From positions 76,551 through 140,550 of the forward strand of contig CP129473.1 in the NCBI GenBank assembly GCA_030583745.1: a DNA stretch of 64,000 nucleotides, given 5' to 3'. Position 1 is the first letter of the stretch; every line of letters begins with the position of its first letter. The DNA comes from Minisyncoccota bacterium (lineage in GTDB: Bacteria; Patescibacteriota; Minisyncoccia; Phycocordibacterales; BOKC01). Below are positions 1-64,000 of the stretch, piece after piece. The translations under genes and the position numbers were made by a program. A model generated the notes under the pieces. The model saw nothing but the letters and a program-made list of their open reading frames with translations. It was not told where the DNA came from and did no database searches.

Positions 1-1
1 A

Positions 2-1273
2 ATTGGTTATGCCAAAGACAGGTGGCAGGACTTAATAGATTTTTTAAAGAACAAAGGTTTTAAAGAGTCTGAATTGCAGAAAACAGGTCTTGCTAAGAAA
101 ACTGAAGATGGCAAGTTATATGATGTCTTCAGAAATCGAATCATCTTTCCGATTTTTGATAGCGCCGGACGAATAATCGCTTTTTCAGGCAGATTGTTTC
201 CGGAAAAAGAAAATGCGCCAAAATATTTGAATAGTCCGGAGACCGAGTTTTTCAACAAGTCGGAAATTCTCTACGGCTTTGATCGGGCAAAAAACGAAAT
301 TAGGACAAAGAATTATTCAATTTTGGTTGAGGGCCAAATGGATTTGATTTTGTCGCATCAGGCGGGATTTTGTAACACTGTCGCTACCTCCGGAACTGCT
401 TTGACAGAAAAACAACTTCAAAGATTGAAAAGACTTTCGGAAAGAATAATTTTCGCTTATGATGGAGACGCGGCCGGATTCAAGGCAATAGAGCGGGCGG
501 CTAAACTGGCGATTCCTTTTCATATGAATGTCAGAGTTGCCGCTTTGCCGAACGGTGAGGACCCGGCTTCATTTATTGCCAAAGATAAAAACGAATATCT
601 AAAAATCTTGAAAGACTCGCGTCACATAATTGATTTCTATCTTGATAAAATTTTGGAAGCTAAAATGGACAGACGTCGACAAGACCAAGAGATTATGAAA
701 AAAGTTCTGCCATTTTTAAAGCTTTTGCCCTCAAGCATTGAGCAGGCGCGTTTTGTTGCCTCGGTTTCCGAGAGAGTAAACATCCCGGAGGCAGCTGTTT
801 GGAGCGATTTACAAAAGGTTGATCTTGAGCTTGATTCGGTTGAGTCTGAAATCTCGGTTCCGGATAAGTCGTTGACAGATAGAAAATCAAGTATAATGTT
901 GAGACTGGCTGGCATCGCTTTCTGGCTTGATGGCAAAGGACAGAAACCAACCATTTCTGATATTAAAGGCAAGATAGAAGAATTTTCAGATCTGGATTTC
1001 GAGCTTTTTTTAAAGCAGAACGATTCTAAAAAAGACGAGCTTACTTTTGAAGCTGAAGCGTATTTTTCTGATAGAGACGACATTGGAGACATTGTTGAGG
1101 ATTTAATTTTTAATTTGCATGAAGAGGTTTTAAAAAACGCCTTGACCGAGGTCTTTAAAGAAATTCAGCAAGCTGAGAATGGTCGAGATAGAGATAAGGT
1201 TGAGACACTGCTTCTCAAGAGTCAGGATTTGAGCAAAAAAATAAATCAGTTGAAACTGGAAAGACAAAAATAA
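2..1273 (+). CDS. dnaG: DNA primase DnaG (5'-truncated by window edge)
   Basis: The reading frame is open from position 2. The TOPRIM motifs 'EGQMDLI' and 'YDGDAAG' are present, the N-terminal region resembles DnaG ('[22 protein letters not shown]'), and rpoD follows directly in the classic MMS operon order. Confidence 0.9.
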
Positions 1274-1280
1274 AATTTTT

Positions 1281-2528
1281 ATGAAAAGAAAAAAACCCAA
1301 AGCTATTAAAAAGAAAAACCTTCGGAACAAATCTCTGAAAAAGGGCCGAAAGTCGACGAAGGTTAAAAATAAAAAAAAGGTTGCTGTAAAAGCCAAGAAA
1401 TCTTCTATCAGAAAGACACGGGGTGCCCGGGCTCTTTCTCCTAAGACGCAGAAAACCAAGGAGAGTATTGAATCGGCAGTAGAGAAGATTTTGAACAAAG
1501 GCAAAGAAAGAGGTTTTGTTACTTATGATGAAATCTTAAAAGAATTTCCAAATATCGAAAGCGATATAATGCTACTTGACGACCTTTATTCCAAAATTGA
1601 GGTCGCTGGCATTGACCTTTTGGAAGGTGGAAATCTCTTAGAATCCAGCGATGAATTGATGAAGGAGAAGGACATATACAAATCTTCTTTGTCCGCAGAT
1701 TCAATTCAGATGTATTTGAAAGAAATCGGACAATACCCTCTGATCTCCGGTGCTCAAGAAAAAGAATTGGCCCAAAGAATCGTAAAGGGGGACATGGAGG
1801 CAAAAAATATTTTGGCTAGGTCAAACTTGCGTCTTGTAGTCTCAATTGCCAAGAAATATGTTGGCCGAAGTCCTGATTTGACACTTTTGGACTTGATTCA
1901 GGAAGGCAATCTTGGCCTCTTTAAGGCAGTTGATAAATTTGATTGGGAAAAAGGATTTAAGTTTTCAACTTATGCTACTTGGTGGATTAGGCAAGCTATT
2001 ACAAGAGCGCTTGCCGACCAATCACGCACCATTCGTGTTCCGGTTCACATGGTTGAGACAATCGCGAAATATAAGCAAATCGTCCGACGACTGTCGCAGG
2101 ATTTGGGGCGCGACCCGATGCCAGAAGAAGTGGCGATTGAAATGGGAATGGACGTTGACAAAATTCACAACATTACCAAAATTGACCAAGCAACAGTGTC
2201 TTTGGAAAGTCCGGCTGGCCCTGACGATGACGATGGCAAATCCACTCTCGGGGACTTTATCGCTGATGATAAAATTCTTTCTCCGGCTGAAGAAACATCA
2301 AGAAGAATTGTAGCGGATCAAGTCAAAGAAATTCTTTCTGACTTACCACCGAAAGAAAGGCGGATTCTGGAAATGCGCCACGGTTTACTTGACGGTATTA
2401 CCCACACTCTTGAAGAGGTTGGTAGGGAATTTGGTGTGACTCGCGAGAGAATAAGACAAATTGAAGCTAAGGCGCTTGAAAAATTAAGGAATCACCAAAA
2501 GATAGAACGTCTCAAAAATTACCTTTAA
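1281..2528 (+). CDS. rpoD: RNA polymerase sigma-70 factor RpoD
   Basis: Region 2 '[40 protein letters not shown]' and region 4 '[27 protein letters not shown]' are both present. The N-terminus is lysine-rich. Confidence 0.95.
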
Positions 2529-2571
2529 AAAGGAAAAGCCGACTCAAATGCCGGCTTGTTGATGTTTCGGA

Positions 2572-2883
2572 TCACCCAACCTCTTCTTTAAAGATTTCCC
2601 GTAGTTGTGACTGGATTTTTTTCCGGTCAAGCGACTTAGGGAAAATGATATAGAATTCCTGCCTGCCGCTACTTATGGCCGCGACAATTTTAAACCCGGT
2701 TTCCGTATCAGTTACTTTCATGGAGGGTTGACCTGACCTGTTCCCCTTTCCTGTTAACTCTCCAGTTCTGACACTTACCCCGCCAATCTTTGAGATAGCT
2801 CTCAAAAAGGATTCTAGCCCCCTTAGGATTGTTGAATGTCCGCCGGAATTTACTCCCTTCAGTAATCTTGGTCTAGTTGACAC
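2572..2883 (-). CDS. hypothetical protein (103 aa)
   Basis: A 103-codon ORF in AT-rich DNA lies between the convergent rpoD and the helicase gene. No family was recognised. Confidence 0.35.
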   Translation of the reverse strand: MSTRPRLLKGVNSGGHSTILRGLESFLRAISKIGGVSVRTGELTGKGNRSGQPSMKVTDTETGFKIVAAISSGRQEFYIIFPKSLDRKKIQSQLREIFKEEVG

Positions 2884-2992
2884 TTTAACCTCTCTTTTCT
2901 TTTTACAAGATGGATTATCCTGCAGTCTTTTTTCATAATATCATTTTTCTAAAAAAAGCCAAGAATTGTTTTGTGTTAAAATCTATCAGAAT

Positions 2993-5900
2993 ATGTTTTC
3001 TAAATTCAAGACTTATTATGACAAATTAAATCCTGAACAGAGAAGGGCGGTTGATGCGATTGAGGGGCCGGTTATGGTTATTGCCGGTCCGGGTACTGGC
3101 AAGACCCAGGTTCTAGGATTAAGGATTGCCAATATCTTGCGCAAAACCGATACTCCACCTGATGGTATTTTGGCGCTAACTTTTACCGAATCCGGGGTCT
3201 ATTCAATGCGTGGACGTTTGGTAGAGATAATCGGTGCCGACGCCTATCGAGTCAATATTTTTACTTTTCACAGTTTTTGTAATGAGGTGATAAGAAGTTA
3301 TCCGGATTTTTTTCCAAGGGTTGTCGGTGGCAACACCGCTTCGGAGGTTGAGCAGATTCAGATTTTGGAAGAGATAATTGATAATTCAAATTTTGATAAA
3401 ATCAAACCCTTCGGAAATCCTATTTTTTACATAAAACCAATTCTTTCGGTAATCAGGGAATTGAAAAGAGAAAACATCGGGGTTTCTGATTTTAAAAAAT
3501 CTATTCTTGATTATGAAAAAAGAAACAGGCCAGAGACCCCATCCTCATTAAAAAGAAAGTCAATCGAAGACGAAGATTCAGAACACCTTAGAAAAAACCG
3601 AGAGCTTTGCGAGGTTTATGAGCGTTATGAAAAAGCTCTTCACGAACGCTCGCTTTACGATTATGAAGATATGATACTTGAGGTGGTTCGGGCCTTGGGA
3701 AAAAACAAAAAGCTTTTAGCAGAGCTTCAAGAGCAATATTTGTATATTTTGGCCGATGAACATCAAGATGCTAACCGCGCCCAAAATCGAATTCTGGAAC
3801 TGCTTTTAGGTTTTCATAAATCACCGAATATTTTTATTGTTGGCGATGAGAAGCAGGCGATTTTTCGGTTCCAAGGCGCCTCTTTGGAGAATTTTCTCTA
3901 CTTTAAAGAAATTTATCCTGATGCTTTAATTTTAACTTTGGAAAAAAATTATCGCTCGCCGCAAGGGATTTTGGACGCCTCACATTCTTTGATAGAAAAA
4001 AATTCAGTAAATGATCCAATGTTGCGTCGACGCCTTGTTTCTGTTTCCGACCCGCTTTCAAATAATCCAAAAATTTTTCTGCGAGAGTTTAGCAAGCCAA
4101 TTTTTGAAGAATCGTTTATTGCTGAAGATATATCAAAAAAAATTAAAAGTGGGATTAAACCTTCCTCAATTGGAGTTTTTTACCGAGACAATAATGATGT
4201 TTTTTCGATTGCAAACTCTTTGCAAAAAAAAGGTGTTCCGTTTGAAATATATTCCGGTCAACGTTTGTTTCTAGATGAAAACATTAGAAAAATACTTTCT
4301 TTGCTTCGTGCGATTGACCGTTTTGGTGACGACGAACTTTTGGCCGAAACTCTTTTTATAGATTTTCTAAATATTGATATTTTGGATGTTTTTAAGGTTT
4401 TGGAATATTGCCGGCGAAAAAAAATTAGCTTGCACGACTGTCTCCGTTCTCCAAAAATTTTAGAAAAAATAAATCTGGAAGATCAAAAAAATATTCTGTC
4501 TTTTTATGAATTACTGAAAGACTTGTCCAGAAAGGCTGATAACCAAAATCTAATGGATTTTCTGGAGAACTTGATTGAGCGTTCTGGATATATTAAATTT
4601 GCTTTATCCAACAAAAATTCGTGGGAGGAATTAAATAAGCTCGAAGCTTTCTTTGGGCAGGCCAGAAAATTAGCGCAAAATCATAAAGATGCGAAGTTGT
4701 CCGATCTTGTAAGTTTTTTAAATTTACTAAAACGTTATGATGTCTTTTTAAAGGTCCCAGACTCTTATGGACCGAAAAAGGAAGCTGTAAATTTAATGAC
4801 GGCCCACAGCGCTAAGGGGTTGGAATTTGATTACGTTTATATTACCGGACTTTTTGACGGTCATTGGGGGCATCGTAAAAGGAGGAAGAATTTTAATCTT
4901 CCAATCGATGTCTTTTTAGAAGTCGGACTTGAGGATGAACGCCGGCTTTTCTATGTGGCTTTGACTCGGGCCAAGAGAGAGATCTTTTTGAGCTTTTCCC
5001 GTGAAGACCAAAATCAAAAACTTCGTTTGCCTTCCCAGTTTATTTCGGAAATTAATCCAAAACTAGTCAAGGAAATTAAGACCGCCTCACTTGAATCCGA
5101 ATTCTTGAAAAAAGTTGTTTTGAAAAAGCCGGTGAAAAAGCCCGCAGAGAACGATATTTTTAAAGACGAAGTCTTTTTGGCAAATATGTTTTTTGATCAA
5201 GGGCTTTCGGTCAGTGCTTTGAATAATTATCTAGAATGTCCGTGGAAATATTTTTTTGAAAATCTCCTGCGACTTCCTAAGGCGCCGAACAAAAATCAGA
5301 TGTATGGCACCGCGGTCCATTTGGCTTTTGAAGAATTTTTTAAACGATATCGCAACAATGAAAAACCAAACTCCAAAGACTTAATAGTTTTTTTTGAAAA
5401 TGCCTTAAGAAGACAACCTTTAGATAAAAATGATTACGAAGATGCTTTGAAAAAAGGTAGAAAATCACTTTCAGCTTATTATGATTTTTATAAAAACAGT
5501 TGGCCAAAAAATATCAAGACCGAGTTTACTATAAATGGTGTGATTTTGGGTGAGGTAAAAATTGGTAGTAAAAAAAGGGAATTAGTCCTGCGCGGCAAGC
5601 TTGATAAGCTAGAATTTATTGGGGTGTCTGATAGGGAAGTTAATGTCGTTGATTACAAGACTTCTAAACCAAAGAGTCGTAATGATATACTCGGAAAAAC
5701 CAAACATTCTTCGGGCAATCTTTACCGTCAGCTCGTATTCTACAAACTACTTTTAAATCAATTTGCCGATGGGCGATACAAAATGGTGTCTGGCGAGATT
5801 GACTTTATTGAGCCGAATCAAACCGGTCGTTTCAAGAAAGAGAAGTTTTTTATTGGAGATAATGAAGTCGAAGATTTAGTATCGCTTGCAAAAGAAAAAG

Positions 5901-5998
5901 CGACGGAAATCGCCACTCTTTCTTTTTGGGATAAGACTTGCTCTGACTCACACTGTAAATATTGTCTCTTGAAGAAGTCTGTTGTATCAAGACGCTAG
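2993..5998 (+). CDS. UvrD/PcrA-family DNA helicase fused to a C-terminal RecB-like PD-(D/E)xK nuclease domain with a Cys cluster
   Basis: Walker A 'AGPGTGKTQVL' and helicase motifs 'FTFHSFC', 'ILADEHQD', 'KNYRS' are present. The C-terminus carries 'VVDYKTSKPK' (DxK) and terminal 'CSDSHCKYC'. The likely start is the ATG at 2993; the track offers TTG at 2966. Confidence 0.85.
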   Translation: MFSKFKTYYDKLNPEQRRAVDAIEGPVMVIAGPGTGKTQVLGLRIANILRKTDTPPDGILALTFTESGVYSMRGRLVEIIGADAYRVNIFTFHSFCNEVIRSYPDFFPRVVGGNTASEVEQIQILEEIIDNSNFDKIKPFGNPIFYIKPILSVIRELKRENIGVSDFKKSILDYEKRNRPETPSSLKRKSIEDEDSEHLRKNRELCEVYERYEKALHERSLYDYEDMILEVVRALGKNKKLLAELQEQYLYILADEHQDANRAQNRILELLLGFHKSPNIFIVGDEKQAIFRFQGASLENFLYFKEIYPDALILTLEKNYRSPQGILDASHSLIEKNSVNDPMLRRRLVSVSDPLSNNPKIFLREFSKPIFEESFIAEDISKKIKSGIKPSSIGVFYRDNNDVFSIANSLQKKGVPFEIYSGQRLFLDENIRKILSLLRAIDRFGDDELLAETLFIDFLNIDILDVFKVLEYCRRKKISLHDCLRSPKILEKINLEDQKNILSFYELLKDLSRKADNQNLMDFLENLIERSGYIKFALSNKNSWEELNKLEAFFGQARKLAQNHKDAKLSDLVSFLNLLKRYDVFLKVPDSYGPKKEAVNLMTAHSAKGLEFDYVYITGLFDGHWGHRKRRKNFNLPIDVFLEVGLEDERRLFYVALTRAKREIFLSFSREDQNQKLRLPSQFISEINPKLVKEIKTASLESEFLKKVVLKKPVKKPAENDIFKDEVFLANMFFDQGLSVSALNNYLECPWKYFFENLLRLPKAPNKNQMYGTAVHLAFEEFFKRYRNNEKPNSKDLIVFFENALRRQPLDKNDYEDALKKGRKSLSAYYDFYKNSWPKNIKTEFTINGVILGEVKIGSKKRELVLRGKLDKLEFIGVSDREVNVVDYKTSKPKSRNDILGKTKHSSGNLYRQLVFYKLLLNQFADGRYKMVSGEIDFIEPNQTGRFKKEKFFIGDNEVEDLVSLAKEKATEIATLSFWDKTCSDSHCKYCLLKKSVVSRR

Positions 5999-6682
5999 TT
6001 AGATATTTTTTAGCGCTTCCTCCACGACTTGTTTGGCGCTTTCATAAGGTAGGGCACCCGGAATAACTGCCATCGGTTCATTTTTAGCGTTTACAATCAA
6101 AGTGTAAGGTGTGCCTTGCGCACCGGCATTTGCGGCATTTTGTCTTTCAGCCAAAATCTTTTCTTCAAATTTTCTGCTTTCTTGGCATGTTCTAAATTTT
6201 TCCATATCTAGCCCTACTCCTTTTGCAACAGTTTCTATAGAAGCACTGACAGGAAATCTGGCGTTGTCGTTTTTAGCGGTAAACATAGCATCAATAAATT
6301 TCCAGAACATTTCATTTCCTCCTTGGTCGGCGGCGCATTCCGTAGCATGGGCTTCAGTGACTGATTCGGGTCCCAATATTGCAAAGTGACGATAGACCCA
6401 AGCTACTTTGCCTTCCGGCGCGAAATCAGCCATCAACATTTTCATTGTTTGGTGGAAGGCTCGGCAATAAGGGCATTGGGTATCAGAATACTCGACAAGT
6501 TTTATTGGAGCACTCGGGTTACCAAATATGTGATCACCCTCACTAACGGGGCTCATCTTTTCGAAAGAGGGCTCTTCAGCGTCATTACTTACTCTGTCAC
6601 CATTTCCTCCAAAATATAAAGCTCCGGCTATCAATCCTCCGGCAATGATTATTGCCAAAGGCAGAAAAATTTTATTTTGCAT
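5999..6682 (-). CDS. DsbA-like thiol:disulfide oxidoreductase (thioredoxin fold, membrane-anchored)
   Basis: It has an N-terminal TM segment and a 'CPYC' active site in a DsbA-like context ('LVEYSDTQCPYCRAFH'). Confidence 0.8.
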   Translation of the reverse strand: MQNKIFLPLAIIIAGGLIAGALYFGGNGDRVSNDAEEPSFEKMSPVSEGDHIFGNPSAPIKLVEYSDTQCPYCRAFHQTMKMLMADFAPEGKVAWVYRHFAILGPESVTEAHATECAADQGGNEMFWKFIDAMFTAKNDNARFPVSASIETVAKGVGLDMEKFRTCQESRKFEEKILAERQNAANAGAQGTPYTLIVNAKNEPMAVIPGALPYESAKQVVEEALKNI

Positions 6683-6725
6683 AGTTTTATCTATTTAAAT
6701 TTTAAAAGGTAAACGAATCTTATCA

Positions 6726-6762
6726 TACAAAAAAATAAAGTCCATTTTGGCGTTTTAGCCGT
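6726..6762 (-). terminator. intrinsic terminator after the exonuclease gene
   Basis: On the minus strand a hairpin 'ccattttaaacggctaaaacgccaaaatgg' is followed by a U-run. Confidence 0.5.
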
Positions 6763-7338
6763 TTAAAATGGCAGTGCCCCGGTTGTTCCGTTTTGTTCAG
6801 ATTCTTGCCAGCTTTTAACATCTAGCTTAATTTCCATAATTTTGCCACCCTCGGCAAATTTGAGCTCGCTGTTTTTTAATGCATATTCGTAGATTTCTTT
6901 GGTAATTTTTACATCATCAAGGCAATATTTTTTGACTTTTTCAACCTCACCTTTTTTCCACCACTCGGTAGCTTGCAGTCCAAAACCTGATTTTCTAATT
7001 CCCAACGTACCTTCGGCAATTTGATCAAGCTTCATACGTCTTCCGAAACTTTCTTTTATCTCTTTCAGAATATCCAAACTTTTGATTTTAGTCAGGTCTC
7101 CCGGATAATATTTGTTTAAGAGCGGGATATCAAAGTGGTCGCTGTTAAAGCCGATTAACAGATTGGCACGGCTTAAAATTGGCCACAGTTTGTTAAATTC
7201 TTCTTCTAAAAAAGTTTTATATTCTCCGCTTCGGTAATCGTATATTCCGACGACCGAAATATCCAGCGCCGCCGGGTTTCTTTCGCCGACATCAGAAAAT
7301 ATATTTTTGGTTTCAATATCAAAAACAATCTTGGACAT
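6763..7338 (-). CDS. DnaQ-like (DEDDy) 3'-5' exonuclease
   Basis: Exo motif I 'FDIETKN', motif II 'FNSDHFDIP' and motif III 'YCLDDV' (Y-x3-D) are present. Confidence 0.7.
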   Translation of the reverse strand: MSKIVFDIETKNIFSDVGERNPAALDISVVGIYDYRSGEYKTFLEEEFNKLWPILSRANLLIGFNSDHFDIPLLNKYYPGDLTKIKSLDILKEIKESFGRRMKLDQIAEGTLGIRKSGFGLQATEWWKKGEVEKVKKYCLDDVKITKEIYEYALKNSELKFAEGGKIMEIKLDVKSWQESEQNGTTGALPF

Positions 7339-7353
7339 AAGAATTCGGATTTT

Positions 7354-8646
7354 TTAGCTCAAATTTTTCTTTACAAAATCTGCTATTTCTCCCACGCTTA
7401 AATCTGTTTCCTCTCCGCTTTCAAGATTTTTAACCTTAAATCTGTTTGATTTTATCTCATTTTCTCCGAGGCAGACAATGAAAGGTATTTTCTTTTTAGC
7501 TGCAGTTTTTATCTGGTCACCGGTTTTTTTGGTGGTTAAATCTACTGCTGAATTTATTCCTTGTTTTCTTAAATCTTGGGCAAGTCTATTTGCTTCATCA
7601 GTAAATTTCTGATCAAGTCGGCAAATATAGATTTGAGTCTGACTTCTGTAATCAGGAAGCAGGTTGTGGGTTTCTAGAAAATCAAGCAGGGTTACATCTC
7701 CGGCGCCAAAGCCCACTGCCGGTATGCTTGCCTCACCAAAAATTTGCAGAAGTTCGTCAAATCGTCCGCCACCAAATAGCGATCGGCTGTTTTTAGGATT
7801 GGTATCAAATATTTCAAAAATCGTGCCGGTGTAATAATCAAAACCTCGCATCAGATTTTGATTGAACTCAATGTTTTTGATTCCGAACTTGTATAGTCCG
7901 TCGATTAGTGCGGTCAATTCTTTGATTTCCGGACTTTGTTCCCCGAGTAGATCAATCATTTTTTTATTTGAATCCATGATCTCTATAAATCTTTCAGCTT
8001 TTTCTTGTAGTAGAGTTTCTGCTGCGGTTTTAAATTCGTTTTCCGAAATTTTGTCTCTTTTGTCTATAACTTTTGAGATTTTATATTTTTGTTCAGAATT
8101 AAGGCCGAGTTTTTCAAAAGTCATTTCGGCGACTTTTCTGTTATTGATGATTATTTTGAAATCCTCATCTTTGGCGCCAAGGTTTTTTAGAAGTGAGTAG
8201 GCCAGTATTAAAATTTCCAAATCGGCCTCTCTCGGCTCTCCACCAAAAATATCGACATTTAGTTGGAAGTGTTCTCTCAGGCGACCTCTTTGAGTATTTT
8301 CGTATCGGAAGAGGTTGGGGATTGAGTACCAGCGTAAGGGGAAAGCCAAATCCCTTTTTCTTTTTGCGACCATTCTGGCCAAAGTCGGCGTCATCTCTGG
8401 GCGCAGTGTTACCTCTCTTTCTCCACGGTCTAAAAAAGTATAGGTTTGCTCATTAACTATTTCTTCACCACTTTTGGCGCGATAGAGTTCGGCCGGCTCA
8501 AGAATCGAAGCCCCGTATTCTTCGTAGCCAAAACTTTCTACCGTTTCTCTCATTTTTTGGAAGAGGTATTTCTGAATAAATAAGTCCTCGGGATAAAAAT
8601 CCCGGACCCCTTTGTATGGTTCGGTGTTAACCATTTTTTTGCTCAT
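7354..8646 (-). CDS. hisS: histidyl-tRNA synthetase
   Basis: The protein aligns with HisRS throughout, including 'VRDFYPED' and the class II motifs 'TLRPEMTPTLARMVA' and 'GGGRFD'. Confidence 0.95.
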   Translation of the reverse strand: MSKKMVNTEPYKGVRDFYPEDLFIQKYLFQKMRETVESFGYEEYGASILEPAELYRAKSGEEIVNEQTYTFLDRGEREVTLRPEMTPTLARMVAKRKRDLAFPLRWYSIPNLFRYENTQRGRLREHFQLNVDIFGGEPREADLEILILAYSLLKNLGAKDEDFKIIINNRKVAEMTFEKLGLNSEQKYKISKVIDKRDKISENEFKTAAETLLQEKAERFIEIMDSNKKMIDLLGEQSPEIKELTALIDGLYKFGIKNIEFNQNLMRGFDYYTGTIFEIFDTNPKNSRSLFGGGRFDELLQIFGEASIPAVGFGAGDVTLLDFLETHNLLPDYRSQTQIYICRLDQKFTDEANRLAQDLRKQGINSAVDLTTKKTGDQIKTAAKKKIPFIVCLGENEIKSNRFKVKNLESGEETDLSVGEIADFVKKNLS

Positions 8647-8765
8647 TTGTCGTCTATAATATCACTTTGCCTATTTCCGGCAAATCGTTGATTATTGATT
8701 TATGGTATATAATTGTAGAATGTTTTAGTCATAGTTTTCGTTTTTTATTAGTTTTAATTTTTAAT

Positions 8766-9146
8766 ATGAGTATTATGAACATTGTTTTAAATTGGTTGAT
8801 TTCTGCCGTAATTATTCTGGCAATTGCTTATATTTTGCCGGGTGTTACAGTCGCCACTTTTTGGGTAGCTTTAGTCGTAGCTTTAGTTCTGGGCTTGATA
8901 AATGCTTTTATTAGGCCGATTGTTATTTTATTGACTCTGCCGATTAACATTCTGACTCTTGGGCTCTTTACTTTAGTCATAGACACCATTCTTGTTATCT
9001 TGGCAGCTTGGATTGTTGAGGGCTTTAGTATTGATAGTTTTTGGTGGGCGCTTGTCTTTGCGCTCGTGCTTTGGTTGGTTAATTCTTTTGTTAAAAAGAC
9101 CGCTAAAAATAAAGCCATAAGTTTTAACGACAATTCAGCTAAATAA
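8766..9146 (+). CDS. YvlD/phage-holin-4-like 4-TM membrane protein (DUF360-type)
   Basis: The hydrophobic 4-TM pattern 'WLISAVIILAIAYILPGVTV…FIRPIVILLTLPINILTLGLFTLVID' is present. An internal ATG at 8766 is preferred over the track start at 8667. Confidence 0.65.
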   Translation: MSIMNIVLNWLISAVIILAIAYILPGVTVATFWVALVVALVLGLINAFIRPIVILLTLPINILTLGLFTLVIDTILVILAAWIVEGFSIDSFWWALVFALVLWLVNSFVKKTAKNKAISFNDNSAK

Positions 9147-9555
9147 ATCTTCCCGCCTTAAGGTTTCGGTGGTAAGTATCTCTGTCATTAAATTTGAGTT
9201 TTGAAAGAGCCCCGCTGACGTGTTTACACGCCAGCGGGGCTCGAAGAAAGAGCTTGACAGCTACAGGCCGGCCGAAATTGTCCGGTCGTGCGGATCAATC
9301 CGCACTGTTCTAGACCTGTCTGGTCTTTTCGTTTTCTCTCCACCCCTGTTCTTAAGTCCCCCTTTCTTTTCCTCTCTCTTGCGGTCATTGGGCGGTTTGG
9401 ACTTTGTGCCGTCTTTTGCCTGGTCCACGAGTCGCTCCTTTCTTTTGTCGTCTTGTTTCCATCCTTGAATTTATAATTTAATTTTGGTTGTGTCCAGGAA
9501 AATTTCCACAGTTTTTTTCAACCTCCTATAAATTTTTTGTGATATTATTCATAAT

Positions 9556-9813
9556 ATGGAAGAGGGGACTTTAGAAAATTCTCTGAATTTTAACTTGGGT
9601 TTCCCGAGCTCGAGCTTTGTTGTAAACAGTGATTTCTTGTGGCTCATTTTGTCTGTAGTCTTTTTAGTTTTTCTAGTTTTAAGCTTAATTCTTATTTTCC
9701 ACTGGAATAAATTTGGTTTGCACGCTACTGCCGTTGGTACAGCTGAGATAGTTTATTTTTCTGTTTCTGCTTTTCTTATTCTCGGCGCTGTCGCTTCTAT
9801 CTTGTTGTTTTAG
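9556..9813 (+). CDS. small membrane protein
   Basis: The 85-aa product has two predicted TM segments. It lies directly upstream of the bPH_2 membrane protein. Confidence 0.35.
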   Translation: MEEGTLENSLNFNLGFPSSSFVVNSDFLWLILSVVFLVFLVLSLILIFHWNKFGLHATAVGTAEIVYFSVSAFLILGAVASILLF

Positions 9814-9827
9814 AAAAATGATTAAAT

Positions 9828-10382
9828 ATGTTTAAACTTGATTCAGACGAGAAGGTGGTTTTGGAGCTTCGCAAGCACTGGTTTGTAATTTTTGTCCAGG
9901 GTTTTATCTTGTCTATAATTGCTTTATTGCCCGGCATTTTGGCGTTTGTGGTTTTGAAATTTTTCCCAACTATCAAACAAATTGATTTTGGCGGAAGTCT
10001 GGTCTATCTTTTTTCTTTCGGATATTTTATTTGGCTTCTTATTTTGTGGCTAATATTTTTTCTTGAATGGACCGACTATTATCTAGATGTTTGGTATGTA
10101 ACTCCAACCAGAATTATTGCTATTGAACAAAAAGGCCTTTTTCGGCGAGAAACTATAAACTTGCGCTTTGAAAAAGTTCAAGATGCGACAGTGGAAATCA
10201 GCGGTATCATCCCGACCTTTTTGGGATTTGGTGAAATTCATGTTCAAACTGCCGGCGCTGGACGAGAAATTATACTGAAAGACGCAAAAAATCCTCACGA
10301 GGCGAAGAAGATTATTCTTGACCTCCATTCAAAAATTCTTGAGAAAGAAAGCGGTCATGACCACTTGGTCCGTCATGAATAG
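9828..10382 (+). CDS. bacterial PH-domain (bPH_2/YdbT-like) membrane protein
   Basis: A 2-TM N-terminus is followed by 'YYLDVWYVTPTRIIAIEQKGLFRRETINLRFEKVQD…EIHVQTAG', which matches the bPH_2 pattern. Confidence 0.7.
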   Translation: MFKLDSDEKVVLELRKHWFVIFVQGFILSIIALLPGILAFVVLKFFPTIKQIDFGGSLVYLFSFGYFIWLLILWLIFFLEWTDYYLDVWYVTPTRIIAIEQKGLFRRETINLRFEKVQDATVEISGIIPTFLGFGEIHVQTAGAGREIILKDAKNPHEAKKIILDLHSKILEKESGHDHLVRHE

Positions 10383-10402
10383 TTCCGTTTAGGACTTGAT
10401 TT

Positions 10403-11023
10403 TTGTCCGACTTTTGCCATTCTTTAGTAATGGAATTTGAATTTAAAGGTAAAACTCTGTCGTTTGATCCCAATAAGCCGAGAAACCGACCGGATTATTT
10501 GAAATGGATGTCTGACGAAGAGGTAAAAAAGTATCTGGATGGTCGTAAGTTGAATTTTGGCGTCTTAATAGCCAACCTTCTTTATGATAATAATGCTGGC
10601 AATATAATTCGTACCGCCAACGCTTTTGGGGCGAAAGAAATTATTCTCTACGGCCGGAAAAAATTTGATCGGCGGGCAAGTGTTGGCACCGAGTTTTATA
10701 TGAAGTTTAAGCACGTCAAATTTATTGAAGACTTGGATGAAATTTTTTCCGGCTACGACTTGGCGGTGGCGGCCGAAAACACGGAAGATTCAACGACGCT
10801 TAATGAATTTGAATGGGACGTTTCAAAAAAGACCTTACTTGTCTTTGGCCAAGAGAGCGATGGTATTCCTAAAGAAGTTTTGGAGAGGTGTGATTATAAA
10901 GTCCAAATTATCCAATTTGGTAGTGTCCGCTCACTTAACGTTTCAGTCGCCGCCGGAATAGTAATGCATGACTATTGCTTGAAAACCGGCGCACTCGATA
11001 AATTTAAAAAACAAACGTTCTAG
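10403..11023 (+). CDS. SpoU/TrmH-family RNA 2'-O-methyltransferase
   Basis: The SpoU motifs 'NAGNIIRTANAFG', 'LVFGQESDGIP' and 'QFGSVRSLNVSVAAGIVM' are present. Confidence 0.85.
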   Translation: MSDFCHSLVMEFEFKGKTLSFDPNKPRNRPDYLKWMSDEEVKKYLDGRKLNFGVLIANLLYDNNAGNIIRTANAFGAKEIILYGRKKFDRRASVGTEFYMKFKHVKFIEDLDEIFSGYDLAVAAENTEDSTTLNEFEWDVSKKTLLVFGQESDGIPKEVLERCDYKVQIIQFGSVRSLNVSVAAGIVMHDYCLKTGALDKFKKQTF

Positions 11024-11814
11024 AGAAAATTTGCGATTAAAAGCAAGATTCCGAAAAAGATAGCAAAATAACCAAAATTTATTTTTCTCGCTAGTCTAAG
11101 GAGTATGTCAATTGTCAGTATGCCGGCGAGAAAGGAGACGATGAGTGCAACAATGAGTTCTAAAGATACACTGAATGATCTAAAGTTTAAGAAAAGGTTG
11201 CCTAAAAAAACTATAGGTAAACTCAAAAGGAAACTCAAACGCAAAGCGGTTGTGTCATTAAATTTTTTCAAAAGCAGGGCGGAGACTGTCAATCCGGAGC
11301 GCGAAAGTCCCGGAACTACTGATAATCCTTGCATTATTCCCAAGGCAAGACCGTCCCAGATATTAAGATTTTTTTCTTCTTTCAGTCCGGTTTTTTTCGA
11401 GCTTAATTGTAAAGTTGCGGTTATAAAAAGCATCAGAGCGATTAGGGTATTTGCAAAGACACTGCCGAGCTTTAATTTTTCTTCAAACCTACCAATAAAT
11501 TGAAGTAGTAAAAATCCAAAAAGCCCGCTAACCAAGGTGGCTATAAAAATAAATCTAAAAATTTTACGGTCTTCTTCTGAAGATTCTTTCGGACGAAAGG
11601 CGGTTTTGGTCAGATTGAAAACATCTTTTCTGAAATAAACCAAGGCCGAAAGAAAAGTCCCGAAGTGTAAAAAGAGCGCCAACCTGATTAAGTCAACAAT
11701 AGTTTTATCTCCAGAAAAAAAATTGCTTTTTATAGCAACAATCAATCCTTCTGAGCTGATTGGGATCCATTCAGCTAGTCCTTGAGCTAGACCTAAAATA
11801 ACCGCTTCAAGCAT
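11020..11814 (-). CDS. uppP: undecaprenyl-diphosphatase UppP/BacA
   Basis: 'GLAQGLAEWIPISSEG' and 'PGLSRSGLTVSALLL' match the BacA signature. Confidence 0.9.
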   Translation of the reverse strand: MLEAVILGLAQGLAEWIPISSEGLIVAIKSNFFSGDKTIVDLIRLALFLHFGTFLSALVYFRKDVFNLTKTAFRPKESSEEDRKIFRFIFIATLVSGLFGFLLLQFIGRFEEKLKLGSVFANTLIALMLFITATLQLSSKKTGLKEEKNLNIWDGLALGIMQGLSVVPGLSRSGLTVSALLLKKFNDTTALRLSFLLSLPIVFLGNLFLNFRSFSVSLELIVALIVSFLAGILTIDILLRLARKINFGYFAIFFGILLLIANFL

Positions 11815-11903
11815 ACTTAAATTTTATCATAACTTTTTGCTGACTTTGCTTTAAATTACTCGTTTTGTTATAAATATGACAGACAAAGCACAAGGAGAAG
11901 AAG

Positions 11904-12404
11904 ATGCCGAATAGCGAAAATCTGATGGAAATCTTCGAAAGGCAGATAGGGGCTGGTTTCAGGTTTGTGGATAAGGTGGTTAAGATTGATAAGGATGAAG
12001 GAACTATAATCACAACATTCGACTACTCGCTTGAAGACGAATCCAAACACTTCCTGCGCGACCATTTTTTGGGTAGACCGGCCATGCCGCTTTCTCTCAT
12101 CATTGAGATGATGGCACAGACCTGCGGTTTGTTTGTTGCAGGTGTTCTCGGAAACGGCAAGTGTTTCGTTGTCCGTTATGACAAGTGTCAGTCCGGTAGC
12201 GAGCTCGTTACTCCGCCGGTTCAGCTAGTTATCACAGCGAATTTGTTGAAAAGGAGGGGGCGGGGCACTAGAAGCTTATGGATATTTGCCGTCAAGGTGG
12301 AAACTGATCAGGCGAAGAGTGTCGGCCAGGGCGAGATCACACTTTTCGCCGGAGTTGGTTCCTCGAGATCTTCGGAAGAGCTTCAAGACGAGATTCGAGA
12401 CTGA
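11904..12404 (+). CDS. FabZ/FabA-like hotdog-fold dehydratase
   Basis: 'FRFVDKVVKID…DHFLGRPAMPLSLIIEMMAQTCG' matches the FabZ active-site region 'HFPGxPVMPGVLxIEAMAQ'. Confidence 0.7.
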   Translation: MPNSENLMEIFERQIGAGFRFVDKVVKIDKDEGTIITTFDYSLEDESKHFLRDHFLGRPAMPLSLIIEMMAQTCGLFVAGVLGNGKCFVVRYDKCQSGSELVTPPVQLVITANLLKRRGRGTRSLWIFAVKVETDQAKSVGQGEITLFAGVGSSRSSEELQDEIRD

Positions 12405-12410
12405 AATCCC

Positions 12411-12445
12411 TCCCCGCGCCCACAAGGCGCGGGGATTTTGATTTT
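12411..12445 (+). terminator. intrinsic terminator after the FabZ-like gene
   Basis: The hairpin 'tccccgcgcc-cacaa-ggcgcgggga' is followed by 'ttttgatttt'. Confidence 0.7.
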
Positions 12446-12517
12446 ATATAGTCCCTCGGGGCAGAGCCACGAGGTAATGTCGGAATCCTCCGCCAGCTGG
12501 CGAACTACGTCACTTAT

Positions 12518-12760
12518 AAAAAGAAAAAGGCCCCACGCGCGACAGGATGACACGCGGGGGCCGGAGGGCTGGGCGGAAAGAAGGTAGAGGTTGGTTTGCG
12601 ATTCAGGAATCGCTCTAGAACGACTCAACCGTTTCGCTTTACCGCTACACCCGATCAATTTTTTTCATCGGGTGCCGGATTAACCGGAGGCGGCTCCTAT
12701 GGGGGACCGACCGCGACCTTTTTCCGCCCAAGCCCTAGGGAGGGTCTCTAATCTAATATT
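12518..12760 (-). ncRNA. candidate ~240-nt ncRNA (promoter to intrinsic terminator, no ORF)
   Basis: On the minus strand an extended -10 'TGTATAAT' lies at ~12768-12775 with 'TTGCTT' upstream. A GC-rich body follows with local hairpins (CCGGUUAAUCCGG, CCGAUGAAAAAAAUUGAUCGG, GAGCGAUUCCUGAAUCGC). It ends at a strong hairpin 'ggccccacgcgcgacagg…cgcgggggcc' plus a U-tract at 12518-12562. No family was recognised. Confidence 0.35.
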
Positions 12761-12828
12761 ATACATATCCTGTAAAAAAAGCAACTCCAGACTCTTTTTA
12801 AACCTCAATTAGTATCGATAGTAGGATT

Positions 12829-12936
12829 TCAGAAGAGCTGGAAAATCAACCATGCCAAGGAGTAAACAGTGGCACCTATGGCAAATCCGGTGATCTTCCG
12901 CCTGATGATTTCTGATGCACTGTGTGGGGCGTTCAT
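12829..12936 (-). CDS. small hydrophobic peptide (35 aa) with strong RBS
   Basis: 'AAGAGGAGAGAGAA-ATG' gives MNAPHSASEIIRRKITGFAIGATVYSLAWLIFQLF, which has one predicted TM segment. It is below the 60-aa ORF-track cutoff. Confidence 0.4.
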   Translation of the reverse strand: MNAPHSASEIIRRKITGFAIGATVYSLAWLIFQLF

Positions 12937-13010
12937 TTCTCTCTCCTCTTTTATTTAAGGATGTCTTTTGAAGAACACTTGCGATATTGTATTTGAAATA
13001 TTAAAAATTT

Positions 13011-13062
13011 CAAGAGAAAAACCCGCCATCGTGTGCGCCTACAAGTCGCGAGCGATGGCGGG
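13011..13062 (-). terminator. intrinsic terminator (minus strand)
   Basis: The stem 'cccgccatcg…cgatggcggg' is followed on the minus strand by 'tttttctcttg'. Confidence 0.55.
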
Positions 13063-13192
13063 TTAAAGGGACGGGCCGAAGAATTACACTGGCGGAAAGG
13101 GGGATAGACTGGGGTGTTTTTGTCTTCCCCCGCCGTATCGTAGTGGGGGTGGAACGATATTCCGCCAGATTCTTTCGGCCCCTGGTTCCTCT

Positions 13193-13531
13193 TTAGTCTT
13201 CGACGACCCTCCTGACGACTCCATCACAGACCAGCCACTGTTTCGGCAGGTTTCGGTCGTCGTATAGTTCATCAATCCGAACCACCAAGAGGCGGCTTTC
13301 ATCTGCTTTGAATTTGAAAACCGCTACACTGTTTGGTTCAGACGGGAAGTCTCGGCCGTGTTTTTTCTCGTATTCCGAGACGGCCGAAAATGCTGCAGTA
13401 GCACTGTTTTTGACTGTCGGACTCTTTTCGATGAGGTTGATACTTTGCCAGATGACGTGGCCCATTGCCAGTATCAAAATAACGACAATGACGATGTTTA
13501 TCACGATCGTCGGGTTAGATTTTCTTCGCAT
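13193..13531 (-). CDS. membrane-anchored hypothetical protein (112 aa)
   Basis: A strong RBS 'GGGAGGCAAAAATG' precedes the start. An N-terminal TM segment 'IVINIVIVVILILAMGHVIW' is followed by a soluble domain. Confidence 0.55.
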   Translation of the reverse strand: MRRKSNPTIVINIVIVVILILAMGHVIWQSINLIEKSPTVKNSATAAFSAVSEYEKKHGRDFPSEPNSVAVFKFKADESRLLVVRIDELYDDRNLPKQWLVCDGVVRRVVED

Positions 13532-13600
13532 TTTTGCCTCCCGTTCGTGTGTGTTTGTGTACAGAAATCTACACTCTTTATATCATTTTCTAGAAAAAAG

Positions 13601-13658
13601 AAAAACCCGTCCTGGCGGGTGGGCTGGGGGAGATGGGCAAGTGCCCGACCAGGACGGG
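13601..13658 (-). terminator. intrinsic terminator after the DUF167 gene
   Basis: A 10-bp stem 'cccgtcctgg/ccaggacggg' is followed on the minus strand by 'tttttcttttttc'. Confidence 0.55.
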
Positions 13659-13787
13659 TTGAAATGGGGGGCTACGAACCGGGGAGTTGGAATGGGCGAC
13701 ACAGTCGAATTAGTGTGTCGTTTTCCCACGGCGCCCCCTTTCTAAAGTGATAATAACAAATTATGTTTTAAAGACAAGTGGGGTGTG

Positions 13788-14066
13788 TCAGAAACTGATC
13801 AAGACAATTTTGTTTGGTTGGCGCTGACCTTTTGTAATTTTTAGCTTTCTTATAGGTAGGTTTAGATGTTCAGCAAGGAGAGCTAGCATTTTTTTGTTGG
13901 CCAAATTATTTTCCGGTTTTTCTCTGACAAAACACTGAAATCTGCCTTCTGAAATTTTTTCCAACTTGTCTTTTTTTGCGTTGGTGAAAACCTTTACTTT
14001 AAGATGCATATGTTCACATTTTAACTCAATTTTGATATTATCTTTTGGTTCTTTGATATAAAACAT
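13788..14066 (-). CDS. DUF167/YggU-family protein
   Basis: 'KVKVFTNAKKDKLE…NNLANKKMLALLAEHLNLPIRKLKITKGQRQPNKIVLI' matches the YggU pattern (…GKAN.ali.fla…v.iv.G…K.v.i). Confidence 0.75.
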   Translation of the reverse strand: MFYIKEPKDNIKIELKCEHMHLKVKVFTNAKKDKLEKISEGRFQCFVREKPENNLANKKMLALLAEHLNLPIRKLKITKGQRQPNKIVLISF

Positions 14067-14141
14067 TCCGGCGTAGCTCAGTGGTAGAGCAAGCGACTGT
14101 TAATCGCTGGGTCGTAGGTTCGAATCCTACCGCCGGAGCCA
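14066..14141 (+). tRNA. tRNA-Asn (GUU)
   Basis: It folds as a cloverleaf with acceptor UCCGGCG/CGCCGGA, D-arm GCUC…GAGC, anticodon stem AGCGA/UCGCU with loop CUGUUAA (GUU), T-arm GUAGG-UUCGAAU-CCUAC, discriminator G and an encoded CCA. Confidence 0.9.
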
Positions 14142-14180
14142 ATAATAAAATCCTTCCCTTTTTGGGAGGGATTTTATTAT
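14141..14180 (+). terminator. long hairpin immediately 3' of tRNA-Asn
   Basis: 'aataataaaatccttccc-ttttt-gggagggattttattatt' forms an ~18-bp stem. Confidence 0.6.
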
Positions 14181-14390
14181 TGGCTCCCGAATTAAAACCT
14201 TCGCAAACTTTTGAAATTATTTTGCCAAATTTGATACACAAATCCAAAAAGCGAAATCTGAAATGATGCGCCCCGCCACTATTTTTCTGGGGTAAAGGAG
14301 GCGGGGCGATGGACTCGCCCGCGCGGAGGAGGGGTCTGGGGAGGAATCCGCGCGGGCTTCGGCTTTCTTTTTCGAAAGAATTGGCGGCTA
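14180..14390 (+). repeat. inverted repeat copy A (211 bp)
   Basis: It is ~97% identical (7 mismatches) to the reverse complement of 16305-16514. The internal hairpin 'gcgccccgccac…ggcggggcg' is present. Confidence 0.9.
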
Positions 14391-14468
14391 CAAATTGAAG
14401 AAAGAAGAAATTCATGTTAGTATAGTTGTGAGGGTTAAGTTCAACGCTCATACTTATACTATCATACT

Positions 14469-14681
14469 ATGGAAAGTAAGAACAACAGACAAATTGGGGA
14501 TAAAATAAAAGCCATGCGCACAAAGCAAGGATTGACGCAAGACGCTCTTGCGAGAAAATGCGATATTCCCTATACAACACTGACAAAGATTGAATCAAAT
14601 GTGATAAAAAAACCCTCAATTCAAACAGTTACCAAGATTGCCGAGGGGTTAGGAATAAGTATTGACGATTTAATTAAATAA
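14469..14681 (+). CDS. XRE-family HTH transcriptional regulator
   Basis: 'IGDKIKAMRTKQGLTQDALARKCDIPYTTLTKIESN' is an HTH_3 helix-turn-helix. Confidence 0.85.
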   Translation: MESKNNRQIGDKIKAMRTKQGLTQDALARKCDIPYTTLTKIESNVIKKPSIQTVTKIAEGLGISIDDLIK

Positions 14682-14682
14682 C

Positions 14683-15282
14683 ATGAATTCAATTTGTATT
14701 TTTGGAGACAGTACCGCTTGGGGTGCTTGGGATATGAAGAAAGGTGGTTGGGCAAATCGTCTATGGCTTTACGCTGGTAAGAAAACTGATGGTGAATGCG
14801 AAATTTACAATTTAAGTATTTCTGGTGGCACAACAGAAACGATACTTGAAAGGTTTGAGTCCGAAGCGAAAATCCGCGAAGCGGACGCCCTCATTTTCCA
14901 GTCCGGCGGCAATGATTCCTATCTAAAAGGCAAGAATGGCCCCAATCAAATTCCAGTTGATCAATTTAGGAAAAATCTGCAGGAAATAATCAGGAAAGCC
15001 AAAAATATCACACCAAACATAATTTTCATCGGCTTCAAAAATGTTGACGAGACAAAAACAATGCCGGTCTCATGGAAAGATATTTACTACGTCAACGCCG
15101 AAATCAAAAAGTACGACGAGATTATGAAAGATGTTTGCAAAGAAAACAACATTCCGTACTTGGATATTTTTGGCCTTCTCAAAAATGAGGATTTTGAGGA
15201 TGGTCTTCACCCCAATACTTTAGGGCATAAGAAAATTTTTGAGAAAGTGAAAAACTTTCTTGAAGAAAATAAATGGATATGA
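14683..15282 (+). CDS. SGNH/GDSL hydrolase
   Basis: Block I 'ICIFGDSTAWG', block III 'SGGND' and block V 'DGLHPN' are present. Confidence 0.85.
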   Translation: MNSICIFGDSTAWGAWDMKKGGWANRLWLYAGKKTDGECEIYNLSISGGTTETILERFESEAKIREADALIFQSGGNDSYLKGKNGPNQIPVDQFRKNLQEIIRKAKNITPNIIFIGFKNVDETKTMPVSWKDIYYVNAEIKKYDEIMKDVCKENNIPYLDIFGLLKNEDFEDGLHPNTLGHKKIFEKVKNFLEENKWI

Positions 15283-15602
15283 ATACGAAGAATGTAAAAT
15301 TTGTAGTTTTTGTTCCGCTTTCGCACGCTGATATCGTACGACAAGCGCTCGGCAAAGCCGGAGCAGGCAAAATCGGCAACTATGACTTCTGCTCATTTTC
15401 TTCTCGCGGAATCGGCCGCTTTCGCGGAAACAAAAAGACAAACCCCGCTATCGGCGAGGCAGGAAAATATGAGGTGGTAGAGGAAGAACGAATTGAGGCA
15501 GTCGTGCCACGAGAGATTTTGGGGGGAGTCATTGAGAAAGTGAAAAGCGTCCACCCATACGAAGAAGTCGCTTTTGATATTTACCCGCTAGAAAACTACT
15601 AG
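15273..15602 (+). CDS. NIF3-like small protein (C-terminal 'HPYEEVAFDIYPLEN' motif)
   Basis: The 'VHPYEEVAFDIYPLEN' terminus is typical of NIF3/YqfO-family C-termini. The protein is only 109 aa. Confidence 0.5.
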   Translation: MDMNTKNVKFVVFVPLSHADIVRQALGKAGAGKIGNYDFCSFSSRGIGRFRGNKKTNPAIGEAGKYEVVEEERIEAVVPREILGGVIEKVKSVHPYEEVAFDIYPLENY

Positions 15603-15605
15603 ATT

Positions 15606-16307
15606 ATGGCAACAATTCACAAAAAAGTTTGGCGAGAATACTTTGAGAAAATTATTTCCGGCAAGAAAAAGCTGGAGTTGCGCCTTGCCGATTTTGAGAT
15701 AAACGAGGGTGATACTTTGATTTTGGAGGAATGGGACAAAGATAAAAAAGAATATACTGGCAGAAAATTTGAAGCTGTTGCTACCTATATTCTCAAAACC
15801 AAAGACCAAACTTTTTGGTCGCAGGAGGAAGTAGAAAAGCATGGTTTTCAGATTATCCAATTTGAGCCGAAAGACAGCCTTGCTCAACGTCCGAAAGTTG
15901 GTGTTGGCGTGATGATTTTGAAGGAAAATAAAATTTTGCTAGGAAAGCGAAAAGGTTCGCATGGCGAGGGCGAGTATGCCTTCCCCGGCGGCCATTTGGA
16001 ATACATGGAATCTTTTGCGGATTGTGCTCGGCGCGAAGTGAATGAGGAATGTGGAATTGAGATTGAAAATATCCATTTCCAATATTTGGCGAATATCATA
16101 AAGTACGCGCCGAAGCACTATACGCATATCGGTCTTGTGGCAGATTGGAAAAGCGGTGAGCCAAAAGTTTTAGAACCGGAAAAATCAGAATCGTGGGGTT
16201 GGTATGAAATAGACAACTTGCCTCTACCGATTTTTGAGATGTGCAAGTTGGCTGTTCAATGCCACAAGACCGGAAAGAATTATTTGGATGTTTCCGATTT
16301 GAAATAG
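15606..16307 (+). CDS. ASCH-domain / NUDIX hydrolase fusion protein
   Basis: The N-terminal ASCH-like part is 'KVWREYFEKIISGKKKLELR'. The C-terminal Nudix box is 'GGHLEYMESFADCARREVNEECGIE'. Confidence 0.8.
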   Translation: MATIHKKVWREYFEKIISGKKKLELRLADFEINEGDTLILEEWDKDKKEYTGRKFEAVATYILKTKDQTFWSQEEVEKHGFQIIQFEPKDSLAQRPKVGVGVMILKENKILLGKRKGSHGEGEYAFPGGHLEYMESFADCARREVNEECGIEIENIHFQYLANIIKYAPKHYTHIGLVADWKSGEPKVLEPEKSESWGWYEIDNLPLPIFEMCKLAVQCHKTGKNYLDVSDLK

Positions 16308-16514
16308 CCGCCAATTCTTTCGAAAAAGAAAGCCGAAGCCCGCGCGGATTCCTCCCCAGACCCCTCCTCCGCGCGGACAAGTCCGTCGCCCCGCCTCCTT
16401 TGCCCCAGAAAAATAGTGGCGGGGCGCATCATTTCAGATTTCGCTTTTTAGATTTGTGTATCAGATTTGGCAAAATGATTTCAAAAGTTTGCGAAGGTTT
16501 TAATTCGGGAGCCA
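16305..16514 (-). repeat. inverted repeat copy B (210 bp)
   Basis: It is the reverse complement of copy A. Its outer end 'aattcgggagccaa' mimics the tRNA-Asn 3' end. Confidence 0.9.
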
Positions 16515-16618
16515 AGAAACTAGATACGAACTCATTTTTTGAATATGAGAGTGTTCGCTCCGCCTTCGCTAAAGCTATGACGGACACGCCGTCTAGCCCC
16601 GAGAGTGGCGGGGCTGTT

Positions 16619-16645
16619 GAGGCACAGCAAGGAAATTCCTTGATA
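16619..16645 (+). promoter_or_regulatory. 27-bp motif copy 1 with palindrome CAAGGA-AAT-TCCTTG
   Basis: 'gaggcacagcaaggaaattccttgata' repeats exactly at 17306-17332. Each copy sits ~50-80 bp upstream of a consensus promoter. Confidence 0.6.
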
Positions 16646-16696
16646 TTATGTCATACGACAGGTTGTTTGAGTTTCGAGATTCACGGTAACCCATAC

Positions 16697-16725
16697 TTGA
16701 CATAATCCATGTAATGGTGTATACT
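16697..16725 (+). promoter_or_regulatory. sigma-70 promoter (TTGACA-17-TATACT)
   Basis: This is a perfect -35 with 17-nt spacing and a near-consensus -10, upstream of the 16837 gene. An RBS 'AAAGGAG' precedes the ATG. Confidence 0.7.
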
Positions 16726-16836
16726 GGTATCAGATTCTTAGTCGTATGACTAAGTCGTCTCTTGCACCGAAAGGTGGGAGGTAAGGGAGTATGTGGGTTC
16801 TCCATTTAACCCATAGTTCAATGAAAGGAGTGTCGT

Positions 16837-17241
16837 ATGACACGCAATAGAATCATCAACGCCCCGTCCAAGTTCGACCTCAGCATCGCCTTCTTCGATC
16901 GGCCAAATCCCGAGCAGCTCGGTGGCCGTCGGTCGGTGACCTTCACCATCGAGGGTCCCAGCTGTCCGAACGGCCAGCGCCAGATCGAAGTCGTCATCAA
17001 CCACATCTCGTGGGAAGACGGCTCCGGTGAGAGCTGGTGCTTCGAGGGATACTGTAAGACCGATGTCGGCCAGCCTCAAAACTCGACTGCCGAGGTCAAG
17101 GGTTGGTTCCGGACTTCGGACCGCAAGGGTTGGATCAACATCGACGCGTCTGCTCAAAGCAATACGAGCGGGACTGCTGGTCAGGGTGACTCTGGCCTTC
17201 GCAACGTGATCGATCAGATCGCCACGCAGCGGAATCAGTAA
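16837..17241 (+). CDS. GC-rich hypothetical protein (134 aa)
   Basis: The gene is ~58% GC with its own promoter, RBS and terminator. No family was recognised. Confidence 0.6.
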   Translation: MTRNRIINAPSKFDLSIAFFDRPNPEQLGGRRSVTFTIEGPSCPNGQRQIEVVINHISWEDGSGESWCFEGYCKTDVGQPQNSTAEVKGWFRTSDRKGWINIDASAQSNTSGTAGQGDSGLRNVIDQIATQRNQ

Positions 17242-17256
17242 GCGTTGAGAAATTCA

Positions 17257-17296
17257 GGGCGACCAAGGCAATAGCCAAGGTCGCCCTTTCTCTTTA
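17257..17296 (+). terminator. intrinsic terminator
   Basis: The stem 'agggcgacc…ggtcgccct' is followed by 'ttctcttt'. Confidence 0.65.
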
Positions 17297-17305
17297 TTTA
17301 TACTC

Positions 17306-17332
17306 GAGGCACAGCAAGGAAATTCCTTGATA
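17306..17332 (+). promoter_or_regulatory. 27-bp motif copy 2
   Basis: It is identical to 16619-16645. Confidence 0.6.
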
Positions 17333-17359
17333 CGCTGTTATTGGGATATTACGCATTAC

Positions 17360-17388
17360 TTGACAGTATTCGTATAGTATGCTAGCAT
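17360..17388 (+). promoter_or_regulatory. sigma-70 promoter (TTGACA-17-TAGCAT)
   Basis: It lies upstream of the 17432 gene. An RBS 'AAGGAAAGGAG' precedes the ATG. Confidence 0.55.
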
Positions 17389-17431
17389 CTATATTAGACA
17401 CAAACACTGCAACCAAGGAAAGGAGTGATAA

Positions 17432-17671
17432 ATGCGTAAGTTCACACTTCACTGTCTCGGCGGAAAGACCGAGGGAGTCGAAGGGACAGACATCGCCGAC
17501 GCTTGCCGTAGGGCTGGCATCGGTGCGGGAGACCTTCCTGCTCTCGACTACTTCGAGGAGAAGGGTGAGAAGACCCAGGTCGCTGGTGCATCCAGTTCCT
17601 GTGGGTGCTGGTATCACGCAGAAGAAGGAACTGCGTGCCAGCACGACCTCGAGGTGGTTGGGCTCAAGTAG
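17432..17671 (+). CDS. GC-rich Cys-containing small protein (79 aa)
   Basis: The gene is ~60% GC. The product has 6 Cys, including 'SSSCGCWYH'. It has its own promoter, RBS and terminator. Confidence 0.55.
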   Translation: MRKFTLHCLGGKTEGVEGTDIADACRRAGIGAGDLPALDYFEEKGEKTQVAGASSSCGCWYHAEEGTACQHDLEVVGLK

Positions 17672-17678
17672 CTCTCTC

Positions 17679-17728
17679 CGCCCCGACAAAGAGATTCGTC
17701 TCTGCGTCAGGGGCGGATTTCTTTTTAT
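17679..17728 (+). terminator. intrinsic terminator
   Basis: The stem 'ccgccccgac…gtcaggggcgg' is followed by 'atttctttttat'. Confidence 0.65.
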
Positions 17729-17898
17729 GGAATTAGTTCTGAAGAATAGCACTTAGAACCATCTCTAAAATCCCACTAAACTGCAATTCACTCTTTATCT
17801 TCCTCCAATTTGCAGTTCTGAACTTGTCCAGCAAGGGGAGCCATTACAAATCGAAGTAAAATGTCTTTTTATTTTCATTTTTGCTAATATAGATCAGT

Positions 17899-18759
17899 AT
17901 GAAAAAAACTATAATTATATTAATTTTAATTTTTATTATCGGCGGGATTTGGTGGCTCTTATCGAAAGAACAAAATCCATTACCAAGTTCATCTCAGACT
18001 TACTCATCGGAAGAATTTGTATTATCTTTTGAATATCCAAACGAGTATTTTATTAACGAGGTAAACATGGATACCGGCGAAAGAGAGAGGTATGCAATTG
18101 TGATATTTGAGGATAATCAATTTAATCGTGATTTGGTTGCTGGAAAAATCAAAGAAACTGATTCCCCGCCAACTATTACAATCAGTATTTTCCAGAATAA
18201 TCTGGACAACTACACCGCCAGGAGCTTTGTTGAAGGAACTAATTTCTCAAACTTTAAACTCTCTGACGGAAATATAGAAGAGATTAAAATCGCTGACGAA
18301 ACGGCATTAAAATATAAAGCTGACGGACTTTGGCAAAGTTATAATGCCGTAGTTGCCAGACCAGATTATGTCTATATGTTTACCGTCTTCTTTAACTCGC
18401 CTGAAGATAAACTGGTTTCAGTCTTTGAAGATCTCTTAAAGACAGTGGAATTTAGAACTGAAACTCCGACTTCGGCTGATAACGCCCCTCCGGGAAGCAT
18501 TCACAACTTACCACTACCAGAAGCTGTCTCTAAGGTAAAGAAGCTTGTTGCCGAAACTTATAATGTGGAGGAAGGGAAAGTCATTGTTATGACTGCATTT
18601 GAAAAAGAATGGACAGATTCCTGTCTCGGCCTTGGTGAAGCTCATGAAAGCTGTGCTCTAGTAATAACTCCGGGATATGAAGTGGCAGTCCAAGCTGGAG
18701 GAAAAAGTTACACCTATCGAACTGATATAAACGGAAGTCAGATAAGATTAGAGAAATAA
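17899..18759 (+). CDS. secreted/membrane-anchored protein with conserved 2-Cys C-terminal domain
   Basis: An N-terminal signal anchor is present. The C-terminal 'WTDSCLGLGEAHESCALVITPGYEVAVQAGGKSYTYRTDINGSQIR' is paralogous to the C-terminus of the 26293..26688 protein. Confidence 0.7.
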   Translation: MKKTIIILILIFIIGGIWWLLSKEQNPLPSSSQTYSSEEFVLSFEYPNEYFINEVNMDTGERERYAIVIFEDNQFNRDLVAGKIKETDSPPTITISIFQNNLDNYTARSFVEGTNFSNFKLSDGNIEEIKIADETALKYKADGLWQSYNAVVARPDYVYMFTVFFNSPEDKLVSVFEDLLKTVEFRTETPTSADNAPPGSIHNLPLPEAVSKVKKLVAETYNVEEGKVIVMTAFEKEWTDSCLGLGEAHESCALVITPGYEVAVQAGGKSYTYRTDINGSQIRLEK

Positions 18760-19126
18760 AGTTTTGTCTCGTCCTATCCCAGCGCTAATCCGCCAGCTGG
18801 CGGAACGGGCATAGGACGAGACATCAGGGAAAACTTTGTTGCAGAAGTGTCGGCTCCGCCGACTCTTTGCACGACTCGCCTCCTCATCCCCGTGCTTTTA
18901 GCACGGGGATGAGGAGGCGAACTACAATAAAAAACTTGCTTAATTTTTCAAATAATTTTAAAAATCTTAAACTTCTCAATCTCTCTTTTGATCTTCCTCT
19001 AGGTTGCAGTTTTCCTTCAATAAATTCAGGATAAAATAACTCATCTAAGCACAGGATCAAGCCAAAACAAAAGCGCCTTTCCAGCGCTTTTGTTTTGGCA
19101 GAATTGTAATTTATTTTAAGTTTTTT

Positions 19127-19375
19127 CTACCTTCGTATTGCTTTAACAATCCAAATAAGGACGACTGCGCCGAGAAGCGCTACGAGAAAACTGTAGATAT
19201 TGAAGCCACCTACGCCAGTTTCTCCAAAAAGACTCATAAGCCAACCGCCGATAACTGCACCAACAATACCAACAACCACGTTGAGGATGATGCCTTGTTG
19301 AGCATCGGTTTTCATAATAAGAGATGCGATCCAGCCGACAAGCCCGCCAAATACAATCCAGAGAATAATTCCCAT
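19127..19375 (-). CDS. GlsB/YeaQ/YmgE-family transglycosylase-associated membrane protein
   Basis: '[20 protein letters not shown]…[11 protein letters not shown]' is the typical repeat of this family. Confidence 0.8.
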
Positions 19376-19568
19376 ATATTTATTTCATTAAATTACTATT
19401 AATAGTTGTGCTGTGAACACAAAATATATGCCGAACAATCTATATGAATATTACAAATGAATATTACAGAAAGTTGAGATGATTGTAATTGTTTGTGTAA
19501 TACAACCTTAGTCGAGTCGGCTCCATTTGTAGGTCACATTTATTAAAAGTTAATGTTTGTAAAATATT

Positions 19569-19799
19569 ATGACAACAGTAATTAATACTCCTCCAAACAG
19601 AGAACGTGCTGATGGTGGTGGTTGGGCTTTATCCGTTATTATGCTAATTGTGGTTATCGGAATTGGTGTGTTTTTCTGGCTAAATTTTCGCGACACTTCA
19701 ACAGCGCAAACCCCAGAAACAATGGACACCTCGACCAACATAAGCGTCACACTCCCGAGTGCAAATACTCTAGCGCCGGAGACCGCCCAGTTAGAATAG
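19569..19799 (+). CDS. small membrane protein
   Basis: It has one TM segment 'WALSVIMLIVVIGIGVFFWL'. Confidence 0.3.
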   Translation: MTTVINTPPNRERADGGGWALSVIMLIVVIGIGVFFWLNFRDTSTAQTPETMDTSTNISVTLPSANTLAPETAQLE

Positions 19800-19811
19800 T
19801 TACTAAATTAA

Positions 19812-20093
19812 GTGGAAACATTAGTAAAAGCAGATATTTTTTTCTTCATTGCCTCTATTGCGACTATAGTATTAACAATACTGATTTCTTTCCTTCTATT
19901 TTATCTAATAAAAGCTGGAAAAAATTTGTATAGGTTATCTGAAGTCTTGAAAAGTGGGTTTAAAGAATCGGAAGAATTTGTCGAGGATTTGAAAGATCGA
20001 CTCGAGAACAATGTTGTCTTTCGATTCTTTTTTCCCCCAATTCGCAAAAATAAAAAATTAATGAAAAAAGATTCTGCAAGAGATACGGATTAA
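19812..20093 (+). CDS. small membrane protein
   Basis: It has an N-terminal TM hairpin. Confidence 0.35.
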   Translation: METLVKADIFFFIASIATIVLTILISFLLFYLIKAGKNLYRLSEVLKSGFKESEEFVEDLKDRLENNVVFRFFFPPIRKNKKLMKKDSARDTD

Positions 20094-20135
20094 AAAGATA
20101 CTTAACGGTTCTTTACTAAATTAAAACAAAAAGAT

Positions 20136-20519
20136 ATGGCAAATAAAAAGACAGAAGAGACGTCTAATACATTAAAATACACCGCAATTGGAATAAGTTT
20201 GGCCAGTCTTGCTGCTGGAGCTTATTTTTTCTTTGGACCAAAAGGAAAAAAACATCAAAAGCACGCCAAAGCTTGGGTAATTAAAATGAAAGGTGACATT
20301 ATAGAAAAATTAGAATCAGCAAAAGAAGTTACAGAACCAATTTATCACGCCATCATCGACACGGTTGCTTTAGACTACAAGAAAAAAATAAAAGATAGCC
20401 AAGGAGACATAGCCGAAATTGTAGATGATTTAAAGAAACAATGGAAAAATCTTCAAAAATCAGTTAAATCAAAAACAAAAAATTCTACTAAAAAGAAAGC
20501 TGTGGTAAAAGAAGCTTAA
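20136..20519 (+). CDS. hypothetical lysine-rich protein with one TM segment
   Basis: The ORF has a plausible start. No family was recognised. Confidence 0.45.
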   Translation: MANKKTEETSNTLKYTAIGISLASLAAGAYFFFGPKGKKHQKHAKAWVIKMKGDIIEKLESAKEVTEPIYHAIIDTVALDYKKKIKDSQGDIAEIVDDLKKQWKNLQKSVKSKTKNSTKKKAVVKEA

Positions 20520-20625
20520 CCTCAAATGTTATCAACTTAATCAACGATGAAAGCCGGCTCTCAATTAACAACAAGTGAGAGACGGTTTATCTAAACAGAA
20601 AATTATTAAATAATATGAAAAATCT

Positions 20626-23532
20626 ATGAGAAAATTTTTTTCGTTTCTAAGAGATTTACCGGCGCCATTTATTGGCACCAGAACTCTTTTTGGAAAATTA
20701 GTTCTATTGGTCGCAATTTTTTCTTTACTGGCTGTTGCTTCTATTTTCGGAATTTTTAGTTTACAGAACGTGACTGCGCAAGGGTCTATAAATTCAGAAA
20801 ATCAAATAGAGAGGGATGGAAGTAGTAACTTAGACGTAGAATGCAAGGACCATGGCTTTGATTTTGGTATAGCAAAATGGGAGTGGGAGGATGAATCTTG
20901 GCAGGTTGAAAACAACCCCCCCTTTCCTCTAGCCGATTACAATACATTTGTGTCCGGAGACGATCAAGTGTCTGATTGGACATCTGATCCTATCGCTGCC
21001 GGTGTTGTTGCCAAAACTGCAACAGATTCTTATGTTTTTGACGGTGGAATATCAGGCCAGATAAATAATACAGACACAGGAAACCATGATATTAGTCATA
21101 TAACTTTCTGCGGTAATGAATCTGAATCAGAAACTCAAACTGCAACCATCATTGCCCATAAGGTCGTCTGCGATTCAGAAGAGCTTCTACCAAATTTAGA
21201 AGAGCGTTCGCCAAATATAACAATTAATAATATAACCTCTACTACTGCAAGTACTTTCGCTTCTGGTACCGATGGCTGTGAACTTGTAGAAGACTGGGAC
21301 TTTGAATATAAAATTACTGATGATCAAAGCAATCCGGGTGGCAACACTGTTGGCCCTAAAGGTGGCGACTGGACTACTTTCACTAACACGACTGAAATTC
21401 CCATTGACGACTTATCTCTTATTCAACTAAGAGAAGTTTTGCCGTCTGGTTATATTCCTTTCTCTGATAGTGATGATGGTGTTTCTGCTGAATTTTACTG
21501 TCGCGTAGATGTCTCTGTCTATGACAGTTGGAACTATGACAATTGGGAGTTTATAAAAAATCCGCAAGACAAGGAGACATATTATTGTGTCGGTTTCAAT
21601 GTGCCTAAACCAAGCACAGATAACGACCTCACGATAGTTGGTACTAAAATAATGTGTGATTCTGAAACTTATTTACCAAACTGGGGCGATGGAAGCTCCG
21701 GTCCGATTACTGCAACTACCGCGACAGACTGGCTTTCTGAAGGAGATAATAGCGAGCACTGTCAGATAGTGCCTTGGGACTTTGAATGGTCTCCAGCTGA
21801 CATTACTAACCCAGGTGATAATCAAGGATTGGTTGGGGGCGACTGGACTCAATTTAGCGGTTCAACTACAATTTCTTCTCTGGAAGACATTGGCGATAAG
21901 ATCTGGGTTAGAGAAGACTGGAATAACACTCTAGTGCCGTTCACCGGCTTGAACACTGATCAAGACGAAAGCGCTGAAATCTACTGCCACACCGATGTCT
22001 TGCACTACGATAATTATGACTTTATTGTTAATCCTGAATTAGGGGAGACCTATTACTGTGTTGCTTGGAACGCACCAGCTGAAGTAAAAGAACCTTTGAT
22101 TTGCGAACCGGGCGTTAATCTTCTGATTAATTCTGGTTTTGAAGAACCGGTGGTCAATAACAGCGCTGGTTGGGATATCTTTGATTCAGGCACTCTTGGA
22201 CTTGGTTGGATAGTAAAGTGGGTTTCTGATTTTGCTGGTGCTCCAGAAATAGCCAAACTAGAGCTTCACCGCGGATTAAACGGATGGCTCCCTTCGGCCG
22301 GCAATCAATACGCCGAGCTTGATACTGACTGGGACGGTCCCGACGGTAGTATAAACGGTGAAGAAGCTTCTGTATCTATCTATCAGAATATTCCTACTGT
22401 TAGTGGCAAAACCTACAATCTCTCTTATGATTTCTCTCCTAGACCAGACACCCCGACCACCACCCAGAATGTGCTGGAAGTTTTGATTGATGACTCACTC
22501 TTAGACACTCATACAGCTGTAGGTCTGTCGCAAACTTCATGGACTTCACATTCCCTAAATTTTACCGGAACCGGAGAGCCAACTAAGATTGAATTCAGAG
22601 ATGGGGGCACGCCAGATTCGCTAGGTACATTTCTTGATAATACAAGTTTAATCTGCGAAGAAGATTGTAAAGAAACTATCGGGACTATCTCAAGTAATAG
22701 TCAGACAGAAGTTACTAATATAGTCTTTGCTTTAGATGACCCCGATGCTACTCCTGATTATTCAGCACTCCCTGTCTCTGTTGTTACGGAAATTCAAACT
22801 CTTGGAGACGGTGTCTGGGCGGCTGATGTTGGTGATCTTGAAGCAGAATGGATATGGTCTAACGACCCTTACGACCCTGACTGGGAAGTAGATAAATGGG
22901 TAACTTTTAAAAGAGTATTTGAAGTTTCTGGCATTCCTCAAGTTGGCACTTTAGAGATTGCTGCTGATAATTCTTATGAAGTCTGGATTAACGGAAATCC
23001 GGCCGGCTCCGATTCTTCTGAAAATAACCATTCAGTAGCTGACTCTTGGGACATTACGGGTCTTCTAGTTGACGGCTCAAACACTCTTGAAGTTCGCGTC
23101 AAAAACTGGGCTCTACCCGGATCTGCCCAAGAAAGTAATCCGGGAGGTCTCCTCTACTCATTGTCTTGGGGGGCCGAAAATTGCGATAATAGTGACGACG
23201 AAGAAATTGATCCTCCTAATAGTGGCGGAGGAAGTGGTGATGGTAATTCTGGTGGTGGTTCTTCTTCCAGCAGTCGCTCCGGTGATTTTAATCGGGGTGG
23301 CGGAGGTGGCAGCTTCTTACCGTCCGTAGCCGGAGCATTTACGGAAGGAGCATTTACACAGTTCCCAGAATCACAAATCTTGGGGGCAACAATTGGTCTT
23401 CCTAACACCGGCCGGGCAGAAGAAAATTTCAAAAACTTAGTATTCGTTTTTACTCTCATCTTAGGAACACTGATCTTGCTTACTCTGAATTATCAAGTTC
23501 TTAGAAAAATTAAAACTAAGAAAAGTATTTAA
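20626..23532 (+). CDS. large LPXTG-anchored surface protein with tandem ~150-aa repeats and Gly/Ser-rich stalk
   Basis: An N-terminal signal/TM segment is present. Two repeats share 'CDSE..LPN…WDFE(Y/W)…GGDWT.F…YC..DV..YD…ETYYCV'. The C-terminus is 'LPNTGRAEE' plus a hydrophobic segment and a basic tail. Confidence 0.85.
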   Translation: MRKFFSFLRDLPAPFIGTRTLFGKLVLLVAIFSLLAVASIFGIFSLQNVTAQGSINSENQIERDGSSNLDVECKDHGFDFGIAKWEWEDESWQVENNPPFPLADYNTFVSGDDQVSDWTSDPIAAGVVAKTATDSYVFDGGISGQINNTDTGNHDISHITFCGNESESETQTATIIAHKVVCDSEELLPNLEERSPNITINNITSTTASTFASGTDGCELVEDWDFEYKITDDQSNPGGNTVGPKGGDWTTFTNTTEIPIDDLSLIQLREVLPSGYIPFSDSDDGVSAEFYCRVDVSVYDSWNYDNWEFIKNPQDKETYYCVGFNVPKPSTDNDLTIVGTKIMCDSETYLPNWGDGSSGPITATTATDWLSEGDNSEHCQIVPWDFEWSPADITNPGDNQGLVGGDWTQFSGSTTISSLEDIGDKIWVREDWNNTLVPFTGLNTDQDESAEIYCHTDVLHYDNYDFIVNPELGETYYCVAWNAPAEVKEPLICEPGVNLLINSGFEEPVVNNSAGWDIFDSGTLGLGWIVKWVSDFAGAPEIAKLELHRGLNGWLPSAGNQYAELDTDWDGPDGSINGEEASVSIYQNIPTVSGKTYNLSYDFSPRPDTPTTTQNVLEVLIDDSLLDTHTAVGLSQTSWTSHSLNFTGTGEPTKIEFRDGGTPDSLGTFLDNTSLICEEDCKETIGTISSNSQTEVTNIVFALDDPDATPDYSALPVSVVTEIQTLGDGVWAADVGDLEAEWIWSNDPYDPDWEVDKWVTFKRVFEVSGIPQVGTLEIAADNSYEVWINGNPAGSDSSENNHSVADSWDITGLLVDGSNTLEVRVKNWALPGSAQESNPGGLLYSLSWGAENCDNSDDEEIDPPNSGGGSGDGNSGGGSSSSSRSGDFNRGGGGGSFLPSVAGAFTEGAFTQFPESQILGATIGLPNTGRAEENFKNLVFVFTLILGTLILLTLNYQVLRKIKTKKSI

Positions 23533-23594
23533 AAGGTAACATAAAACAAAAACTCCGCTCCATGGAGTTTTTGTTTTATACTTAATTATCTTTA

Positions 23595-24212
23595 ATGAAA
23601 AGAAAAATTATCTTTAAAAATATTGTTCTTTTGGTAATGGTCTTTGTTATTGTTCTAATTTTTATCTTTCAAAGTAATAAAGACAAGCGATCGCCTGTTG
23701 TTGTTCTGCCAGCGCCACCTACAACAGAATCTCTTTCAGAATCAGAGTTTGGCACCGGATATCCCAAAACTATAATTATTCCTTCTGTAGAAGTTAGGGC
23801 TAGGGTTGAAAATGTGGGTGTTACAGAAAGTGGTAATATGGATGTACCAGAAGATTATGACGATGTCGGTTGGTTTCGCCATGGTGCAAGACCAGGATCA
23901 CCGGGTTCGGCTGTAATTGCCGGACATTTGGATACCGGACGAGGACAGCCGGCGGTATTCTACAATCTGTCGGGAATAAAAATAGGAGACGAGGTTTTTA
24001 TTGAAGATGACACAGGAGAAGTTTTGAGATTTGTTGTAAGTGGATATAGGTTGGTAGATTATGAAAATCCGCCCGATGATCTTCTTAGAGAAATTTTTTC
24101 AGCAGAAGGAGAGAGGTCTCGGTTGGTTTTGATAACTTGCGATGGGGACTGGGTGCCGGAAGAAAAAACTTACACTTCCAGATTTATTGTTTTTGCGGAT
24201 CTTGTTGTTTAA
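23595..24212 (+). CDS. sortase (transpeptidase)
   Basis: An N-terminal TM segment is present, with active-site His 'VIAGHLDT' and catalytic 'LVLITCDG'. Confidence 0.85.
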   Translation: MKRKIIFKNIVLLVMVFVIVLIFIFQSNKDKRSPVVVLPAPPTTESLSESEFGTGYPKTIIIPSVEVRARVENVGVTESGNMDVPEDYDDVGWFRHGARPGSPGSAVIAGHLDTGRGQPAVFYNLSGIKIGDEVFIEDDTGEVLRFVVSGYRLVDYENPPDDLLREIFSAEGERSRLVLITCDGDWVPEEKTYTSRFIVFADLVV

Positions 24213-24244
24213 TTTCTGCCAACTCAAAAACCTAGGCGCATTCA

Positions 24245-24278
24245 AAAACACGCTCCGCCACTGCGGGTCGTGTTTTTG
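24245..24278 (+). terminator. intrinsic terminator after sortase
   Basis: 'aaaacacg-ctccgccactgcgggt-cgtgtttt' is followed by 'tgg'. Confidence 0.6.
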
Positions 24279-24711
24279 GTTGGAAAAACCCGTAAAAATA
24301 TAAAGTGGCAATAATGCTATGTGACGTAGACCAAACTTACCTAAAGAATTAGAGAAAAAACTTTAACTTGAGGTTTGGAAATGTTAAAATCTACTCGTAG
24401 ATATGAAGGTTAAGAAAAACCAAAAGTTGATTTTGGCGGAAATTGCTCTGATCGTCGCATCTGTTTTTATATTCCGAGGCCTCTGACTTTTTTAGGACAG
24501 CATTGAATTTATGAACAGTTCTCAAGCCCTCTTGGTTTCGATCGTCGCGGGTATTGTTGTCTCTATTCCGGCCCTGCGATATATCATAAGAAATTCATAA
24601 TACCTACACAGATTTTTTGCGAAGAGAAGTCTTAGAAACAGTAATTGATTTTTTAGATCCAAAACATTGATCATTTAAAGTCGGTGCATTAAATTTAAAA
24701 ATTAAAATCAT

Positions 24712-25752
24712 ATGGACAAAAAACATCAATCTCACTATTTCCTTTTTATCGCGCTTTCGGTGTCAATTGTCGTCGTGTATTTTATAATCAAGCCGTTCTT
24801 GGGCCCGCTTATTTTAGCGGCCGTATTTGCGTTTCTCTTTCAGCCGATTTATAAAAAGTTTTTGAATTATCTAAAGAAACGAGAAAGTGTGGCGGCGTTT
24901 TCTACAACCATCGTCGCTATTTTTTTAATCTTATTACCAATTTCGATTCTGGGAACTCAAATTTTTAAGGAATCCAGTCAACTGTATCAAACGTTAACAA
25001 GCGAAAACAATAACTTTGTCAGCTCGATGGAAGAAATACTAAACCGAACCCGCACTGTCCTTCCGATCCCAGCAGATTTTAAACTTGACTTTGGTCAATA
25101 CGCCAAGCAGGGGCTTGAGGTTTTGATTCAAAACTTTGGCGCCGTGTTCTCGAGTTTTGCCAAAATAATAATCAATGCATTTGTGTTCCTTACGGCCTTT
25201 TATTTTTTCATCAAAGATGGCAATAGGTTAAAAAATTATTTTGTTGATTTAAGTCCACTAGATGATACAGATGATGAGTTTATCGTGTCACGGTTAAAAT
25301 CAGCGGTGTCGGCGGCTATGAAGGGCAATCTTGCTATTGGGATTATTCAGGGCGCTTTGACAGGTATCGGTTTTGCGATTTTTGGCGTGCCGAATCCTGT
25401 TCTTTGGGGAGGTGTTGCTGCTATTGCCGCTTTTCTTCCAGGTATTGGCACGTCGCTTGTCATTATTCCGGCGATTATCTTTCTGTTTCTTACCGGCAAT
25501 ACATTTGGCGGAGTCGGGCTTTTGGTGTGGGGAGTGACCGCTGTAGGTCTTGTTGATAATTTCCTAGGTCCAAAGCTTGTTGGTCGCGGCATGCAGTTGC
25601 ACCCCCTTGCTGTGTTTATTGCTGTTTTGGGCGGTTTAGTCTTTTTTGGTCCGTTAGGATTTCTCTTGGGACCGCTTGCCATGAGTGTTTGTCTTGCTCT
25701 ATTTGATATCTATTCTTCACTTAAATTAAAGGAAAGTCAGATATCACATTGA
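24712..25752 (+). CDS. AI-2E family transporter (PerM/YhhT-like)
   Basis: Eight TM segments and 'VDNFLGPKLVGRGMQLHPLAVFIAVLGG' match the UPF0118 pattern. Confidence 0.85.
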   Translation: MDKKHQSHYFLFIALSVSIVVVYFIIKPFLGPLILAAVFAFLFQPIYKKFLNYLKKRESVAAFSTTIVAIFLILLPISILGTQIFKESSQLYQTLTSENNNFVSSMEEILNRTRTVLPIPADFKLDFGQYAKQGLEVLIQNFGAVFSSFAKIIINAFVFLTAFYFFIKDGNRLKNYFVDLSPLDDTDDEFIVSRLKSAVSAAMKGNLAIGIIQGALTGIGFAIFGVPNPVLWGGVAAIAAFLPGIGTSLVIIPAIIFLFLTGNTFGGVGLLVWGVTAVGLVDNFLGPKLVGRGMQLHPLAVFIAVLGGLVFFGPLGFLLGPLAMSVCLALFDIYSSLKLKESQISH

Positions 25753-25828
25753 CATTGTGAGTAAATTTTTATAACTTTATTTTTGGAACATTTTAAATAA
25801 TAACTGGCTGTGATAGAAAGGGGAATGT

Positions 25829-26230
25829 ATGCTGGAAGCCATCCTGCTTCTTGAGGTCATTGCGATTCTTGTCATTGTCATCTCTTACTCTCTGAAGATC
25901 GTTGAGGACACGGCAAAGAAAAAAAGAAATTACAGAGAACACAGATTCAGGGCGTGGCTTCTTTTCTTCTTGCTGACAGGGGTTGTTGCGTCTCTTGAGA
26001 CGCTGATTCGTTTTGGTCTTGTGGAATTCTTCTCCCCCAGCCCTCTCTACTGGACCCACCTGATTTCGGCCATGCTTTTCTACATTACCTTTGTCGCCAA
26101 GGGATTGACGGCTTCCACAGGGCTTCAGAAGCTTCACATCGCTCTCTCCAAGCCCCTGTGGTTCTTGTGGTCTATGACGGGGGTGACTGCGCTCTGTATT
26201 GGTCTCTGGAATCTCTTAATACAAAGGTGA
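25829..26230 (+). CDS. 4-TM membrane protein (GC-richer than its neighbours)
   Basis: The gene is ~50% GC and is followed by a terminator 'acccgggg-cttca-accccgg ttttcttttt'. Confidence 0.5.
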   Translation: MLEAILLLEVIAILVIVISYSLKIVEDTAKKKRNYREHRFRAWLLFFLLTGVVASLETLIRFGLVEFFSPSPLYWTHLISAMLFYITFVAKGLTASTGLQKLHIALSKPLWFLWSMTGVTALCIGLWNLLIQR

Positions 26231-26292
26231 CCGACCTTCTCCACCCGGGGCTTCAACCCCGGTTTTCTTTTTATTTAGAAAACTAAATTTTA

Positions 26293-26688
26293 TTAGTATG
26301 CTTCTCTAATTTGACTGCCGTCGGAGTTAGTTCGGTAGGTATAGTTTTGTCCGCCAATTTCAAAAACCACTTCATAGCCAGAAGTTATGACTTGGGCACA
26401 CATTTCTTCTGCTTCGGGCAAACCAAGACAGCTGTCCGGCCAACTTTTTTCTTGAGCACTTGTGACGATAATATTTTCCTCTCCAATCTCACGAGCTTCG
26501 GCAATTGATTTTCTAGCCACCAAGACTGCTTCCGGTAAGGATTCATCGTCTGTGCCGTTCATGTCACCCGTTGAGGAACCGTTGGGAGAAACCGGCTCTA
26601 TTTCCTGTCCTTGTGGAGCAAACCACCAGATAGCGCCAAGAACAATCACAATCGCCAAAACAATCAGAAAATTTTTCATATTTTTCAA
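26293..26688 (-). CDS. secreted protein carrying the paralogous 2-Cys C-terminal domain
   Basis: A signal anchor is present. 'WPDSCLGLPEAEEMCAQVITSGYEVVFEIGGQNYTYRTNSDGSQIR' aligns with the C-terminus of 17899..18759. Confidence 0.7.
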   Translation of the reverse strand: MKNMKNFLIVLAIVIVLGAIWWFAPQGQEIEPVSPNGSSTGDMNGTDDESLPEAVLVARKSIAEAREIGEENIIVTSAQEKSWPDSCLGLPEAEEMCAQVITSGYEVVFEIGGQNYTYRTNSDGSQIREAY

Positions 26689-26780
26689 AACTTTATTTTC
26701 TTAACTTTTAAATAATAGATTAGCAGTGATTATATATCAAAGATATTTTTTGCAAAGTCTTTTTAGTGTATAATTATTTT

Positions 26781-27230
26781 ATGAAGGGACTTTTCTTACT
26801 CATATTTGTTTTTTTGGTGGTTGCCGCAGGTGGTTTATTTTTAGATATGCTTAAACAAGGCGGGGGCGGGGGACCAAGAGTCGCTTGCACCCTTGAGGCG
26901 CTTTTGTGTCCGGACGGTTCATCTGTCGGACGAGTCGGCCCGCTTTGCGAATTCAGCCCTTGTCAAAATCAAGAATATTTTTCCGGCAGACTCTCCAGTC
27001 AAGGTGGAGAATTTAGCTTGATTACCCCTATACCTTTCGGAGACAGTCTTTATGGGACATCCTATTTTTTGCCACTTAAGTTTTCGCATATTAGCAGTAC
27101 CTTGTCAGATTTTATTGGAAAAGAAGTTTTAGTTAGAGGAGATTTTTCATTTGGAAATACTTTACAAGTTTCCGAGATTGAATTATTGCAGACTATTGAA
27201 AGTGAAGAAGTCGAGTCGGTTCAACCATAA
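26781..27230 (+). CDS. secreted Cys-containing protein
   Basis: A signal anchor 'MKGLFLLIFVFLVVAAGG' is present, with four Cys in 'RVACTLEALLCPDG…PLCEFSPCQ'. Confidence 0.55.
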   Translation: MKGLFLLIFVFLVVAAGGLFLDMLKQGGGGGPRVACTLEALLCPDGSSVGRVGPLCEFSPCQNQEYFSGRLSSQGGEFSLITPIPFGDSLYGTSYFLPLKFSHISSTLSDFIGKEVLVRGDFSFGNTLQVSEIELLQTIESEEVESVQP

Positions 27231-27248
27231 TCTTTGTGTCTAGAAGCT

Positions 27249-27728
27249 ATGGGAAAAATAAATTTCAAAAAACTTCTTATTTCTTTTCTTTTGCCTTTTG
27301 TCGCTGGTTTTATCGGTTCATTTTTTACTGTATCAGCAATTTCCGTTTGGTATGAAAATTTATTAAAACCCTCGCTTAATCCGCCAAGCTGGGTCTTTGC
27401 TCCGGTTTGGACAATTCTCTATTTCTTGATGGGTCTTTCTTTGTATCTCGCTTGGAGTAAGGTTGGTACTAAAATGAGATTGACTCGTCGGCCGATTTTT
27501 GTTTTTTTTATTCAGATTTTTCTGAATACCAGTTGGTCTCTATTTTTCTTCGGTTTACAAAATCCGCTTTTAGCCCTCATAAATATTGCCTTGCTCTGGC
27601 TTTCTATCATCTGGATGATTTCGGTGTTTAGTAAATTTTCAAAAACAGCTTCTTGGCTTATTATCCCTTATTTCTTTTGGGTCAGTTTTGCTTTCTATCT
27701 GAACTTCGCGATTTGGTTTTTGAATTAG
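27249..27728 (+). CDS. TspO/MBR family tryptophan-rich sensory protein
   Basis: 'PPSWVFAPVWTILYFLMGLS' and five TM segments are present. Confidence 0.85.
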   Translation: MGKINFKKLLISFLLPFVAGFIGSFFTVSAISVWYENLLKPSLNPPSWVFAPVWTILYFLMGLSLYLAWSKVGTKMRLTRRPIFVFFIQIFLNTSWSLFFFGLQNPLLALINIALLWLSIIWMISVFSKFSKTASWLIIPYFFWVSFAFYLNFAIWFLN

Positions 27729-27824
27729 TAAAATTATTTTTTTTGTCTATTTTTTGTTGGCAAACACGGATAGTCCGTGATAGTCTTTGCTTTAGATAGA
27801 ACACCAAAAAGAAAGGAGCGAAAC

Positions 27825-28691
27825 ATGGAGATGAAGACTGACGGGACTCTTGATGCTTTCGCTCAAATCCCGGAGTTTCTCAAAGCAAACCGGAGAATCG
27901 TTGACGGCTGGATTTCTCAAATAACCTCCAGAATCACAAGAGTACTTTTTGTGGCCCATGGAGACTGGACTACGATTCGTCTCTTCCTTGAGGCTCGAAA
28001 GGAGAAATTTTTGCCGCCCCCGACCCTGTATTGTCTTGACAGCTCTAGCTTGACCCTTCAACTGGCGCAAAAGAACTTGGCTGATGTTTTGCCGGAAGAG
28101 AAGCTCAAGATGGTTCATGCCGACGTCCGGCAACTTGACTGCAGTCAGATTGGCGGGTGCGTTGACCTCGTCATTTGGGGCAACGGTATCCATTGCCTCT
28201 CTTCGAAAGATCAAGATGAGGCGTTTCGTCGGATTGCCGAAGCACTTCGACAGAGTGGTCTCTTTGGATTTTCTACTGCTTTTCACGAAGAAGCTCGGCC
28301 GGAAAATACCTTGCCTTTCTACAGAAGGCACGTTGCTCTTTCGATGAGAACTCTCAAAGAAAAGGGCATCACTCCAGATTCTAGAGTGGGGGTAACGAAA
28401 ACAGCAAGCTTCCTGCCTCCAAGCCACTACCTTGCGCTTCTGGAATCGCATCGTTTCCGTCCCGTTCTAACCGAGACTCTTCCGGTCGATACAACTCTGG
28501 GTTTCTGGGAGGCCGTTAGCAGTTACTATCAGTACGTATCTAGCACCCTCCCTGGCTATCCGACGGATGAAGCCGTCCGAGCACTCGTCAAGAATGCTGA
28601 TCCGGCTCTTGAAAAGTGTGGAAAGCGGTACGAAAACAAAAACCCCTTCATTCGCTTGGACTGGTTCTCTGTCCTTGCAGTGAAGATCTGA
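27825..28691 (+). CDS. class I SAM-dependent methyltransferase-like protein
   Basis: 'LYCLDSSSLTLQLAQ…DLVIWGNGIHCL…FRRIAEALRQSGLF' matches a methyltransferase fold pattern. The RBS 'AAAGGAG' is 7 nt before the ATG at 27825. The gene is ~50% GC. Confidence 0.6.
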   Translation: MEMKTDGTLDAFAQIPEFLKANRRIVDGWISQITSRITRVLFVAHGDWTTIRLFLEARKEKFLPPPTLYCLDSSSLTLQLAQKNLADVLPEEKLKMVHADVRQLDCSQIGGCVDLVIWGNGIHCLSSKDQDEAFRRIAEALRQSGLFGFSTAFHEEARPENTLPFYRRHVALSMRTLKEKGITPDSRVGVTKTASFLPPSHYLALLESHRFRPVLTETLPVDTTLGFWEAVSSYYQYVSSTLPGYPTDEAVRALVKNADPALEKCGKRYENKNPFIRLDWFSVLAVKI

Positions 28692-28698
28692 ATCATGA

Positions 28699-28740
28699 TC
28701 CCGCGATGGCGCCAAACGCCGACGCGGGATTTTTCTTTTC
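28699..28740 (+). terminator. intrinsic terminator
   Basis: 'atcccgcg…cgcgggat' is followed by 'ttttctttt'. Confidence 0.65.
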
Positions 28741-28771
28741 TGAATTCTCTATTTTTTGGTATAATTAAAAA

Positions 28772-29323
28772 ATGTTTTTAAATCTCTTGCCGCAAATTTT
28801 TGAAAAAGCAGAAAAAATTATTCTCAACGCTCTAATTTTTCTCCTGATTTTTGTCTTGGCTTATTTTATCGCGCAAATTGCAAGGACAATAACCAGAAAC
28901 CGGGTTTTTAACTACTTACCGCAAAAAGAAGTTGCGACGTTTTCTTCAGACCTGCTTTTTTATTTGATAATGGTCGTCGGTGTGGGTATCGGGTTGACGG
29001 CGGTTGGCGCCAACATTAATGCGGTTATTGCTGGCTTGGGGCTTGGCGGTTTTGCTTTAGGTTTTGCTCTACGGGATATAATTGGCAATTTTGTCAGCGG
29101 GCTTTTGATAATTTTAACTAAGACTGTTAAAGCCGGCGATTCTTTGAAAATTATGAATTTTGAAGGCACTGTTCGCTCGGTTAATTTGAGGCACACTATT
29201 CTTTCAAGAGATTCCGAAGATGGTGCCCCTGAAAGTGTCTTGGTGCCGAACAATAGCATTTTTTCTTCGGTAGTGATTGTTAAAAAGAAAAAAAATTCAA
29301 AGAAAGCCGAAAAGAAAAATTAA
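28772..29323 (+). CDS. small-conductance mechanosensitive channel (MscS-like)
   Basis: TM helices are followed by 'DIIGNFVSGLLIILTKTVKAGDSLKI…GTVRSVNLRHTIL'. Confidence 0.75.
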   Translation: MFLNLLPQIFEKAEKIILNALIFLLIFVLAYFIAQIARTITRNRVFNYLPQKEVATFSSDLLFYLIMVVGVGIGLTAVGANINAVIAGLGLGGFALGFALRDIIGNFVSGLLIILTKTVKAGDSLKIMNFEGTVRSVNLRHTILSRDSEDGAPESVLVPNNSIFSSVVIVKKKKNSKKAEKKN

Positions 29324-29353
29324 TTTTTATCAATCTTTTTTAAAATTAAAAAT

Positions 29354-29575
29354 ATGTCTTGGTCATCAAAAAGAATTCAAGAGTACAAAGAGGGTGGGGA
29401 AGCCAGTTGGCTGGAGAAACGCGCTTTAGAGCATGCCGAACCAATTCACTTGATTTTAATAATTTTAAGTTTACCACTTTTGGTCTATGGTCTTTGGGAG
29501 CACAGCTGGTTTTTTATTGGAATTGGGATTGCCTTGAATTTTGTCGGCCACATAAACACTTGGATTAGGAAATAG
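29354..29575 (+). CDS. small membrane protein
   Basis: It is 73 aa with two TM segments. Confidence 0.35.
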   Translation: MSWSSKRIQEYKEGGEASWLEKRALEHAEPIHLILIILSLPLLVYGLWEHSWFFIGIGIALNFVGHINTWIRK

Positions 29576-29576
29576 T

Positions 29577-30029
29577 ATGGGAAAACTGATTGGTGAAATA
29601 GACAGATGGATTATCGGCAAATTTAAGAAATTGGAATCATTTATCGCCAGACTGGCGATTTTTGTAGTTTATTTCTGGTTTGGGCTTTTGAAATTTCTTG
29701 GTTTAAGTCCGGCTGAACCACTAGTCTACGGCTTGTTTGATAAAACTTTGGGTTTTTTGAATTTCCCTGTGTTTTTTAGTTTCTTCGCACTTTTTGAAAT
29801 GGCAATAGGAATCTTGTTTTTGGCTAAGGGGTTTGAACGGTTGGCAATTTTATTTATCGGCGTGCATGTTTTTACAACTATTTTGCCACTCGTTCTTCTT
29901 CCGGAAATAGCGTGGCAGGCGGCTTTTGTGCCGACTTTGGCTGGTCAGTACATTATTAAGAACATCCTGATTGCTGCACTTGCGATTGTAATTGGCTCAA
30001 GACTTGCGCCGATAAAAAGCCGAAACTGA
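29577..30029 (+). CDS. 4-TM membrane protein
   Basis: The profile is hydrophobic. No family was confidently recognised. Confidence 0.5.
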   Translation: MGKLIGEIDRWIIGKFKKLESFIARLAIFVVYFWFGLLKFLGLSPAEPLVYGLFDKTLGFLNFPVFFSFFALFEMAIGILFLAKGFERLAILFIGVHVFTTILPLVLLPEIAWQAAFVPTLAGQYIIKNILIAALAIVIGSRLAPIKSRN

Positions 30030-30067
30030 TTATTTTAGGATAAAAATTTGTGTGATAAAATACAGGA

Positions 30068-30964
30068 ATGCTCGGCCGGTTTAAAAACAAAAGTTTGCCT
30101 CTTGTCTGGGCGCTTTCTGCCTCGATAATTCTTTCTCTTATTTTAAGTTATAGCTATTTTGTCTTGGATAATAAATTTTCTGCTTCCAAGAAAGAGCTGT
30201 CGCTTGAGATTTTGGATTTACAAAAAAAGGTTGTTGGTTTGGAAGAGGTATTAAGAAATAAGGAAGAAGAAAATCGTTATCTTTCTGAAGCACTTTATTC
30301 AGAAAGAAGTAAAAATCAGATGTTCGAACAACAGATAGGTGATATTGCTAGCACGGTTGGGATTTTGGACAAATTACGAAAGATCGACCCAGAACTTCTC
30401 CAGAAATATTCAAAAGTTTATTTTTTGAATGAACACTATGTGCCAAGCGAGCTTGATAGTATAAAATCGGAATTTATTTACGAGACAAATCGGCCAATGC
30501 TTATCCATTCGGGTGTTAATCCTTTTCTAGAGAGAATGATGAGGGAGGCGTTTGGTCGCGGTATTAATTTGCGAATTCTTTCGGCCTTCCGTTCTTTTGA
30601 TGACCAAGAATTTTTGAAATCAAATTACAAAACTATATATGGCAGTGGTGCTAATCAGTTTAGCGCTGACCAAGGATATTCTGAACATCAGCTCGGCGCG
30701 GCGGTTGATTTTACAACTCTTGAGCGGGGCGCGACTTTTTCTGATTTTGAAAAAACCGAAGCTTTTAAATGGCTTTCTCAAAATGCCCACCGCTTTGGCT
30801 TCACATTGTCTTACCCAGAAAACAACAGCTATTATCAATTTGAGCCTTGGCACTGGCGGTTTGTTGGGGTGGGCTTGGCGACAAAACTTTATTCGGAAGG
30901 TAAATACTTTTATGATTTAGACCAGCGGGAAATTGATAAATATCTTGTTCATATTTTTGACTAG
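30068..30964 (+). CDS. VanY-like D-Ala-D-Ala carboxypeptidase (peptidase M15) with N-terminal TM and coiled coil
   Basis: 'SAFRSFDDQ' and 'SEHQLGAAVDF' match the M15 Zn-binding motifs (SxHxxGxAxD). Confidence 0.8.
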   Translation: MLGRFKNKSLPLVWALSASIILSLILSYSYFVLDNKFSASKKELSLEILDLQKKVVGLEEVLRNKEEENRYLSEALYSERSKNQMFEQQIGDIASTVGILDKLRKIDPELLQKYSKVYFLNEHYVPSELDSIKSEFIYETNRPMLIHSGVNPFLERMMREAFGRGINLRILSAFRSFDDQEFLKSNYKTIYGSGANQFSADQGYSEHQLGAAVDFTTLERGATFSDFEKTEAFKWLSQNAHRFGFTLSYPENNSYYQFEPWHWRFVGVGLATKLYSEGKYFYDLDQREIDKYLVHIFD

Positions 30965-30989
30965 TTGTAGCAAGTATAGGCAAAAAACC

Positions 30990-31268
30990 ATGACAAGAGA
31001 AGAAGAGGTGTCTAGTAAGAGAAAGCCGTTTTGTGACAAAGATAGGTGCCAAGAGGGTGGTGACTTAAGATTACCCTCGAATAAAAAAAATCGTCTTTCA
31101 AAAAAAATTATCGGTTTATTTCTTATTCTTATCGGCTTTTTTGCTCTTATTACCCCCTTTACTCCCGGCTCTTGGTTGATTTTTATTGGGCTTGGAATGC
31201 TTGGTCTTAATATTGTTTTTTGGAATAAAATAAAAATCTTTTTGAATAAGTCGAAAGACAAGTTATAA
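30990..31268 (+). CDS. small 2-TM membrane protein
   Basis: 'IIGLFLILIGFFALITPFTPGSWLIFIGLGMLGL' is hydrophobic. Confidence 0.4.
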   Translation: MTREEEVSSKRKPFCDKDRCQEGGDLRLPSNKKNRLSKKIIGLFLILIGFFALITPFTPGSWLIFIGLGMLGLNIVFWNKIKIFLNKSKDKL

Positions 31269-31302
31269 TAGTAAAAGTTTAAAATCTTTTAAAAAAATAA
31301 AA

Positions 31303-31677
31303 ATGCAAGTAAATATAAAAACTTCAGGCATTGGTTTAACTCCAGAGATTTCGACTTATGTTGATAAGAAGCTTGATGCGGTCAGAAAGCTTATAAACAA
31401 AGAAGATTCCGGTGCACTCTGTGAATTTGAAGTCGGGCGAACCACTCGTCATCACAAAAGCGGAGACATCTTCAGGGCGGAAATTAATTTGACTACAGAA
31501 GGTAAGAGCTTTTACGCCGCTTCGGAAAAAGAAGATTTATACGCGGCGATTGACGAGGTCAAAGATGAAATAAGAAGTCGTTTATTGAGTCATAAGACCA
31601 AAAAAGAAACCCTCTTTAAAAGGGGTGGTCGGCAAATGAAATCGTTGATTAAAAATCTCCGTTGGCCGAAACGTTAA
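31303..31677 (+). CDS. hpf: ribosome hibernation promoting factor (HPF/RaiA family)
   Basis: 'MQVNIKTSGIGLTPEISTYVDKKLDAVRKL' and 'LYAAIDEVKDEIRSRL' are present. Confidence 0.85.
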   Translation: MQVNIKTSGIGLTPEISTYVDKKLDAVRKLINKEDSGALCEFEVGRTTRHHKSGDIFRAEINLTTEGKSFYAASEKEDLYAAIDEVKDEIRSRLLSHKTKKETLFKRGGRQMKSLIKNLRWPKR

Positions 31678-32504
31678 TTAGATTTTAAAAATTGTTCATA
31701 TTCCACCTCCTTTTTGCCCTCCGGCACAACCTTGTTTATTGTGAATTTTCCATCTCGCAAAGAGGCGTCCGTTATTTTTATTCTTTTATCTTTTTCAAAA
31801 AAATAAATTCCCGGGGAAGGGTGGTAGGCCAAAAACTTTCGATAGTTTAATTCCGGATCATCGTCAAAATTGATCAAGCCGTCCTCCTTTTTAATTTTTT
31901 CGGTGTAGGTGGCGTTTTGATGGTTTTGTTCTTGCGGTTTAATTTTGTCTGCCAGCCAATCTTTCATTGCTTCTGCTAAAAGCTGGCCGCCGATTTCATT
32001 TAGTTTTTTGAAAACTTTTTCCTTGGACAAAGGCCAGTTTTCAAAATAAATTTCTTTTTGTGCCAGAATCGGCCCGTGATCCATTTTTTCATCCATTAGC
32101 ATTACTGATACTCCGGTCGGGTTGATGTTTTCCAAAATGGCGGTTTCAACCGGCGAAGCCCCGCGCAAGTGAGGTAGTAGGGAATAGTGGAGATTTAAAA
32201 CGCCTTTCTTGGGAATTTGAAGAATCTCTTTCGGTAAAATTTTTCCATAAGCGACAACGGCAAATAGGGTATAGCCACTAGGGTCTAGGGTTTTAATAAA
32301 TTCGGAATCAAGTTTTTCGGGTTGTAAAACCGAAATGTTGTTGTTTTTTGCCCAGATTTTTACCGGCGGGGGAGCAAGCTTCAGACCTCGACCCTGCGGT
32401 CTGTCTGGGGAAGTTATGATAAGAGACGGTAATAAACCTTCTGATTTTAGAATTTCCAGAATTTCAACTGACACCTGCGGAGTGCCGAAAAATATAAAGT
32501 TCAT
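31674..32504 (-). CDS. fmt: methionyl-tRNA formyltransferase
   Basis: 'IFFGTPQVSVEILE', 'VLNLHYSLLPHLRGASPV' and a C-terminal domain are present. It forms an operon with def. Confidence 0.9.
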   Translation of the reverse strand: MNFIFFGTPQVSVEILEILKSEGLLPSLIITSPDRPQGRGLKLAPPPVKIWAKNNNISVLQPEKLDSEFIKTLDPSGYTLFAVVAYGKILPKEILQIPKKGVLNLHYSLLPHLRGASPVETAILENINPTGVSVMLMDEKMDHGPILAQKEIYFENWPLSKEKVFKKLNEIGGQLLAEAMKDWLADKIKPQEQNHQNATYTEKIKKEDGLINFDDDPELNYRKFLAYHPSPGIYFFEKDKRIKITDASLRDGKFTINKVVPEGKKEVEYEQFLKSN

Positions 32505-32522
32505 ATTTAAATTAACTTAATT

Positions 32523-33074
32523 TTAAGTATTTTGTTCAGGTAAGATTTCTTCAATACTCTGGGCTTTATCTATAAAAAGAATTCCATCAAGATGGTCAAT
32601 TTCGTGCTGGAAAATCTGGGCTAAAAGTCCGGAAGCGCCGCGTTTGATTTTTTCACCTTTTTCGTTGTAGGCCTCTATACTGACTTTTTCAGCTCTTTTA
32701 ACTTCGCCGTAAAGCCAGCGAACAGAAAGACACCCCTCTTCCATCATTTCTGTTTTTCTGGATTTTTTAATTATGACCGGATTTATATAAATTTCATCCG
32801 GTTTTTCTTTTTTTATTTTTGTAAAATCGGTTTCCAAATCCGGATTGTTTTTTGAGAGTTCCAAAATTTGCTTAACTTTTCCGGAGACGATAAAAATCCG
32901 CCAAAGTTCACCGATCTGCGGGGCGGCGATAGCAACGCCGTCATCTTGAGAATCAAGAGCGTCTTGCATTTTTTTTAAAACCTTCTTTATTTTTTCGGAT
33001 GAGATTTCGGAAGTCGGAACCTCTTTTGATTTTTGCCTCAAGACGGGGCTTTCTTTCTGTAAAATTTTGATCAT
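32523..33074 (-). CDS. def: peptide deformylase
   Basis: Motifs 'GVAIAAPQIG', 'EGCLSV' and 'QHEIDHLDG' are present. Confidence 0.9.
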   Translation of the reverse strand: MIKILQKESPVLRQKSKEVPTSEISSEKIKKVLKKMQDALDSQDDGVAIAAPQIGELWRIFIVSGKVKQILELSKNNPDLETDFTKIKKEKPDEIYINPVIIKKSRKTEMMEEGCLSVRWLYGEVKRAEKVSIEAYNEKGEKIKRGASGLLAQIFQHEIDHLDGILFIDKAQSIEEILPEQNT

Positions 33075-33184
33075 AAGATAAATATATCACAAACAAATAT
33101 CATCTAAATTTAATAAGGGATGTCAGACGTCCCTTATAATATTAAGGACTTGCGATGTCCTTAATATTAAAAAAGAAAAAACCC

Positions 33185-33225
33185 GCGCTGGCCGGCTCTT
33201 GCGAGCGGCTAGCGCGGGGGTATGG
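33185..33225 (-). terminator. intrinsic terminator after the GC-rich membrane-protein gene
   Basis: On the minus strand 'cccgcgctagccgctcgcaagagccggccagcgcggg' is followed by 'ttttttc'. Confidence 0.6.
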
Positions 33226-33226
33226 C

Positions 33227-33700
33227 TTAAGCCGAGATCCCTCGGTTCTGTCCTCGGATCAGACCCAGAAGGAATCGGGTTGAGAATAACCCGATTCCCC
33301 AGACCGTGCCGACGACCGGCAATGCCGTAAGCCACATAACCCAGAACGGCTCCTTAGCTCCTTCGTCCTTGGCGGTGCTGGAGGCGACAGCAGTCATGAG
33401 GGCAACGAGGACGAGGAGGGAGACGGTGGAGACCACACTGGAGGTTGCGGTGCGGAGGGCGAGAACGGCGATTGCGGTGGCACAGGCGGCGAAGGCGGCG
33501 GGGATGATGAGGGCGAAGACGCGAGAAGTGAAGGCGCAGGAGACGAAGGCGGCGGCGAAGAGGGCGAAGGCGGCGGCGAGGGCGGCGAGGGCGGCGGAGG
33601 TAGAGGCAGTTCTGAAATCGCCGGTAATGGCGTATACGCCGCCTCCTACGATACACTGAAGGCCGAGTACGAACGTCGTATAGATCCACAGCTTCTTCAT
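33227..33700 (-). CDS. GC-rich (~65%) Ala-rich multi-TM membrane protein
   Basis: The RBS 'GGGAGAACGAA-ATG' gives MKKLWIYTTFVLGL… Its composition is atypical for this genome. Confidence 0.5.
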   Translation of the reverse strand: MKKLWIYTTFVLGLQCIVGGGVYAITGDFRTASTSAALAALAAAFALFAAAFVSCAFTSRVFALIIPAAFAACATAIAVLALRTATSSVVSTVSLLVLVALMTAVASSTAKDEGAKEPFWVMWLTALPVVGTVWGIGLFSTRFLLGLIRGQNRGISA

Positions 33701-33859
33701 TTCGTTCTCCCTTTCTTTTTTTATCATTGCCGAAATCACATGATTTCGGAAAATTTTCCACTTAAGATTCTAATAGATGTTATCCATGTTGTCAAATTTA
33801 ATTTTGTAAAAATTTATGACCCGAAGTTTGAAATTTGAAATCAAAAATCTCAAACAAAA

Positions 33860-35755
33860 TCACAGAATGTTCTCCGGATCTACCTTGACCAAAAAATTAG
33901 GTGGTAACTCGCGCAGTTTTTCCACAAGTTCGCCAACAGGCCACTTTTTCGGATCTATCTTTAGGAGCACATTAATTAAGTGTTTGCCTTTAATTTTTGA
34001 AGTAAAGGCCGGATAGGAAACTGATTGATATTCAGCCATTTTTTCTTTTATTTTTTCCGCTTCTTTTTCTGCCACCGATTTTTGCGCGCTTTGAATGGTT
34101 ATTTTTATAAAAAGTGAGAAGGGTGGGTAATTGAATTCTCGACGTGCCTCAAGTTCACTTCTGTAAAAATCAATTAAATTTCCGGAAAGCAAATATTGCC
34201 AGAGTGGTAAATCCGGAAGTCTGGTCTGGATCAAAAATTTCTTTGCTGATAAATTTTTCAAGCGCAAGAGTAGTGAAAAAATTCTTTCATTAATGCGAAA
34301 ATCAGGTATGGAAAATAGGGAATCAGTTGAAGCACAAATTACATTATCAATTTTTTTATTGAGATAAAATACCGCCATTTCATTACTAACAAGAATACTA
34401 CCTGGAGTTTTCAAGAAATCAGATATTATTTTTACCGCTTGTTTGCCAGTTCTAGCTTTTTCTTTGTCTAGTCGGAAAACCGAAGCTTTGGGGTAGGTTT
34501 TTTTTATTTCTTTCTCCAAAGCTTCCAGCCCGACACCAAAGCCCTGGATTCTCCACCCTCCGCAATTTTTGCATTTGTCCACCGCTTTCTTTTTTAGCCC
34601 GCATTTGTGGCAAGAAATCTTTCTTTCATTATTTTCTTCGTGAAGAACAATTGGAGCCGAGCAGTTGGAGCACTCCATTATTTGACCGCAGTCAAGACAG
34701 GACAAAAGCGGAGACAGACCCTTGCGCGCGCCGAAGACGAAAGTTGTTTCTTTGTTTTTTTGTGATTCTTCAAGGATATCTTTAGCCGTATTAGACAAAA
34801 GAGAAAACTCTTTCTCTTTTGTCTCTTTTTCTCTATCTCTTAAATCCACAAGGTTTTGATTGGCATTGGTTAAAATTCTAAATTTAAGCGGTATCAATTC
34901 TGAAAAATCCAAATTTTCTTGTCGCCAGAGAGTTTCAGTTCTTAAGAAAAAATCGCCGAACAAAAGCCGTATTCCAAGCTTTTTTGAAAAAATCTCGGCA
35001 AAAGTTCTGATATCAAGATACGGCCGACGCAGGTCTTTGTATGCCGAAGAGTTCTCCCTCTCAACAATCATGGTTCCAAAATCACTTCTCGGTAGATACA
35101 TAAATTGCGCAGTGGTTATGATTAGAACCGGGTGTTTCAAAGACACTGCTGTGTTCCAATTCTTTTCAATTTCTTTGCCTGTCATTGAGCCGTTGAAACA
35201 AAAAACAAAGTTCTCTATGCCTTTTTCAAGAATTTTTTTAGAGCGATTCAACTCTTCTATGGTGGGGACGATAAAAATTACAGAAAGATTTTTGGCAAAC
35301 TCTTCTCGTATCAAATTTCTGTAAGTTGAAAATCTTTCATCTTCGCCGGCTTGCAGTAGCAGTTTTTCATGACGGTCTCTCGGGCTGTCTTTGTTGGTGT
35401 TTAAAATTCTTAACTTATCGGCTCTCTCTAATGTTTGTTTTGAGACAAGGTTGTTTAAAATCGCGCCGGTTGAAGATGCGAAATAATTACCGGCTTCTTC
35501 CACGCTTTCTACAAAAGCCGTCGGTAAAAATTTCTTTACTTTTACCGATTTTATTTTTTTTACCGCAAAATCAGCTTTTTTAAGTTGGCTTTTTATTTCA
35601 ATTACCTTCGTTTTGCCGGAAACCAAAGCTTTCACTGTTTTCCTTCTTAAGGGAACTTCAACGATTGCTCCAAGTGGAATATCTTTGTTGCTAAAGTAGG
35701 TTAATTTCTCTTTTAAGATGCCTTTGGCGATGGGAATGACTTCGATCGTATACAT
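33860..35755 (-). CDS. priA: PriA-like primosomal protein N' with degenerate ATPase motifs
   Basis: The N-terminal 3'-DNA-binding region, the Cys4 zinc region 'CLDCGQIMECSNCSAPIVLH…CHKCG…CKNCGG' and the C-terminal domain are all present. Walker A is replaced ('LLLQAGEDERFS' for 'GVTGSGKT'). The DEEH box is replaced ('MIVERENSSAYK' for 'IVDEEHDSSYKQ'). Confidence 0.75.
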   Translation of the reverse strand: MYTIEVIPIAKGILKEKLTYFSNKDIPLGAIVEVPLRRKTVKALVSGKTKVIEIKSQLKKADFAVKKIKSVKVKKFLPTAFVESVEEAGNYFASSTGAILNNLVSKQTLERADKLRILNTNKDSPRDRHEKLLLQAGEDERFSTYRNLIREEFAKNLSVIFIVPTIEELNRSKKILEKGIENFVFCFNGSMTGKEIEKNWNTAVSLKHPVLIITTAQFMYLPRSDFGTMIVERENSSAYKDLRRPYLDIRTFAEIFSKKLGIRLLFGDFFLRTETLWRQENLDFSELIPLKFRILTNANQNLVDLRDREKETKEKEFSLLSNTAKDILEESQKNKETTFVFGARKGLSPLLSCLDCGQIMECSNCSAPIVLHEENNERKISCHKCGLKKKAVDKCKNCGGWRIQGFGVGLEALEKEIKKTYPKASVFRLDKEKARTGKQAVKIISDFLKTPGSILVSNEMAVFYLNKKIDNVICASTDSLFSIPDFRINERIFSLLLRLKNLSAKKFLIQTRLPDLPLWQYLLSGNLIDFYRSELEARREFNYPPFSLFIKITIQSAQKSVAEKEAEKIKEKMAEYQSVSYPAFTSKIKGKHLINVLLKIDPKKWPVGELVEKLRELPPNFLVKVDPENIL

Positions 35756-35853
35756 TAGTTAATATTATCATCAAGCTCGTCTTTAAGACCAATTCTTACT
35801 TCTGCTGATTTTCAATTTGTAAAAAAACGGCTGTACCCTTAATATGAGTATAA

Positions 35854-37146
35854 ATGAAGAAAGAAAGTTTTTTCATAAAAGGCCTGGCTGGGAAAAGAAA
35901 ATTGAGTGGCGAAATTGTGGTCAATGGCGCAAAAAATGCTTGCTTGCCCGTCATGGCGTCATCCTTGCTTTTTGAGGGTGGAATTTCTATTTCTAATGTT
36001 CCAAAAATTGAAGATGTGTCCAGGATGTCTGAACTTTTAGAAAATCTCGGCGCTAAGATTAATTCTAGCGAAAACCAGATGAATATTAGCTTTAGTAAGG
36101 AAATATCCGGAGACTTGGACGAGGAAATATCAAAAAGAATGCGCGCCTCTATTTTTTTAATCGGGCCTTTGCTCTCCAGAGTAGGAGCGGTATCTTTTCC
36201 ACATCCGGGAGGATGTGTTATCGGTGAGAGGCCAATCGATCTTTTTCTCTTTGGTTTTGAGAAAATGGGCGCAAGTGTTGAAGAAAAAAACGGCAAATAT
36301 TTTTTGAAAGCCGGCAGAGGAGGTCTTAAGGGGGCAGAAATCTTTTTCCCTTTTCAGAGCGTTGGGGCAACTGAAACTCTTATGATGGCAGCTGTTTTAG
36401 CCAAAGGAAAGACTATTTTGAAAAATGTGGCTTTGGAGCCGGAAGTTGTATCACTTGGCAAATTTCTTTCTTCTTGTGGTGCAAAAATAAAGGGTCTTGG
36501 GACAACAACTCTTGAAATAGAAGGCGGGGGACTTTTAAAAAGTAACAAGCGCGAGCATAAAATTATTCCGGACCGGATTGAGGCCGGCTGTTTCTTGATT
36601 CTTGGTGCTCTTTCTGCCACTGATCTTTTAATCAAAAATTGTGAACCGAATCATCTTGAAGCCCTGATCGCGCTTCTGGGTTCTTCTGGAGTAAATATTG
36701 AAATTGGAGAAAATTGGATTCGTGTTAAAAATGACATTTTGTCAAAAAGTTTTTCAGGTTTTAATATTAAGACTCATGAATATCCGGGTTTTCCAACCGA
36801 CTTGCAGGCGCCGATTACCGTATTTTTGACACAAGCAAACGGCTCATCTGTTGTTTTTGAAACACTTTTTGATAGCCGTTTAAACTACACCGCCGATTTA
36901 ATTAAAATGGGCGCGGACATTACTCTCTGGGATGCTCATCGGGCAATGGTAAAAGGGCCGACTCCGCTAAAGGGGCGCGAGCTTGATGGGCCCGACATCA
37001 GGGCTGGTCTGGCATTTGTCATTGCGGCAATTATTGGAAGAGGTAATTCGACTATAAACAACATATACTATATTGACCGTGGATATGAGAAAATAGAGGA
37101 AAGATTAAGAAAAATAAAAGTAAATATTGAAAGAGTTGGTTCGTAA
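35854..37146 (+). CDS. murA: UDP-N-acetylglucosamine 1-carboxyvinyltransferase
   Basis: 'KLSGEIVVNGAKNACLPVMASSLL' matches MurA and the architecture is MurA throughout. Confidence 0.9.
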   Translation: MKKESFFIKGLAGKRKLSGEIVVNGAKNACLPVMASSLLFEGGISISNVPKIEDVSRMSELLENLGAKINSSENQMNISFSKEISGDLDEEISKRMRASIFLIGPLLSRVGAVSFPHPGGCVIGERPIDLFLFGFEKMGASVEEKNGKYFLKAGRGGLKGAEIFFPFQSVGATETLMMAAVLAKGKTILKNVALEPEVVSLGKFLSSCGAKIKGLGTTTLEIEGGGLLKSNKREHKIIPDRIEAGCFLILGALSATDLLIKNCEPNHLEALIALLGSSGVNIEIGENWIRVKNDILSKSFSGFNIKTHEYPGFPTDLQAPITVFLTQANGSSVVFETLFDSRLNYTADLIKMGADITLWDAHRAMVKGPTPLKGRELDGPDIRAGLAFVIAAIIGRGNSTINNIYYIDRGYEKIEERLRKIKVNIERVGS

Positions 37147-37158
37147 GATTACAAAAAA

Positions 37159-38172
37159 ATGAGTATTTTTACAAAAAAACTTGGAATTGACCTTGGGACG
37201 ACAAGCGTTCTCGTTTATGTTCCGGGGAAAGGAGTGGTTTTGAATGAGCCTTCTGTGGTCGCGGTGTCAGAAGATGACAATAAAATTTTGGCGATCGGTG
37301 TTGAGGCCAAGAAGATGATAGGTAAGACGCCGGAAAATATTATTGCTTACCGGCCGATGAAAGATGGAGTAATTGCCGACTATCGAGTTACAGAAGCTAT
37401 GTTGCGCTACTACATCAGGAAAGCTCTTGGTCGTTTTAATATCGCAAAGCCGGATGTTTTGGTTTCAGTTCCGGCTGGCGTTACTTCTACCGAAAGGCGA
37501 GCGGTGGTGGAGGCAGCACTTAAGGCCGGCGCCAAAAACGCCTACATTGTCAAAGAGCCGATTTTGGCGGCGATTGGTGCTGGTATTCCGATTTATGAAT
37601 CAATGGGGCATATGATTGTGGACATTGGTGGAGGCACAACTGACGTAGCGGTTATTTCTTTAGGTGGAATCGTTGCCGCAACTTCCGTAAAATGCGCCGG
37701 TAACAAAATTGATACCGCGATTGCGGACTATGTCAAAAAGACTTTTAATTTGGCGATTGGCGATAAGACCGCCGAGGATATAAAAATTACAATCGGATCG
37801 GCTATTCCGCTAGACGAAGAACTTTCAATGAATATAAAAGGCCGAGATTTTATAACCGGTCTCCCGCGTTCTATTGAAATCAAAACTAATGAAATAGTTA
37901 AAGCTATTCATCGTGAATTAAAAGAAATAGTTAAAGCCATTAAAGATGTTTTTCAAGAAACTCCGCCCGAACTTGCTTCGGACATTATTGACCAAGGAAT
38001 AATTATGACTGGCGGAACCTCTCAACTACGAAATTTGCCAGAATTGATATATCGTCGAACGGGAGTCAAAGCGATTCTGGCTGACAATCCGGTCTATTGC
38101 GTGGCGCGTGGCACTGGCATTGCTCTGGATCATTTGAATGTCTATAAAAAATCAATAATTTCTAAAAAGTAG
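37159..38172 (+). CDS. mreB: rod-shape protein MreB (actin-like), paralog 1
   Basis: 'LGIDLGTTSVLVY…EPSVVAV' and 'DIGGGTTDVAVISLGG' are present. Confidence 0.9.
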   Translation: MSIFTKKLGIDLGTTSVLVYVPGKGVVLNEPSVVAVSEDDNKILAIGVEAKKMIGKTPENIIAYRPMKDGVIADYRVTEAMLRYYIRKALGRFNIAKPDVLVSVPAGVTSTERRAVVEAALKAGAKNAYIVKEPILAAIGAGIPIYESMGHMIVDIGGGTTDVAVISLGGIVAATSVKCAGNKIDTAIADYVKKTFNLAIGDKTAEDIKITIGSAIPLDEELSMNIKGRDFITGLPRSIEIKTNEIVKAIHRELKEIVKAIKDVFQETPPELASDIIDQGIIMTGGTSQLRNLPELIYRRTGVKAILADNPVYCVARGTGIALDHLNVYKKSIISKK

Positions 38173-38177
38173 AAATA

Positions 38178-38861
38178 ATGTCTTCGGTTTTAAACTTGAA
38201 AAAACACCATGCTTATTTGGTTTTGTCGGCAAACGGCAATGGTTTGGAATTGTTGAAAAAAATTGTTCAGTCTGGTTTGGATATTGAGACTACTGGTAAT
38301 CCTGACTATTGGGAAAAACAAATTGAAACTTTTGGTATAGATGATAGCCGAGATTTGAAAAGGATATATTTAAGTCGGGCTTTAAAAGAAAACAACCCTA
38401 AGGTTATTTTGGTAAAGACTTCTTTTATAACTACCGAAGCTCAAAATGCGCTTTTGAAAATTCTTGAGGATCCCAGTCCGCAGACCTTTTTCTTTTTTTT
38501 GATGCCCTCAAAAGAAGGTCTTATCCCGACTTTGTTGTCGCGTTTTATGGTTTTGGAAAAAGCGATAGTGGGAGAAGAAGAAAAACCCCCACTCGAGCCA
38601 GAGATTTTTTTGAGTTTAAGTGTTCCGGCTAGATTAAAATCAGTAGCTAAAATTATTGCAGTTAAAGACAGGGCGGTGGCCGAAAAAGCAATTGATGCCT
38701 TGGAAACCTGTCTTTATAGAAAAGTTGATTGGCTGTCTTTAGATTTAAAACAAGCCGAAATATTTAAAATATTTGCTGAAAGTCGGAATTATTTGCGAAG
38801 CCGTGGTGGTTCAATAAAGCTCGTTCTAGAAAATCTATGCTTGGTTTTGCCGAAAGTCTGA
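38178..38861 (+). CDS. DNA polymerase III delta'-like subunit (HolB-like, no Walker A)
   Basis: 'HAYLVLSANG…' and 'NALLKILEDPSPQTFFFFLMPSKEGLIPTLLSRF' match the delta' pattern 'NALLKTLEEPP…SRC'. Confidence 0.65.
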   Translation: MSSVLNLKKHHAYLVLSANGNGLELLKKIVQSGLDIETTGNPDYWEKQIETFGIDDSRDLKRIYLSRALKENNPKVILVKTSFITTEAQNALLKILEDPSPQTFFFFLMPSKEGLIPTLLSRFMVLEKAIVGEEEKPPLEPEIFLSLSVPARLKSVAKIIAVKDRAVAEKAIDALETCLYRKVDWLSLDLKQAEIFKIFAESRNYLRSRGGSIKLVLENLCLVLPKV

Positions 38862-38907
38862 ATTAAAGCTTGGAATTTTAGGGTTCGTAGTTTATGATGT
38901 TTAACAA

Positions 38908-39456
38908 ATGTATAATTTTTCAAATTTAAAAATCAAAACTCAAGAAGTCGTAGATTGGTTAAAAAAAGAATTTCAACTAATTCGTACCAGTCGGGCAACT
39001 CCAGCGATCTTAGATGGTGTGCGAGTGGAGGCCTATGGCTCGCGGATGCCGATAAGCCAGATGTCAACGATAACCGGCGAAGATCCGAAGACGCTTAGAG
39101 TTTCGCCTTGGGATATGAGCCAGAGTAAGGCGATAGAGAAGGCCATTCAAGATTCTGGTTTGGGATTGTCGGTGACTTCTGACGATCGTGGGGTGCGAGT
39201 TCATTTTCCGGAATTATCAGACGAACGACGAGCTACTCTCATAAAACTTTGCAAACAAAAGCTTGAGGAGGCCAGAATTAGTGTAAAAGCGGAGAGGGAA
39301 AAAATTTGGGAAGAAATACAAAAAAAGGAAAAAGATGGGGTGATTAGTGAAGACGATAAGTTTCGATTGAAAAATGACATGCAAAAGATTATTGACGAGA
39401 CAAATAAAAGGCTTGAAGAAATGGCAGAATCCAAAGAAAAAGAAATTTCTAATTAG
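38908..39456 (+). CDS. frr: ribosome recycling factor
   Basis: 'IRTSRATPAILDGVRVEAYGSRMPISQ' matches RRF. Confidence 0.9.
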   Translation: MYNFSNLKIKTQEVVDWLKKEFQLIRTSRATPAILDGVRVEAYGSRMPISQMSTITGEDPKTLRVSPWDMSQSKAIEKAIQDSGLGLSVTSDDRGVRVHFPELSDERRATLIKLCKQKLEEARISVKAEREKIWEEIQKKEKDGVISEDDKFRLKNDMQKIIDETNKRLEEMAESKEKEISN

Positions 39457-39462
39457 ACTACT

Positions 39463-40548
39463 ATGACTATTCTTATTTTTGTAATAGTTTTGGCCGTTTT
39501 AATTCTCGTTCATGAATTTGGGCATTTTATCTCTGCCAAGAAATCAGGAATTCGGGTTGATGAATTTGGCATCGGTTTTCCACCACGCTTATTGACTCTT
39601 TTTAATTGGCAAGGGACAAAATTTTCGCTTAATGCTTTGCCGTTTGGCGGATTTGTAAAAATTTTTGGAGAAAATCCACTGGAAACTCCGACTTCAGAAG
39701 AAGAAAAACAGAAACATTTTTCTCACAAGCCGAAAATTGTGCAGGCCTGGGTTTTAAGCGCCGGCGTAGTCTTCAATATTTTATTTGCTTGGATTTTAAT
39801 TTCTCTTGGTTTTATGCACGGTCTGCCAACGCCAATAGACCACAGTGATAATGTCTCTGATGCGCGTCTTGTTATAACTTCTATCTTGCCTAACTCTCCA
39901 GCCCAAGAAGCTGATTTGAAAGTCGGAGATACAGTCTCCGGAGTTTCTTTTTCCGGAGAAGAGTTGTTAGAAATCAGCCCAGAGAGTTTTTCAGATTTTT
40001 TAAGTGATAAGGATGGGGTGGTGGTATTAAAAATTTCAAGAGGGCAAGAAATTTTGGAAAAAGAAATTGAGCCAGCCGTCGGTATTTTAGAAGACCGGCG
40101 GGCGATTGGGATTTCTATGGGTATGATAGGCACTTTACGTCTGCCCGTCCACTTGGCTTTTTGGGAAGGAGGGAAGACAACACTAAATCTTCTTGGCGCT
40201 ATTGTTGTCGGCTTGTTTTCTTTTTTAAGTCAGGCGATTGTCGGACAAGCTGATTTGTCGCAGGTTGCCGGTCCGGTTGGCATTGTTGGTCTTGTTGGTG
40301 ATGCCACGAGTCTTGGCTTTATATATCTTTTGCAATTTACGGCCTTTATTTCTTTGAATTTGGCGGTGATAAATCTTTTACCGTTTCCAGCGCTTGATGG
40401 TGGACGTCTACTGTTTTTGGCAATTGAAGCAATTACAAGAAGAAGTATCAATCCGAAAGTTGCCGGCGCGCTGAATGCTATCGGCTTTCTTCTCTTGATT
40501 CTGCTCATGGTTGTAATAACTATTAGCGACATTTCTCGATTTTTCTAA
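39463..40548 (+). CDS. rseP: RIP metalloprotease RseP (site-2 protease, M50 with PDZ)
   Basis: 'HEFGHF' (HExxH) sits in TM1. A PDZ domain lies mid-protein and 'LNLAVINLLPFPALDGG' near the C-terminus. Confidence 0.85.
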   Translation: MTILIFVIVLAVLILVHEFGHFISAKKSGIRVDEFGIGFPPRLLTLFNWQGTKFSLNALPFGGFVKIFGENPLETPTSEEEKQKHFSHKPKIVQAWVLSAGVVFNILFAWILISLGFMHGLPTPIDHSDNVSDARLVITSILPNSPAQEADLKVGDTVSGVSFSGEELLEISPESFSDFLSDKDGVVVLKISRGQEILEKEIEPAVGILEDRRAIGISMGMIGTLRLPVHLAFWEGGKTTLNLLGAIVVGLFSFLSQAIVGQADLSQVAGPVGIVGLVGDATSLGFIYLLQFTAFISLNLAVINLLPFPALDGGRLLFLAIEAITRRSINPKVAGALNAIGFLLLILLMVVITISDISRFF

Positions 40549-40550
40549 GG

Positions 40551-40579
40551 GTTGCCGGAGTTTGAGATTTATGTATAAT
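40551..40579 (+). promoter_or_regulatory. promoter (TTGCCG-17-TATAAT with upstream TG) for the proS leader
   Basis: The -35 is 'ttgccg' and the extended -10 is 'tgtataat'. Confidence 0.5.
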
Positions 40580-40626
40580 CATATTAGAGTTTTGTACTGT
40601 CTCCATATCTTGGGAAAGGGACGATT

Positions 40627-40654
40627 CCTGACAAAGATCTCCTGACAAAGATCT
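40627..40654 (+). repeat. tandem direct repeat 2 x 14 bp (cctgacaaagatct)
   Basis: Two exact copies are adjacent within the proS upstream leader. Confidence 0.85.
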
Positions 40655-40750
40655 AGAGAAGGACAGAATGTTCCAACCCTCGAAACAGGACAAAGATGTT
40701 CAGACTTGATGTTCGGCAGGGTCTTTCCCCGGGACTCTGTCGACCCATCG

Positions 40751-40790
40751 CCCCGTCGTGTGTTGCATTTGTAGCGCCGGCGGGGTTTTT
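40751..40790 (+). terminator. attenuator-like hairpin plus U-tract in the proS leader
   Basis: 'ccccgtcg…cggcgggg' is followed by 'tttttc'. It lies 40 nt upstream of the proS ATG. Confidence 0.45.
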
Positions 40791-40828
40791 CATTTGTTTT
40801 AGAATTCTTGTTGATATAATATTGTTCT

Positions 40829-42070
40829 ATGCGCCAATCAGCTATATTTTCTAAAACCAGAAAGGAAGCACCCAAGGACGAGGTTTCTCAAAACGCCGCT
40901 CTTTTAATCAGAGCTGGTTTTGTCCACAAAGAGATGGCCGGAGTTTATTCTCTTCTACCTTTTGGCTTGAGAGTCTTAAACAAAATTGCCGGAATTATAA
41001 GAGAGGAAATGAACACGCTCGGAGGACAGGAAATATCTTTGACCTCTCTTCAAGAGCCATCAATTTGGAACAGCACCGGACGTTGGGAAGAGATTGATGT
41101 TTGGTTTAAGACTAAATTTAAAAATGGTGCGGATGTTGGTCTTGCGACGACTCATGAAGAGCCTTTGACCAATCTTCTCAAAGAACACTTATCTTCTTAC
41201 AAAGATCTACCATTTTCAGTCTTTCAAATTCAGACAAAATTTAGAAACGAAATTCGTGCGAAAAGCGGTCTTATGAGGGGAAGAGAGTTTTTAATGAAAG
41301 ATCTATATTCTTTTTCTAGAGATGAAGCCGAGCATCAGAAATTTTACGAAAAGGTTAAGAAGGGTTATTTGAAAATTTTTAAAAAAGTCGGGCTGAAAGA
41401 ATTCTATCTAACTTTTGCTTCTGGTGGTAGTTTTTCAAAATTCAGTCATGAATTTCAGGCGCTCTCGGAAGCTGGCGAAGATACGATTTATCTTCACTCA
41501 AAAAAGAAAATCGCCGTAAATAAGGAGGTTATGGAGGATTCAGTTTTGGCCGAACTTGGTTTGGAAAGAGAATCTCTTGAAGAACGTCGGTCCATAGAAA
41601 TCGGTAACATTTTTTCTCTCGGTACTAAATTTTCTGAGCCACTTGGCCTTTTGTATCTTGATGAAAAAGGCGAAAAGAAACCGGTAATTATGGGAAGCTA
41701 TGGGATTGGTTTGGGACGGCTTATGGCAACTGTTGCAGAAACTCTTTCTAACAGTCGGGGTCTAGTTTGGCCCGAGACAATCGCACCTTTTAAAATCCAC
41801 CTTTTGGTTTTAGGTACAAATAAAAAAACACGCAAAAAAGCTGAAGTGATTTACAATCAATTTGTTAAAAAGAACATTGAAGTTCTTTTTGACGATCGAG
41901 AGGCAACGGCTGGAGAGAAGTTTGCAGATGCAGATTTAATAGGTATTCCTTGGCGAATTATTATTAGCGAAAAAACTGAAGCGACAGGAAAGTTGGAGGT
42001 CAAAGAAAGAAAAAGTGGCAAAATAAGTTTTCTAACCGAGAGTCAATTATTTAAAAAATTCGATGAATAA
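40829..42070 (+). CDS. proS: prolyl-tRNA synthetase (short form without large editing insertion)
   Basis: Class II motifs are present, together with 'FQIQTKFRNEIRAKSGLMRGREFLMKD' and the C-terminal anticodon-binding domain. Confidence 0.9.
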   Translation: MRQSAIFSKTRKEAPKDEVSQNAALLIRAGFVHKEMAGVYSLLPFGLRVLNKIAGIIREEMNTLGGQEISLTSLQEPSIWNSTGRWEEIDVWFKTKFKNGADVGLATTHEEPLTNLLKEHLSSYKDLPFSVFQIQTKFRNEIRAKSGLMRGREFLMKDLYSFSRDEAEHQKFYEKVKKGYLKIFKKVGLKEFYLTFASGGSFSKFSHEFQALSEAGEDTIYLHSKKKIAVNKEVMEDSVLAELGLERESLEERRSIEIGNIFSLGTKFSEPLGLLYLDEKGEKKPVIMGSYGIGLGRLMATVAETLSNSRGLVWPETIAPFKIHLLVLGTNKKTRKKAEVIYNQFVKKNIEVLFDDREATAGEKFADADLIGIPWRIIISEKTEATGKLEVKERKSGKISFLTESQLFKKFDE

Positions 42071-43121
42071 TCTTTTTAAAAAGATTAGTGGGACTTTTTC
42101 AAACGATATTGGTATTGATCTTGGGACAGCCAATACTTTGGTCTATTTGCGTGGTAAGGGAATTGTCATAAACGAGCCATCCGTTGTTGCTCTCAATCAA
42201 AAGACTGGAAGGGTGGTCGCGGTTGGTGAACAAGCCAAGCAAATGCTCGGCCGGACACCGGCTCATATTACTGCCGTCCGACCACTTGTAGATGGAGTTA
42301 TCTCTGATTTTGAAGTGACCGAAGAAATGATTTCTTATCTTGTTAATAAAGCGCAGAAGGGTGCACAGAAATTTTTTGGTCCACGAGTGGTTGTTGGTGT
42401 ACCGTCTGGAATCACCTCGGTTGAAATTCGGGCGGTAAGAGATGCCACTAAAAACGCTGGCGCTAGAGAAGTTCACATTGTTGAGGAACCGGTGGCAGCC
42501 GCCATTGGAATTCATCTACCGGTAATGGATCCGGTTGGCTCAATGGTTATTGATATCGGAGGAGGAACAACCGACATCGCTGTGATTTCTCTTGGCGGTG
42601 TTGTTCGTTCAAAAAATCTAAGGATTGCCGGAGACAAATTAAATTCAGACATAATTTCTTATATCAGGAGCGAATTTAAAATTTTAATTGGTGAGAAAAC
42701 GGCTGAAGCTGTGAAAATTGCAGTCGGGTCAGTTGCCGATGGCGAGACGATTGAATCTGTCATAAAGGGCCGAGATTTGGTGACGGGTCTGCCGAAAGAA
42801 GTGATAATTACCAGTTCAGACATAAGAGAGGCAATCTCATCTTCAATCGCCGCTCTTCTTGACGCAATTAAGGAAGTCTTGGAGACAACTCCGCCAGAAA
42901 TCTTGTCGGATGTTATGCAACGCGGTGTTTACCTGGTCGGTGGTGGCTCTCTTATACGAGGATGGTCAGAGCTTCTGAAAAGCCAGCTAAAAATTCCGGT
43001 CTTTATTGCTGATGAGCCGATGACGGCGGTAGCTCGGGGCGCCGGAATAATTTTGGAGAACTTGGATTATTATAAAGAGGTCTTGATTGTAAATGACAAT
43101 GAATTACCTCCGGCCCGCTGA
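42063..43121 (+). CDS. mreB: MreB/Mbl actin-like protein, paralog 2
   Basis: 'IGIDLGTANTLVY…EPSVVAL' and 'DIGGGTTDIAVISLGG' are present. It is followed by mreC. Confidence 0.9.
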   Translation: MNNLFKKISGTFSNDIGIDLGTANTLVYLRGKGIVINEPSVVALNQKTGRVVAVGEQAKQMLGRTPAHITAVRPLVDGVISDFEVTEEMISYLVNKAQKGAQKFFGPRVVVGVPSGITSVEIRAVRDATKNAGAREVHIVEEPVAAAIGIHLPVMDPVGSMVIDIGGGTTDIAVISLGGVVRSKNLRIAGDKLNSDIISYIRSEFKILIGEKTAEAVKIAVGSVADGETIESVIKGRDLVTGLPKEVIITSSDIREAISSSIAALLDAIKEVLETTPPEILSDVMQRGVYLVGGGSLIRGWSELLKSQLKIPVFIADEPMTAVARGAGIILENLDYYKEVLIVNDNELPPAR

Positions 43122-43896
43122 CAAAAGACCGAAGAGAGCCACGAAGTTTGTGATTGTGGTGGTTTTTCTTGTACTTATCGCTTTCTTTTTTTCCGGCGCA
43201 ATCGGGAGCTTAGGCAAAAACTTTTTAAACTCACTTGGTTTTCCTGTTTGGAAAGCCGGACTTGCATCGTCGGAAAAATTTTATTTTCTCGGTTCGTTCT
43301 TCAATTCTAGGATTAAGCAAGCCGAAGAGATTAGAATTTTAAAAGACGAACTTCTGCTTGCAAATTTAAACTTGAAAGAGTTTGAATCAATGGTAGAGGA
43401 AAACAGGAATCTGAAAGCCCTCTTGAATCGTGAGGATAATCAAGAGGCGATTTCAGCTTCTGTTCTGGTCAGACCCCCACAGTCGCTTTATGATGTATTT
43501 ATAATTGATATTGGCAGAAGGCACGGGCTTGTCGGTGGGGAAAAAGTTTTTTTTGAAAATGTTTTACTCGGGTTTGTTGACGAGGTTTTTAACAAAACTT
43601 CAAAAGTTAAAATTGTTTCTTCTCCCGGTTTTGAAATCTCTGCTTTCATTGAGAGAGTTAATCTGCCGGTTGTAGTTGTTGGTCGAGGTGGCGGAAATTT
43701 TCAGGCAAGTCTACCACAAGAGGTAGAAGTGGAAGTTGGTGATTTTTTGGTTGTGCCCGGATTGCCACAAAAACTTTTGGGTCAGATTGAGGAAGTTGAA
43801 CAGACCGAAACTGGTTCTTTTAAGAAAATACTTTTCAGGTTGCCGGTCAATCTTTCAGAAATAAGGTGGGTAGCGGTTGAAATAGGGGCGGACTAA
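43093..43896 (+). CDS. mreC: rod shape-determining protein MreC
   Basis: An N-terminal TM segment and a coiled coil 'LKDELLLANLNLKEFESMVEENRNLK' precede a beta-rich C-terminus. Confidence 0.75.
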   Translation: MTMNYLRPADKRPKRATKFVIVVVFLVLIAFFFSGAIGSLGKNFLNSLGFPVWKAGLASSEKFYFLGSFFNSRIKQAEEIRILKDELLLANLNLKEFESMVEENRNLKALLNREDNQEAISASVLVRPPQSLYDVFIIDIGRRHGLVGGEKVFFENVLLGFVDEVFNKTSKVKIVSSPGFEISAFIERVNLPVVVVGRGGGNFQASLPQEVEVEVGDFLVVPGLPQKLLGQIEEVEQTETGSFKKILFRLPVNLSEIRWVAVEIGAD

Positions 43897-43922
43897 ATCA
43901 TTGTTATTTTGTATTTAAAGAT

Positions 43923-44204
43923 ATGAGTTTTTTACTCAACAAACATTTTTTAAGAATTCTAGCCAATTTGCTAGTTTTGGCATCCGTCTTTATTCTGCCT
44001 TGGTGGACACTTTTTTTGCTTTCCATTTTTTTTCTATTTTATTTTCATCTTTATCTAGAAGCAGTTTTAGTCGCTTGGTTTTTTGATATTTTGTATTCAA
44101 CTGAAAGTTGGTTTTTAGGTATGTATTGGGTAACTTTTGTTATGTTCCTAATTTTTTTATTATCAGAATTCTTGAAACGTAAAATAATATTTATCAATGA
44201 TTAG
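43923..44204 (+). CDS. MreD-like small membrane protein
   Basis: It is a 93-aa polytopic membrane protein lying between mreC and PBP2. Confidence 0.4.
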   Translation: MSFLLNKHFLRILANLLVLASVFILPWWTLFLLSIFFLFYFHLYLEAVLVAWFFDILYSTESWFLGMYWVTFVMFLIFLLSEFLKRKIIFIND

Positions 44205-45888
44205 CTGGTGGAGTAAAAAAATAAAATACTGGTTTAAGAGAAGGCACAATATTGAAATTACTCCGGATGAGATACTTTTGGATGCGAGTAATCTGCCGAA
44301 TTTTGACACTGATCAATTCGAAGGTCGGCTTGAAAAACCAATTTCTAAAAAATCTTTGAAGCTGGTGTTTGTGTTTTTTGTTACCATAAGTGTTTTACTT
44401 TTTGCTCGAACTTGGTTTTTACAGGTCCAACAGGGCGAAGCTTTTCTTGAAAGGAGCGAGAATAATCGTCTTCGTTACACTTTTATATTTTCTAATCGCG
44501 GAATAATTTATGACCGTAACGGTCAGGAGTTGGTCTTTAATGTCAGGGATGACACTGAAGATTTTTCAAAAAGAAAGTATCTTGAAATCCCGGGTTTCTC
44601 TCACCTTTTAGGTTATGTTAAATACCCAAGTAAAGACAAGCACGGTTTTTACTGGGAAACCAATTATGTTGGTAAGAGCGGTGTTGAACTTGCTTTTAAC
44701 GAAATCTTACTTGGAGAAAATGGTTTGAAGATTGTTGAAACCGATGCTTTTAATGAAATTCATTCTCAAGCTGTTACCAAACCGCCGAAAGATGGCAATA
44801 ATGTTTATTTATCTATTGATGCTGGAATCCAAGCTAAATTATTTGAAATAATTTCTAAAACCGCTGGGACCTTCAACTATCAAGGTGGGTCCGGTGCAAT
44901 TATGAATGTCAAAACCGGCGAGCTTATCGCCGCGACAAGTTTTCCAGAATATAGTTCAGAGATTCTAAGTAACGGTAAACAGGAGGAGATTGAGAGTTAT
45001 TTGAACGACAAGAATAACCCTTTTCTTTATCGACTAATTGGCGGTCTTTATGCTCCGGGTTCAGTGGTCAAGCCCTTCCTCTCGGTCGCTGCTTTGAATG
45101 AAGGAGTCATAGATCCAAAAAAACAGATTTTAAGCACTGACCGAATGGCAGTACCGAACCCATATGTCCCCGGACAATTCTCATATTTTACTGATTGGAA
45201 AGCACATGGCTGGGTGGATATGATTGATGCCCTAGCTTTTTCTTCAAATATTTATTTCTACCACATTGGCGGTGGGTTTGGTGAACAGAGAGGTCTTGGA
45301 ATCAGTAAAATTAATAAATATCTTTCGGACTTTGGGATTGGCGAAATAACCAAAATTAAATTGTCAGGCGAAGTTTCCGGCACTATTCCGAATCCAGAGT
45401 GGAAGAAATCTCGTTTTGACGATGACTGGAGACTTGGTGATACCTATAATACCTCAATCGGACAATACGGTTTTCAGGTTACTCCAATTCAAATTTTAAG
45501 AGCCGTTTCGGCTTTGGCTAATGGTGGCAATCTTTTAACACCATCTTTACTGAAGGGAGGGGAAGGGAATAAAGACTCTTATAGTCTGTCACTGACAAGG
45601 GAATCTTTTGAAATTACAAGATTGGGAATGAGGCGGGCTGTTGAAAAAGGAACAGCGTCTGGGTTAAATGTTCCTTACGTTTCAGTGGCAGCAAAAACAG
45701 GAACAGCTGAAATAGGCAGGTCCTTTATCCACTCTTGGATTGTTGGATTTTTTCCGTTTGAAAATCCGAAATATGCTTTTGTTGTAGTTATGGAAAGGGG
45801 TCCGTATAGTAATACCACCGGTGGGGTTTATGTGATGAGGCAGTTGTTGGATTGGATGAATCAGAATACACCGGAGTATTTTAAATAA
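44197..45888 (+). CDS. mrdA: penicillin-binding protein 2 (transpeptidase, MrdA-like)
   Basis: An N-terminal TM segment is present. The SxxK motif is 'APGSVVKPF', SxN is 'SSNIYFY' and K(T/S)G is 'KTGTAE'. Confidence 0.85.
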   Translation: MISWWSKKIKYWFKRRHNIEITPDEILLDASNLPNFDTDQFEGRLEKPISKKSLKLVFVFFVTISVLLFARTWFLQVQQGEAFLERSENNRLRYTFIFSNRGIIYDRNGQELVFNVRDDTEDFSKRKYLEIPGFSHLLGYVKYPSKDKHGFYWETNYVGKSGVELAFNEILLGENGLKIVETDAFNEIHSQAVTKPPKDGNNVYLSIDAGIQAKLFEIISKTAGTFNYQGGSGAIMNVKTGELIAATSFPEYSSEILSNGKQEEIESYLNDKNNPFLYRLIGGLYAPGSVVKPFLSVAALNEGVIDPKKQILSTDRMAVPNPYVPGQFSYFTDWKAHGWVDMIDALAFSSNIYFYHIGGGFGEQRGLGISKINKYLSDFGIGEITKIKLSGEVSGTIPNPEWKKSRFDDDWRLGDTYNTSIGQYGFQVTPIQILRAVSALANGGNLLTPSLLKGGEGNKDSYSLSLTRESFEITRLGMRRAVEKGTASGLNVPYVSVAAKTGTAEIGRSFIHSWIVGFFPFENPKYAFVVVMERGPYSNTTGGVYVMRQLLDWMNQNTPEYFK

Positions 45889-46101
45889 AAAAACACTCCG
45901 ACTACGTGTCGGAGTGTTGCGGGCTGTCGTGAACCAGAACTCTCGTTCTTGTGCTGTTCTCTTTTCCCTCCGTGTTATTTGGATCTGGAAGGGCAGCGGC
46001 TATTTGCTCGGCACTGTTGCCTCACGATGTACCTCCGACAGTTGCGGAGAAGTGCTTTGATTGGAAAGCCAACCATGGTGCCTATACCCCAAACCCCAAT
46101 T

Positions 46102-46135
46102 TTAGTTGACTTTTTTGACCCTGTTGATACAATTC
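46102..46135 (+). promoter_or_regulatory. promoter for greA (TTGACT-17-TACAAT)
   Basis: 'ttgacttttttgaccctgttgatacaat' lies ~30 nt before the greA ATG. Confidence 0.5.
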
Positions 46136-46162
46136 ATCTCACTAAAATTAAGCAAAAATAAG

Positions 46163-46627
46163 ATGGAAGTTACAGAATATTTAACTCAAGAAAAGTTTGA
46201 TGAGCTTCAAAAAGAGTTGGAGTATCTCAAAAAAGATAAAAGGAAAGAGATAGCCGAACAGCTTGAGTATGCTCGATCTCTTGGCGATTTGTCCGAAAAC
46301 GCGGAATACCACGAAGCTCGAGAAGAACAGGCAAATTTGGAAGACAGGATCGTGAAGATAGAAAATCTCTTGAAGAACGCGAGCATAGTATCTTCGTCTG
46401 GTGGAAAGGAAGTTTCGATAGGTTCTACAGTCGTTGTTCAAAGAGATAAAGAAAATGAATCTAAGACTTTTACTATAGTTGGTTCTGAAGAAGCCGACAT
46501 GTCGGTTGGCAAGATTTCTGTTAGGTCTCCATTCGGAGAATCTGTTTTAGGAAGAAAGAAAGGGGACGAATTTTCTTTTAAAACTCCGACCGGGGCCGCT
46601 AAATACAAGATTATCTCGGTGAAGTAG
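46163..46627 (+). CDS. greA: transcription elongation factor GreA
   Basis: 'LTQEKFDELQKELEYL…DLSENAEYHEAREEQ' matches GreA. The ATG at 46163 is preferred over the track's TTG at 46106. Confidence 0.9.
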   Translation: MEVTEYLTQEKFDELQKELEYLKKDKRKEIAEQLEYARSLGDLSENAEYHEAREEQANLEDRIVKIENLLKNASIVSSSGGKEVSIGSTVVVQRDKENESKTFTIVGSEEADMSVGKISVRSPFGESVLGRKKGDEFSFKTPTGAAKYKIISVK

Positions 46628-46637
46628 TTATTCCATA

Positions 46638-46668
46638 AAAGCCCCCGCCCTTTGGGCGGGGGCTTTAG
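46638..46668 (+). terminator. intrinsic terminator after greA
   Basis: The hairpin is 'aaagcccccgccc-tttg-ggcgggggcttt'. Confidence 0.7.
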
Positions 46669-46709
46669 GTATGCTAAAATAATCAGCGTAATTAAAATTT
46701 TTAAAGGCA

Positions 46710-48167
46710 ATGTCTACTCTAGAAAACATTAGATCAGAGCGTCTTAAAAAAATAGAAATTTTAAAAGAAAACGGTCTTAATCCTTATCCGGCCAAAACAG
46801 AGCGAGATCTTGAAATCTCTCAATTTATAGAAAATTTTGATCAATATCTTTCTTCGGCAGAGGAGCATGTTTTAGCAGGCAGAATTATGTCAATCCGTAG
46901 CCACGGGGGCTCAACCTTTTTAGATATTTTTGATGGTACGGAAAAGGTTCAAATATTTCTTTCAGAAGCCGAAGTTGGAGAAAAATCTTACGAGCTTTTC
47001 AAACACACAACAGACCTTGGAGATTTCGTCGAAGTAAAAGGCAAAGCTTTTCAAACTCAGCGCGGCGCCAAGAGTTTAGCCGCCAATTTCTGGACAATGC
47101 TTTCCAAGAGCTTGCTACCAATTCCGGATGAATGGTATGGCCTCAAAGACGAAGATGAAAGGTATCGAAAGCGATTTCTTGATTTGCTTTTGAATAAAGA
47201 TCTTCGAAGTTTATTTGAGAAAAAAGCTAAGTTTTGGAATGAGACTCGAAATTTTCTTATTGAAAGAGGTTTTCTTGAAGTTGAAACCCCAACACTTGAA
47301 TTAACAACGGGTGGCGCTGAAGCCAGACCATTTCAAACCCATCATAATGACTTTGACTTGGATGTTTATCTCCGAATTTCTGTTGGTGAATTGTGGCAGA
47401 AGCGCTTGATGGCCGCCGGTTTTCCAAAAACTTTTGAAATCGGCCGAGTTTACAGAAATGAAGGTACGAGTCCAGAACATCTGCAAGAGTTTACCAACGT
47501 GGAATTTTATGCCGCTTACATGGATTATGAAGAAGGTATGAATTTAACTGAAGAAATGATAAAAACAGTTGTCTATAAAGTTTTTGGAACTTACAAGTTT
47601 TCCGCCAAAGGTCATGAATTTGATTTGGAAAGTAAGTGGCCGAGAATAGATTATGTTGAGACGGTAAAGAAAATGGCGGGGATTGATATTTTGAATGCTT
47701 CTGAAAAAGAAATGAAAGATAAACTCGATGAATTAGAAGTTAAATATGATGGTGATAATAGAGAAAGGTTAACAGATACTTTATGGAAATATTGTCGCAA
47801 ACAAATTAGCGGTCCGGCCTGGCTTATCAATCATCCTAAAATAGTCTCGCCACTGTCAAAAGCTAAAAAAGATAATCCAAAGTTAACTGAAAGAGTCCAG
47901 CTTCTTTTAGCCGGAGCGGAAATGACAAATGGATTTTCGGAGTTAAATGATCCGCTTGACCAAAGAGAGAGATTTGAAATTCAACAAAAACTTCTTGAAG
48001 AAGGGGATGAAGAGGCGATGATGGCTGATTGGGAATTCGTAGAAATGCTTGAATACGGTATGCCACCAACTTTTGGTTTTGCATATGGAGAAAGACTTTT
48101 TGCAACATTAGCTGGACTTCCAGTTAGAGAAACCCAACTATTTCCTCTGATGAGGCCGAGAGAATAA
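46710..48167 (+). CDS. lysS: lysyl-tRNA synthetase (class II)
   Basis: An OB-fold N-terminus is followed by 'RYRKRFLDLLLN', 'FLEVETPTL' and class II motifs 2 and 3. Confidence 0.95.
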   Translation: MSTLENIRSERLKKIEILKENGLNPYPAKTERDLEISQFIENFDQYLSSAEEHVLAGRIMSIRSHGGSTFLDIFDGTEKVQIFLSEAEVGEKSYELFKHTTDLGDFVEVKGKAFQTQRGAKSLAANFWTMLSKSLLPIPDEWYGLKDEDERYRKRFLDLLLNKDLRSLFEKKAKFWNETRNFLIERGFLEVETPTLELTTGGAEARPFQTHHNDFDLDVYLRISVGELWQKRLMAAGFPKTFEIGRVYRNEGTSPEHLQEFTNVEFYAAYMDYEEGMNLTEEMIKTVVYKVFGTYKFSAKGHEFDLESKWPRIDYVETVKKMAGIDILNASEKEMKDKLDELEVKYDGDNRERLTDTLWKYCRKQISGPAWLINHPKIVSPLSKAKKDNPKLTERVQLLLAGAEMTNGFSELNDPLDQRERFEIQQKLLEEGDEEAMMADWEFVEMLEYGMPPTFGFAYGERLFATLAGLPVRETQLFPLMRPRE

Positions 48168-48187
48168 GAAACCTATAAATCTACACC

Positions 48188-48214
48188 AAAAAACCGCCTT
48201 CTGGCGGTTTTTTG
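48188..48214 (+). terminator. intrinsic terminator after lysS
   Basis: The hairpin is 'aaaaaaccgcc-ttct-ggcggtttttt'. Confidence 0.75.
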
Positions 48215-48421
48215 GTGTTAGGCACAGTTGTGGATAACTTTCTTTTCAGTATTTTGGAATTTTGTGGTATATTTTCCCTTGAAGTGGGATAAAGTGGGAA
48301 ATATGAAAATAGTTAAGAGAACTTACACTGTCCATTTTAAAAACAACAAGCTCCCGCTTGAATTCCTGGTTCTTTGTAATAAGAAAATTGGTCGGAGGGT
48401 CAAAGTTAAACGAGCTTAAAT

Positions 48422-48859
48422 ATGTTACTTATCGGCGAATACATCCACACCCTGGACGATAAAAAGCGGGTCTCTTTACCTTCCAAATTCAGGAAGGCGG
48501 TTGGTCGGAAAATAATCGCGACAAGAGGTCTTGATAATTGTCTATTTATCTACGAATTGTCTGAATGGCAAAAAATCGCACAGAAACTTTCTGATTCAGG
48601 GATGGGACGAGCTGACAAAAGAAGCTTTGACCGATTTTTCCTGTCTTCGGCTGTTGAAATGGAAGTTGATAACGCTGGGCGATTTCTTATCCCAGAGCAT
48701 TTGAGAGATTTCGCTGATCTGAAAGGAAAAATTGTTTTTGCCGGTGTAGGAAACAGAATAGAAGTCTGGAACGAAAACCGTTGGACTGAATACAAAAACA
48801 GGATAGACAAAGAAGCCGATATTTTAGCTGAAAAATTGGGAGAAATCGGAGCGTTTTAA
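48422..48859 (+). CDS. mraZ: transcriptional regulator MraZ
   Basis: It has duplicated 'DxxxR' MraZ repeats: 'LDDKKRVSLPSKFRK' and 'DNAGRFLIPEHLR'. Confidence 0.9.
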   Translation: MLLIGEYIHTLDDKKRVSLPSKFRKAVGRKIIATRGLDNCLFIYELSEWQKIAQKLSDSGMGRADKRSFDRFFLSSAVEMEVDNAGRFLIPEHLRDFADLKGKIVFAGVGNRIEVWNENRWTEYKNRIDKEADILAEKLGEIGAF

Positions 48860-48941
48860 TTAGGCGTTAGGGAATTAGGCTTTAGGCGTTAGACAATTTC
48901 TAATTTCTAGAGCCTAGGACCTAGAGCCTAGAGACTAATAT

Positions 48942-49829
48942 ATGCACGTTCCCGTTCTTTTAAAAGAAACAATAGACTGCTTAGGATTTACTGATAAAGA
49001 CAAGATTTTTCTAGATGCGACTGTTGGAGCAGGCGGGCATAGTTTGGAAATTTGCAAACGGTTCCCTTGGCTTCAGATAATTGCTATTGATGCGGATGAA
49101 GAAGCTCTAAGTTTGGCGGAAGAAAATCTGAAAATCGGCGGTTGTCAGTTTGAAGTTAAGATTGAAAATTTCCGAAATCTTGCCAAGACCATGGATGAAT
49201 TGGGTATTCAGAAAGTTGACAAGATTTTGTTTGATATCGGAATGTCCTCCATGCACATTGATATTTCGGGCAGGGGATTTAGTTTCCAAAAAGACGAGCC
49301 GCTTCTCATGACGATGAAAAAAGAGTTGGAAGGATCATTGACTGCCTATGAAATAGTAAACAGCTGGCCGAAAGATGAAATTGAAAAAATTCTTAGAGAT
49401 TACGGCGAAGAGTCTTTTGCCAGAAAAATTGCCGAGCAGATTGTGAAAGAAAGAAAGAAGGGGCCTATAAAAACCACCCTTGATTTGGTCAAAGTGATTG
49501 AAGATGCGACCCCGAAATTTTACCGACACAAAAGAATTCATCCGGCGACTAAAACTTTCCAAGCGATTCGGATAGCTGTAAACGACGAACTTGAATCGCT
49601 GAAAGAGGGGATAGGTCAGGCGTTTGAGAGGTTGAGAGTTGGTGGTCGGCTGGCAGTCATATCATTTCATAGTTTGGAAGACAGGATAGTAAAGAAAAAT
49701 TTTAAAGAACTTGAAAAAAACGGTAAGGGCAAATTGATAACAAAAAAACCTCTAACTGCAAGTTTTGAAGAAATAAAAATCAATTCAAGAAGTAGGAGCG
49801 CAAAATTAAGAGTAATAGAAAAAATTTAA
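48942..49829 (+). CDS. rsmH: 16S rRNA (cytosine1402-N4)-methyltransferase RsmH
   Basis: 'MHVPVLLKETID…DATVGAGGHS…FDIGMSS' matches RsmH. Confidence 0.9.
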   Translation: MHVPVLLKETIDCLGFTDKDKIFLDATVGAGGHSLEICKRFPWLQIIAIDADEEALSLAEENLKIGGCQFEVKIENFRNLAKTMDELGIQKVDKILFDIGMSSMHIDISGRGFSFQKDEPLLMTMKKELEGSLTAYEIVNSWPKDEIEKILRDYGEESFARKIAEQIVKERKKGPIKTTLDLVKVIEDATPKFYRHKRIHPATKTFQAIRIAVNDELESLKEGIGQAFERLRVGGRLAVISFHSLEDRIVKKNFKELEKNGKGKLITKKPLTASFEEIKINSRSRSAKLRVIEKI

Positions 49830-49833
49830 AAAA

Positions 49834-50163
49834 ATGAACACTTTGTCAAAAACCATAACAGTTTTCAAAAGAAGGCAGAAACCCGTGTCTTGGTTTTTAT
49901 TTTTTTTGGCTTCTGTTCTTGTTTTATCTTATTTATTGAGCGTAAATTTGACTGTATTCAGTACTGCCAAACGAGTGAAGATTAATAAAGAAATAAATCT
50001 CTTGAATTTTCAGGTTGGGCAATTAGAATTTGAGCTTCTCTCAAAGAAAAATGAAATAAATATGAATTTGGCTCGTTCGTTGGGTTTTGACGAAGCTCGT
50101 GACGTCAGGTTTATTTCTAGAAAATCAGTTGCTACAATACTTGGGACGGCTAATATTCAATGA
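49834..50163 (+). CDS. FtsL-like cell-division membrane protein
   Basis: This small single-TM protein carries a coiled coil and sits in the dcw cluster between rsmH and ftsI. Confidence 0.5.
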   Translation: MNTLSKTITVFKRRQKPVSWFLFFLASVLVLSYLLSVNLTVFSTAKRVKINKEINLLNFQVGQLEFELLSKKNEINMNLARSLGFDEARDVRFISRKSVATILGTANIQ

Positions 50164-50184
50164 GAATTGAGTTAAATCAGGTCT

Positions 50185-51903
50185 ATGAAAAATAAAAAAT
50201 CGCCAGCCTTCAGAATCTGGCTTTTGTTTTTTGGTATTTCGGCTTTTGCCCTGATTTTGGTTTTTCGACTTTATCATTTGCAAATTCTACAAGGTGAAGT
50301 CTACAAAGAAAGAGCCGAGAAACAGTATTATTTTCCTCAAACTAATATTTTTAATCGCGGTTCAATTTTCTTTACCAATAAGGATGGAACATCATTTCCA
50401 GCCGCCTTGCAAAAGAACAGTTTTTCGGTCGTGGTCAATCCTTCTGTAATAAGAAGCCATGATTTCTTGTTTTACCAAATTTCTTCAATTATCGATTTGG
50501 ACGAGGAAGATTTTATTGGAAAGCTTAGCAAGGGTGGGGATTATCAAAAAATTGCTTCTAATCTTGATGTTGCAACCGCTGAAAAAATAAAAAAATTGAA
50601 TTTGATTGGTGTTAGTGTTGAACATCAAAAAGAGCGGGTTTATCCAGCTGGCAACTTAGCTTCCCATGCTTTGGGTTTTGTTGGTTTTGTGGAGCATAGT
50701 CGAGTTGGCCAATATGGCATCGAAAGATATTATGAAAATACTTTAAAGAGAGAAAACCAATCAGTTTTTGTAAATTTCTTTGCAGAGGTTTTTGCTGGTA
50801 TAAAAGACAGCGTTTCCATTGCGGAAGTTCAGGAGAAGGAGGGAGATGTTTTAGTCTCAATAGAACCACAAGTTCAGGCTTTTGTTGAAGAAGAGTTAAG
50901 AGATTTAAACAAAAATTTTAATTCACGTTATTCTGGGGCGATTGTGATAAATCCCAAAGACGGAGCGATTGTTGCAATGGCTTCCCATCCGGATTTTGAC
51001 CCAAACAATTATGGAAAAGAGTCTTCAAATTCAATCTTTATTAATCCGTTGGTCGAGAATGTCTATGAGATGGGTTCAATTATCAAAGCTCTGACTTTAG
51101 CCGCGGGTTTGGATTTTGGCACAATTAAACCGGAATCTACTTATTTTGATCCAGGGGTTATAACTTTGAACAATCGCCAGATTTCAAATCACGATGGTCG
51201 TGGGCGCGGACTTGTTGATATGCAGACAGTCTTAAACGAATCTTTAAACACCGGCGCATCTTTTATTGTCCAGCAAATGGGTAATCAAAATTTTGCCAGA
51301 TACATGTTTGATTTTGGTCTGGGAGAAGCATCTGGAATTGATTTGCCAAACGAAGCCGTTAATATTGTTTCCAACTTGAGCAGTAGTCGAGATTTGGAAT
51401 ATGCCACCGCTTCTTTCGGACAAGGCATTGCTTTAACTCCGGTTTCAACAGCCCGCGCTTTGTCGGTTTTGGCTAACGGCGGTTATCTAATCAATCCTCA
51501 TTTAACAAAAAAGGTTCAGTACAAAAATGGTTTTTCGCGCCAGATTTCTTATCAATCTGGTAAAAGAGTCTTAAAACCGGAAACTTCAGAAGAGATAAGC
51601 AGAATGCTGGTTAAAACTTTTGATGAAGCGCTTTTAGGGGGCAGTTTGAAGATGGAAAATTATAGTATCGCGGCAAAAACCGGTACCGCCCAAGTAGCGA
51701 AGGAAGGCGGGCGAGGTTATTATGACGACAGGTTTTTGCATACTTTTTTTGGTTATTTCCCCGCTTTCGACGCTAAATTTTTGGTCTTTCTGTTTACTTA
51801 CGATCCGAAAGGCGTAAGATATGCTTCCGAATCTTTATCTGTGCCGTTTATGGATATTGCCAAATATCTCATCAATTATTATGAAATAACGCCGGACAGA
51901 TAA
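50185..51903 (+). CDS. ftsI: penicillin-binding protein FtsI-like (PBP3 transpeptidase)
   Basis: An N-terminal TM segment is present, with SxxK 'MGSIIKAL' and KTG 'AAKTGTAQ'. It sits in dcw cluster context. Confidence 0.85.
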   Translation: MKNKKSPAFRIWLLFFGISAFALILVFRLYHLQILQGEVYKERAEKQYYFPQTNIFNRGSIFFTNKDGTSFPAALQKNSFSVVVNPSVIRSHDFLFYQISSIIDLDEEDFIGKLSKGGDYQKIASNLDVATAEKIKKLNLIGVSVEHQKERVYPAGNLASHALGFVGFVEHSRVGQYGIERYYENTLKRENQSVFVNFFAEVFAGIKDSVSIAEVQEKEGDVLVSIEPQVQAFVEEELRDLNKNFNSRYSGAIVINPKDGAIVAMASHPDFDPNNYGKESSNSIFINPLVENVYEMGSIIKALTLAAGLDFGTIKPESTYFDPGVITLNNRQISNHDGRGRGLVDMQTVLNESLNTGASFIVQQMGNQNFARYMFDFGLGEASGIDLPNEAVNIVSNLSSSRDLEYATASFGQGIALTPVSTARALSVLANGGYLINPHLTKKVQYKNGFSRQISYQSGKRVLKPETSEEISRMLVKTFDEALLGGSLKMENYSIAAKTGTAQVAKEGGRGYYDDRFLHTFFGYFPAFDAKFLVFLFTYDPKGVRYASESLSVPFMDIAKYLINYYEITPDR

Positions 51904-51919
51904 TGACGGCCTGCAAGAT

Positions 51920-53221
51920 ATGAAAGATTTTCTTAAAAAAACCATTGTTCATCTTATTACTTTTGAATCTAAGCTGATAATCAAAAAATATCAGCCGAAG
52001 ATTGTTGCTATCACCGGCAGTGTCGGCAAAACCGGCACCAAAGATGCAGTTCACGCTCTTTTTTCTAAATTGTTCTATGCCGAAAAAAGTCCAAAAAGTT
52101 TTAACAGCGAAGTTGGGATTCCACTTTCAATTATCGGTGGCCAAAAAAGTGGGTGGAGAAATCCGCTATCTTGGCTTAAGGTTGTTTTGGACGGCTTATT
52201 TTTAATTATTTTACCAAATCATTATCCGAGGTGGCTAATTCTCGAGGTTGGGGCTGACAGGCCGGGAGACATAGAGGAAATTTCAAATTGGCTGAAAACT
52301 GACGTTGCGATCTTCACCAGAATGAGCGAAGTGCCGGTTCACGTTGAGTTTTTTGATTCACCGCAATCAGTCTTAAAAGAAAAAATGTTTTTGTTAAAAT
52401 CTCTTAGGTCGGAGCAGGGCGTTGCAGTTTACAATTACGATGATGAAATTATAAGAAGGGAGATTGAGGACAGAAAAGAATTGACCAAGTTGTCTTATGG
52501 TTTTGACAAAAAAGCCAGAGTCTCTGCTTCAAACTATGCAATTATTTATGATAGAAAAACTGGTTTTCCTTCGGGTATAAATTTCAAAATTAATTTTGAT
52601 GGTTCAAGTGTACCAGCCACGATTTACGACACAGTTGGCCGTCAGCAAGTTTATGCTGTCTTGGCCGGGGTTACGGCCATTTTGTCTCAAGGTGGTAATC
52701 CAGTAAAAGCAATTGAAGGTCTTCTTGATTATAGAAGTCAGCCGGGCCGAATGAAGATTTTAGAAGGTGTAAAAAATTCTCTTATTATTGACGATAGCTA
52801 CAATTCTTCTCCGGTTGCCCTGTTTGAATCGCTTGATACTTTGAAATCTATCAAGTGCGCTGGAAGAAAAATTGTAATTTTGGGCGATATGATGGAGATA
52901 GGACGCTATTCAATTGACGAACATAAAAAAGCCGGAGCTTTAGTGGCCGAGTTTGCCGATTTTATTTTTACTGTTGGTGTTCGAGCAAAATGCATCAATG
53001 ATGGCGCTTTAGAAAGGGGGTTTTCGCCTGAAAAAATTTTTAATTTTGGCGATTCCAGAGAAGCCGGAAAACAAGTGGAAATTATGGTTCAGCCAGGCGA
53101 CATCGTCTTAGTAAAAGGTTCACAATCAGCTAGAATGGAGCGGGCAGTTGAAGAAATCATGAATGATCCGATGAAAAAAGAAGAACTTTTGGTAAGGCAA
53201 GAACAAAGCTGGCGTTTCTGA
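51920..53221 (+). CDS. murF: Mur ligase, probably UDP-MurNAc-pentapeptide synthetase MurF
   Basis: The P-loop 'ITGSVGKTGTKD' and Mur ligase middle and C-terminal domains are present. The 433-aa size and its position after ftsI also fit. Confidence 0.7.
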   Translation: MKDFLKKTIVHLITFESKLIIKKYQPKIVAITGSVGKTGTKDAVHALFSKLFYAEKSPKSFNSEVGIPLSIIGGQKSGWRNPLSWLKVVLDGLFLIILPNHYPRWLILEVGADRPGDIEEISNWLKTDVAIFTRMSEVPVHVEFFDSPQSVLKEKMFLLKSLRSEQGVAVYNYDDEIIRREIEDRKELTKLSYGFDKKARVSASNYAIIYDRKTGFPSGINFKINFDGSSVPATIYDTVGRQQVYAVLAGVTAILSQGGNPVKAIEGLLDYRSQPGRMKILEGVKNSLIIDDSYNSSPVALFESLDTLKSIKCAGRKIVILGDMMEIGRYSIDEHKKAGALVAEFADFIFTVGVRAKCINDGALERGFSPEKIFNFGDSREAGKQVEIMVQPGDIVLVKGSQSARMERAVEEIMNDPMKKEELLVRQEQSWRF

Positions 53222-53359
53222 TAAAAATTTTTGTTTAAGATGTGGTTTGCTAGTTGGCAAAGAGAGAAAAAGAGAAGGTTACTTTTTCATTCCCTCGCCA
53301 TACAGCGCGCCTTCGGCGCGCCCAGATTTTGCGCTTACTTCCGACCAAGTTTCTGAATG

Positions 53360-53603
53360 TGACGATATTATAGCCTTTGCTCGAACCTATTTCGAGTCAA
53401 AGACCGACTGACTTCGCACGCGCGGAGCGCGTGGTGGCTTGGAACTACATCGTACGCTCCGATCGCGTGGTGATGCCAACTCATGCTGCCAGCGCCTCGA
53501 CAAGCTCGGCGCTCCGCCCTCGCCCCGTTTCCGCTCTCCATGCTTTTTCTTTTTTCGCGGGGGGATTTTTTTAAAAATTGAATGGGCGGAAAACGGGGCT
53601 CGG
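53360..53603 (+). repeat. inverted repeat IR244 left copy
   Basis: It is 100% identical to the reverse complement of 59256-59498. The track ORFs 53377..53574 (+) and 59284..59481 (-) give identical 65-aa translations. Confidence 0.9.
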
Positions 53604-53604
53604 T

Positions 53605-54260
53605 CGGGCTTCACCTAAAAGGGTGAAGCGTGGCGTCATTCGTTCAGTGGTGCCTCGGATCTATTCTATCAATTTTGCGTTCATGGCTAAAGGGACGGCA
53701 CCCTCGGCATCCACCTCGGGCTATTTCCGCTAGGGCTACGAGCGCCTAGATGCCTAGGAGTGTCGCTTTTCCTCGCAAGTGCGCCTTGCTAGGCGCTTGC
53801 TCGGGCGACACGCAGTTTGGGGGAAGGAAGGAATCCTTCCCCCAGCTTCGGGCTCCTCCTCGCAGTGGTCGTTCGGAGTGTACGGTGCCGTACAGATAAC
53901 AAGGTACGTCGTGAGTTTCTCTCTCGCTTTGACGTGCCTTCGGAGTCCGCCTTCGCACAACCCCCATCCTCGTTTTCAATATTTCTTTCGTGGTGTCGCT
54001 TCCGCTACGATACTTTGTTTTGCAATATAACGTCGGCGCTCGTCCTTTAGCCCTGGACGCTCCTAGCGGAAATAGCCCGAGGGCTCTGCCTTATGTGCTT
54101 GCCCCAGGCCGTGTTAGTACACGGCTCCCACCCGTGCGCGCACAAACCCCGCCCGCAAGCGGGCGGGACTCCCTGCAAAATGCAAGTGCCCTCGGGAGGA
54201 TTCGAACCTCCAAGATCGGGGTAGAGGCCCGACAGTTTATCCATTAGCTTACGAGGGCAA
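53605..54260. ncRNA. candidate large structured RNA (GC-rich, ORF-free, extensive self-complementarity); identity unknown
   Basis: The region is ~58% GC. The long-range pair 'cctcgggctatttccgctagg' (53722-53742) faces its reverse complement at 54061-54081. Many local hairpins are present (gggggaagg…ccttccccc, gtacggtgccgtac, cccgcccgcaagcgggcggg). The strand of transcription is uncertain. Confidence 0.35.
54185..54256 (-). other. tRNA-like element (T-arm GGAGG-UUCGAAU-CCUCC and 7-bp acceptor GCCCUCG/CGAGGGC; irregular D/anticodon arms; no CCA)
   Basis: On the minus strand it reads 'gccctcgtaagctaatggataaactgtcgggcctctaccccgatcttggaggttcgaatcctcccgagggca'. The anticodon stem 'ucggg/cccga' has loop 'ccucuac' (C at position 33). 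The D-arm is poorly paired, so it is likely a pseudo-tRNA or a structural mimic. Confidence 0.4.
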
Positions 54261-54345
54261 AGAGAAAGAAGCGCATAAATGCGCTGGGGGAATTCTTTAT
54301 CTTCTGTGCCTCGTATTAAACATTACTGTTTACATTAACATTTTT

Positions 54346-54373
54346 TTGAAAAAATAAAAACAAGAGTTATAAT
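54346..54373 (+). promoter_or_regulatory. sigma-70 promoter (TTGAAA-16-TATAAT)
   Basis: It lies upstream of a ~170-nt GC-rich leader that precedes the YjzC-like ORF. Confidence 0.5.
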
Positions 54374-54544
54374 TCAACAATTGAAGTCCTTTGAAATGCT
54401 GGCGGGATAGTCGGAGCGCCCTTTTCTGCATCTTAGGGGATCATCTCACCTCCTCCCCCCTGGTCAGTGCTTTTTCGAGCATTGACTCGGGGGCGCGTAG
54501 CAGGTCGAGCCCCTGGATTACCAGAATTAAGCGAAACGATTGTT

Positions 54545-54706
54545 ATGACTAAAGTCAAAACAGGCGGTACTGCTAAAAAATCTGGACAGTATAGAGTCGA
54601 GGGTACAAAAACCCTCGAGATTACATTGTCTAGAGGCGATCGCGTTCCACCTCATGGAGGAAAGGCGAGAACCTTTGTGCTCGTTGATAAGACGAAACAC
54701 AAATAG
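54545..54706 (+). CDS. YjzC-like small protein (53 aa)
   Basis: 'VKTGGTAKKSGQYRVEGTKTLEITLSRGDRVPPHGGKARTFVLVDK' follows the YjzC pattern (K.G..AP..G.Y.e.G…i.L..GD.fP…..W). The start is at the internal ATG and the RBS is weak. Confidence 0.4.
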   Translation: MTKVKTGGTAKKSGQYRVEGTKTLEITLSRGDRVPPHGGKARTFVLVDKTKHK

Positions 54707-54750
54707 TAAGTAACCGCTAAACTTTTCCTGCCAGCATTTCAGAGGATTTT

Positions 54751-56238
54751 CTATTTTATTCTCAAAAATGGTTTGCTAAGGGTTAAGCGATAATCTCCAA
54801 AAAACTCTTTTATCGTCTTTCTGGTCCTGTGTTTTTCAATGTATTGATCTAAATAAGTGAGTAGTTCTTTTTCAACCTCGACGAAGCTGTCTGGGCAAAT
54901 AGATTTGTAATGATTGACCCAACCGCCAGCAAAAGATTTGTATGCCTTAATTACTTCTCCAAAATCAAATTTTTTGACGATACCAACATTTACAATTTCG
55001 CGCTCAAAAGTGTTTTTAAATTCCTGGATTGCCTCCTTGGGAATGAAAAGACTATTTTTCGAAATACCAACCCCAAGGAATTCGAAACTATTTCCATCAA
55101 TATTTAATAACTGTGTTTTACTACCAACCTCAAGTGGGTGTAATTTCAATTTAAGTTTCTCGCTTCCTGATTTAATTAACTCATATACATTATTTGCTTG
55201 ACCTTCACTTTTTGAAAGAACGATCATGTCATCAAGGTATCTGAAACCCTTGCACCCTTTTACTTTGTTAGGAATTTTATCAAGTGGTAAGGCGTAATAA
55301 CTTGAGAGAAATGGTGAGTATGAAAGACCCTGCGGAATGCCAGTGGTCTTTAGTTTAAGGTGTCCAAATGTTCCATGAAAATCTGAATCTGCCTCAATTT
55401 TATTTTCTATGGATACCTTTATTAATCGAAATAATCTGCGTTGATCTTTGCCTCTGAATTTTTTACTCAGTTGCTTTAATAAAATACTTCTATCAATGGA
55501 TGAGAAAAAATCTTTAAAATCTAATTTTAAAATATAGCGAGCCTCGCCATTTTTTAAAGCTCTCTGTATTTCATTGAGTATTCGCTTACATTCACTGGTG
55601 TCTTTTTCTTTCTTAATACCAAGTCCAAGTGCACCGTATTCCTCTAAGGCTGGTTTTAGAATATTACAAACTTTTGGAAATACGGCTGATAAAACGATCC
55701 GGTCTTTTGAAGAAGGGATAAGAAGGGGTCTATATTTTCCGTTAGATTTTCTTATTTTCAAACCAGAATATGGTAAGAAAGAAAATCGCCGTAATTCTTT
55801 CGAGTAGAATTCGGCTACACTTATCTTCTTTATGTATTTCCCTAGATCATTTAGCTCCCGCTCCTCTATTCCTGAAAATCTTTTTAAATCTGAAAAGTTT
55901 TTGCGAAATACTTTACGTCTCAAACTCTTAAATGCACTTGCGATTTGTTCTTGAGTTAAAAGCAGTTGCAGGTTCACATAATTTTCTATGATAGACGACC
56001 TCACTGGACTCGAACCAGTGCATGTTCCGAAAGATCGTGCTCCCTTAAGGGTAGAGGCTACTGCCGAAGCGATAGCCTCACCATTAAGGGTACTACTTTT
56101 CAGTCCGTTCGTCAACCGAAGTTGATAGACTTTCCTAATCGGTAGGTGGCGACCTGCAAGAGTAAAGTTTATGGCGTGCATAATTCTTTTCCCTCGCAGG
56201 AAGTCGTGAGCCGAAGCCCACTGTAAAATATTATACAT
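54751..56238 (-). CDS. group-II-intron-like reverse transcriptase with maturase/X (thumb) domain, not embedded in an intron ribozyme (G2L-type)
   Basis: RT motifs 1-7 are present: 'NGKYRPLLIPSSKDRIV', 'LKLDFKDFFSSI', 'GIPQGLSYSPFL', 'FRYLDDMIVL' and 'LHPLEV…'. The X-domain 'AGGWVNHYKS' is also present. No D1-D3 or D5/D6 intron RNA is found; flanks are occupied by other genes. The first ~85 codons of the track ORF overlap structured RNA (see findings). Confidence 0.8.
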   Translation of the reverse strand: MYNILQWASAHDFLRGKRIMHAINFTLAGRHLPIRKVYQLRLTNGLKSSTLNGEAIASAVASTLKGARSFGTCTGSSPVRSSIIENYVNLQLLLTQEQIASAFKSLRRKVFRKNFSDLKRFSGIEERELNDLGKYIKKISVAEFYSKELRRFSFLPYSGLKIRKSNGKYRPLLIPSSKDRIVLSAVFPKVCNILKPALEEYGALGLGIKKEKDTSECKRILNEIQRALKNGEARYILKLDFKDFFSSIDRSILLKQLSKKFRGKDQRRLFRLIKVSIENKIEADSDFHGTFGHLKLKTTGIPQGLSYSPFLSSYYALPLDKIPNKVKGCKGFRYLDDMIVLSKSEGQANNVYELIKSGSEKLKLKLHPLEVGSKTQLLNIDGNSFEFLGVGISKNSLFIPKEAIQEFKNTFEREIVNVGIVKKFDFGEVIKAYKSFAGGWVNHYKSICPDSFVEVEKELLTYLDQYIEKHRTRKTIKEFFGDYRLTLSKPFLRIK

Positions 56239-56303
56239 TAACCGGCTTATTCAGCAATAGAAAATCTGTGGATAACTCGCTGTAGTTTTCGGTATTCTTT
56301 CGG

Positions 56304-56325
56304 TTATAATATGCTTATATTATAA
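56304..56325. promoter_or_regulatory. palindrome TTATAATAT-gctt-ATATTATAA in the divergent RT / LexA-MTase promoter region
   Basis: It has 9-bp inverted arms and lies 20 bp upstream of the LexA-MTase ATG. It is a candidate operator. Confidence 0.4.
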
Positions 56326-56345
56326 CATATAACTTTTTATAAATT

Positions 56346-57914
56346 ATGAGATCTCTTACCATAAGACAAAAGCAAATATTCGATTTCATTGACTCCTATA
56401 TAGCGAAGAAAGGCATTTCTCCCACAATAGACGAGATAAGGAAAAAGTTTAAATTAAAATCAGTTTCTACTATTCATCAGCATATAAACGCTTTAGTTGA
56501 AAAAGGTTATTTAGAAAAAGATGAAAAATCCGTCCGAGGTCTTAAAATAAAAGGAGAAACTGACTCTATAAGAATTCCCGTTGTTGGAATGATTGCCGCC
56601 GGACAGCCGATTGAAGCAATAGAGAATATTGAGAGACATATCGGTGTAAGCCGAAGCGTAGTGAAAAATAGCGATGATCATTATGCCTTGCGAGTAACTG
56701 GAGAGAGTATGATTGATGAAGGTATTTTTGATGGAGATATTGTTATCATAAAAAAGCAGTCAGTGGCTGAAAACGGACAAACTGTAGTAGCAATAATCGA
56801 TGACAATGAGGCTACGTTGAAAAAAATATATAGGGAGAAAAACAGATTTAAACTTGAACCGGCAAATCAGAGCATGCTCCCTTTTTATCGCAAAGAGGTG
56901 GAAGTGCGAGGTGTCGTTGTGCAGGTTATCAGAAATATTGATAATCGTCCCGAGGATAAAAAAATTCAGAAAAATGGCTATAAGACCGTTGACTTGTTTG
57001 CTGGTGTAGGAGGAATACGTCTCGGATTTGAAAAAGTCGGTTTTGAAACTGTGTTTGCAAATGATTTTGAACCGCAATGCAAGGACACTTATGATCTTAA
57101 TTTTGACACCTCAAAGCTCGTCGTAGAAGACATAAGAAAAATTGGCATCGAAGATTTGCCTGAATTTGATTTTCTCCTCGGGGGTTTCCCGTGCCAGGCG
57201 TTCTCTATTGCCGGATATAGGCAGGGATTTGGAGATGAGAAAGGTCGCGGAAATTTATTTTTTGACATAGCAAGAATGTTAGAAGCAAGAAAGCCGACAG
57301 GATTTCTTTTAGAGAATGTAAAAAATCTAATGGGCCATGACAAAGGCAGGACTTTCAAAATTATTAAAGAAACTCTTGAGGGTCTAGGTTATCATGTCCA
57401 TGCAAAGGTTCTCAACACTATGGAGTACGGAAACATTCCGCAAAATCGCGAGAGAATTTATATTGTTGGATTTAGGGACAAAAAGCATTTTGAAAGGTTT
57501 GAATATCCTAAGCCCGTTAAACTAGCTGTAAGCGTTACCGACATGCTAGAGGACGAGGTGGATAAAAAATATTATTACAATGGAAAACCCCTATTCCCAA
57601 GGTTAAAAGACGATGTTAAAAAAGAAGGAACGGTTTATCAGTGGAGGAGGAAATATGTCCGGGAAAACAAAAGCGGAGTATGCCCAACGCTTACCGCAAA
57701 TATGGGAACCGGCGGGCATAATGTTCCGATTATCAAAGATAAAAAAGGAATAAGAAAACTAACCCCTTTAGAGTGTTTTAGAATTCAGGGATTTCCAAAA
57801 CACTACAAGCTTCCAGAATTGGCTGACTCTGCACTGTACAAGCAGGCAGGAAATTCGGTTTCTGTGCCAGTAATAGAAGCCGTGGCAAAAGAGATGCTGA
57901 ACGCCGTTAGTTAG
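56346..57914 (+). CDS. LexA repressor (HTH + S24 peptidase) fused in-frame to DNA (cytosine-5)-methyltransferase
   Basis: Residues 1-~200 align with E. coli LexA. This includes the cleavage-site 'IAAGQP', catalytic Ser 'TGESM' and Lys 'TLKKIY', and 'GVVVQVIRNI'. Residues ~205-522 carry C5-MTase motif I 'FAGVGGIRLGF', motif IV 'GGFPCQAFS' and motif VI 'LLENVKNL'. Confidence 0.85.
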   Translation: MRSLTIRQKQIFDFIDSYIAKKGISPTIDEIRKKFKLKSVSTIHQHINALVEKGYLEKDEKSVRGLKIKGETDSIRIPVVGMIAAGQPIEAIENIERHIGVSRSVVKNSDDHYALRVTGESMIDEGIFDGDIVIIKKQSVAENGQTVVAIIDDNEATLKKIYREKNRFKLEPANQSMLPFYRKEVEVRGVVVQVIRNIDNRPEDKKIQKNGYKTVDLFAGVGGIRLGFEKVGFETVFANDFEPQCKDTYDLNFDTSKLVVEDIRKIGIEDLPEFDFLLGGFPCQAFSIAGYRQGFGDEKGRGNLFFDIARMLEARKPTGFLLENVKNLMGHDKGRTFKIIKETLEGLGYHVHAKVLNTMEYGNIPQNRERIYIVGFRDKKHFERFEYPKPVKLAVSVTDMLEDEVDKKYYYNGKPLFPRLKDDVKKEGTVYQWRRKYVRENKSGVCPTLTANMGTGGHNVPIIKDKKGIRKLTPLECFRIQGFPKHYKLPELADSALYKQAGNSVSVPVIEAVAKEMLNAVS

Positions 57915-58956
57915 TTGATATCTTATCAAACAGATCCACAAGATCTTGCGTGGAGTCATTGCCAAATTTCTCAAGCGTGTATTTTAGCGCAATGTTCTCA
58001 TTCCATTTAGAGCTCCGGTCAAATTTATTGAGGTTGATGACAATGTTACCTTTTTGAACAGGAATTCCACTAATTCTAATATCATCTGTAGAATGTATAT
58101 ACAAAGAGCCTTTGTTTTTCTTTAGAATTGTTATCTCTGTTTTGTTTTCACTTTCAATAGCGAACGGAAGACAAACATATCCTTTATCGTATGTATAGGT
58201 AAACCTATTGTTTCCGTCCAAAACCATTTTCTCTTTAAGATTTGCCCCGCGAGGATCTTTATTTTCAGCGCCGGCAAAATAGTACGGGCTCACATCCTTT
58301 TTGCAAAGCGTGAAATTATTTTGAACCTCGCCTTTTGTGTAAATGCCAATTAAGCGCATTGTGCCAACTTTTGCGGTTTTAGAAACAGTAGAATGAGGAA
58401 TAATTTGTTTGTCTTTGTCGCTTTCAATAAATTCGTCGCTCATTTTAAGCTCCTCAAAATATTTGTCAGCAAATGTTTCTTCTTCAAACAGCGATGTCAA
58501 ATAATCTCCCTCCAGATCGGACTCAATAAATGCATAATAATCATCAATCATTTGCGGTTCCCGTACCCCAAGTAACGCCTGATCTTTCCGCACAACTTTA
58601 ACCTCGATCCTCGGCATGCCATCAATATTTGTCCAGGTTCCGTTATTGTATTTTACAAAAGGAATAGTCTTTCCGTCGGAAGTTTGAAGTCCGAGAATAT
58701 CAGGCGCGTTCTTATCAGAGTCGTTAGCATATATAAAATAATCTGAAATAACTTTATATTTGTTATCCTCCAGCAATTTTTCAAAGATAACTGTTTCTGC
58801 GATTTTATTGAACCACCTTTCAATATAACCGCCGATTAAATCTCTTTTAGCAGAAGTGCCCTGGCGATGAAGCGGGTCGCCTTTAAACTTCATTAGAATG
58901 AAGTAAACAATTTTTCTAAGATCATCTTTTGTTATTTCTATTTCCGGGTATTTCAT
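57907..58956 (-). CDS. putative type II restriction endonuclease (PD-(D/E)xK)
   Basis: It converges on and overlaps the MTase by 8 bp. It lies directly downstream of a C-protein gene. A candidate 'PD…(E)VK' motif is 'APDILGL…RIEVKVV'. Confidence 0.55.
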   Translation of the reverse strand: MKYPEIEITKDDLRKIVYFILMKFKGDPLHRQGTSAKRDLIGGYIERWFNKIAETVIFEKLLEDNKYKVISDYFIYANDSDKNAPDILGLQTSDGKTIPFVKYNNGTWTNIDGMPRIEVKVVRKDQALLGVREPQMIDDYYAFIESDLEGDYLTSLFEEETFADKYFEELKMSDEFIESDKDKQIIPHSTVSKTAKVGTMRLIGIYTKGEVQNNFTLCKKDVSPYYFAGAENKDPRGANLKEKMVLDGNNRFTYTYDKGYVCLPFAIESENKTEITILKKNKGSLYIHSTDDIRISGIPVQKGNIVINLNKFDRSSKWNENIALKYTLEKFGNDSTQDLVDLFDKISTN

Positions 58957-58958
58957 AA

Positions 58959-59171
58959 TTATTTGAATCGCAAAAGCTCATCAGGATCCACATCCAGAGC
59001 GTCTGATATCTTTTTTATATTCTCAACAGAAACATTGCGCTCGCCTCGTTCAATATCGCTCATGTATGTTCTGTGCAGTTTCGCTTTTGTAGCGAGTTTT
59101 TCCTGCGAAATACCCGCCTCCAAGCGAAGTTCTTTAATTTTCTGTCCTAATTGTTTCTTAATATTTGACAT
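58959..59171 (-). CDS. controller (C) protein, XRE-family HTH
   Basis: The 70-aa product contains 'LGQKIKELRLEAGISQEKLATKAKLHRTYMSDIERGERNVS'. The stop abuts the downstream REase start. A C-box lies upstream. Confidence 0.75.
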   Translation of the reverse strand: MSNIKKQLGQKIKELRLEAGISQEKLATKAKLHRTYMSDIERGERNVSVENIKKISDALDVDPDELLRFK

Positions 59172-59228
59172 GCAAAGTCTGGTAACTTATTGACTACATC
59201 ATATCTTTTTGAGTAAAATAGGGCTACA

Positions 59229-59249
59229 GACTATAAGTGACGTATAGTC
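59229..59249. promoter_or_regulatory. C-box-like palindrome GACTATA-N7-TATAGTC
   Basis: It lies ~58 bp upstream of the C-protein start and matches the GACT…AGTC C-box consensus. Confidence 0.55.
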
Positions 59250-59255
59250 TAAGCC

Positions 59256-59498
59256 CGAGCCCCGTTTTCCGCCCATTCAATTTTTAAAAAAATCCCCCCG
59301 CGAAAAAAGAAAAAGCATGGAGAGCGGAAACGGGGCGAGGGCGGAGCGCCGAGCTTGTCGAGGCGCTGGCAGCATGAGTTGGCATCACCACGCGATCGGA
59401 GCGTACGATGTAGTTCCAAGCCACCACGCGCTCCGCGCGTGCGAAGTCAGTCGGTCTTTGACTCGAAATAGGTTCGAGCAAAGGCTATAATATCGTCA
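59256..59498 (-). repeat. inverted repeat IR244 right copy
   Basis: It is the perfect reverse complement of 53360-53603. Confidence 0.9.
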
Positions 59499-59578
59499 CA
59501 ATTTAGAACTTTTCCCAATGCGCGTCGCTCCGCGACGAATTCGGACGGAACTGGCGCGCCGAAGCGCGCGGATTTGTC
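59496..59578 (+). repeat. inverted repeat IR83 left copy
   Basis: It is the perfect reverse complement of 60994-61076. It contains the GCGCGC-UUCG-GCGCGC hairpin and lies in the recombinase promoter region. Confidence 0.9.
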
Positions 59579-59604
59579 TCTTGTTTCGTATCTAAAAAAA
59601 ATCT

Positions 59605-61092
59605 ATGTCCAAACCAAAATATTTTCTTTACGCTCGCAAATCGACGGAAGATGATGACAAGCAGGTCATGTCTATCGAGGCTCAACTTTTTGAATTGCGA
59701 GAGTTTGCACGTAAAGAAAATCTTGAAATTGTTGAGACATTTCAAGAGTCGAAAAGCGCAAAGACTCCGGGCAGGCCTCTGTTCAACAAGATGATGGCGA
59801 AGATAGAGGAAATGGAGAATGTCGGCATTCTTGCGTGGCATCCGGATCGTCTCGCGAGAAATAGCGTGGACGGCGGTCGCATCATCTATCTTGTTGACCA
59901 GAAGAAAATCACGTCTTTGCGCTTTCCGACATTTTGGTTTGAACCCACCCCGCAGGGGCTCTTTATGTTGCAAGTGGCGTTCGGTCAATCGAAGTATTAC
60001 TCCGACAACTTGGTGGAGAACACCAAGCGCGGGATGCGCCAAAAAGTGCGGCGAGGCGAGTGGCTCACAAAAGCGCCGTTCGGGTACGTGAACAATCCGA
60101 AGACGAGGAATATCGAACCGCACCCGACTCATTCCAAAATCATCGTCCGCGCTTTTGAGGAGTATGCGAAAAAATCGCACACGCTGAAATCACTCGCCGA
60201 TTTTTTGGCGCTTCACGGAGTAAGTACTTCCAAAGGTACGCCACTTGGCAAAGCTTCCATCAAACGAATGCTGACCAACAGGGCATATTTGGGATTTGTG
60301 AAGCATAAGGAGGAATGGTTTGACGGAAGCTTTGCGCCAATTCTTTCCCCGAAATTGTTTGAAGCCGTGCAAAAGGTATTAGCGACAAGAGAACGCCCGC
60401 GCAAAACAAAGACCGGCCACAATTTTCCTTTCGTTGGACTTTTTCGTTGCGGAGAGTGCGGGAGCATGATCACTGCGCAGTGGGCGACGGGGAAATCAGG
60501 AGGACGGTATCGGTACTATCGGTGCACGAAAAAGAAAGGAAATTGTGACCAAGGGTATATGCGCGAGGAATCTCTTGTCGCAGACGTAAAGGAACGGCTC
60601 CAAACAATTTCGCTTTGCGATGAGGATACTGATTATATGCTCAAGTGCGTTCTGCAATTCGAGCAAGAGGAAAACCGCTCATCGCAAAGCCGCGTTCAAA
60701 ATCTTTCTTTCAAACTCAAAGCAAGCGAGGAGAAGCTTGACCGTCTTGTCTCGGCCTTTATTGATGGTGACATTCCAAAGGAAATTTATCTCGCCAAGAA
60801 GGACAAGCTGATGCGGGAATCACTTGCTTTGCGGGAACAGCGGAAAGATTTTGAACGCGAGGGAAAGAATTGGGTCGAACCCCTACGGGAGTGGATTTTA
60901 GATACGAAACAAGCCAATTTTTTGAGCTCATCCGCTGATTTTCACAAAATCAGCTCCTTCGTCAAAAAAGTTGGAACGAACCCTACGGTTCGTGACAAAT
61001 CCGCGCGCTTCGGCGCGCCAGTTCCGTCCGAATTCGTCGCGGAGCGACGCGCATTGGGAAAAGTTCTAAATTGTGACCCTATCGGGATTTGA
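59605..61092 (+). CDS. large serine recombinase (resolvase/integrase)
   Basis: The N-terminal resolvase domain 'YARKSTEDDDKQVMSIEAQ' carries the catalytic Ser. A recombinase domain and zinc ribbon 'CGECGSM…YYRCTKKKGNC' follow, with a C-terminal coiled coil. Confidence 0.9.
   Translation: MSKPKYFLYARKSTEDDDKQVMSIEAQLFELREFARKENLEIVETFQESKSAKTPGRPLFNKMMAKIEEMENVGILAWHPDRLARNSVDGGRIIYLVDQKKITSLRFPTFWFEPTPQGLFMLQVAFGQSKYYSDNLVENTKRGMRQKVRRGEWLTKAPFGYVNNPKTRNIEPHPTHSKIIVRAFEEYAKKSHTLKSLADFLALHGVSTSKGTPLGKASIKRMLTNRAYLGFVKHKEEWFDGSFAPILSPKLFEAVQKVLATRERPRKTKTGHNFPFVGLFRCGECGSMITAQWATGKSGGRYRYYRCTKKKGNCDQGYMREESLVADVKERLQTISLCDEDTDYMLKCVLQFEQEENRSSQSRVQNLSFKLKASEEKLDRLVSAFIDGDIPKEIYLAKKDKLMRESLALREQRKDFEREGKNWVEPLREWILDTKQANFLSSSADFHKISSFVKKVGTNPTVRDKSARFGAPVPSEFVAERRALGKVLNCDPIGI
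60994..61076 (-). repeat. inverted repeat IR83 right copy
   Basis: It overlaps the last ~30 codons of the recombinase and ends 3 nt inside the tRNA-Glu 3' end. Confidence 0.9.
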
Positions 61093-61148
61093 ACCCGAGT
61101 TTTCGCCTTGAGAAGGCGACGTCCTAGACCAGACTAGACGATAGGGCC
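61074..61148 (-). tRNA. tRNA-Glu (CUC)
   Basis: On the minus strand it reads GGCCCUA-UC-GUC…GAC-G-UCGCC-UUCUCAA-GGCGA-AAAC-UCGGG-UUCAAAU-CCCGA-UAGGGUC-A. Acceptor stem is 7 bp (one G·U), D-stem 3 bp. Anticodon loop is UUCUCAA, giving anticodon CUC. No CCA is encoded. Confidence 0.75.
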
Positions 61149-61189
61149 GCGCCTATAATTTTCCACAAAAATCAGGTTGTCGCAAGATT

Positions 61190-61645
61190 TTAAGAAAAAT
61201 ATCCTTCAACAATTTTTTTAACCTCTCCACCGTCGGCTTGACCTTTCAATTCTTTCATCACCACGCCGATCAGGATTCCAATTTTGCTTTTGTCAGTGAT
61301 TCCTAACTCTTCTTTTTTAGCTAGAGCAACTTTTCTTATTTCATCCAAACCAATTTCTGCCGGCAAGTATTGCTTCAAAATTTCCAATTCTTTTTCTTCC
61401 TGCAGAGCCAAATCAGCACGCCCACCTTTTTGGAATTGTTCTATGGAATCTTTTCTTTGCTTAACAGCCCTTTTAATGACTGCGAAACAATCATTTTCGT
61501 CCAATACTTCCTGTGGTTTACGTCCTTTGGCAACAAGCTCGTTGGTAAAAGCGGCGAGCAACCCCTTCAGAGTATCGGATTTAAGCTGATCTCTTTCTAT
61601 CATAGACTTTTTTAAATCCCCCCTTATTTTGTCGTTTATCTTCAT
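61190..61645 (-). CDS. GatB/YqeY-domain protein
   Basis: 'KDSIEQFQKGGRADLALQEEKELEILKQYLP' matches the YqeY family pattern. Confidence 0.8.
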   Translation of the reverse strand: MKINDKIRGDLKKSMIERDQLKSDTLKGLLAAFTNELVAKGRKPQEVLDENDCFAVIKRAVKQRKDSIEQFQKGGRADLALQEEKELEILKQYLPAEIGLDEIRKVALAKKEELGITDKSKIGILIGVVMKELKGQADGGEVKKIVEGYFS

Positions 61646-61665
61646 TTGTTTGTTATAATTAAATT

Positions 61666-62715
61666 ATGGAAACTTTTCTTATAATTTTGACGATAGTTTT
61701 GGTTTTATCAAATGGTTTTTTGGTTTGGTTTTTTTTGAAATCAAAAAATAGCTCAAAAGCAGGCGATTCCGGACTTAATCTGATTTTACAGCAAATGAAT
61801 GAGCTTGCCAAAGTGGTAGACTCAAAAATGGGCGAGACTTCGCGTCAAGTCAATGAAGCTATCCGCTTTCATTATGGTGATTCGCAAAAGCTTATAAAGG
61901 AAATTACCAGAGAATTGACCGAAGTCAAAGAGACCGGAAAACAAGTAATTTTTTTTGCCGACCAGCTTCAAAGCTTGCAGGATATTTTAAAAAATCCAAA
62001 ACAGAGAGGAGTTCTTGGCGAATATTATCTGGAAACGCTTTTAAAAAATGTTTTACCTCCGGGATCTTTTCAAATGCAATATTCTTTTCCCGATGGAACA
62101 ATTGTTGATGCCGTGGTTTTTGTCAAAGACAGGATAATTCCGATTGACTCTAAATTCTCCTTGGAAAATTACAATAGATTGGCCGAAGAAAGAGACCAGC
62201 CGGAGCGCAAAAGATTGGAAAAGGTTTTTGAAAACGATTTGAAAAACCGTATTGTTGAAACCTCAAAATATATTCAGCCGGATAAGGGGACCATGGAATT
62301 TGCGTTTATGTTCATTCCTCATGAAGCTATTTATTACGATCTGCTTATTGGGAAGGTCGGTTTGATTTCAGAAGAAAATCTTATTCAACGAGCGGCTTCT
62401 AAATATAAAGTCATTATTGTTTCCCCGACCTCGTTTTTAGCTTACCTTCAGACAGTCTTGCAAGGTTTAAATGCTCTCCAAATTGAGGAAAAAGCCCAAG
62501 ATATTGTTAAAAGAGTTGGAGAACTAGGGAAGCATATAAAGGCCTTTGAAGACTACAATTTAAAGCTTGGAAATTCTCTAAAAACCACGGTTAATCAATA
62601 TAATTTGGGCTCAAAAGAGCTTAATAAAATTGACAAAGACGTTCTGCGAATTACTGGTTCAGCCCCGGGAATTGTGACTGAATTTATAGATAAGCCGGCT
62701 GACGAAGATAGCTAA
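61666..62715 (+). CDS. rmuC: DNA recombination protein RmuC
   Basis: An N-terminal TM segment and coiled coils are present, with 'YKVIIVSPTSFLAYLQTVLQGL' in the C-terminal RmuC domain. Confidence 0.85.
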   Translation: METFLIILTIVLVLSNGFLVWFFLKSKNSSKAGDSGLNLILQQMNELAKVVDSKMGETSRQVNEAIRFHYGDSQKLIKEITRELTEVKETGKQVIFFADQLQSLQDILKNPKQRGVLGEYYLETLLKNVLPPGSFQMQYSFPDGTIVDAVVFVKDRIIPIDSKFSLENYNRLAEERDQPERKRLEKVFENDLKNRIVETSKYIQPDKGTMEFAFMFIPHEAIYYDLLIGKVGLISEENLIQRAASKYKVIIVSPTSFLAYLQTVLQGLNALQIEEKAQDIVKRVGELGKHIKAFEDYNLKLGNSLKTTVNQYNLGSKELNKIDKDVLRITGSAPGIVTEFIDKPADEDS

Positions 62716-62756
62716 AAGTTGCAATCGGCGGCTAATTGTGTAGAATTAACAACAAT

Positions 62757-63131
62757 ATGCCCGCCGAAAACAAAAAAACAAAAACAGCTAAAAAAACCGT
62801 AAAGGCAAGTAAGGACGAATTTGCCGTGATTTTGACTGGTGGCAAGCAATATCAGGTTTCGGTTGGCGACACTCTTAAAATTGAGAAAATAAAGGGCGAT
62901 TTCAAAAAAGGCGACAAAGTTGTCTTTGATAGAGTTCTTTTAGTTGATGATGGAAAAGATACTACTATTGGCGCGCCTTACATAGATGGCGCTAAAGTTG
63001 AAGCGGTTTTTGAAGAAGCTGGAAAAAACAAAAAAATTGAAGTTGTAAAATACAAAGCTAAGAGCCGATATTATAAAAGGCGTGGCCACCGACAACCTTT
63101 CTTTAAAGTTAAAATTCAAGCGATTAAGTAG
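62757..63131 (+). CDS. rplU: 50S ribosomal protein L21 with Lys-rich N-terminal extension
   Basis: 'FAVILTGGKQYQVSVGDTLKIEKI…EVVKYKAKSRYYKRRGHRQPFFKVKI' matches bL21. The track offers an alternative upstream start at 62736. Confidence 0.85.
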   Translation: MPAENKKTKTAKKTVKASKDEFAVILTGGKQYQVSVGDTLKIEKIKGDFKKGDKVVFDRVLLVDDGKDTTIGAPYIDGAKVEAVFEEAGKNKKIEVVKYKAKSRYYKRRGHRQPFFKVKIQAIK

Positions 63132-63267
63132 GCGCTAGGAGATTAGGCGCTAGGCGCTAGGAGAAATAGGAGAAAAAATTCTTGTAGTTTGCAAGTTTTT
63201 TTTGTTTCTGTTGATTTATTAAATAAAGAATGTCAGCTGTTTCTTGAAAGTTTATTTAATAAAAATC

Positions 63268-63298
63268 CACCTCGCGGTCGAGGTGGATGGTGCGGCGG
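63268..63298 (-). terminator. intrinsic terminator after the Clp_N gene
   Basis: On the minus strand 'ccatccacctcgaccgcgaggtggattttt' forms the hairpin and U-tract. Confidence 0.6.
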
Positions 63299-63318
63299 CG
63301 GGGGCTATGAGGTCAGTA

Positions 63319-63873
63319 TCAATGTTCGCCCATGATACGAACAATCTCTGCAAGATCCAGAAGTCGTCTGGCATCTCTCTTGAGTTTAGCCACGATCTGC
63401 TCCGTACTCTCGTCTTCGGGGTCAGAACTGTCGTTTCCCCTCAAAAGCGCGTGGACTTCATCGATATCCAGATTGAGGTCCGTGAGGAACTGTGCGTCAC
63501 AACCATAGGTCTCGCGGAGCAGGCCGAAGAGCAGATGATCGGTGCCGACACGTTTGTGGTTGAGTATGCGCGCCATTTCTCTGGCGTACTCAACGACTCT
63601 TTCGGCACTCTGTGTTCGGGGAAGAAAGTTACCCAAGATAGTGGGCATCTCTAGGGTGGCGCTCTCGATGACGAGTGCGTCTTTCAACTTAAGAAGCGCC
63701 TCGCTCGGTCTCACACCAAGGTGTTGGAGTATATCCGTGCTGGCGCTTGGGTTCTCTTCCATTAATCCCAACAGGAGGTATTCGGGTCGAATGCTGTCAC
63801 GGCCTTGATGCAATGACCACCAATTGGCTCGAATCATCGCTTTGGTGGCCGTAGTGGAAAGCCCCTGAAACAT
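63319..63873 (-). CDS. stand-alone double Clp-N (ClpA/B/C N-terminal) domain protein, GC-rich
   Basis: Two Clp_N repeats are 'PEYLLLGLMEE…' and 'TDHLLFGLLRE…'. The RBS 'AAGGAG' is 7 nt before the ATG at 63873. The gene is ~55% GC. Confidence 0.6.
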   Translation of the reverse strand: MFQGLSTTATKAMIRANWWSLHQGRDSIRPEYLLLGLMEENPSASTDILQHLGVRPSEALLKLKDALVIESATLEMPTILGNFLPRTQSAERVVEYAREMARILNHKRVGTDHLLFGLLRETYGCDAQFLTDLNLDIDEVHALLRGNDSSDPEDESTEQIVAKLKRDARRLLDLAEIVRIMGEH

Positions 63874-64000
63874 ATACCATCTCCTTTCTTGTTTTCTACA
63901 AAAAGCAACGAGCTTTTTGTTTGCGCTCTGTCCTCTTTCTTTATAACAAACCAAACCCCGCCTGACAACCACTTGAAAGCAAAGCTCCCAAGCTTTTTTA

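Follow-up and report, generated by a model that had tools for sequence, protein, structure and literature searches.

A putative small tRNA-Glu island of a Patescibacterium with a proposed attP inside its large serine recombinase gene and a second, inverted attP copy upstream of that gene

The window, by which we mean the whole 64,000-nucleotide stretch of the Minisyncoccota contig CP129473.1 that was analysed, contains near its right end a putative integrative island at the 3' end of a tRNA-Glu gene (Table 1). The gene beside this tRNA is predicted to encode a large serine recombinase (LSR) with a resolvase-type catalytic domain (PF00239, E = 3e-24, residues 7-153), a Recombinase domain (PF07508, E = 5e-13) and a zinc ribbon (PF13408, E = 6e-12). 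The R-K-S motif (YARKS, with Ser13 in the window protein) is invariant across 40 homologues, and four cysteines (C283, C286, C308 and C315) are invariant in alignment A1. An AlphaFold model of the homologue P0018 has a coiled-coil insertion in the zinc-ribbon domain (helices 340-387 and 393-421, pLDDT 73-89). Based on these domains, we assign the predicted protein to the LSR (serine integrase) family. It is identical to P0001, encoded on a 691,769-bp contig of Ca. Paceibacterota, and the exact protein occurs on one contig only; P0001 came from the homology database, a lookup by exact protein having given no entry.

Table 1. Features of the tRNA-Glu island and its junctions in window coordinates
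Feature	Position	Strand	Remarks
Island	53364-61077		Small, integrative, putatively moved by the LSR; inserted at tRNA-Glu 3' end
X_old remnant	53285-53363	+	Last 79 nt of a gene from a different LSR lineage; outer (B) arm of attL; footprint of an earlier element that used this same tRNA-Glu
Core copy 1 (TGTGAC)	53358-53363	+	Putative crossover region of attL, site S1; from three-way comparison of S1, S2 and S3
attL	53358-53603		Core plus block A
Block A, distal copy	53351-53603	+	Island-side arm of attL; ~254 nt, 99.2% reverse-complementary to 59255-59508
LSR tail coding in distal A	53364-53408; stop codon 53409-53411	+	From tail conservation
Mirrored promoter-like site in distal A	53395-53367	-	From promoter scan
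GC-rich non-coding element	53685-54143		Conserved; candidate structured RNA at left end of cargo; no Rfam match
tRNA-Arg(UCU)	54186-54258	-	Within cargo; ARAGORN, Rfam
Reverse transcriptase	54751-56238	-	Pfam RVT_1; best match defence-associated RT UG17 (PADLOC RT_UG17, E = 3.9e-39)
LexA-methyltransferase fusion	56346-57914	+	LexA (DNA-binding and S24 peptidase domains) fused to C5 cytosine methyltransferase; Pfam; PADLOC MTase_II
349-aa protein	57907-58956	-	Candidate restriction endonuclease, from position and context
XRE-type HTH / R-M control protein	58959-59171	-	Pfam HTH_3; PADLOC Control_protein, E = 2e-27; divergent from LSR
Block A', proximal inverted copy	59255-59508	-	With IR-L forms complete inverted attP, site S2
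Site S2 (IR-L + A')	59255-59578		Entire attP copy, inverted; between LSR promoter and start codon
Silent tail-coding copy in A'	59494 down to 59450	-	
Presumed LSR promoter (TCGAAA-17-TATAAT)	59463-59491	+	Directly upstream of IR-L; consensus match at 10/12 positions
IR-L (X')	59495-59578	+	Perfect inverted copy of final 84 nt before tRNA junction; P arm of S2; presumed LSR 5' UTR
Terminator-like hairpin in IR-L	59554-59569		GC hairpin, then T-rich tract
IR2'	59580-59597	+	18-nt inverted copy of 60896-60913; 8 nt upstream of LSR start codon
LSR, 495 aa	59605-61092	+	Pfam Resolvase, Recombinase, Zn_ribbon_recom; integrated 'short-tail' form ending ...KVLNCD/PIGI and a stop codon
IR2, coding copy	60896-60913	+	Encodes ILDTKQ
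80-nt coding segment	60914-60993	+	In right arm, missing from left arm; relatives have the same gap
IR-R (X)	60994-61077	+	Last LSR codons; P arm fused to tRNA = attR, site S3; core 61072-61077
tRNA-Glu(CUC)	61073/61074-61148	-	Putative integration target; ARAGORN, Rfam (61.8 bits); IR-R supplies its last 4-5 nt

The 349-aa cargo protein has no Pfam or PADLOC match, and Rfam recovered three tRNAs only from the whole window at the gathering threshold; at an E-value threshold, searches of 53200-54800 and 59150-59650 matched neither block A nor IR-L, nor the GC-rich element. Copies of the GC-rich element with 69-93% identity adjoin distal block A in several related loci (L080, L065, L081, L043, L145, L155, L152 and L037), with compensatory changes in its closing helix and hairpins. 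A gene of the XRE/control type occupies the corresponding place in about 55 relatives (tblastn survey). Across the family, cargos consist mostly of defence and restriction-modification genes, so these islands are likely a vehicle for the exchange of defence systems among CPR bacteria.

The LSR gene is framed by an exact inverted repeat of 84 nt, IR-L and IR-R (100% identity in a blastn comparison of the window with itself), which a repeat search lengthened to 89 nt at 98% (59490-59578 and 60994-61082). A perfect inverted 84-mer within 64 kb cannot arise by chance. An earlier note on this DNA had reported an 83-bp perfect repeat from 59496, one base off in both start and length for a repeat that is itself real. 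It placed the left arm in the recombinase promoter region, which we locate between the promoter-like sequence and the ATG at 59605, and the right arm over the last ~30 codons of the gene (33 are covered) and, as confirmed here, into the tRNA's 3' end, where the predicted tRNA boundaries give an overlap of 4-5 nt (...TTGTGAC/CCTATC). Three further elements had escaped it: a perfect inverted repeat of 18 nt (IR2' and IR2), a 254-nt inverted repeat of 99.2% identity (blocks A and A'), and a 6-nt core, TGTGAC, present in three copies, at 53358-53363 and 61072-61077 on the forward strand and as its reverse complement at 59495-59500. Given the 18-nt repeat, the left arm corresponds to the right arm minus an 80-nt segment, and block A' abuts IR-L with a 14-nt overlap. 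The 84-nt repeat is one piece of a larger three-site structure (S1, S2 and S3), in which, as the earlier note also missed, IR-L makes up one half of an entire attP copy in inverted orientation and integration would swap the conserved C-terminal tail of the recombinase.

If X denotes the gene-side arm of attP, A the far-side arm and B the outer flank, then S1 reads B-core-A, S2 is the reverse complement of X-core-A, and S3 reads X-core-tRNA. This arrangement was found in the window and in the 14 of 15 relatives examined from which all three junctions could be extracted, L008 being unclear. The core common to the junctions is 4-14 nt long, or 4-11 nt in the 12 of 14 relatives whose B flank is unrelated to X. 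Core-sharing junctions, an intact tRNA and, in most relatives, an unrelated far flank together identify the element as a putative island at a tRNA gene. The B flank of the window is 97-99% identical (53285-53363) to the X arms of L065, L072, L080 and L063, and an ORF that crosses attL (53247-53411) reads ...FIPSPYSAPSARPDFALTSDQVSEC/DDIIAFARTYFESKTD, the slash marking the junction.

Relatives of this LSR are abundant, with 6747 homologous proteins at E <= 1e-30 and tblastn-confirmed loci numbering at least 579 in genomes and at least 589 in metagenomes; none was found in the viral contigs scanned. On that result we dropped a prophage reading. An IS element or transposon with terminal inverted repeats (including IS607) was likewise rejected, because where one genome has several LSR copies these are divergent paralogues that occupy different tRNAs, the outer ends are att-type junctions with a tRNA, and there is just one copy in the window. 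At 126 loci, the LSR gene and a tRNA or tmRNA gene converge at their 3' ends (Glu 48, Ser 34, Arg 16, Ala 13, tmRNA 4, and others). The inverted repeat is present in 109 of the 116 Patescibacteria loci with both regions assembled, its arms having a median length of 132 nt and a median identity of 99.2%, and being perfect in 32 loci. Between loci, just 2.5% of X pairs are at least 80% alike, and this combination of near-identity within loci and divergence between them points to concerted evolution of the arms. The A/A' repeat occurs in most loci with sufficient upstream flank, and IR2 is kept, partly co-varying, in about two-thirds of relatives.

In the integrated state, LSR genes end in codons antisense to the tRNA, and the window protein accordingly ends in ...NCDPIGI. 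When the frame is read over the X-A (attP) junction, it encodes a conserved tail, (D/E)(I/L)(I/L)xFARTxFE. The tail of the window, coded in block A, is DIIAFARTYFESKTD, and the long form of its LSR would end in ...NCDDIIAFARTYFESKTD. A stop codon follows the tail peptide in ~60 of 68 loci, and the tail is carried by 14 of the best 120 database homologues. Its codon-position pattern (NTN NTN ... GCN ... TTY) fits a coding sequence, with the second-position T kept in two hydrophobic codons and the third positions of the Ala, Thr and Phe codons relaxed. This per-position pattern favours coding over the idea that the conservation reflects only promoter boxes (-10/-35) or a motif bound by the recombinase on the opposite strand; the invariant TTTGCNCGAAC could act in both capacities, as coding sequence and as opposite-strand motif. 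AlphaFold modelling of a homologue with the long tail gives pLDDT <50 for both the tail and the X-encoded region, and the C-terminal 50 residues are of low confidence, so the model lends no structural support to a role for the tail and gives no indication of where it would dock. The tail may control the activity or directionality of the recombinase; a recombination directionality factor (RDF) was neither identified nor excluded.

One related element, whose LSR is 74% identical to that of the window, was found in three states: normally integrated, circle-like, and with the recombinase cassette inverted. It occurs both as A'/X'-LSR-X/tRNA-Arg(-) and as tRNA-Arg(+)/X'-LSR-X/A, the cassette being 100% identical in the two forms. 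The states can be phased by means of a SNP between the arms, located 118 nt from the arm's outer edge. L086 and L087 are the normal integrated form, L167 and L168 are circular permutations (with block A on both sides of the LSR in L168), and in L169, a contig that begins 141 nt before the SNP, the cassette is exactly inverted. Because of the SNP, a mis-threaded assembly does not account for L169, an argument that assumes, on our reading, the behaviour of a k=141 de Bruijn assembler. In a second lineage (L171) the arms are only 86.7% identical, and its sequence can be read unambiguously as the inverted form, tRNA-Ser(+)/X'-long LSR-X/A.

Flipped forms were also found in L121 and L126, and circle-like permutations in L161, L163 and L166 as well as in L167 and L168, the LSR of L166 being flanked by a 399-nt perfect inverted repeat. 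Most flipped and circle-like contigs are short-read assemblies across repeats, and the unambiguous ones are L169, L167 and L168, phased by the SNP, and L171, with its diverged arms. Contigs L146, L162, L172 and L173 (LSR>X/A-XRE>) and the opposite cargo orientations of L086 and L087 are suggestive only, as each could reflect either a true inversion or the path chosen by the assembler across identical repeats. We discounted L067, in which an apparent long-tail LSR lies 1.4 kb from tRNA-Glu, because X ends precisely at an NN scaffold join. The normal orientation seen in the window is shared by at least 95% of loci, among them every large or complete contig examined, so flipping is either rare or usually selected against. 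The invertible recombinase switch suggested by the earlier note finds support in relatives, where inverted cassettes occur (L169, L171, L121 and L126), but the window's own lineage, represented by one contig with the exact protein, yielded no flipped or other alternative state, and a switching function is presumptive.

With moderate confidence, we favour the reading that the element is an island with attP inside its LSR gene and a conserved, inverted spare attP, and that exchange between its X arms turns the recombinase cassette around and thereby restores the tail. The attP site would be X-core-A, within the 3' end of the LSR gene. Integration through this site would join X to the tRNA as attR, where X is the arm seen as IR-R, and leave A to form attL at the island's opposite end. 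The A-encoded conserved tail DIIAFARTYFESKTD would thus be severed from the gene, and four antisense-tRNA codons would take its place. Every element appears to hold a second complete X-core-A, inverted, between the LSR promoter and the start codon (IR-L plus A' in the window), and as a consequence the recombinase gene lies between the X arms and the cargo between the A arms. If one X arm recombined with the other, the LSR cassette would be inverted, either site-specifically at the common core or by homologous exchange over the 84-145 identical bases. The flipped gene would be rejoined to an A-encoded tail and positioned downstream of the tRNA, and the flip may act as a switch. Excision (attL with attR) would restore the tail on a circle with an inverted repeat of ~340-400 bp. 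Against this reading, ~50 bp suffice for a recombination site, and site function alone does not account for the 18-nt IR2, for ~100 nt more of X or for ~200 nt more of A. We set aside a single-stranded dumbbell or hairpin intermediate on reasoning, since cutting of its stem by a serine recombinase would give hairpin-capped chromosome ends.

A bolder version of this reading, which we advance tentatively and regard as doubtful, is that directionality is achieved free of an RDF. Integration would disarm the integrase by loss of its short conserved C-terminal motif, the inverted spare attP would serve as a silent cassette, a rare flip onto the tail under read-through from the tRNA would re-arm the enzyme for excision or renewed movement, and the inversion would set whether an element is locked or mobile. 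On this view the same would apply to thousands of elements, which would be the principal integrative elements that can be recognised in CPR bacteria.

A different explanation is that IR-L and A' are purely regulatory, forming an operator and 5'-UTR module through which the LSR, bound to the attP-like sequence at its promoter, represses itself as a resolvase does at res, with the hairpin attenuating transcription and inversion being accidental. The promoter-like site has its -10 box just 4 nt away from the core, which puts the predicted transcription start at the beginning of IR-L, and the terminator-like GC hairpin with its T-rich tract lies further along the same arm. S2 also stands between the divergent XRE/control gene and the LSR in the ~55 loci mentioned above, and the strong predominance of the normal orientation also favours this explanation. 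We nevertheless judge this explanation unlikely. Binding requires ~50 bp, yet 84-145 nt of X and ~250 nt of A are near-identical to their partners. A regulatory module also fails to account for the silent tail-coding sequence kept in S2 or for the flipped and circle-like forms.

The repeat could alternatively serve the excised circle. In the yeast 2-micron circle, two long inverted repeats that contain the recombination sites separate the unique regions, one of which has the recombinase gene, and the circle exists as two isomers. By analogy, an excised circle with two inverted attP sites might flip-flop between isomers for copy-number amplification or for integration in either orientation, and the repeat in integrated elements would be a leftover. 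The five circle-like permutations agree with this, as does the cargo being found both ways round, and integration through the second attP would yield the flipped integrated form. FLP of the FLP/FRT system is, however, a tyrosine recombinase, and its plasmid replicates autonomously and has REP genes, whereas the elements described here are mostly integrated. None of the cargos examined, in the window or in relatives, had a recognisable replication gene, some cargos measure just 1.1-1.2 kb, and no closed circular contig was recovered. The orientation of the cargo in short-read contigs may, moreover, be a choice of the assembler across the 240-nt repeat. We regard this explanation as distinctly unlikely.

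Pairing in RNA is a further candidate, in which the 5' UTR of the LSR mRNA (IR-L and IR2') would form a panhandle with the 3' coding end (IR2 to IR-R) and control translation or stability. The predicted transcription start just upstream of IR-L would include the whole arm in the message, and IR2 adjoins the start codon and follows changes in its coding partner in some loci (e.g. L010, L025, L029 and L035). Mismatches between the arms that would be compatible with G.U pairing are, however, not in excess in the sense RNA (55 vs 70, p = 0.21), transversions make up half of the arm mismatches, IR-L alone folds no better than shuffled sequence (z = -0.8), and the A/A' repeat around the cargo is left unexplained, which makes a panhandle very improbable.

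The idea that the left arm is a decayed second recombinase gene left by serial integration, or an assembly mis-join, can draw on the genuine remnant of another LSR lineage at 53285-53363 and on the 80 nt missing from the left arm, but it is effectively refuted, because the arm is inverted rather than direct, its boundaries and the 80-nt gap are the same in more than 100 independent assemblies (including the complete chromosomes CP060229.1 and OY970382.1), and the arms are 97-100% identical while the LSRs diverge by up to 35%, whereas a decaying remnant would diverge. The footprints of serial integration that the earlier note had offered as an option are thus seen at the left end of the island and do not explain the inverted repeat, which is near-identical in 109 of 116 loci with mostly unrelated far flanks.

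Among characterised serine integrases, those of phiC31, Bxb1, A118/LI, TP901-1 and SPbeta have a domain set like that of the window enzyme (a catalytic domain of the resolvase type, a recombinase domain, and a zinc ribbon into which a coiled coil is inserted). They also follow a similar logic, attP x attB giving attL + attR with few core bases in common, and have their recombinase gene adjoining attP, likewise the case here. In contrast to phiC31-type integrases, attP lies within the gene's own 3' end, so integration would alter the protein, the targets are the 3' ends of tRNA and tmRNA genes, and a second complete, inverted attP is conserved upstream of the gene. The elements differ further in having no identified RDF, no phage genes and no relatives in the viral contigs scanned. 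According to the Islander study of 2014 (PMC4383910), serine integrases were not known to use tDNA targets, a generalisation that this LSR island family contradicts.

The integrase of phage Mx8 also has attP in its coding sequence, and integration gives it a new 3' end and a changed C-terminus (intP becoming intX); the LSR ORF described here similarly crosses the attP core, and integration would swap its C-terminus. The Mx8 target overlaps a tRNA gene. In Mx8, the C-terminal change alters the site specificity of the integrase and has been described as a molecular switch for prophage excision (reviewed in PMC6070905). Mx8 Int is, however, a tyrosine recombinase, whereas the window enzyme has serine recombinase domains only, and Mx8 has neither an inverted spare attP nor an inversion route to the native C-terminus, both of which are part of the present design.

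The Hin, Gin, Cin and Pin systems resemble this locus in that inverted repeats delimit a segment that contains or adjoins a serine recombinase gene. Inversion by Gin, Cin or Pin swaps alternative 3' ends of a gene. These invertases are small (~190 aa), have a C-terminal HTH and use ~26-bp sites together with an enhancer bound by Fis, in contrast to the integrase-type LSRs of 495-525 aa and the arms of 84-145 nt found here, and the window LSR therefore does not belong with the Hin/Gin-type enzymes. In the present elements, by contrast, the segment that flips does not include the alternative 3' ends, and the gene switched would be the recombinase itself. A recent case of physiological inversion in a cryptic prophage is reported to be PinQ (PMC12529663).

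Islander/TIGER-type islands and tycheposons are similar in being small cargo islands at tRNA or tmRNA 3' ends, with the tRNA restored from the island and with tandem or serial occupancy of one tRNA. They differ in the recombinase, which is a serine enzyme here, in the length of the displaced tRNA fragment (4-6 nt here and tens of nucleotides for tyrosine integrases), and in the nested pair of inverted repeats of the present elements.

We found no description of an LSR architecture with an inverted spare attP in the literature searched, and the combination of attP within the gene, a conserved tail removed by integration, and an inverted spare attP for flipping back has not been reported there for serine integrases. 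The family of tRNA- and tmRNA-targeting serine-integrase islands in Patescibacteria, with its thousands of homologues, likewise appears to be undescribed. Patescibacteria (CPR bacteria) are ultra-small organisms with tiny genomes, and little is known of their mobile elements. Should the tail govern activity, the elements described here would represent natural, RDF-free and tail-controlled reversible serine-integrase reactions, which could be useful for genome engineering.

Many CPR metagenome contigs stop 0-140 nt outside IR-L, and assemblies of CPR metagenomes break recurrently at these loci because of the repeats.

The recombinase gene of the window encodes a 495-aa protein with Resolvase, Recombinase and Zn_ribbon_recom domains, which by every criterion that sequence can address belongs to the family of large serine recombinases (LSR). 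The earlier note had described a perfect inverted repeat around this gene, and a blastn comparison of the window with itself bears it out at 84 nt and 100% identity; with a repeat finder the match grows to 89 nt (98%). The placement of the arms also agrees with that note. The left arm (IR-L) lies between a promoter-like site and the LSR start codon and contains a terminator-like GC hairpin, and the right arm (IR-R) covers the final 33 codons and ends 4-5 nt within the 3' end of tRNA-Glu. Two further inverted repeats are absent from the note: a perfect 18-nt repeat (IR2), whose pairing makes the left arm equivalent to the right arm minus an 80-nt segment, and a 254-nt repeat at 99% identity, whose proximal copy (A') adjoins IR-L with a 14-nt overlap and whose distal copy (A) lies at the far end of the island.

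The hexamer TGTGAC occurs three times, each time with different partners. Read from these partners, S1 and S3 have the pattern of attL and attR, and S2 is an internal, inverted and complete attP. What sits at tRNA-Glu is an integrative, LSR-borne island with attP inside the LSR 3' end, and integration swaps the C-terminus of the enzyme. The inverted attP occupies the promoter/5'-UTR region, and the arms are homogenised. The chromosomal genes on either side are ordinary (MurF-like, YqeY and RmuC).

Features of the LSR island and copies of its GC-rich element (X, gene-end arm IR-R; X', its inverted copy IR-L; B, chromosomal-side flank of S1; core, sequence common to S1-S3)
Feature	Coordinates	Strand	Remark
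Outer arm of S1	53285-53363		79 nt
254-nt repeat, A / A'	53351-53603 / 59255-59508		
S1	53358-53363		B / core / A
Island	53364-61077		
Tail-coding sequence at S1	53364-53411		
76-nt module	53411-53486; 59372-59447		in block A
GC-rich element	53685-54143		non-coding, conserved; between A and A'
GC-rich element in relatives	L080:188-593; L065:3713-4116; L081:292-640; L043:3691-4147		
tRNA-Arg(UCU)	54186-54258	-	cargo
Reverse transcriptase	54751-56238	-	cargo; best PADLOC match defence-associated RT UG17, E = 3.9e-39
LexA-C5 cytosine methyltransferase fusion	56346-57914	+	cargo; single 522-aa ORF
349-aa protein	57907-58956		cargo; no family assignment
XRE-type control protein			cargo; divergent from LSR
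Promoter-like site	59463-59491		TCGAAA-17-TATAAT; upstream of IR-L
Silent tail copy at S2	59494-59447	-	
IR-L / IR-R	59495-59578 / 60994-61077		
S2	59495-59500		reverse complement; X / core / A
Terminator-like GC hairpin	59554-59569		inside IR-L
IR2	59580-59597 / 60896-60913		
LSR ORF	59605-61092	+	
Segment missing from IR-L	60914-60993		80 nt
S3	61072-61077		X / core / tRNA-Glu
tRNA-Glu(CUC)	61073/61074-61148	-	

This arrangement is widespread. At E <= 1e-30, 6747 database proteins match the LSR, and our scans returned at least 579 relatives in species-representative genomes and at least 589 in metagenomes, the best 80 of each set sharing 65-89% protein identity; the viral contigs scanned contained none. 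Nearly all genome records are labelled Patescibacteria/CPR, and a few are binned under other names (Bdellovibrionales, Elulimicrobium). Of the 116 loci in which both regions are assembled, 109 have an inverted repeat on either side of the LSR in corresponding places, with a median arm length of 132 nt and a median identity of 99.2% (perfect in 32 loci). When X arms of different loci are compared, just 2.5% of the pairs reach 80% similarity, so the arms evolve in concert within each element. The arm is shorter in the window because the C-terminal region of its lineage is shorter; in the relative with 89% identity it measures 83 nt. IR2 and the 80-nt gap recur in relatives, and most loci with upstream flank have a second inverted repeat (150-330 nt, 98-100% identity) that starts at the outer edge of IR-L and surrounds 1.1-9 kb of cargo. 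There are 126 loci at which the LSR 3' end converges with that of a tRNA or tmRNA (Glu 48, Ser 34, Arg 16, Ala 13, tmRNA 4, seven others once each). The three-way logic of S1, S2 and S3 holds in 14 of 15 relatives, B being unrelated to X in 12 of these 14, and across the relatives compared the core is 4-14 nt long (4-11 nt in the 12 with an unrelated B) and lies on the discriminator and last acceptor bases.

When the LSR frame is read across X/core/A, it continues into a conserved peptide, (D/E)(I/L)(I/L)xFARTxFE, with a stop 13-20 codons later, in about 60 of 68 loci examined; the version in the window is DIIAFARTYFESKTD. Second-position T is invariant in two hydrophobic codons and third positions are relaxed in the Ala, Thr and Phe codons, a per-position pattern that fits coding sequence. 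Given how constant the block TTTGCNCGAAC is, it may double as a protein-binding motif. The integrated gene reads instead into the antisense strand of the tRNA. In the window this yields PIGI*, whereas other tRNA-Glu sites have DPTGNRTP.... The window keeps the tail-coding sequence twice, at S1 and as a silent copy at S2. An AlphaFold model of a long-tail homologue includes catalytic, recombinase, zinc-ribbon and coiled-coil parts; pLDDT stays below 50 across its final 50 residues, where only FARTHF forms a short helix, so the tail looks like a short motif within a flexible C-terminus.

Among relatives, the cassette also occurs inverted and the element circle-like. A tRNA-Arg-targeting element (LSR 74% identical to that of the window) is found in three forms whose X'-LSR-X segment is 100% identical. 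The arms are distinguished by a single base that lies 118 nt from their outer edge: X' has T and X has C. L086 and L087 have the normal form, A'/X'(T)-LSR-X(C)/tRNA-Arg(-). L167 and L168, 4.0-kb MEGAHIT k141 contigs, are circular permutations, X'(T)-LSR-X(C)/A-cargo-A', that lack just 65 nt of the second repeat copy; L168 starts with 7 nt of A', which places A on both sides of the LSR. The third, L169 (1916 nt), is an exact cassette inversion, tRNA-Arg(+)/X'(T)-LSR-X(C)/A. L169 begins 141 nt ahead of the SNP, the point at which branching of a k=141 graph would be expected were normal and flipped molecules both present. On our understanding of de Bruijn assembly, these contigs should not be mis-threaded, because links from the C allele to A and from the T allele to the tRNA are absent from the normal form. 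In L171, [PGI gene][tRNA-Ser(+)]/X'-long-tail LSR-X/A, the arms are only 86.7% identical and the flipped form reads unambiguously from the sequence. In L121 and L126, tRNA-Ser is immediately upstream of X', and L161, L163 and L166 are further circle-like contigs (L166 with a 399-nt perfect inverted repeat around the LSR). The long tail is present in 14 of the 120 best database homologues, every one on a contig of 1.6-7 kb. Both cargo orientations are found (L086 vs L087, L167 vs L168, L131, L113), which could be the assembler's choice across identical 240-nt repeats. Against these alternative forms, the orientation of the window prevails in at least 95% of loci, among them every large or complete contig examined.

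We hypothesize that the long-tail protein is the native, integration-competent enzyme, produced from the circle, and that integration through the gene-internal attP would yield a stably inserted island whose enzyme lacks the tail. Recombination of IR-L with IR-R, by the LSR at the common core or by RecA over 84-145 identical bases, would flip the cassette and give the tail back; the RecA route would also explain the homogenisation of the arms. The tail would likewise return if the circle integrated through the second attP, or on excision (S1 x S3). Taken as a whole, this account of island anatomy, tail swap, inverted spare attP and cassette flip seems to us reasonably probable. That the flip is a purpose-built arming switch is a stronger claim, which we put forward tentatively and consider rather unlikely. 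The invertible switch proposed in the earlier note is partly supported, by flipped cassettes in relatives, mainly in short-read assemblies, and not by the window's own lineage, in which exact-protein look-up and homologue and locus surveys found no alternative form.

The position of IR-L and A' would also suit a purely regulatory operator or attenuator, but the length of the repeat, its homogenisation and the observed isomers are left unexplained by such a role, and we consider it unlikely. The circle-like contigs would also suit a 2-micron-like role for the repeat in the excised form, but no replication genes were recognised in the cargos, and we give this reading a small chance. Pairing of the arms as an mRNA 5'-3' panhandle is improbable, the G.U test being negative (55 vs 70, p = 0.21) and half of all arm mismatches being transversions. 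That the repeat itself is an assembly artefact or a footprint of serial integration, the latter also raised in the earlier note, has next to no chance given the conserved boundaries and arm identity, despite a true remnant at S1.

Serial integration does account for the left border of the island. Between the outer arm of S1 and the X arm of another LSR lineage (L065, L072, L080) identity is 97-99%, which points to an earlier element at the same tRNA-Glu, into whose junction, the resident attR, the present island would have inserted. The remnant corresponds to the last 79 nt of that lineage's LSR gene and lies next to murF.

Islands that target tRNA genes have been described as a class exclusive to tyrosine integrases (PMC4383910); the island in the window behaves as one, yet with a serine integrase. 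In phage Mx8, attP lies inside int, and the gene that results from integration is a recombinant whose 3' end is new (PMC6070905), much as the C-terminus of the LSR is swapped here, but Mx8 Int belongs to the tyrosine recombinases and lacks a spare site. Bracketing repeats are likewise found in Hin/Gin invertase switches and the 2-micron FLP circle. The former are defined by a small invertase, 26-bp sites and an enhancer, against a 495-aa integrase-type enzyme and 84-nt arms in the window; the latter is defined by a tyrosine recombinase and plasmid replication genes, against a serine recombinase and no recognised replication genes here. A full-text literature search found no description of this architecture, which is not proof of absence. 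We regard this serine-integrase island, whose attP is gene-internal, whose spare attP is inverted and whose tail can be swapped, as a known kind of element in a new arrangement. The family is large, its design departs from textbook serine-integrase anatomy, and this design suggests a testable directionality mechanism that would operate without a recombination directionality factor.

Many relatives' contigs (L001-L160) end at the inner edge of IR-R or 0-140 nt outside IR-L, the latter being what breaks within the A repeat would produce; CPR metagenome assemblies appear to break systematically at IR-L, IR-R and A. The left arm of L170, a contig of the tRNA-Arg element, includes the normally missing 80-nt segment, so that the perfect inverted repeat spans 119 nt and takes in IR2 (1-119 vs 1449-1567); gene conversion or a fold-back may have produced this variant. 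The contig of the long-tail homologue P0018 (L174) is among the few that depart from the inverted-repeat design, with no inverted repeat detectable between its 193-nt upstream region and the LSR 3' end. Single genomes can carry two or three divergent paralogous elements at different tRNAs (JBAXFJ010000001.1, L053; CP060229.1, L006 and L031; CAZNQQ01, L011, L028 and L054).

In the window, the cargo includes a complete LexA (DNA-binding domain and S24 peptidase) joined to a C5 cytosine methyltransferase, adjoined by the control protein and the 349-aa protein; an SOS-type regulator fused to a restriction-modification methylase would be unusual. The UG17-like reverse transcriptase neighbours the GC-rich element and a tRNA-Arg(UCU) gene; tRNA-Arg(UCU) serves as an integration target for other family members. 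The GC-rich element (~450 nt), just inside distal A, is conserved in a subset of islands, is not linked to the reverse transcriptase at other loci and has no match in Rfam. Its long-range closing helix of ~18 bp (CATTTCCGCTAGGGC...GCCCTAGCGGAAATG) and internal hairpins both have compensatory changes, and it may represent either a structured RNA or a small element with inverted-repeat ends. An XRE-type gene is divergent beside A' in ~55 loci. The 76-nt module is 87-94% identical among loci whose LSRs are only ~70% identical; it has two CACCACGCG repeats spaced 36 nt apart upstream of the promoter-like site and may serve the divergent XRE/control protein as an operator. Additional copies occur elsewhere in L053, in which several A-type modules are accompanied by a second LSR within 12 kb and which looks like an array of LSR elements.
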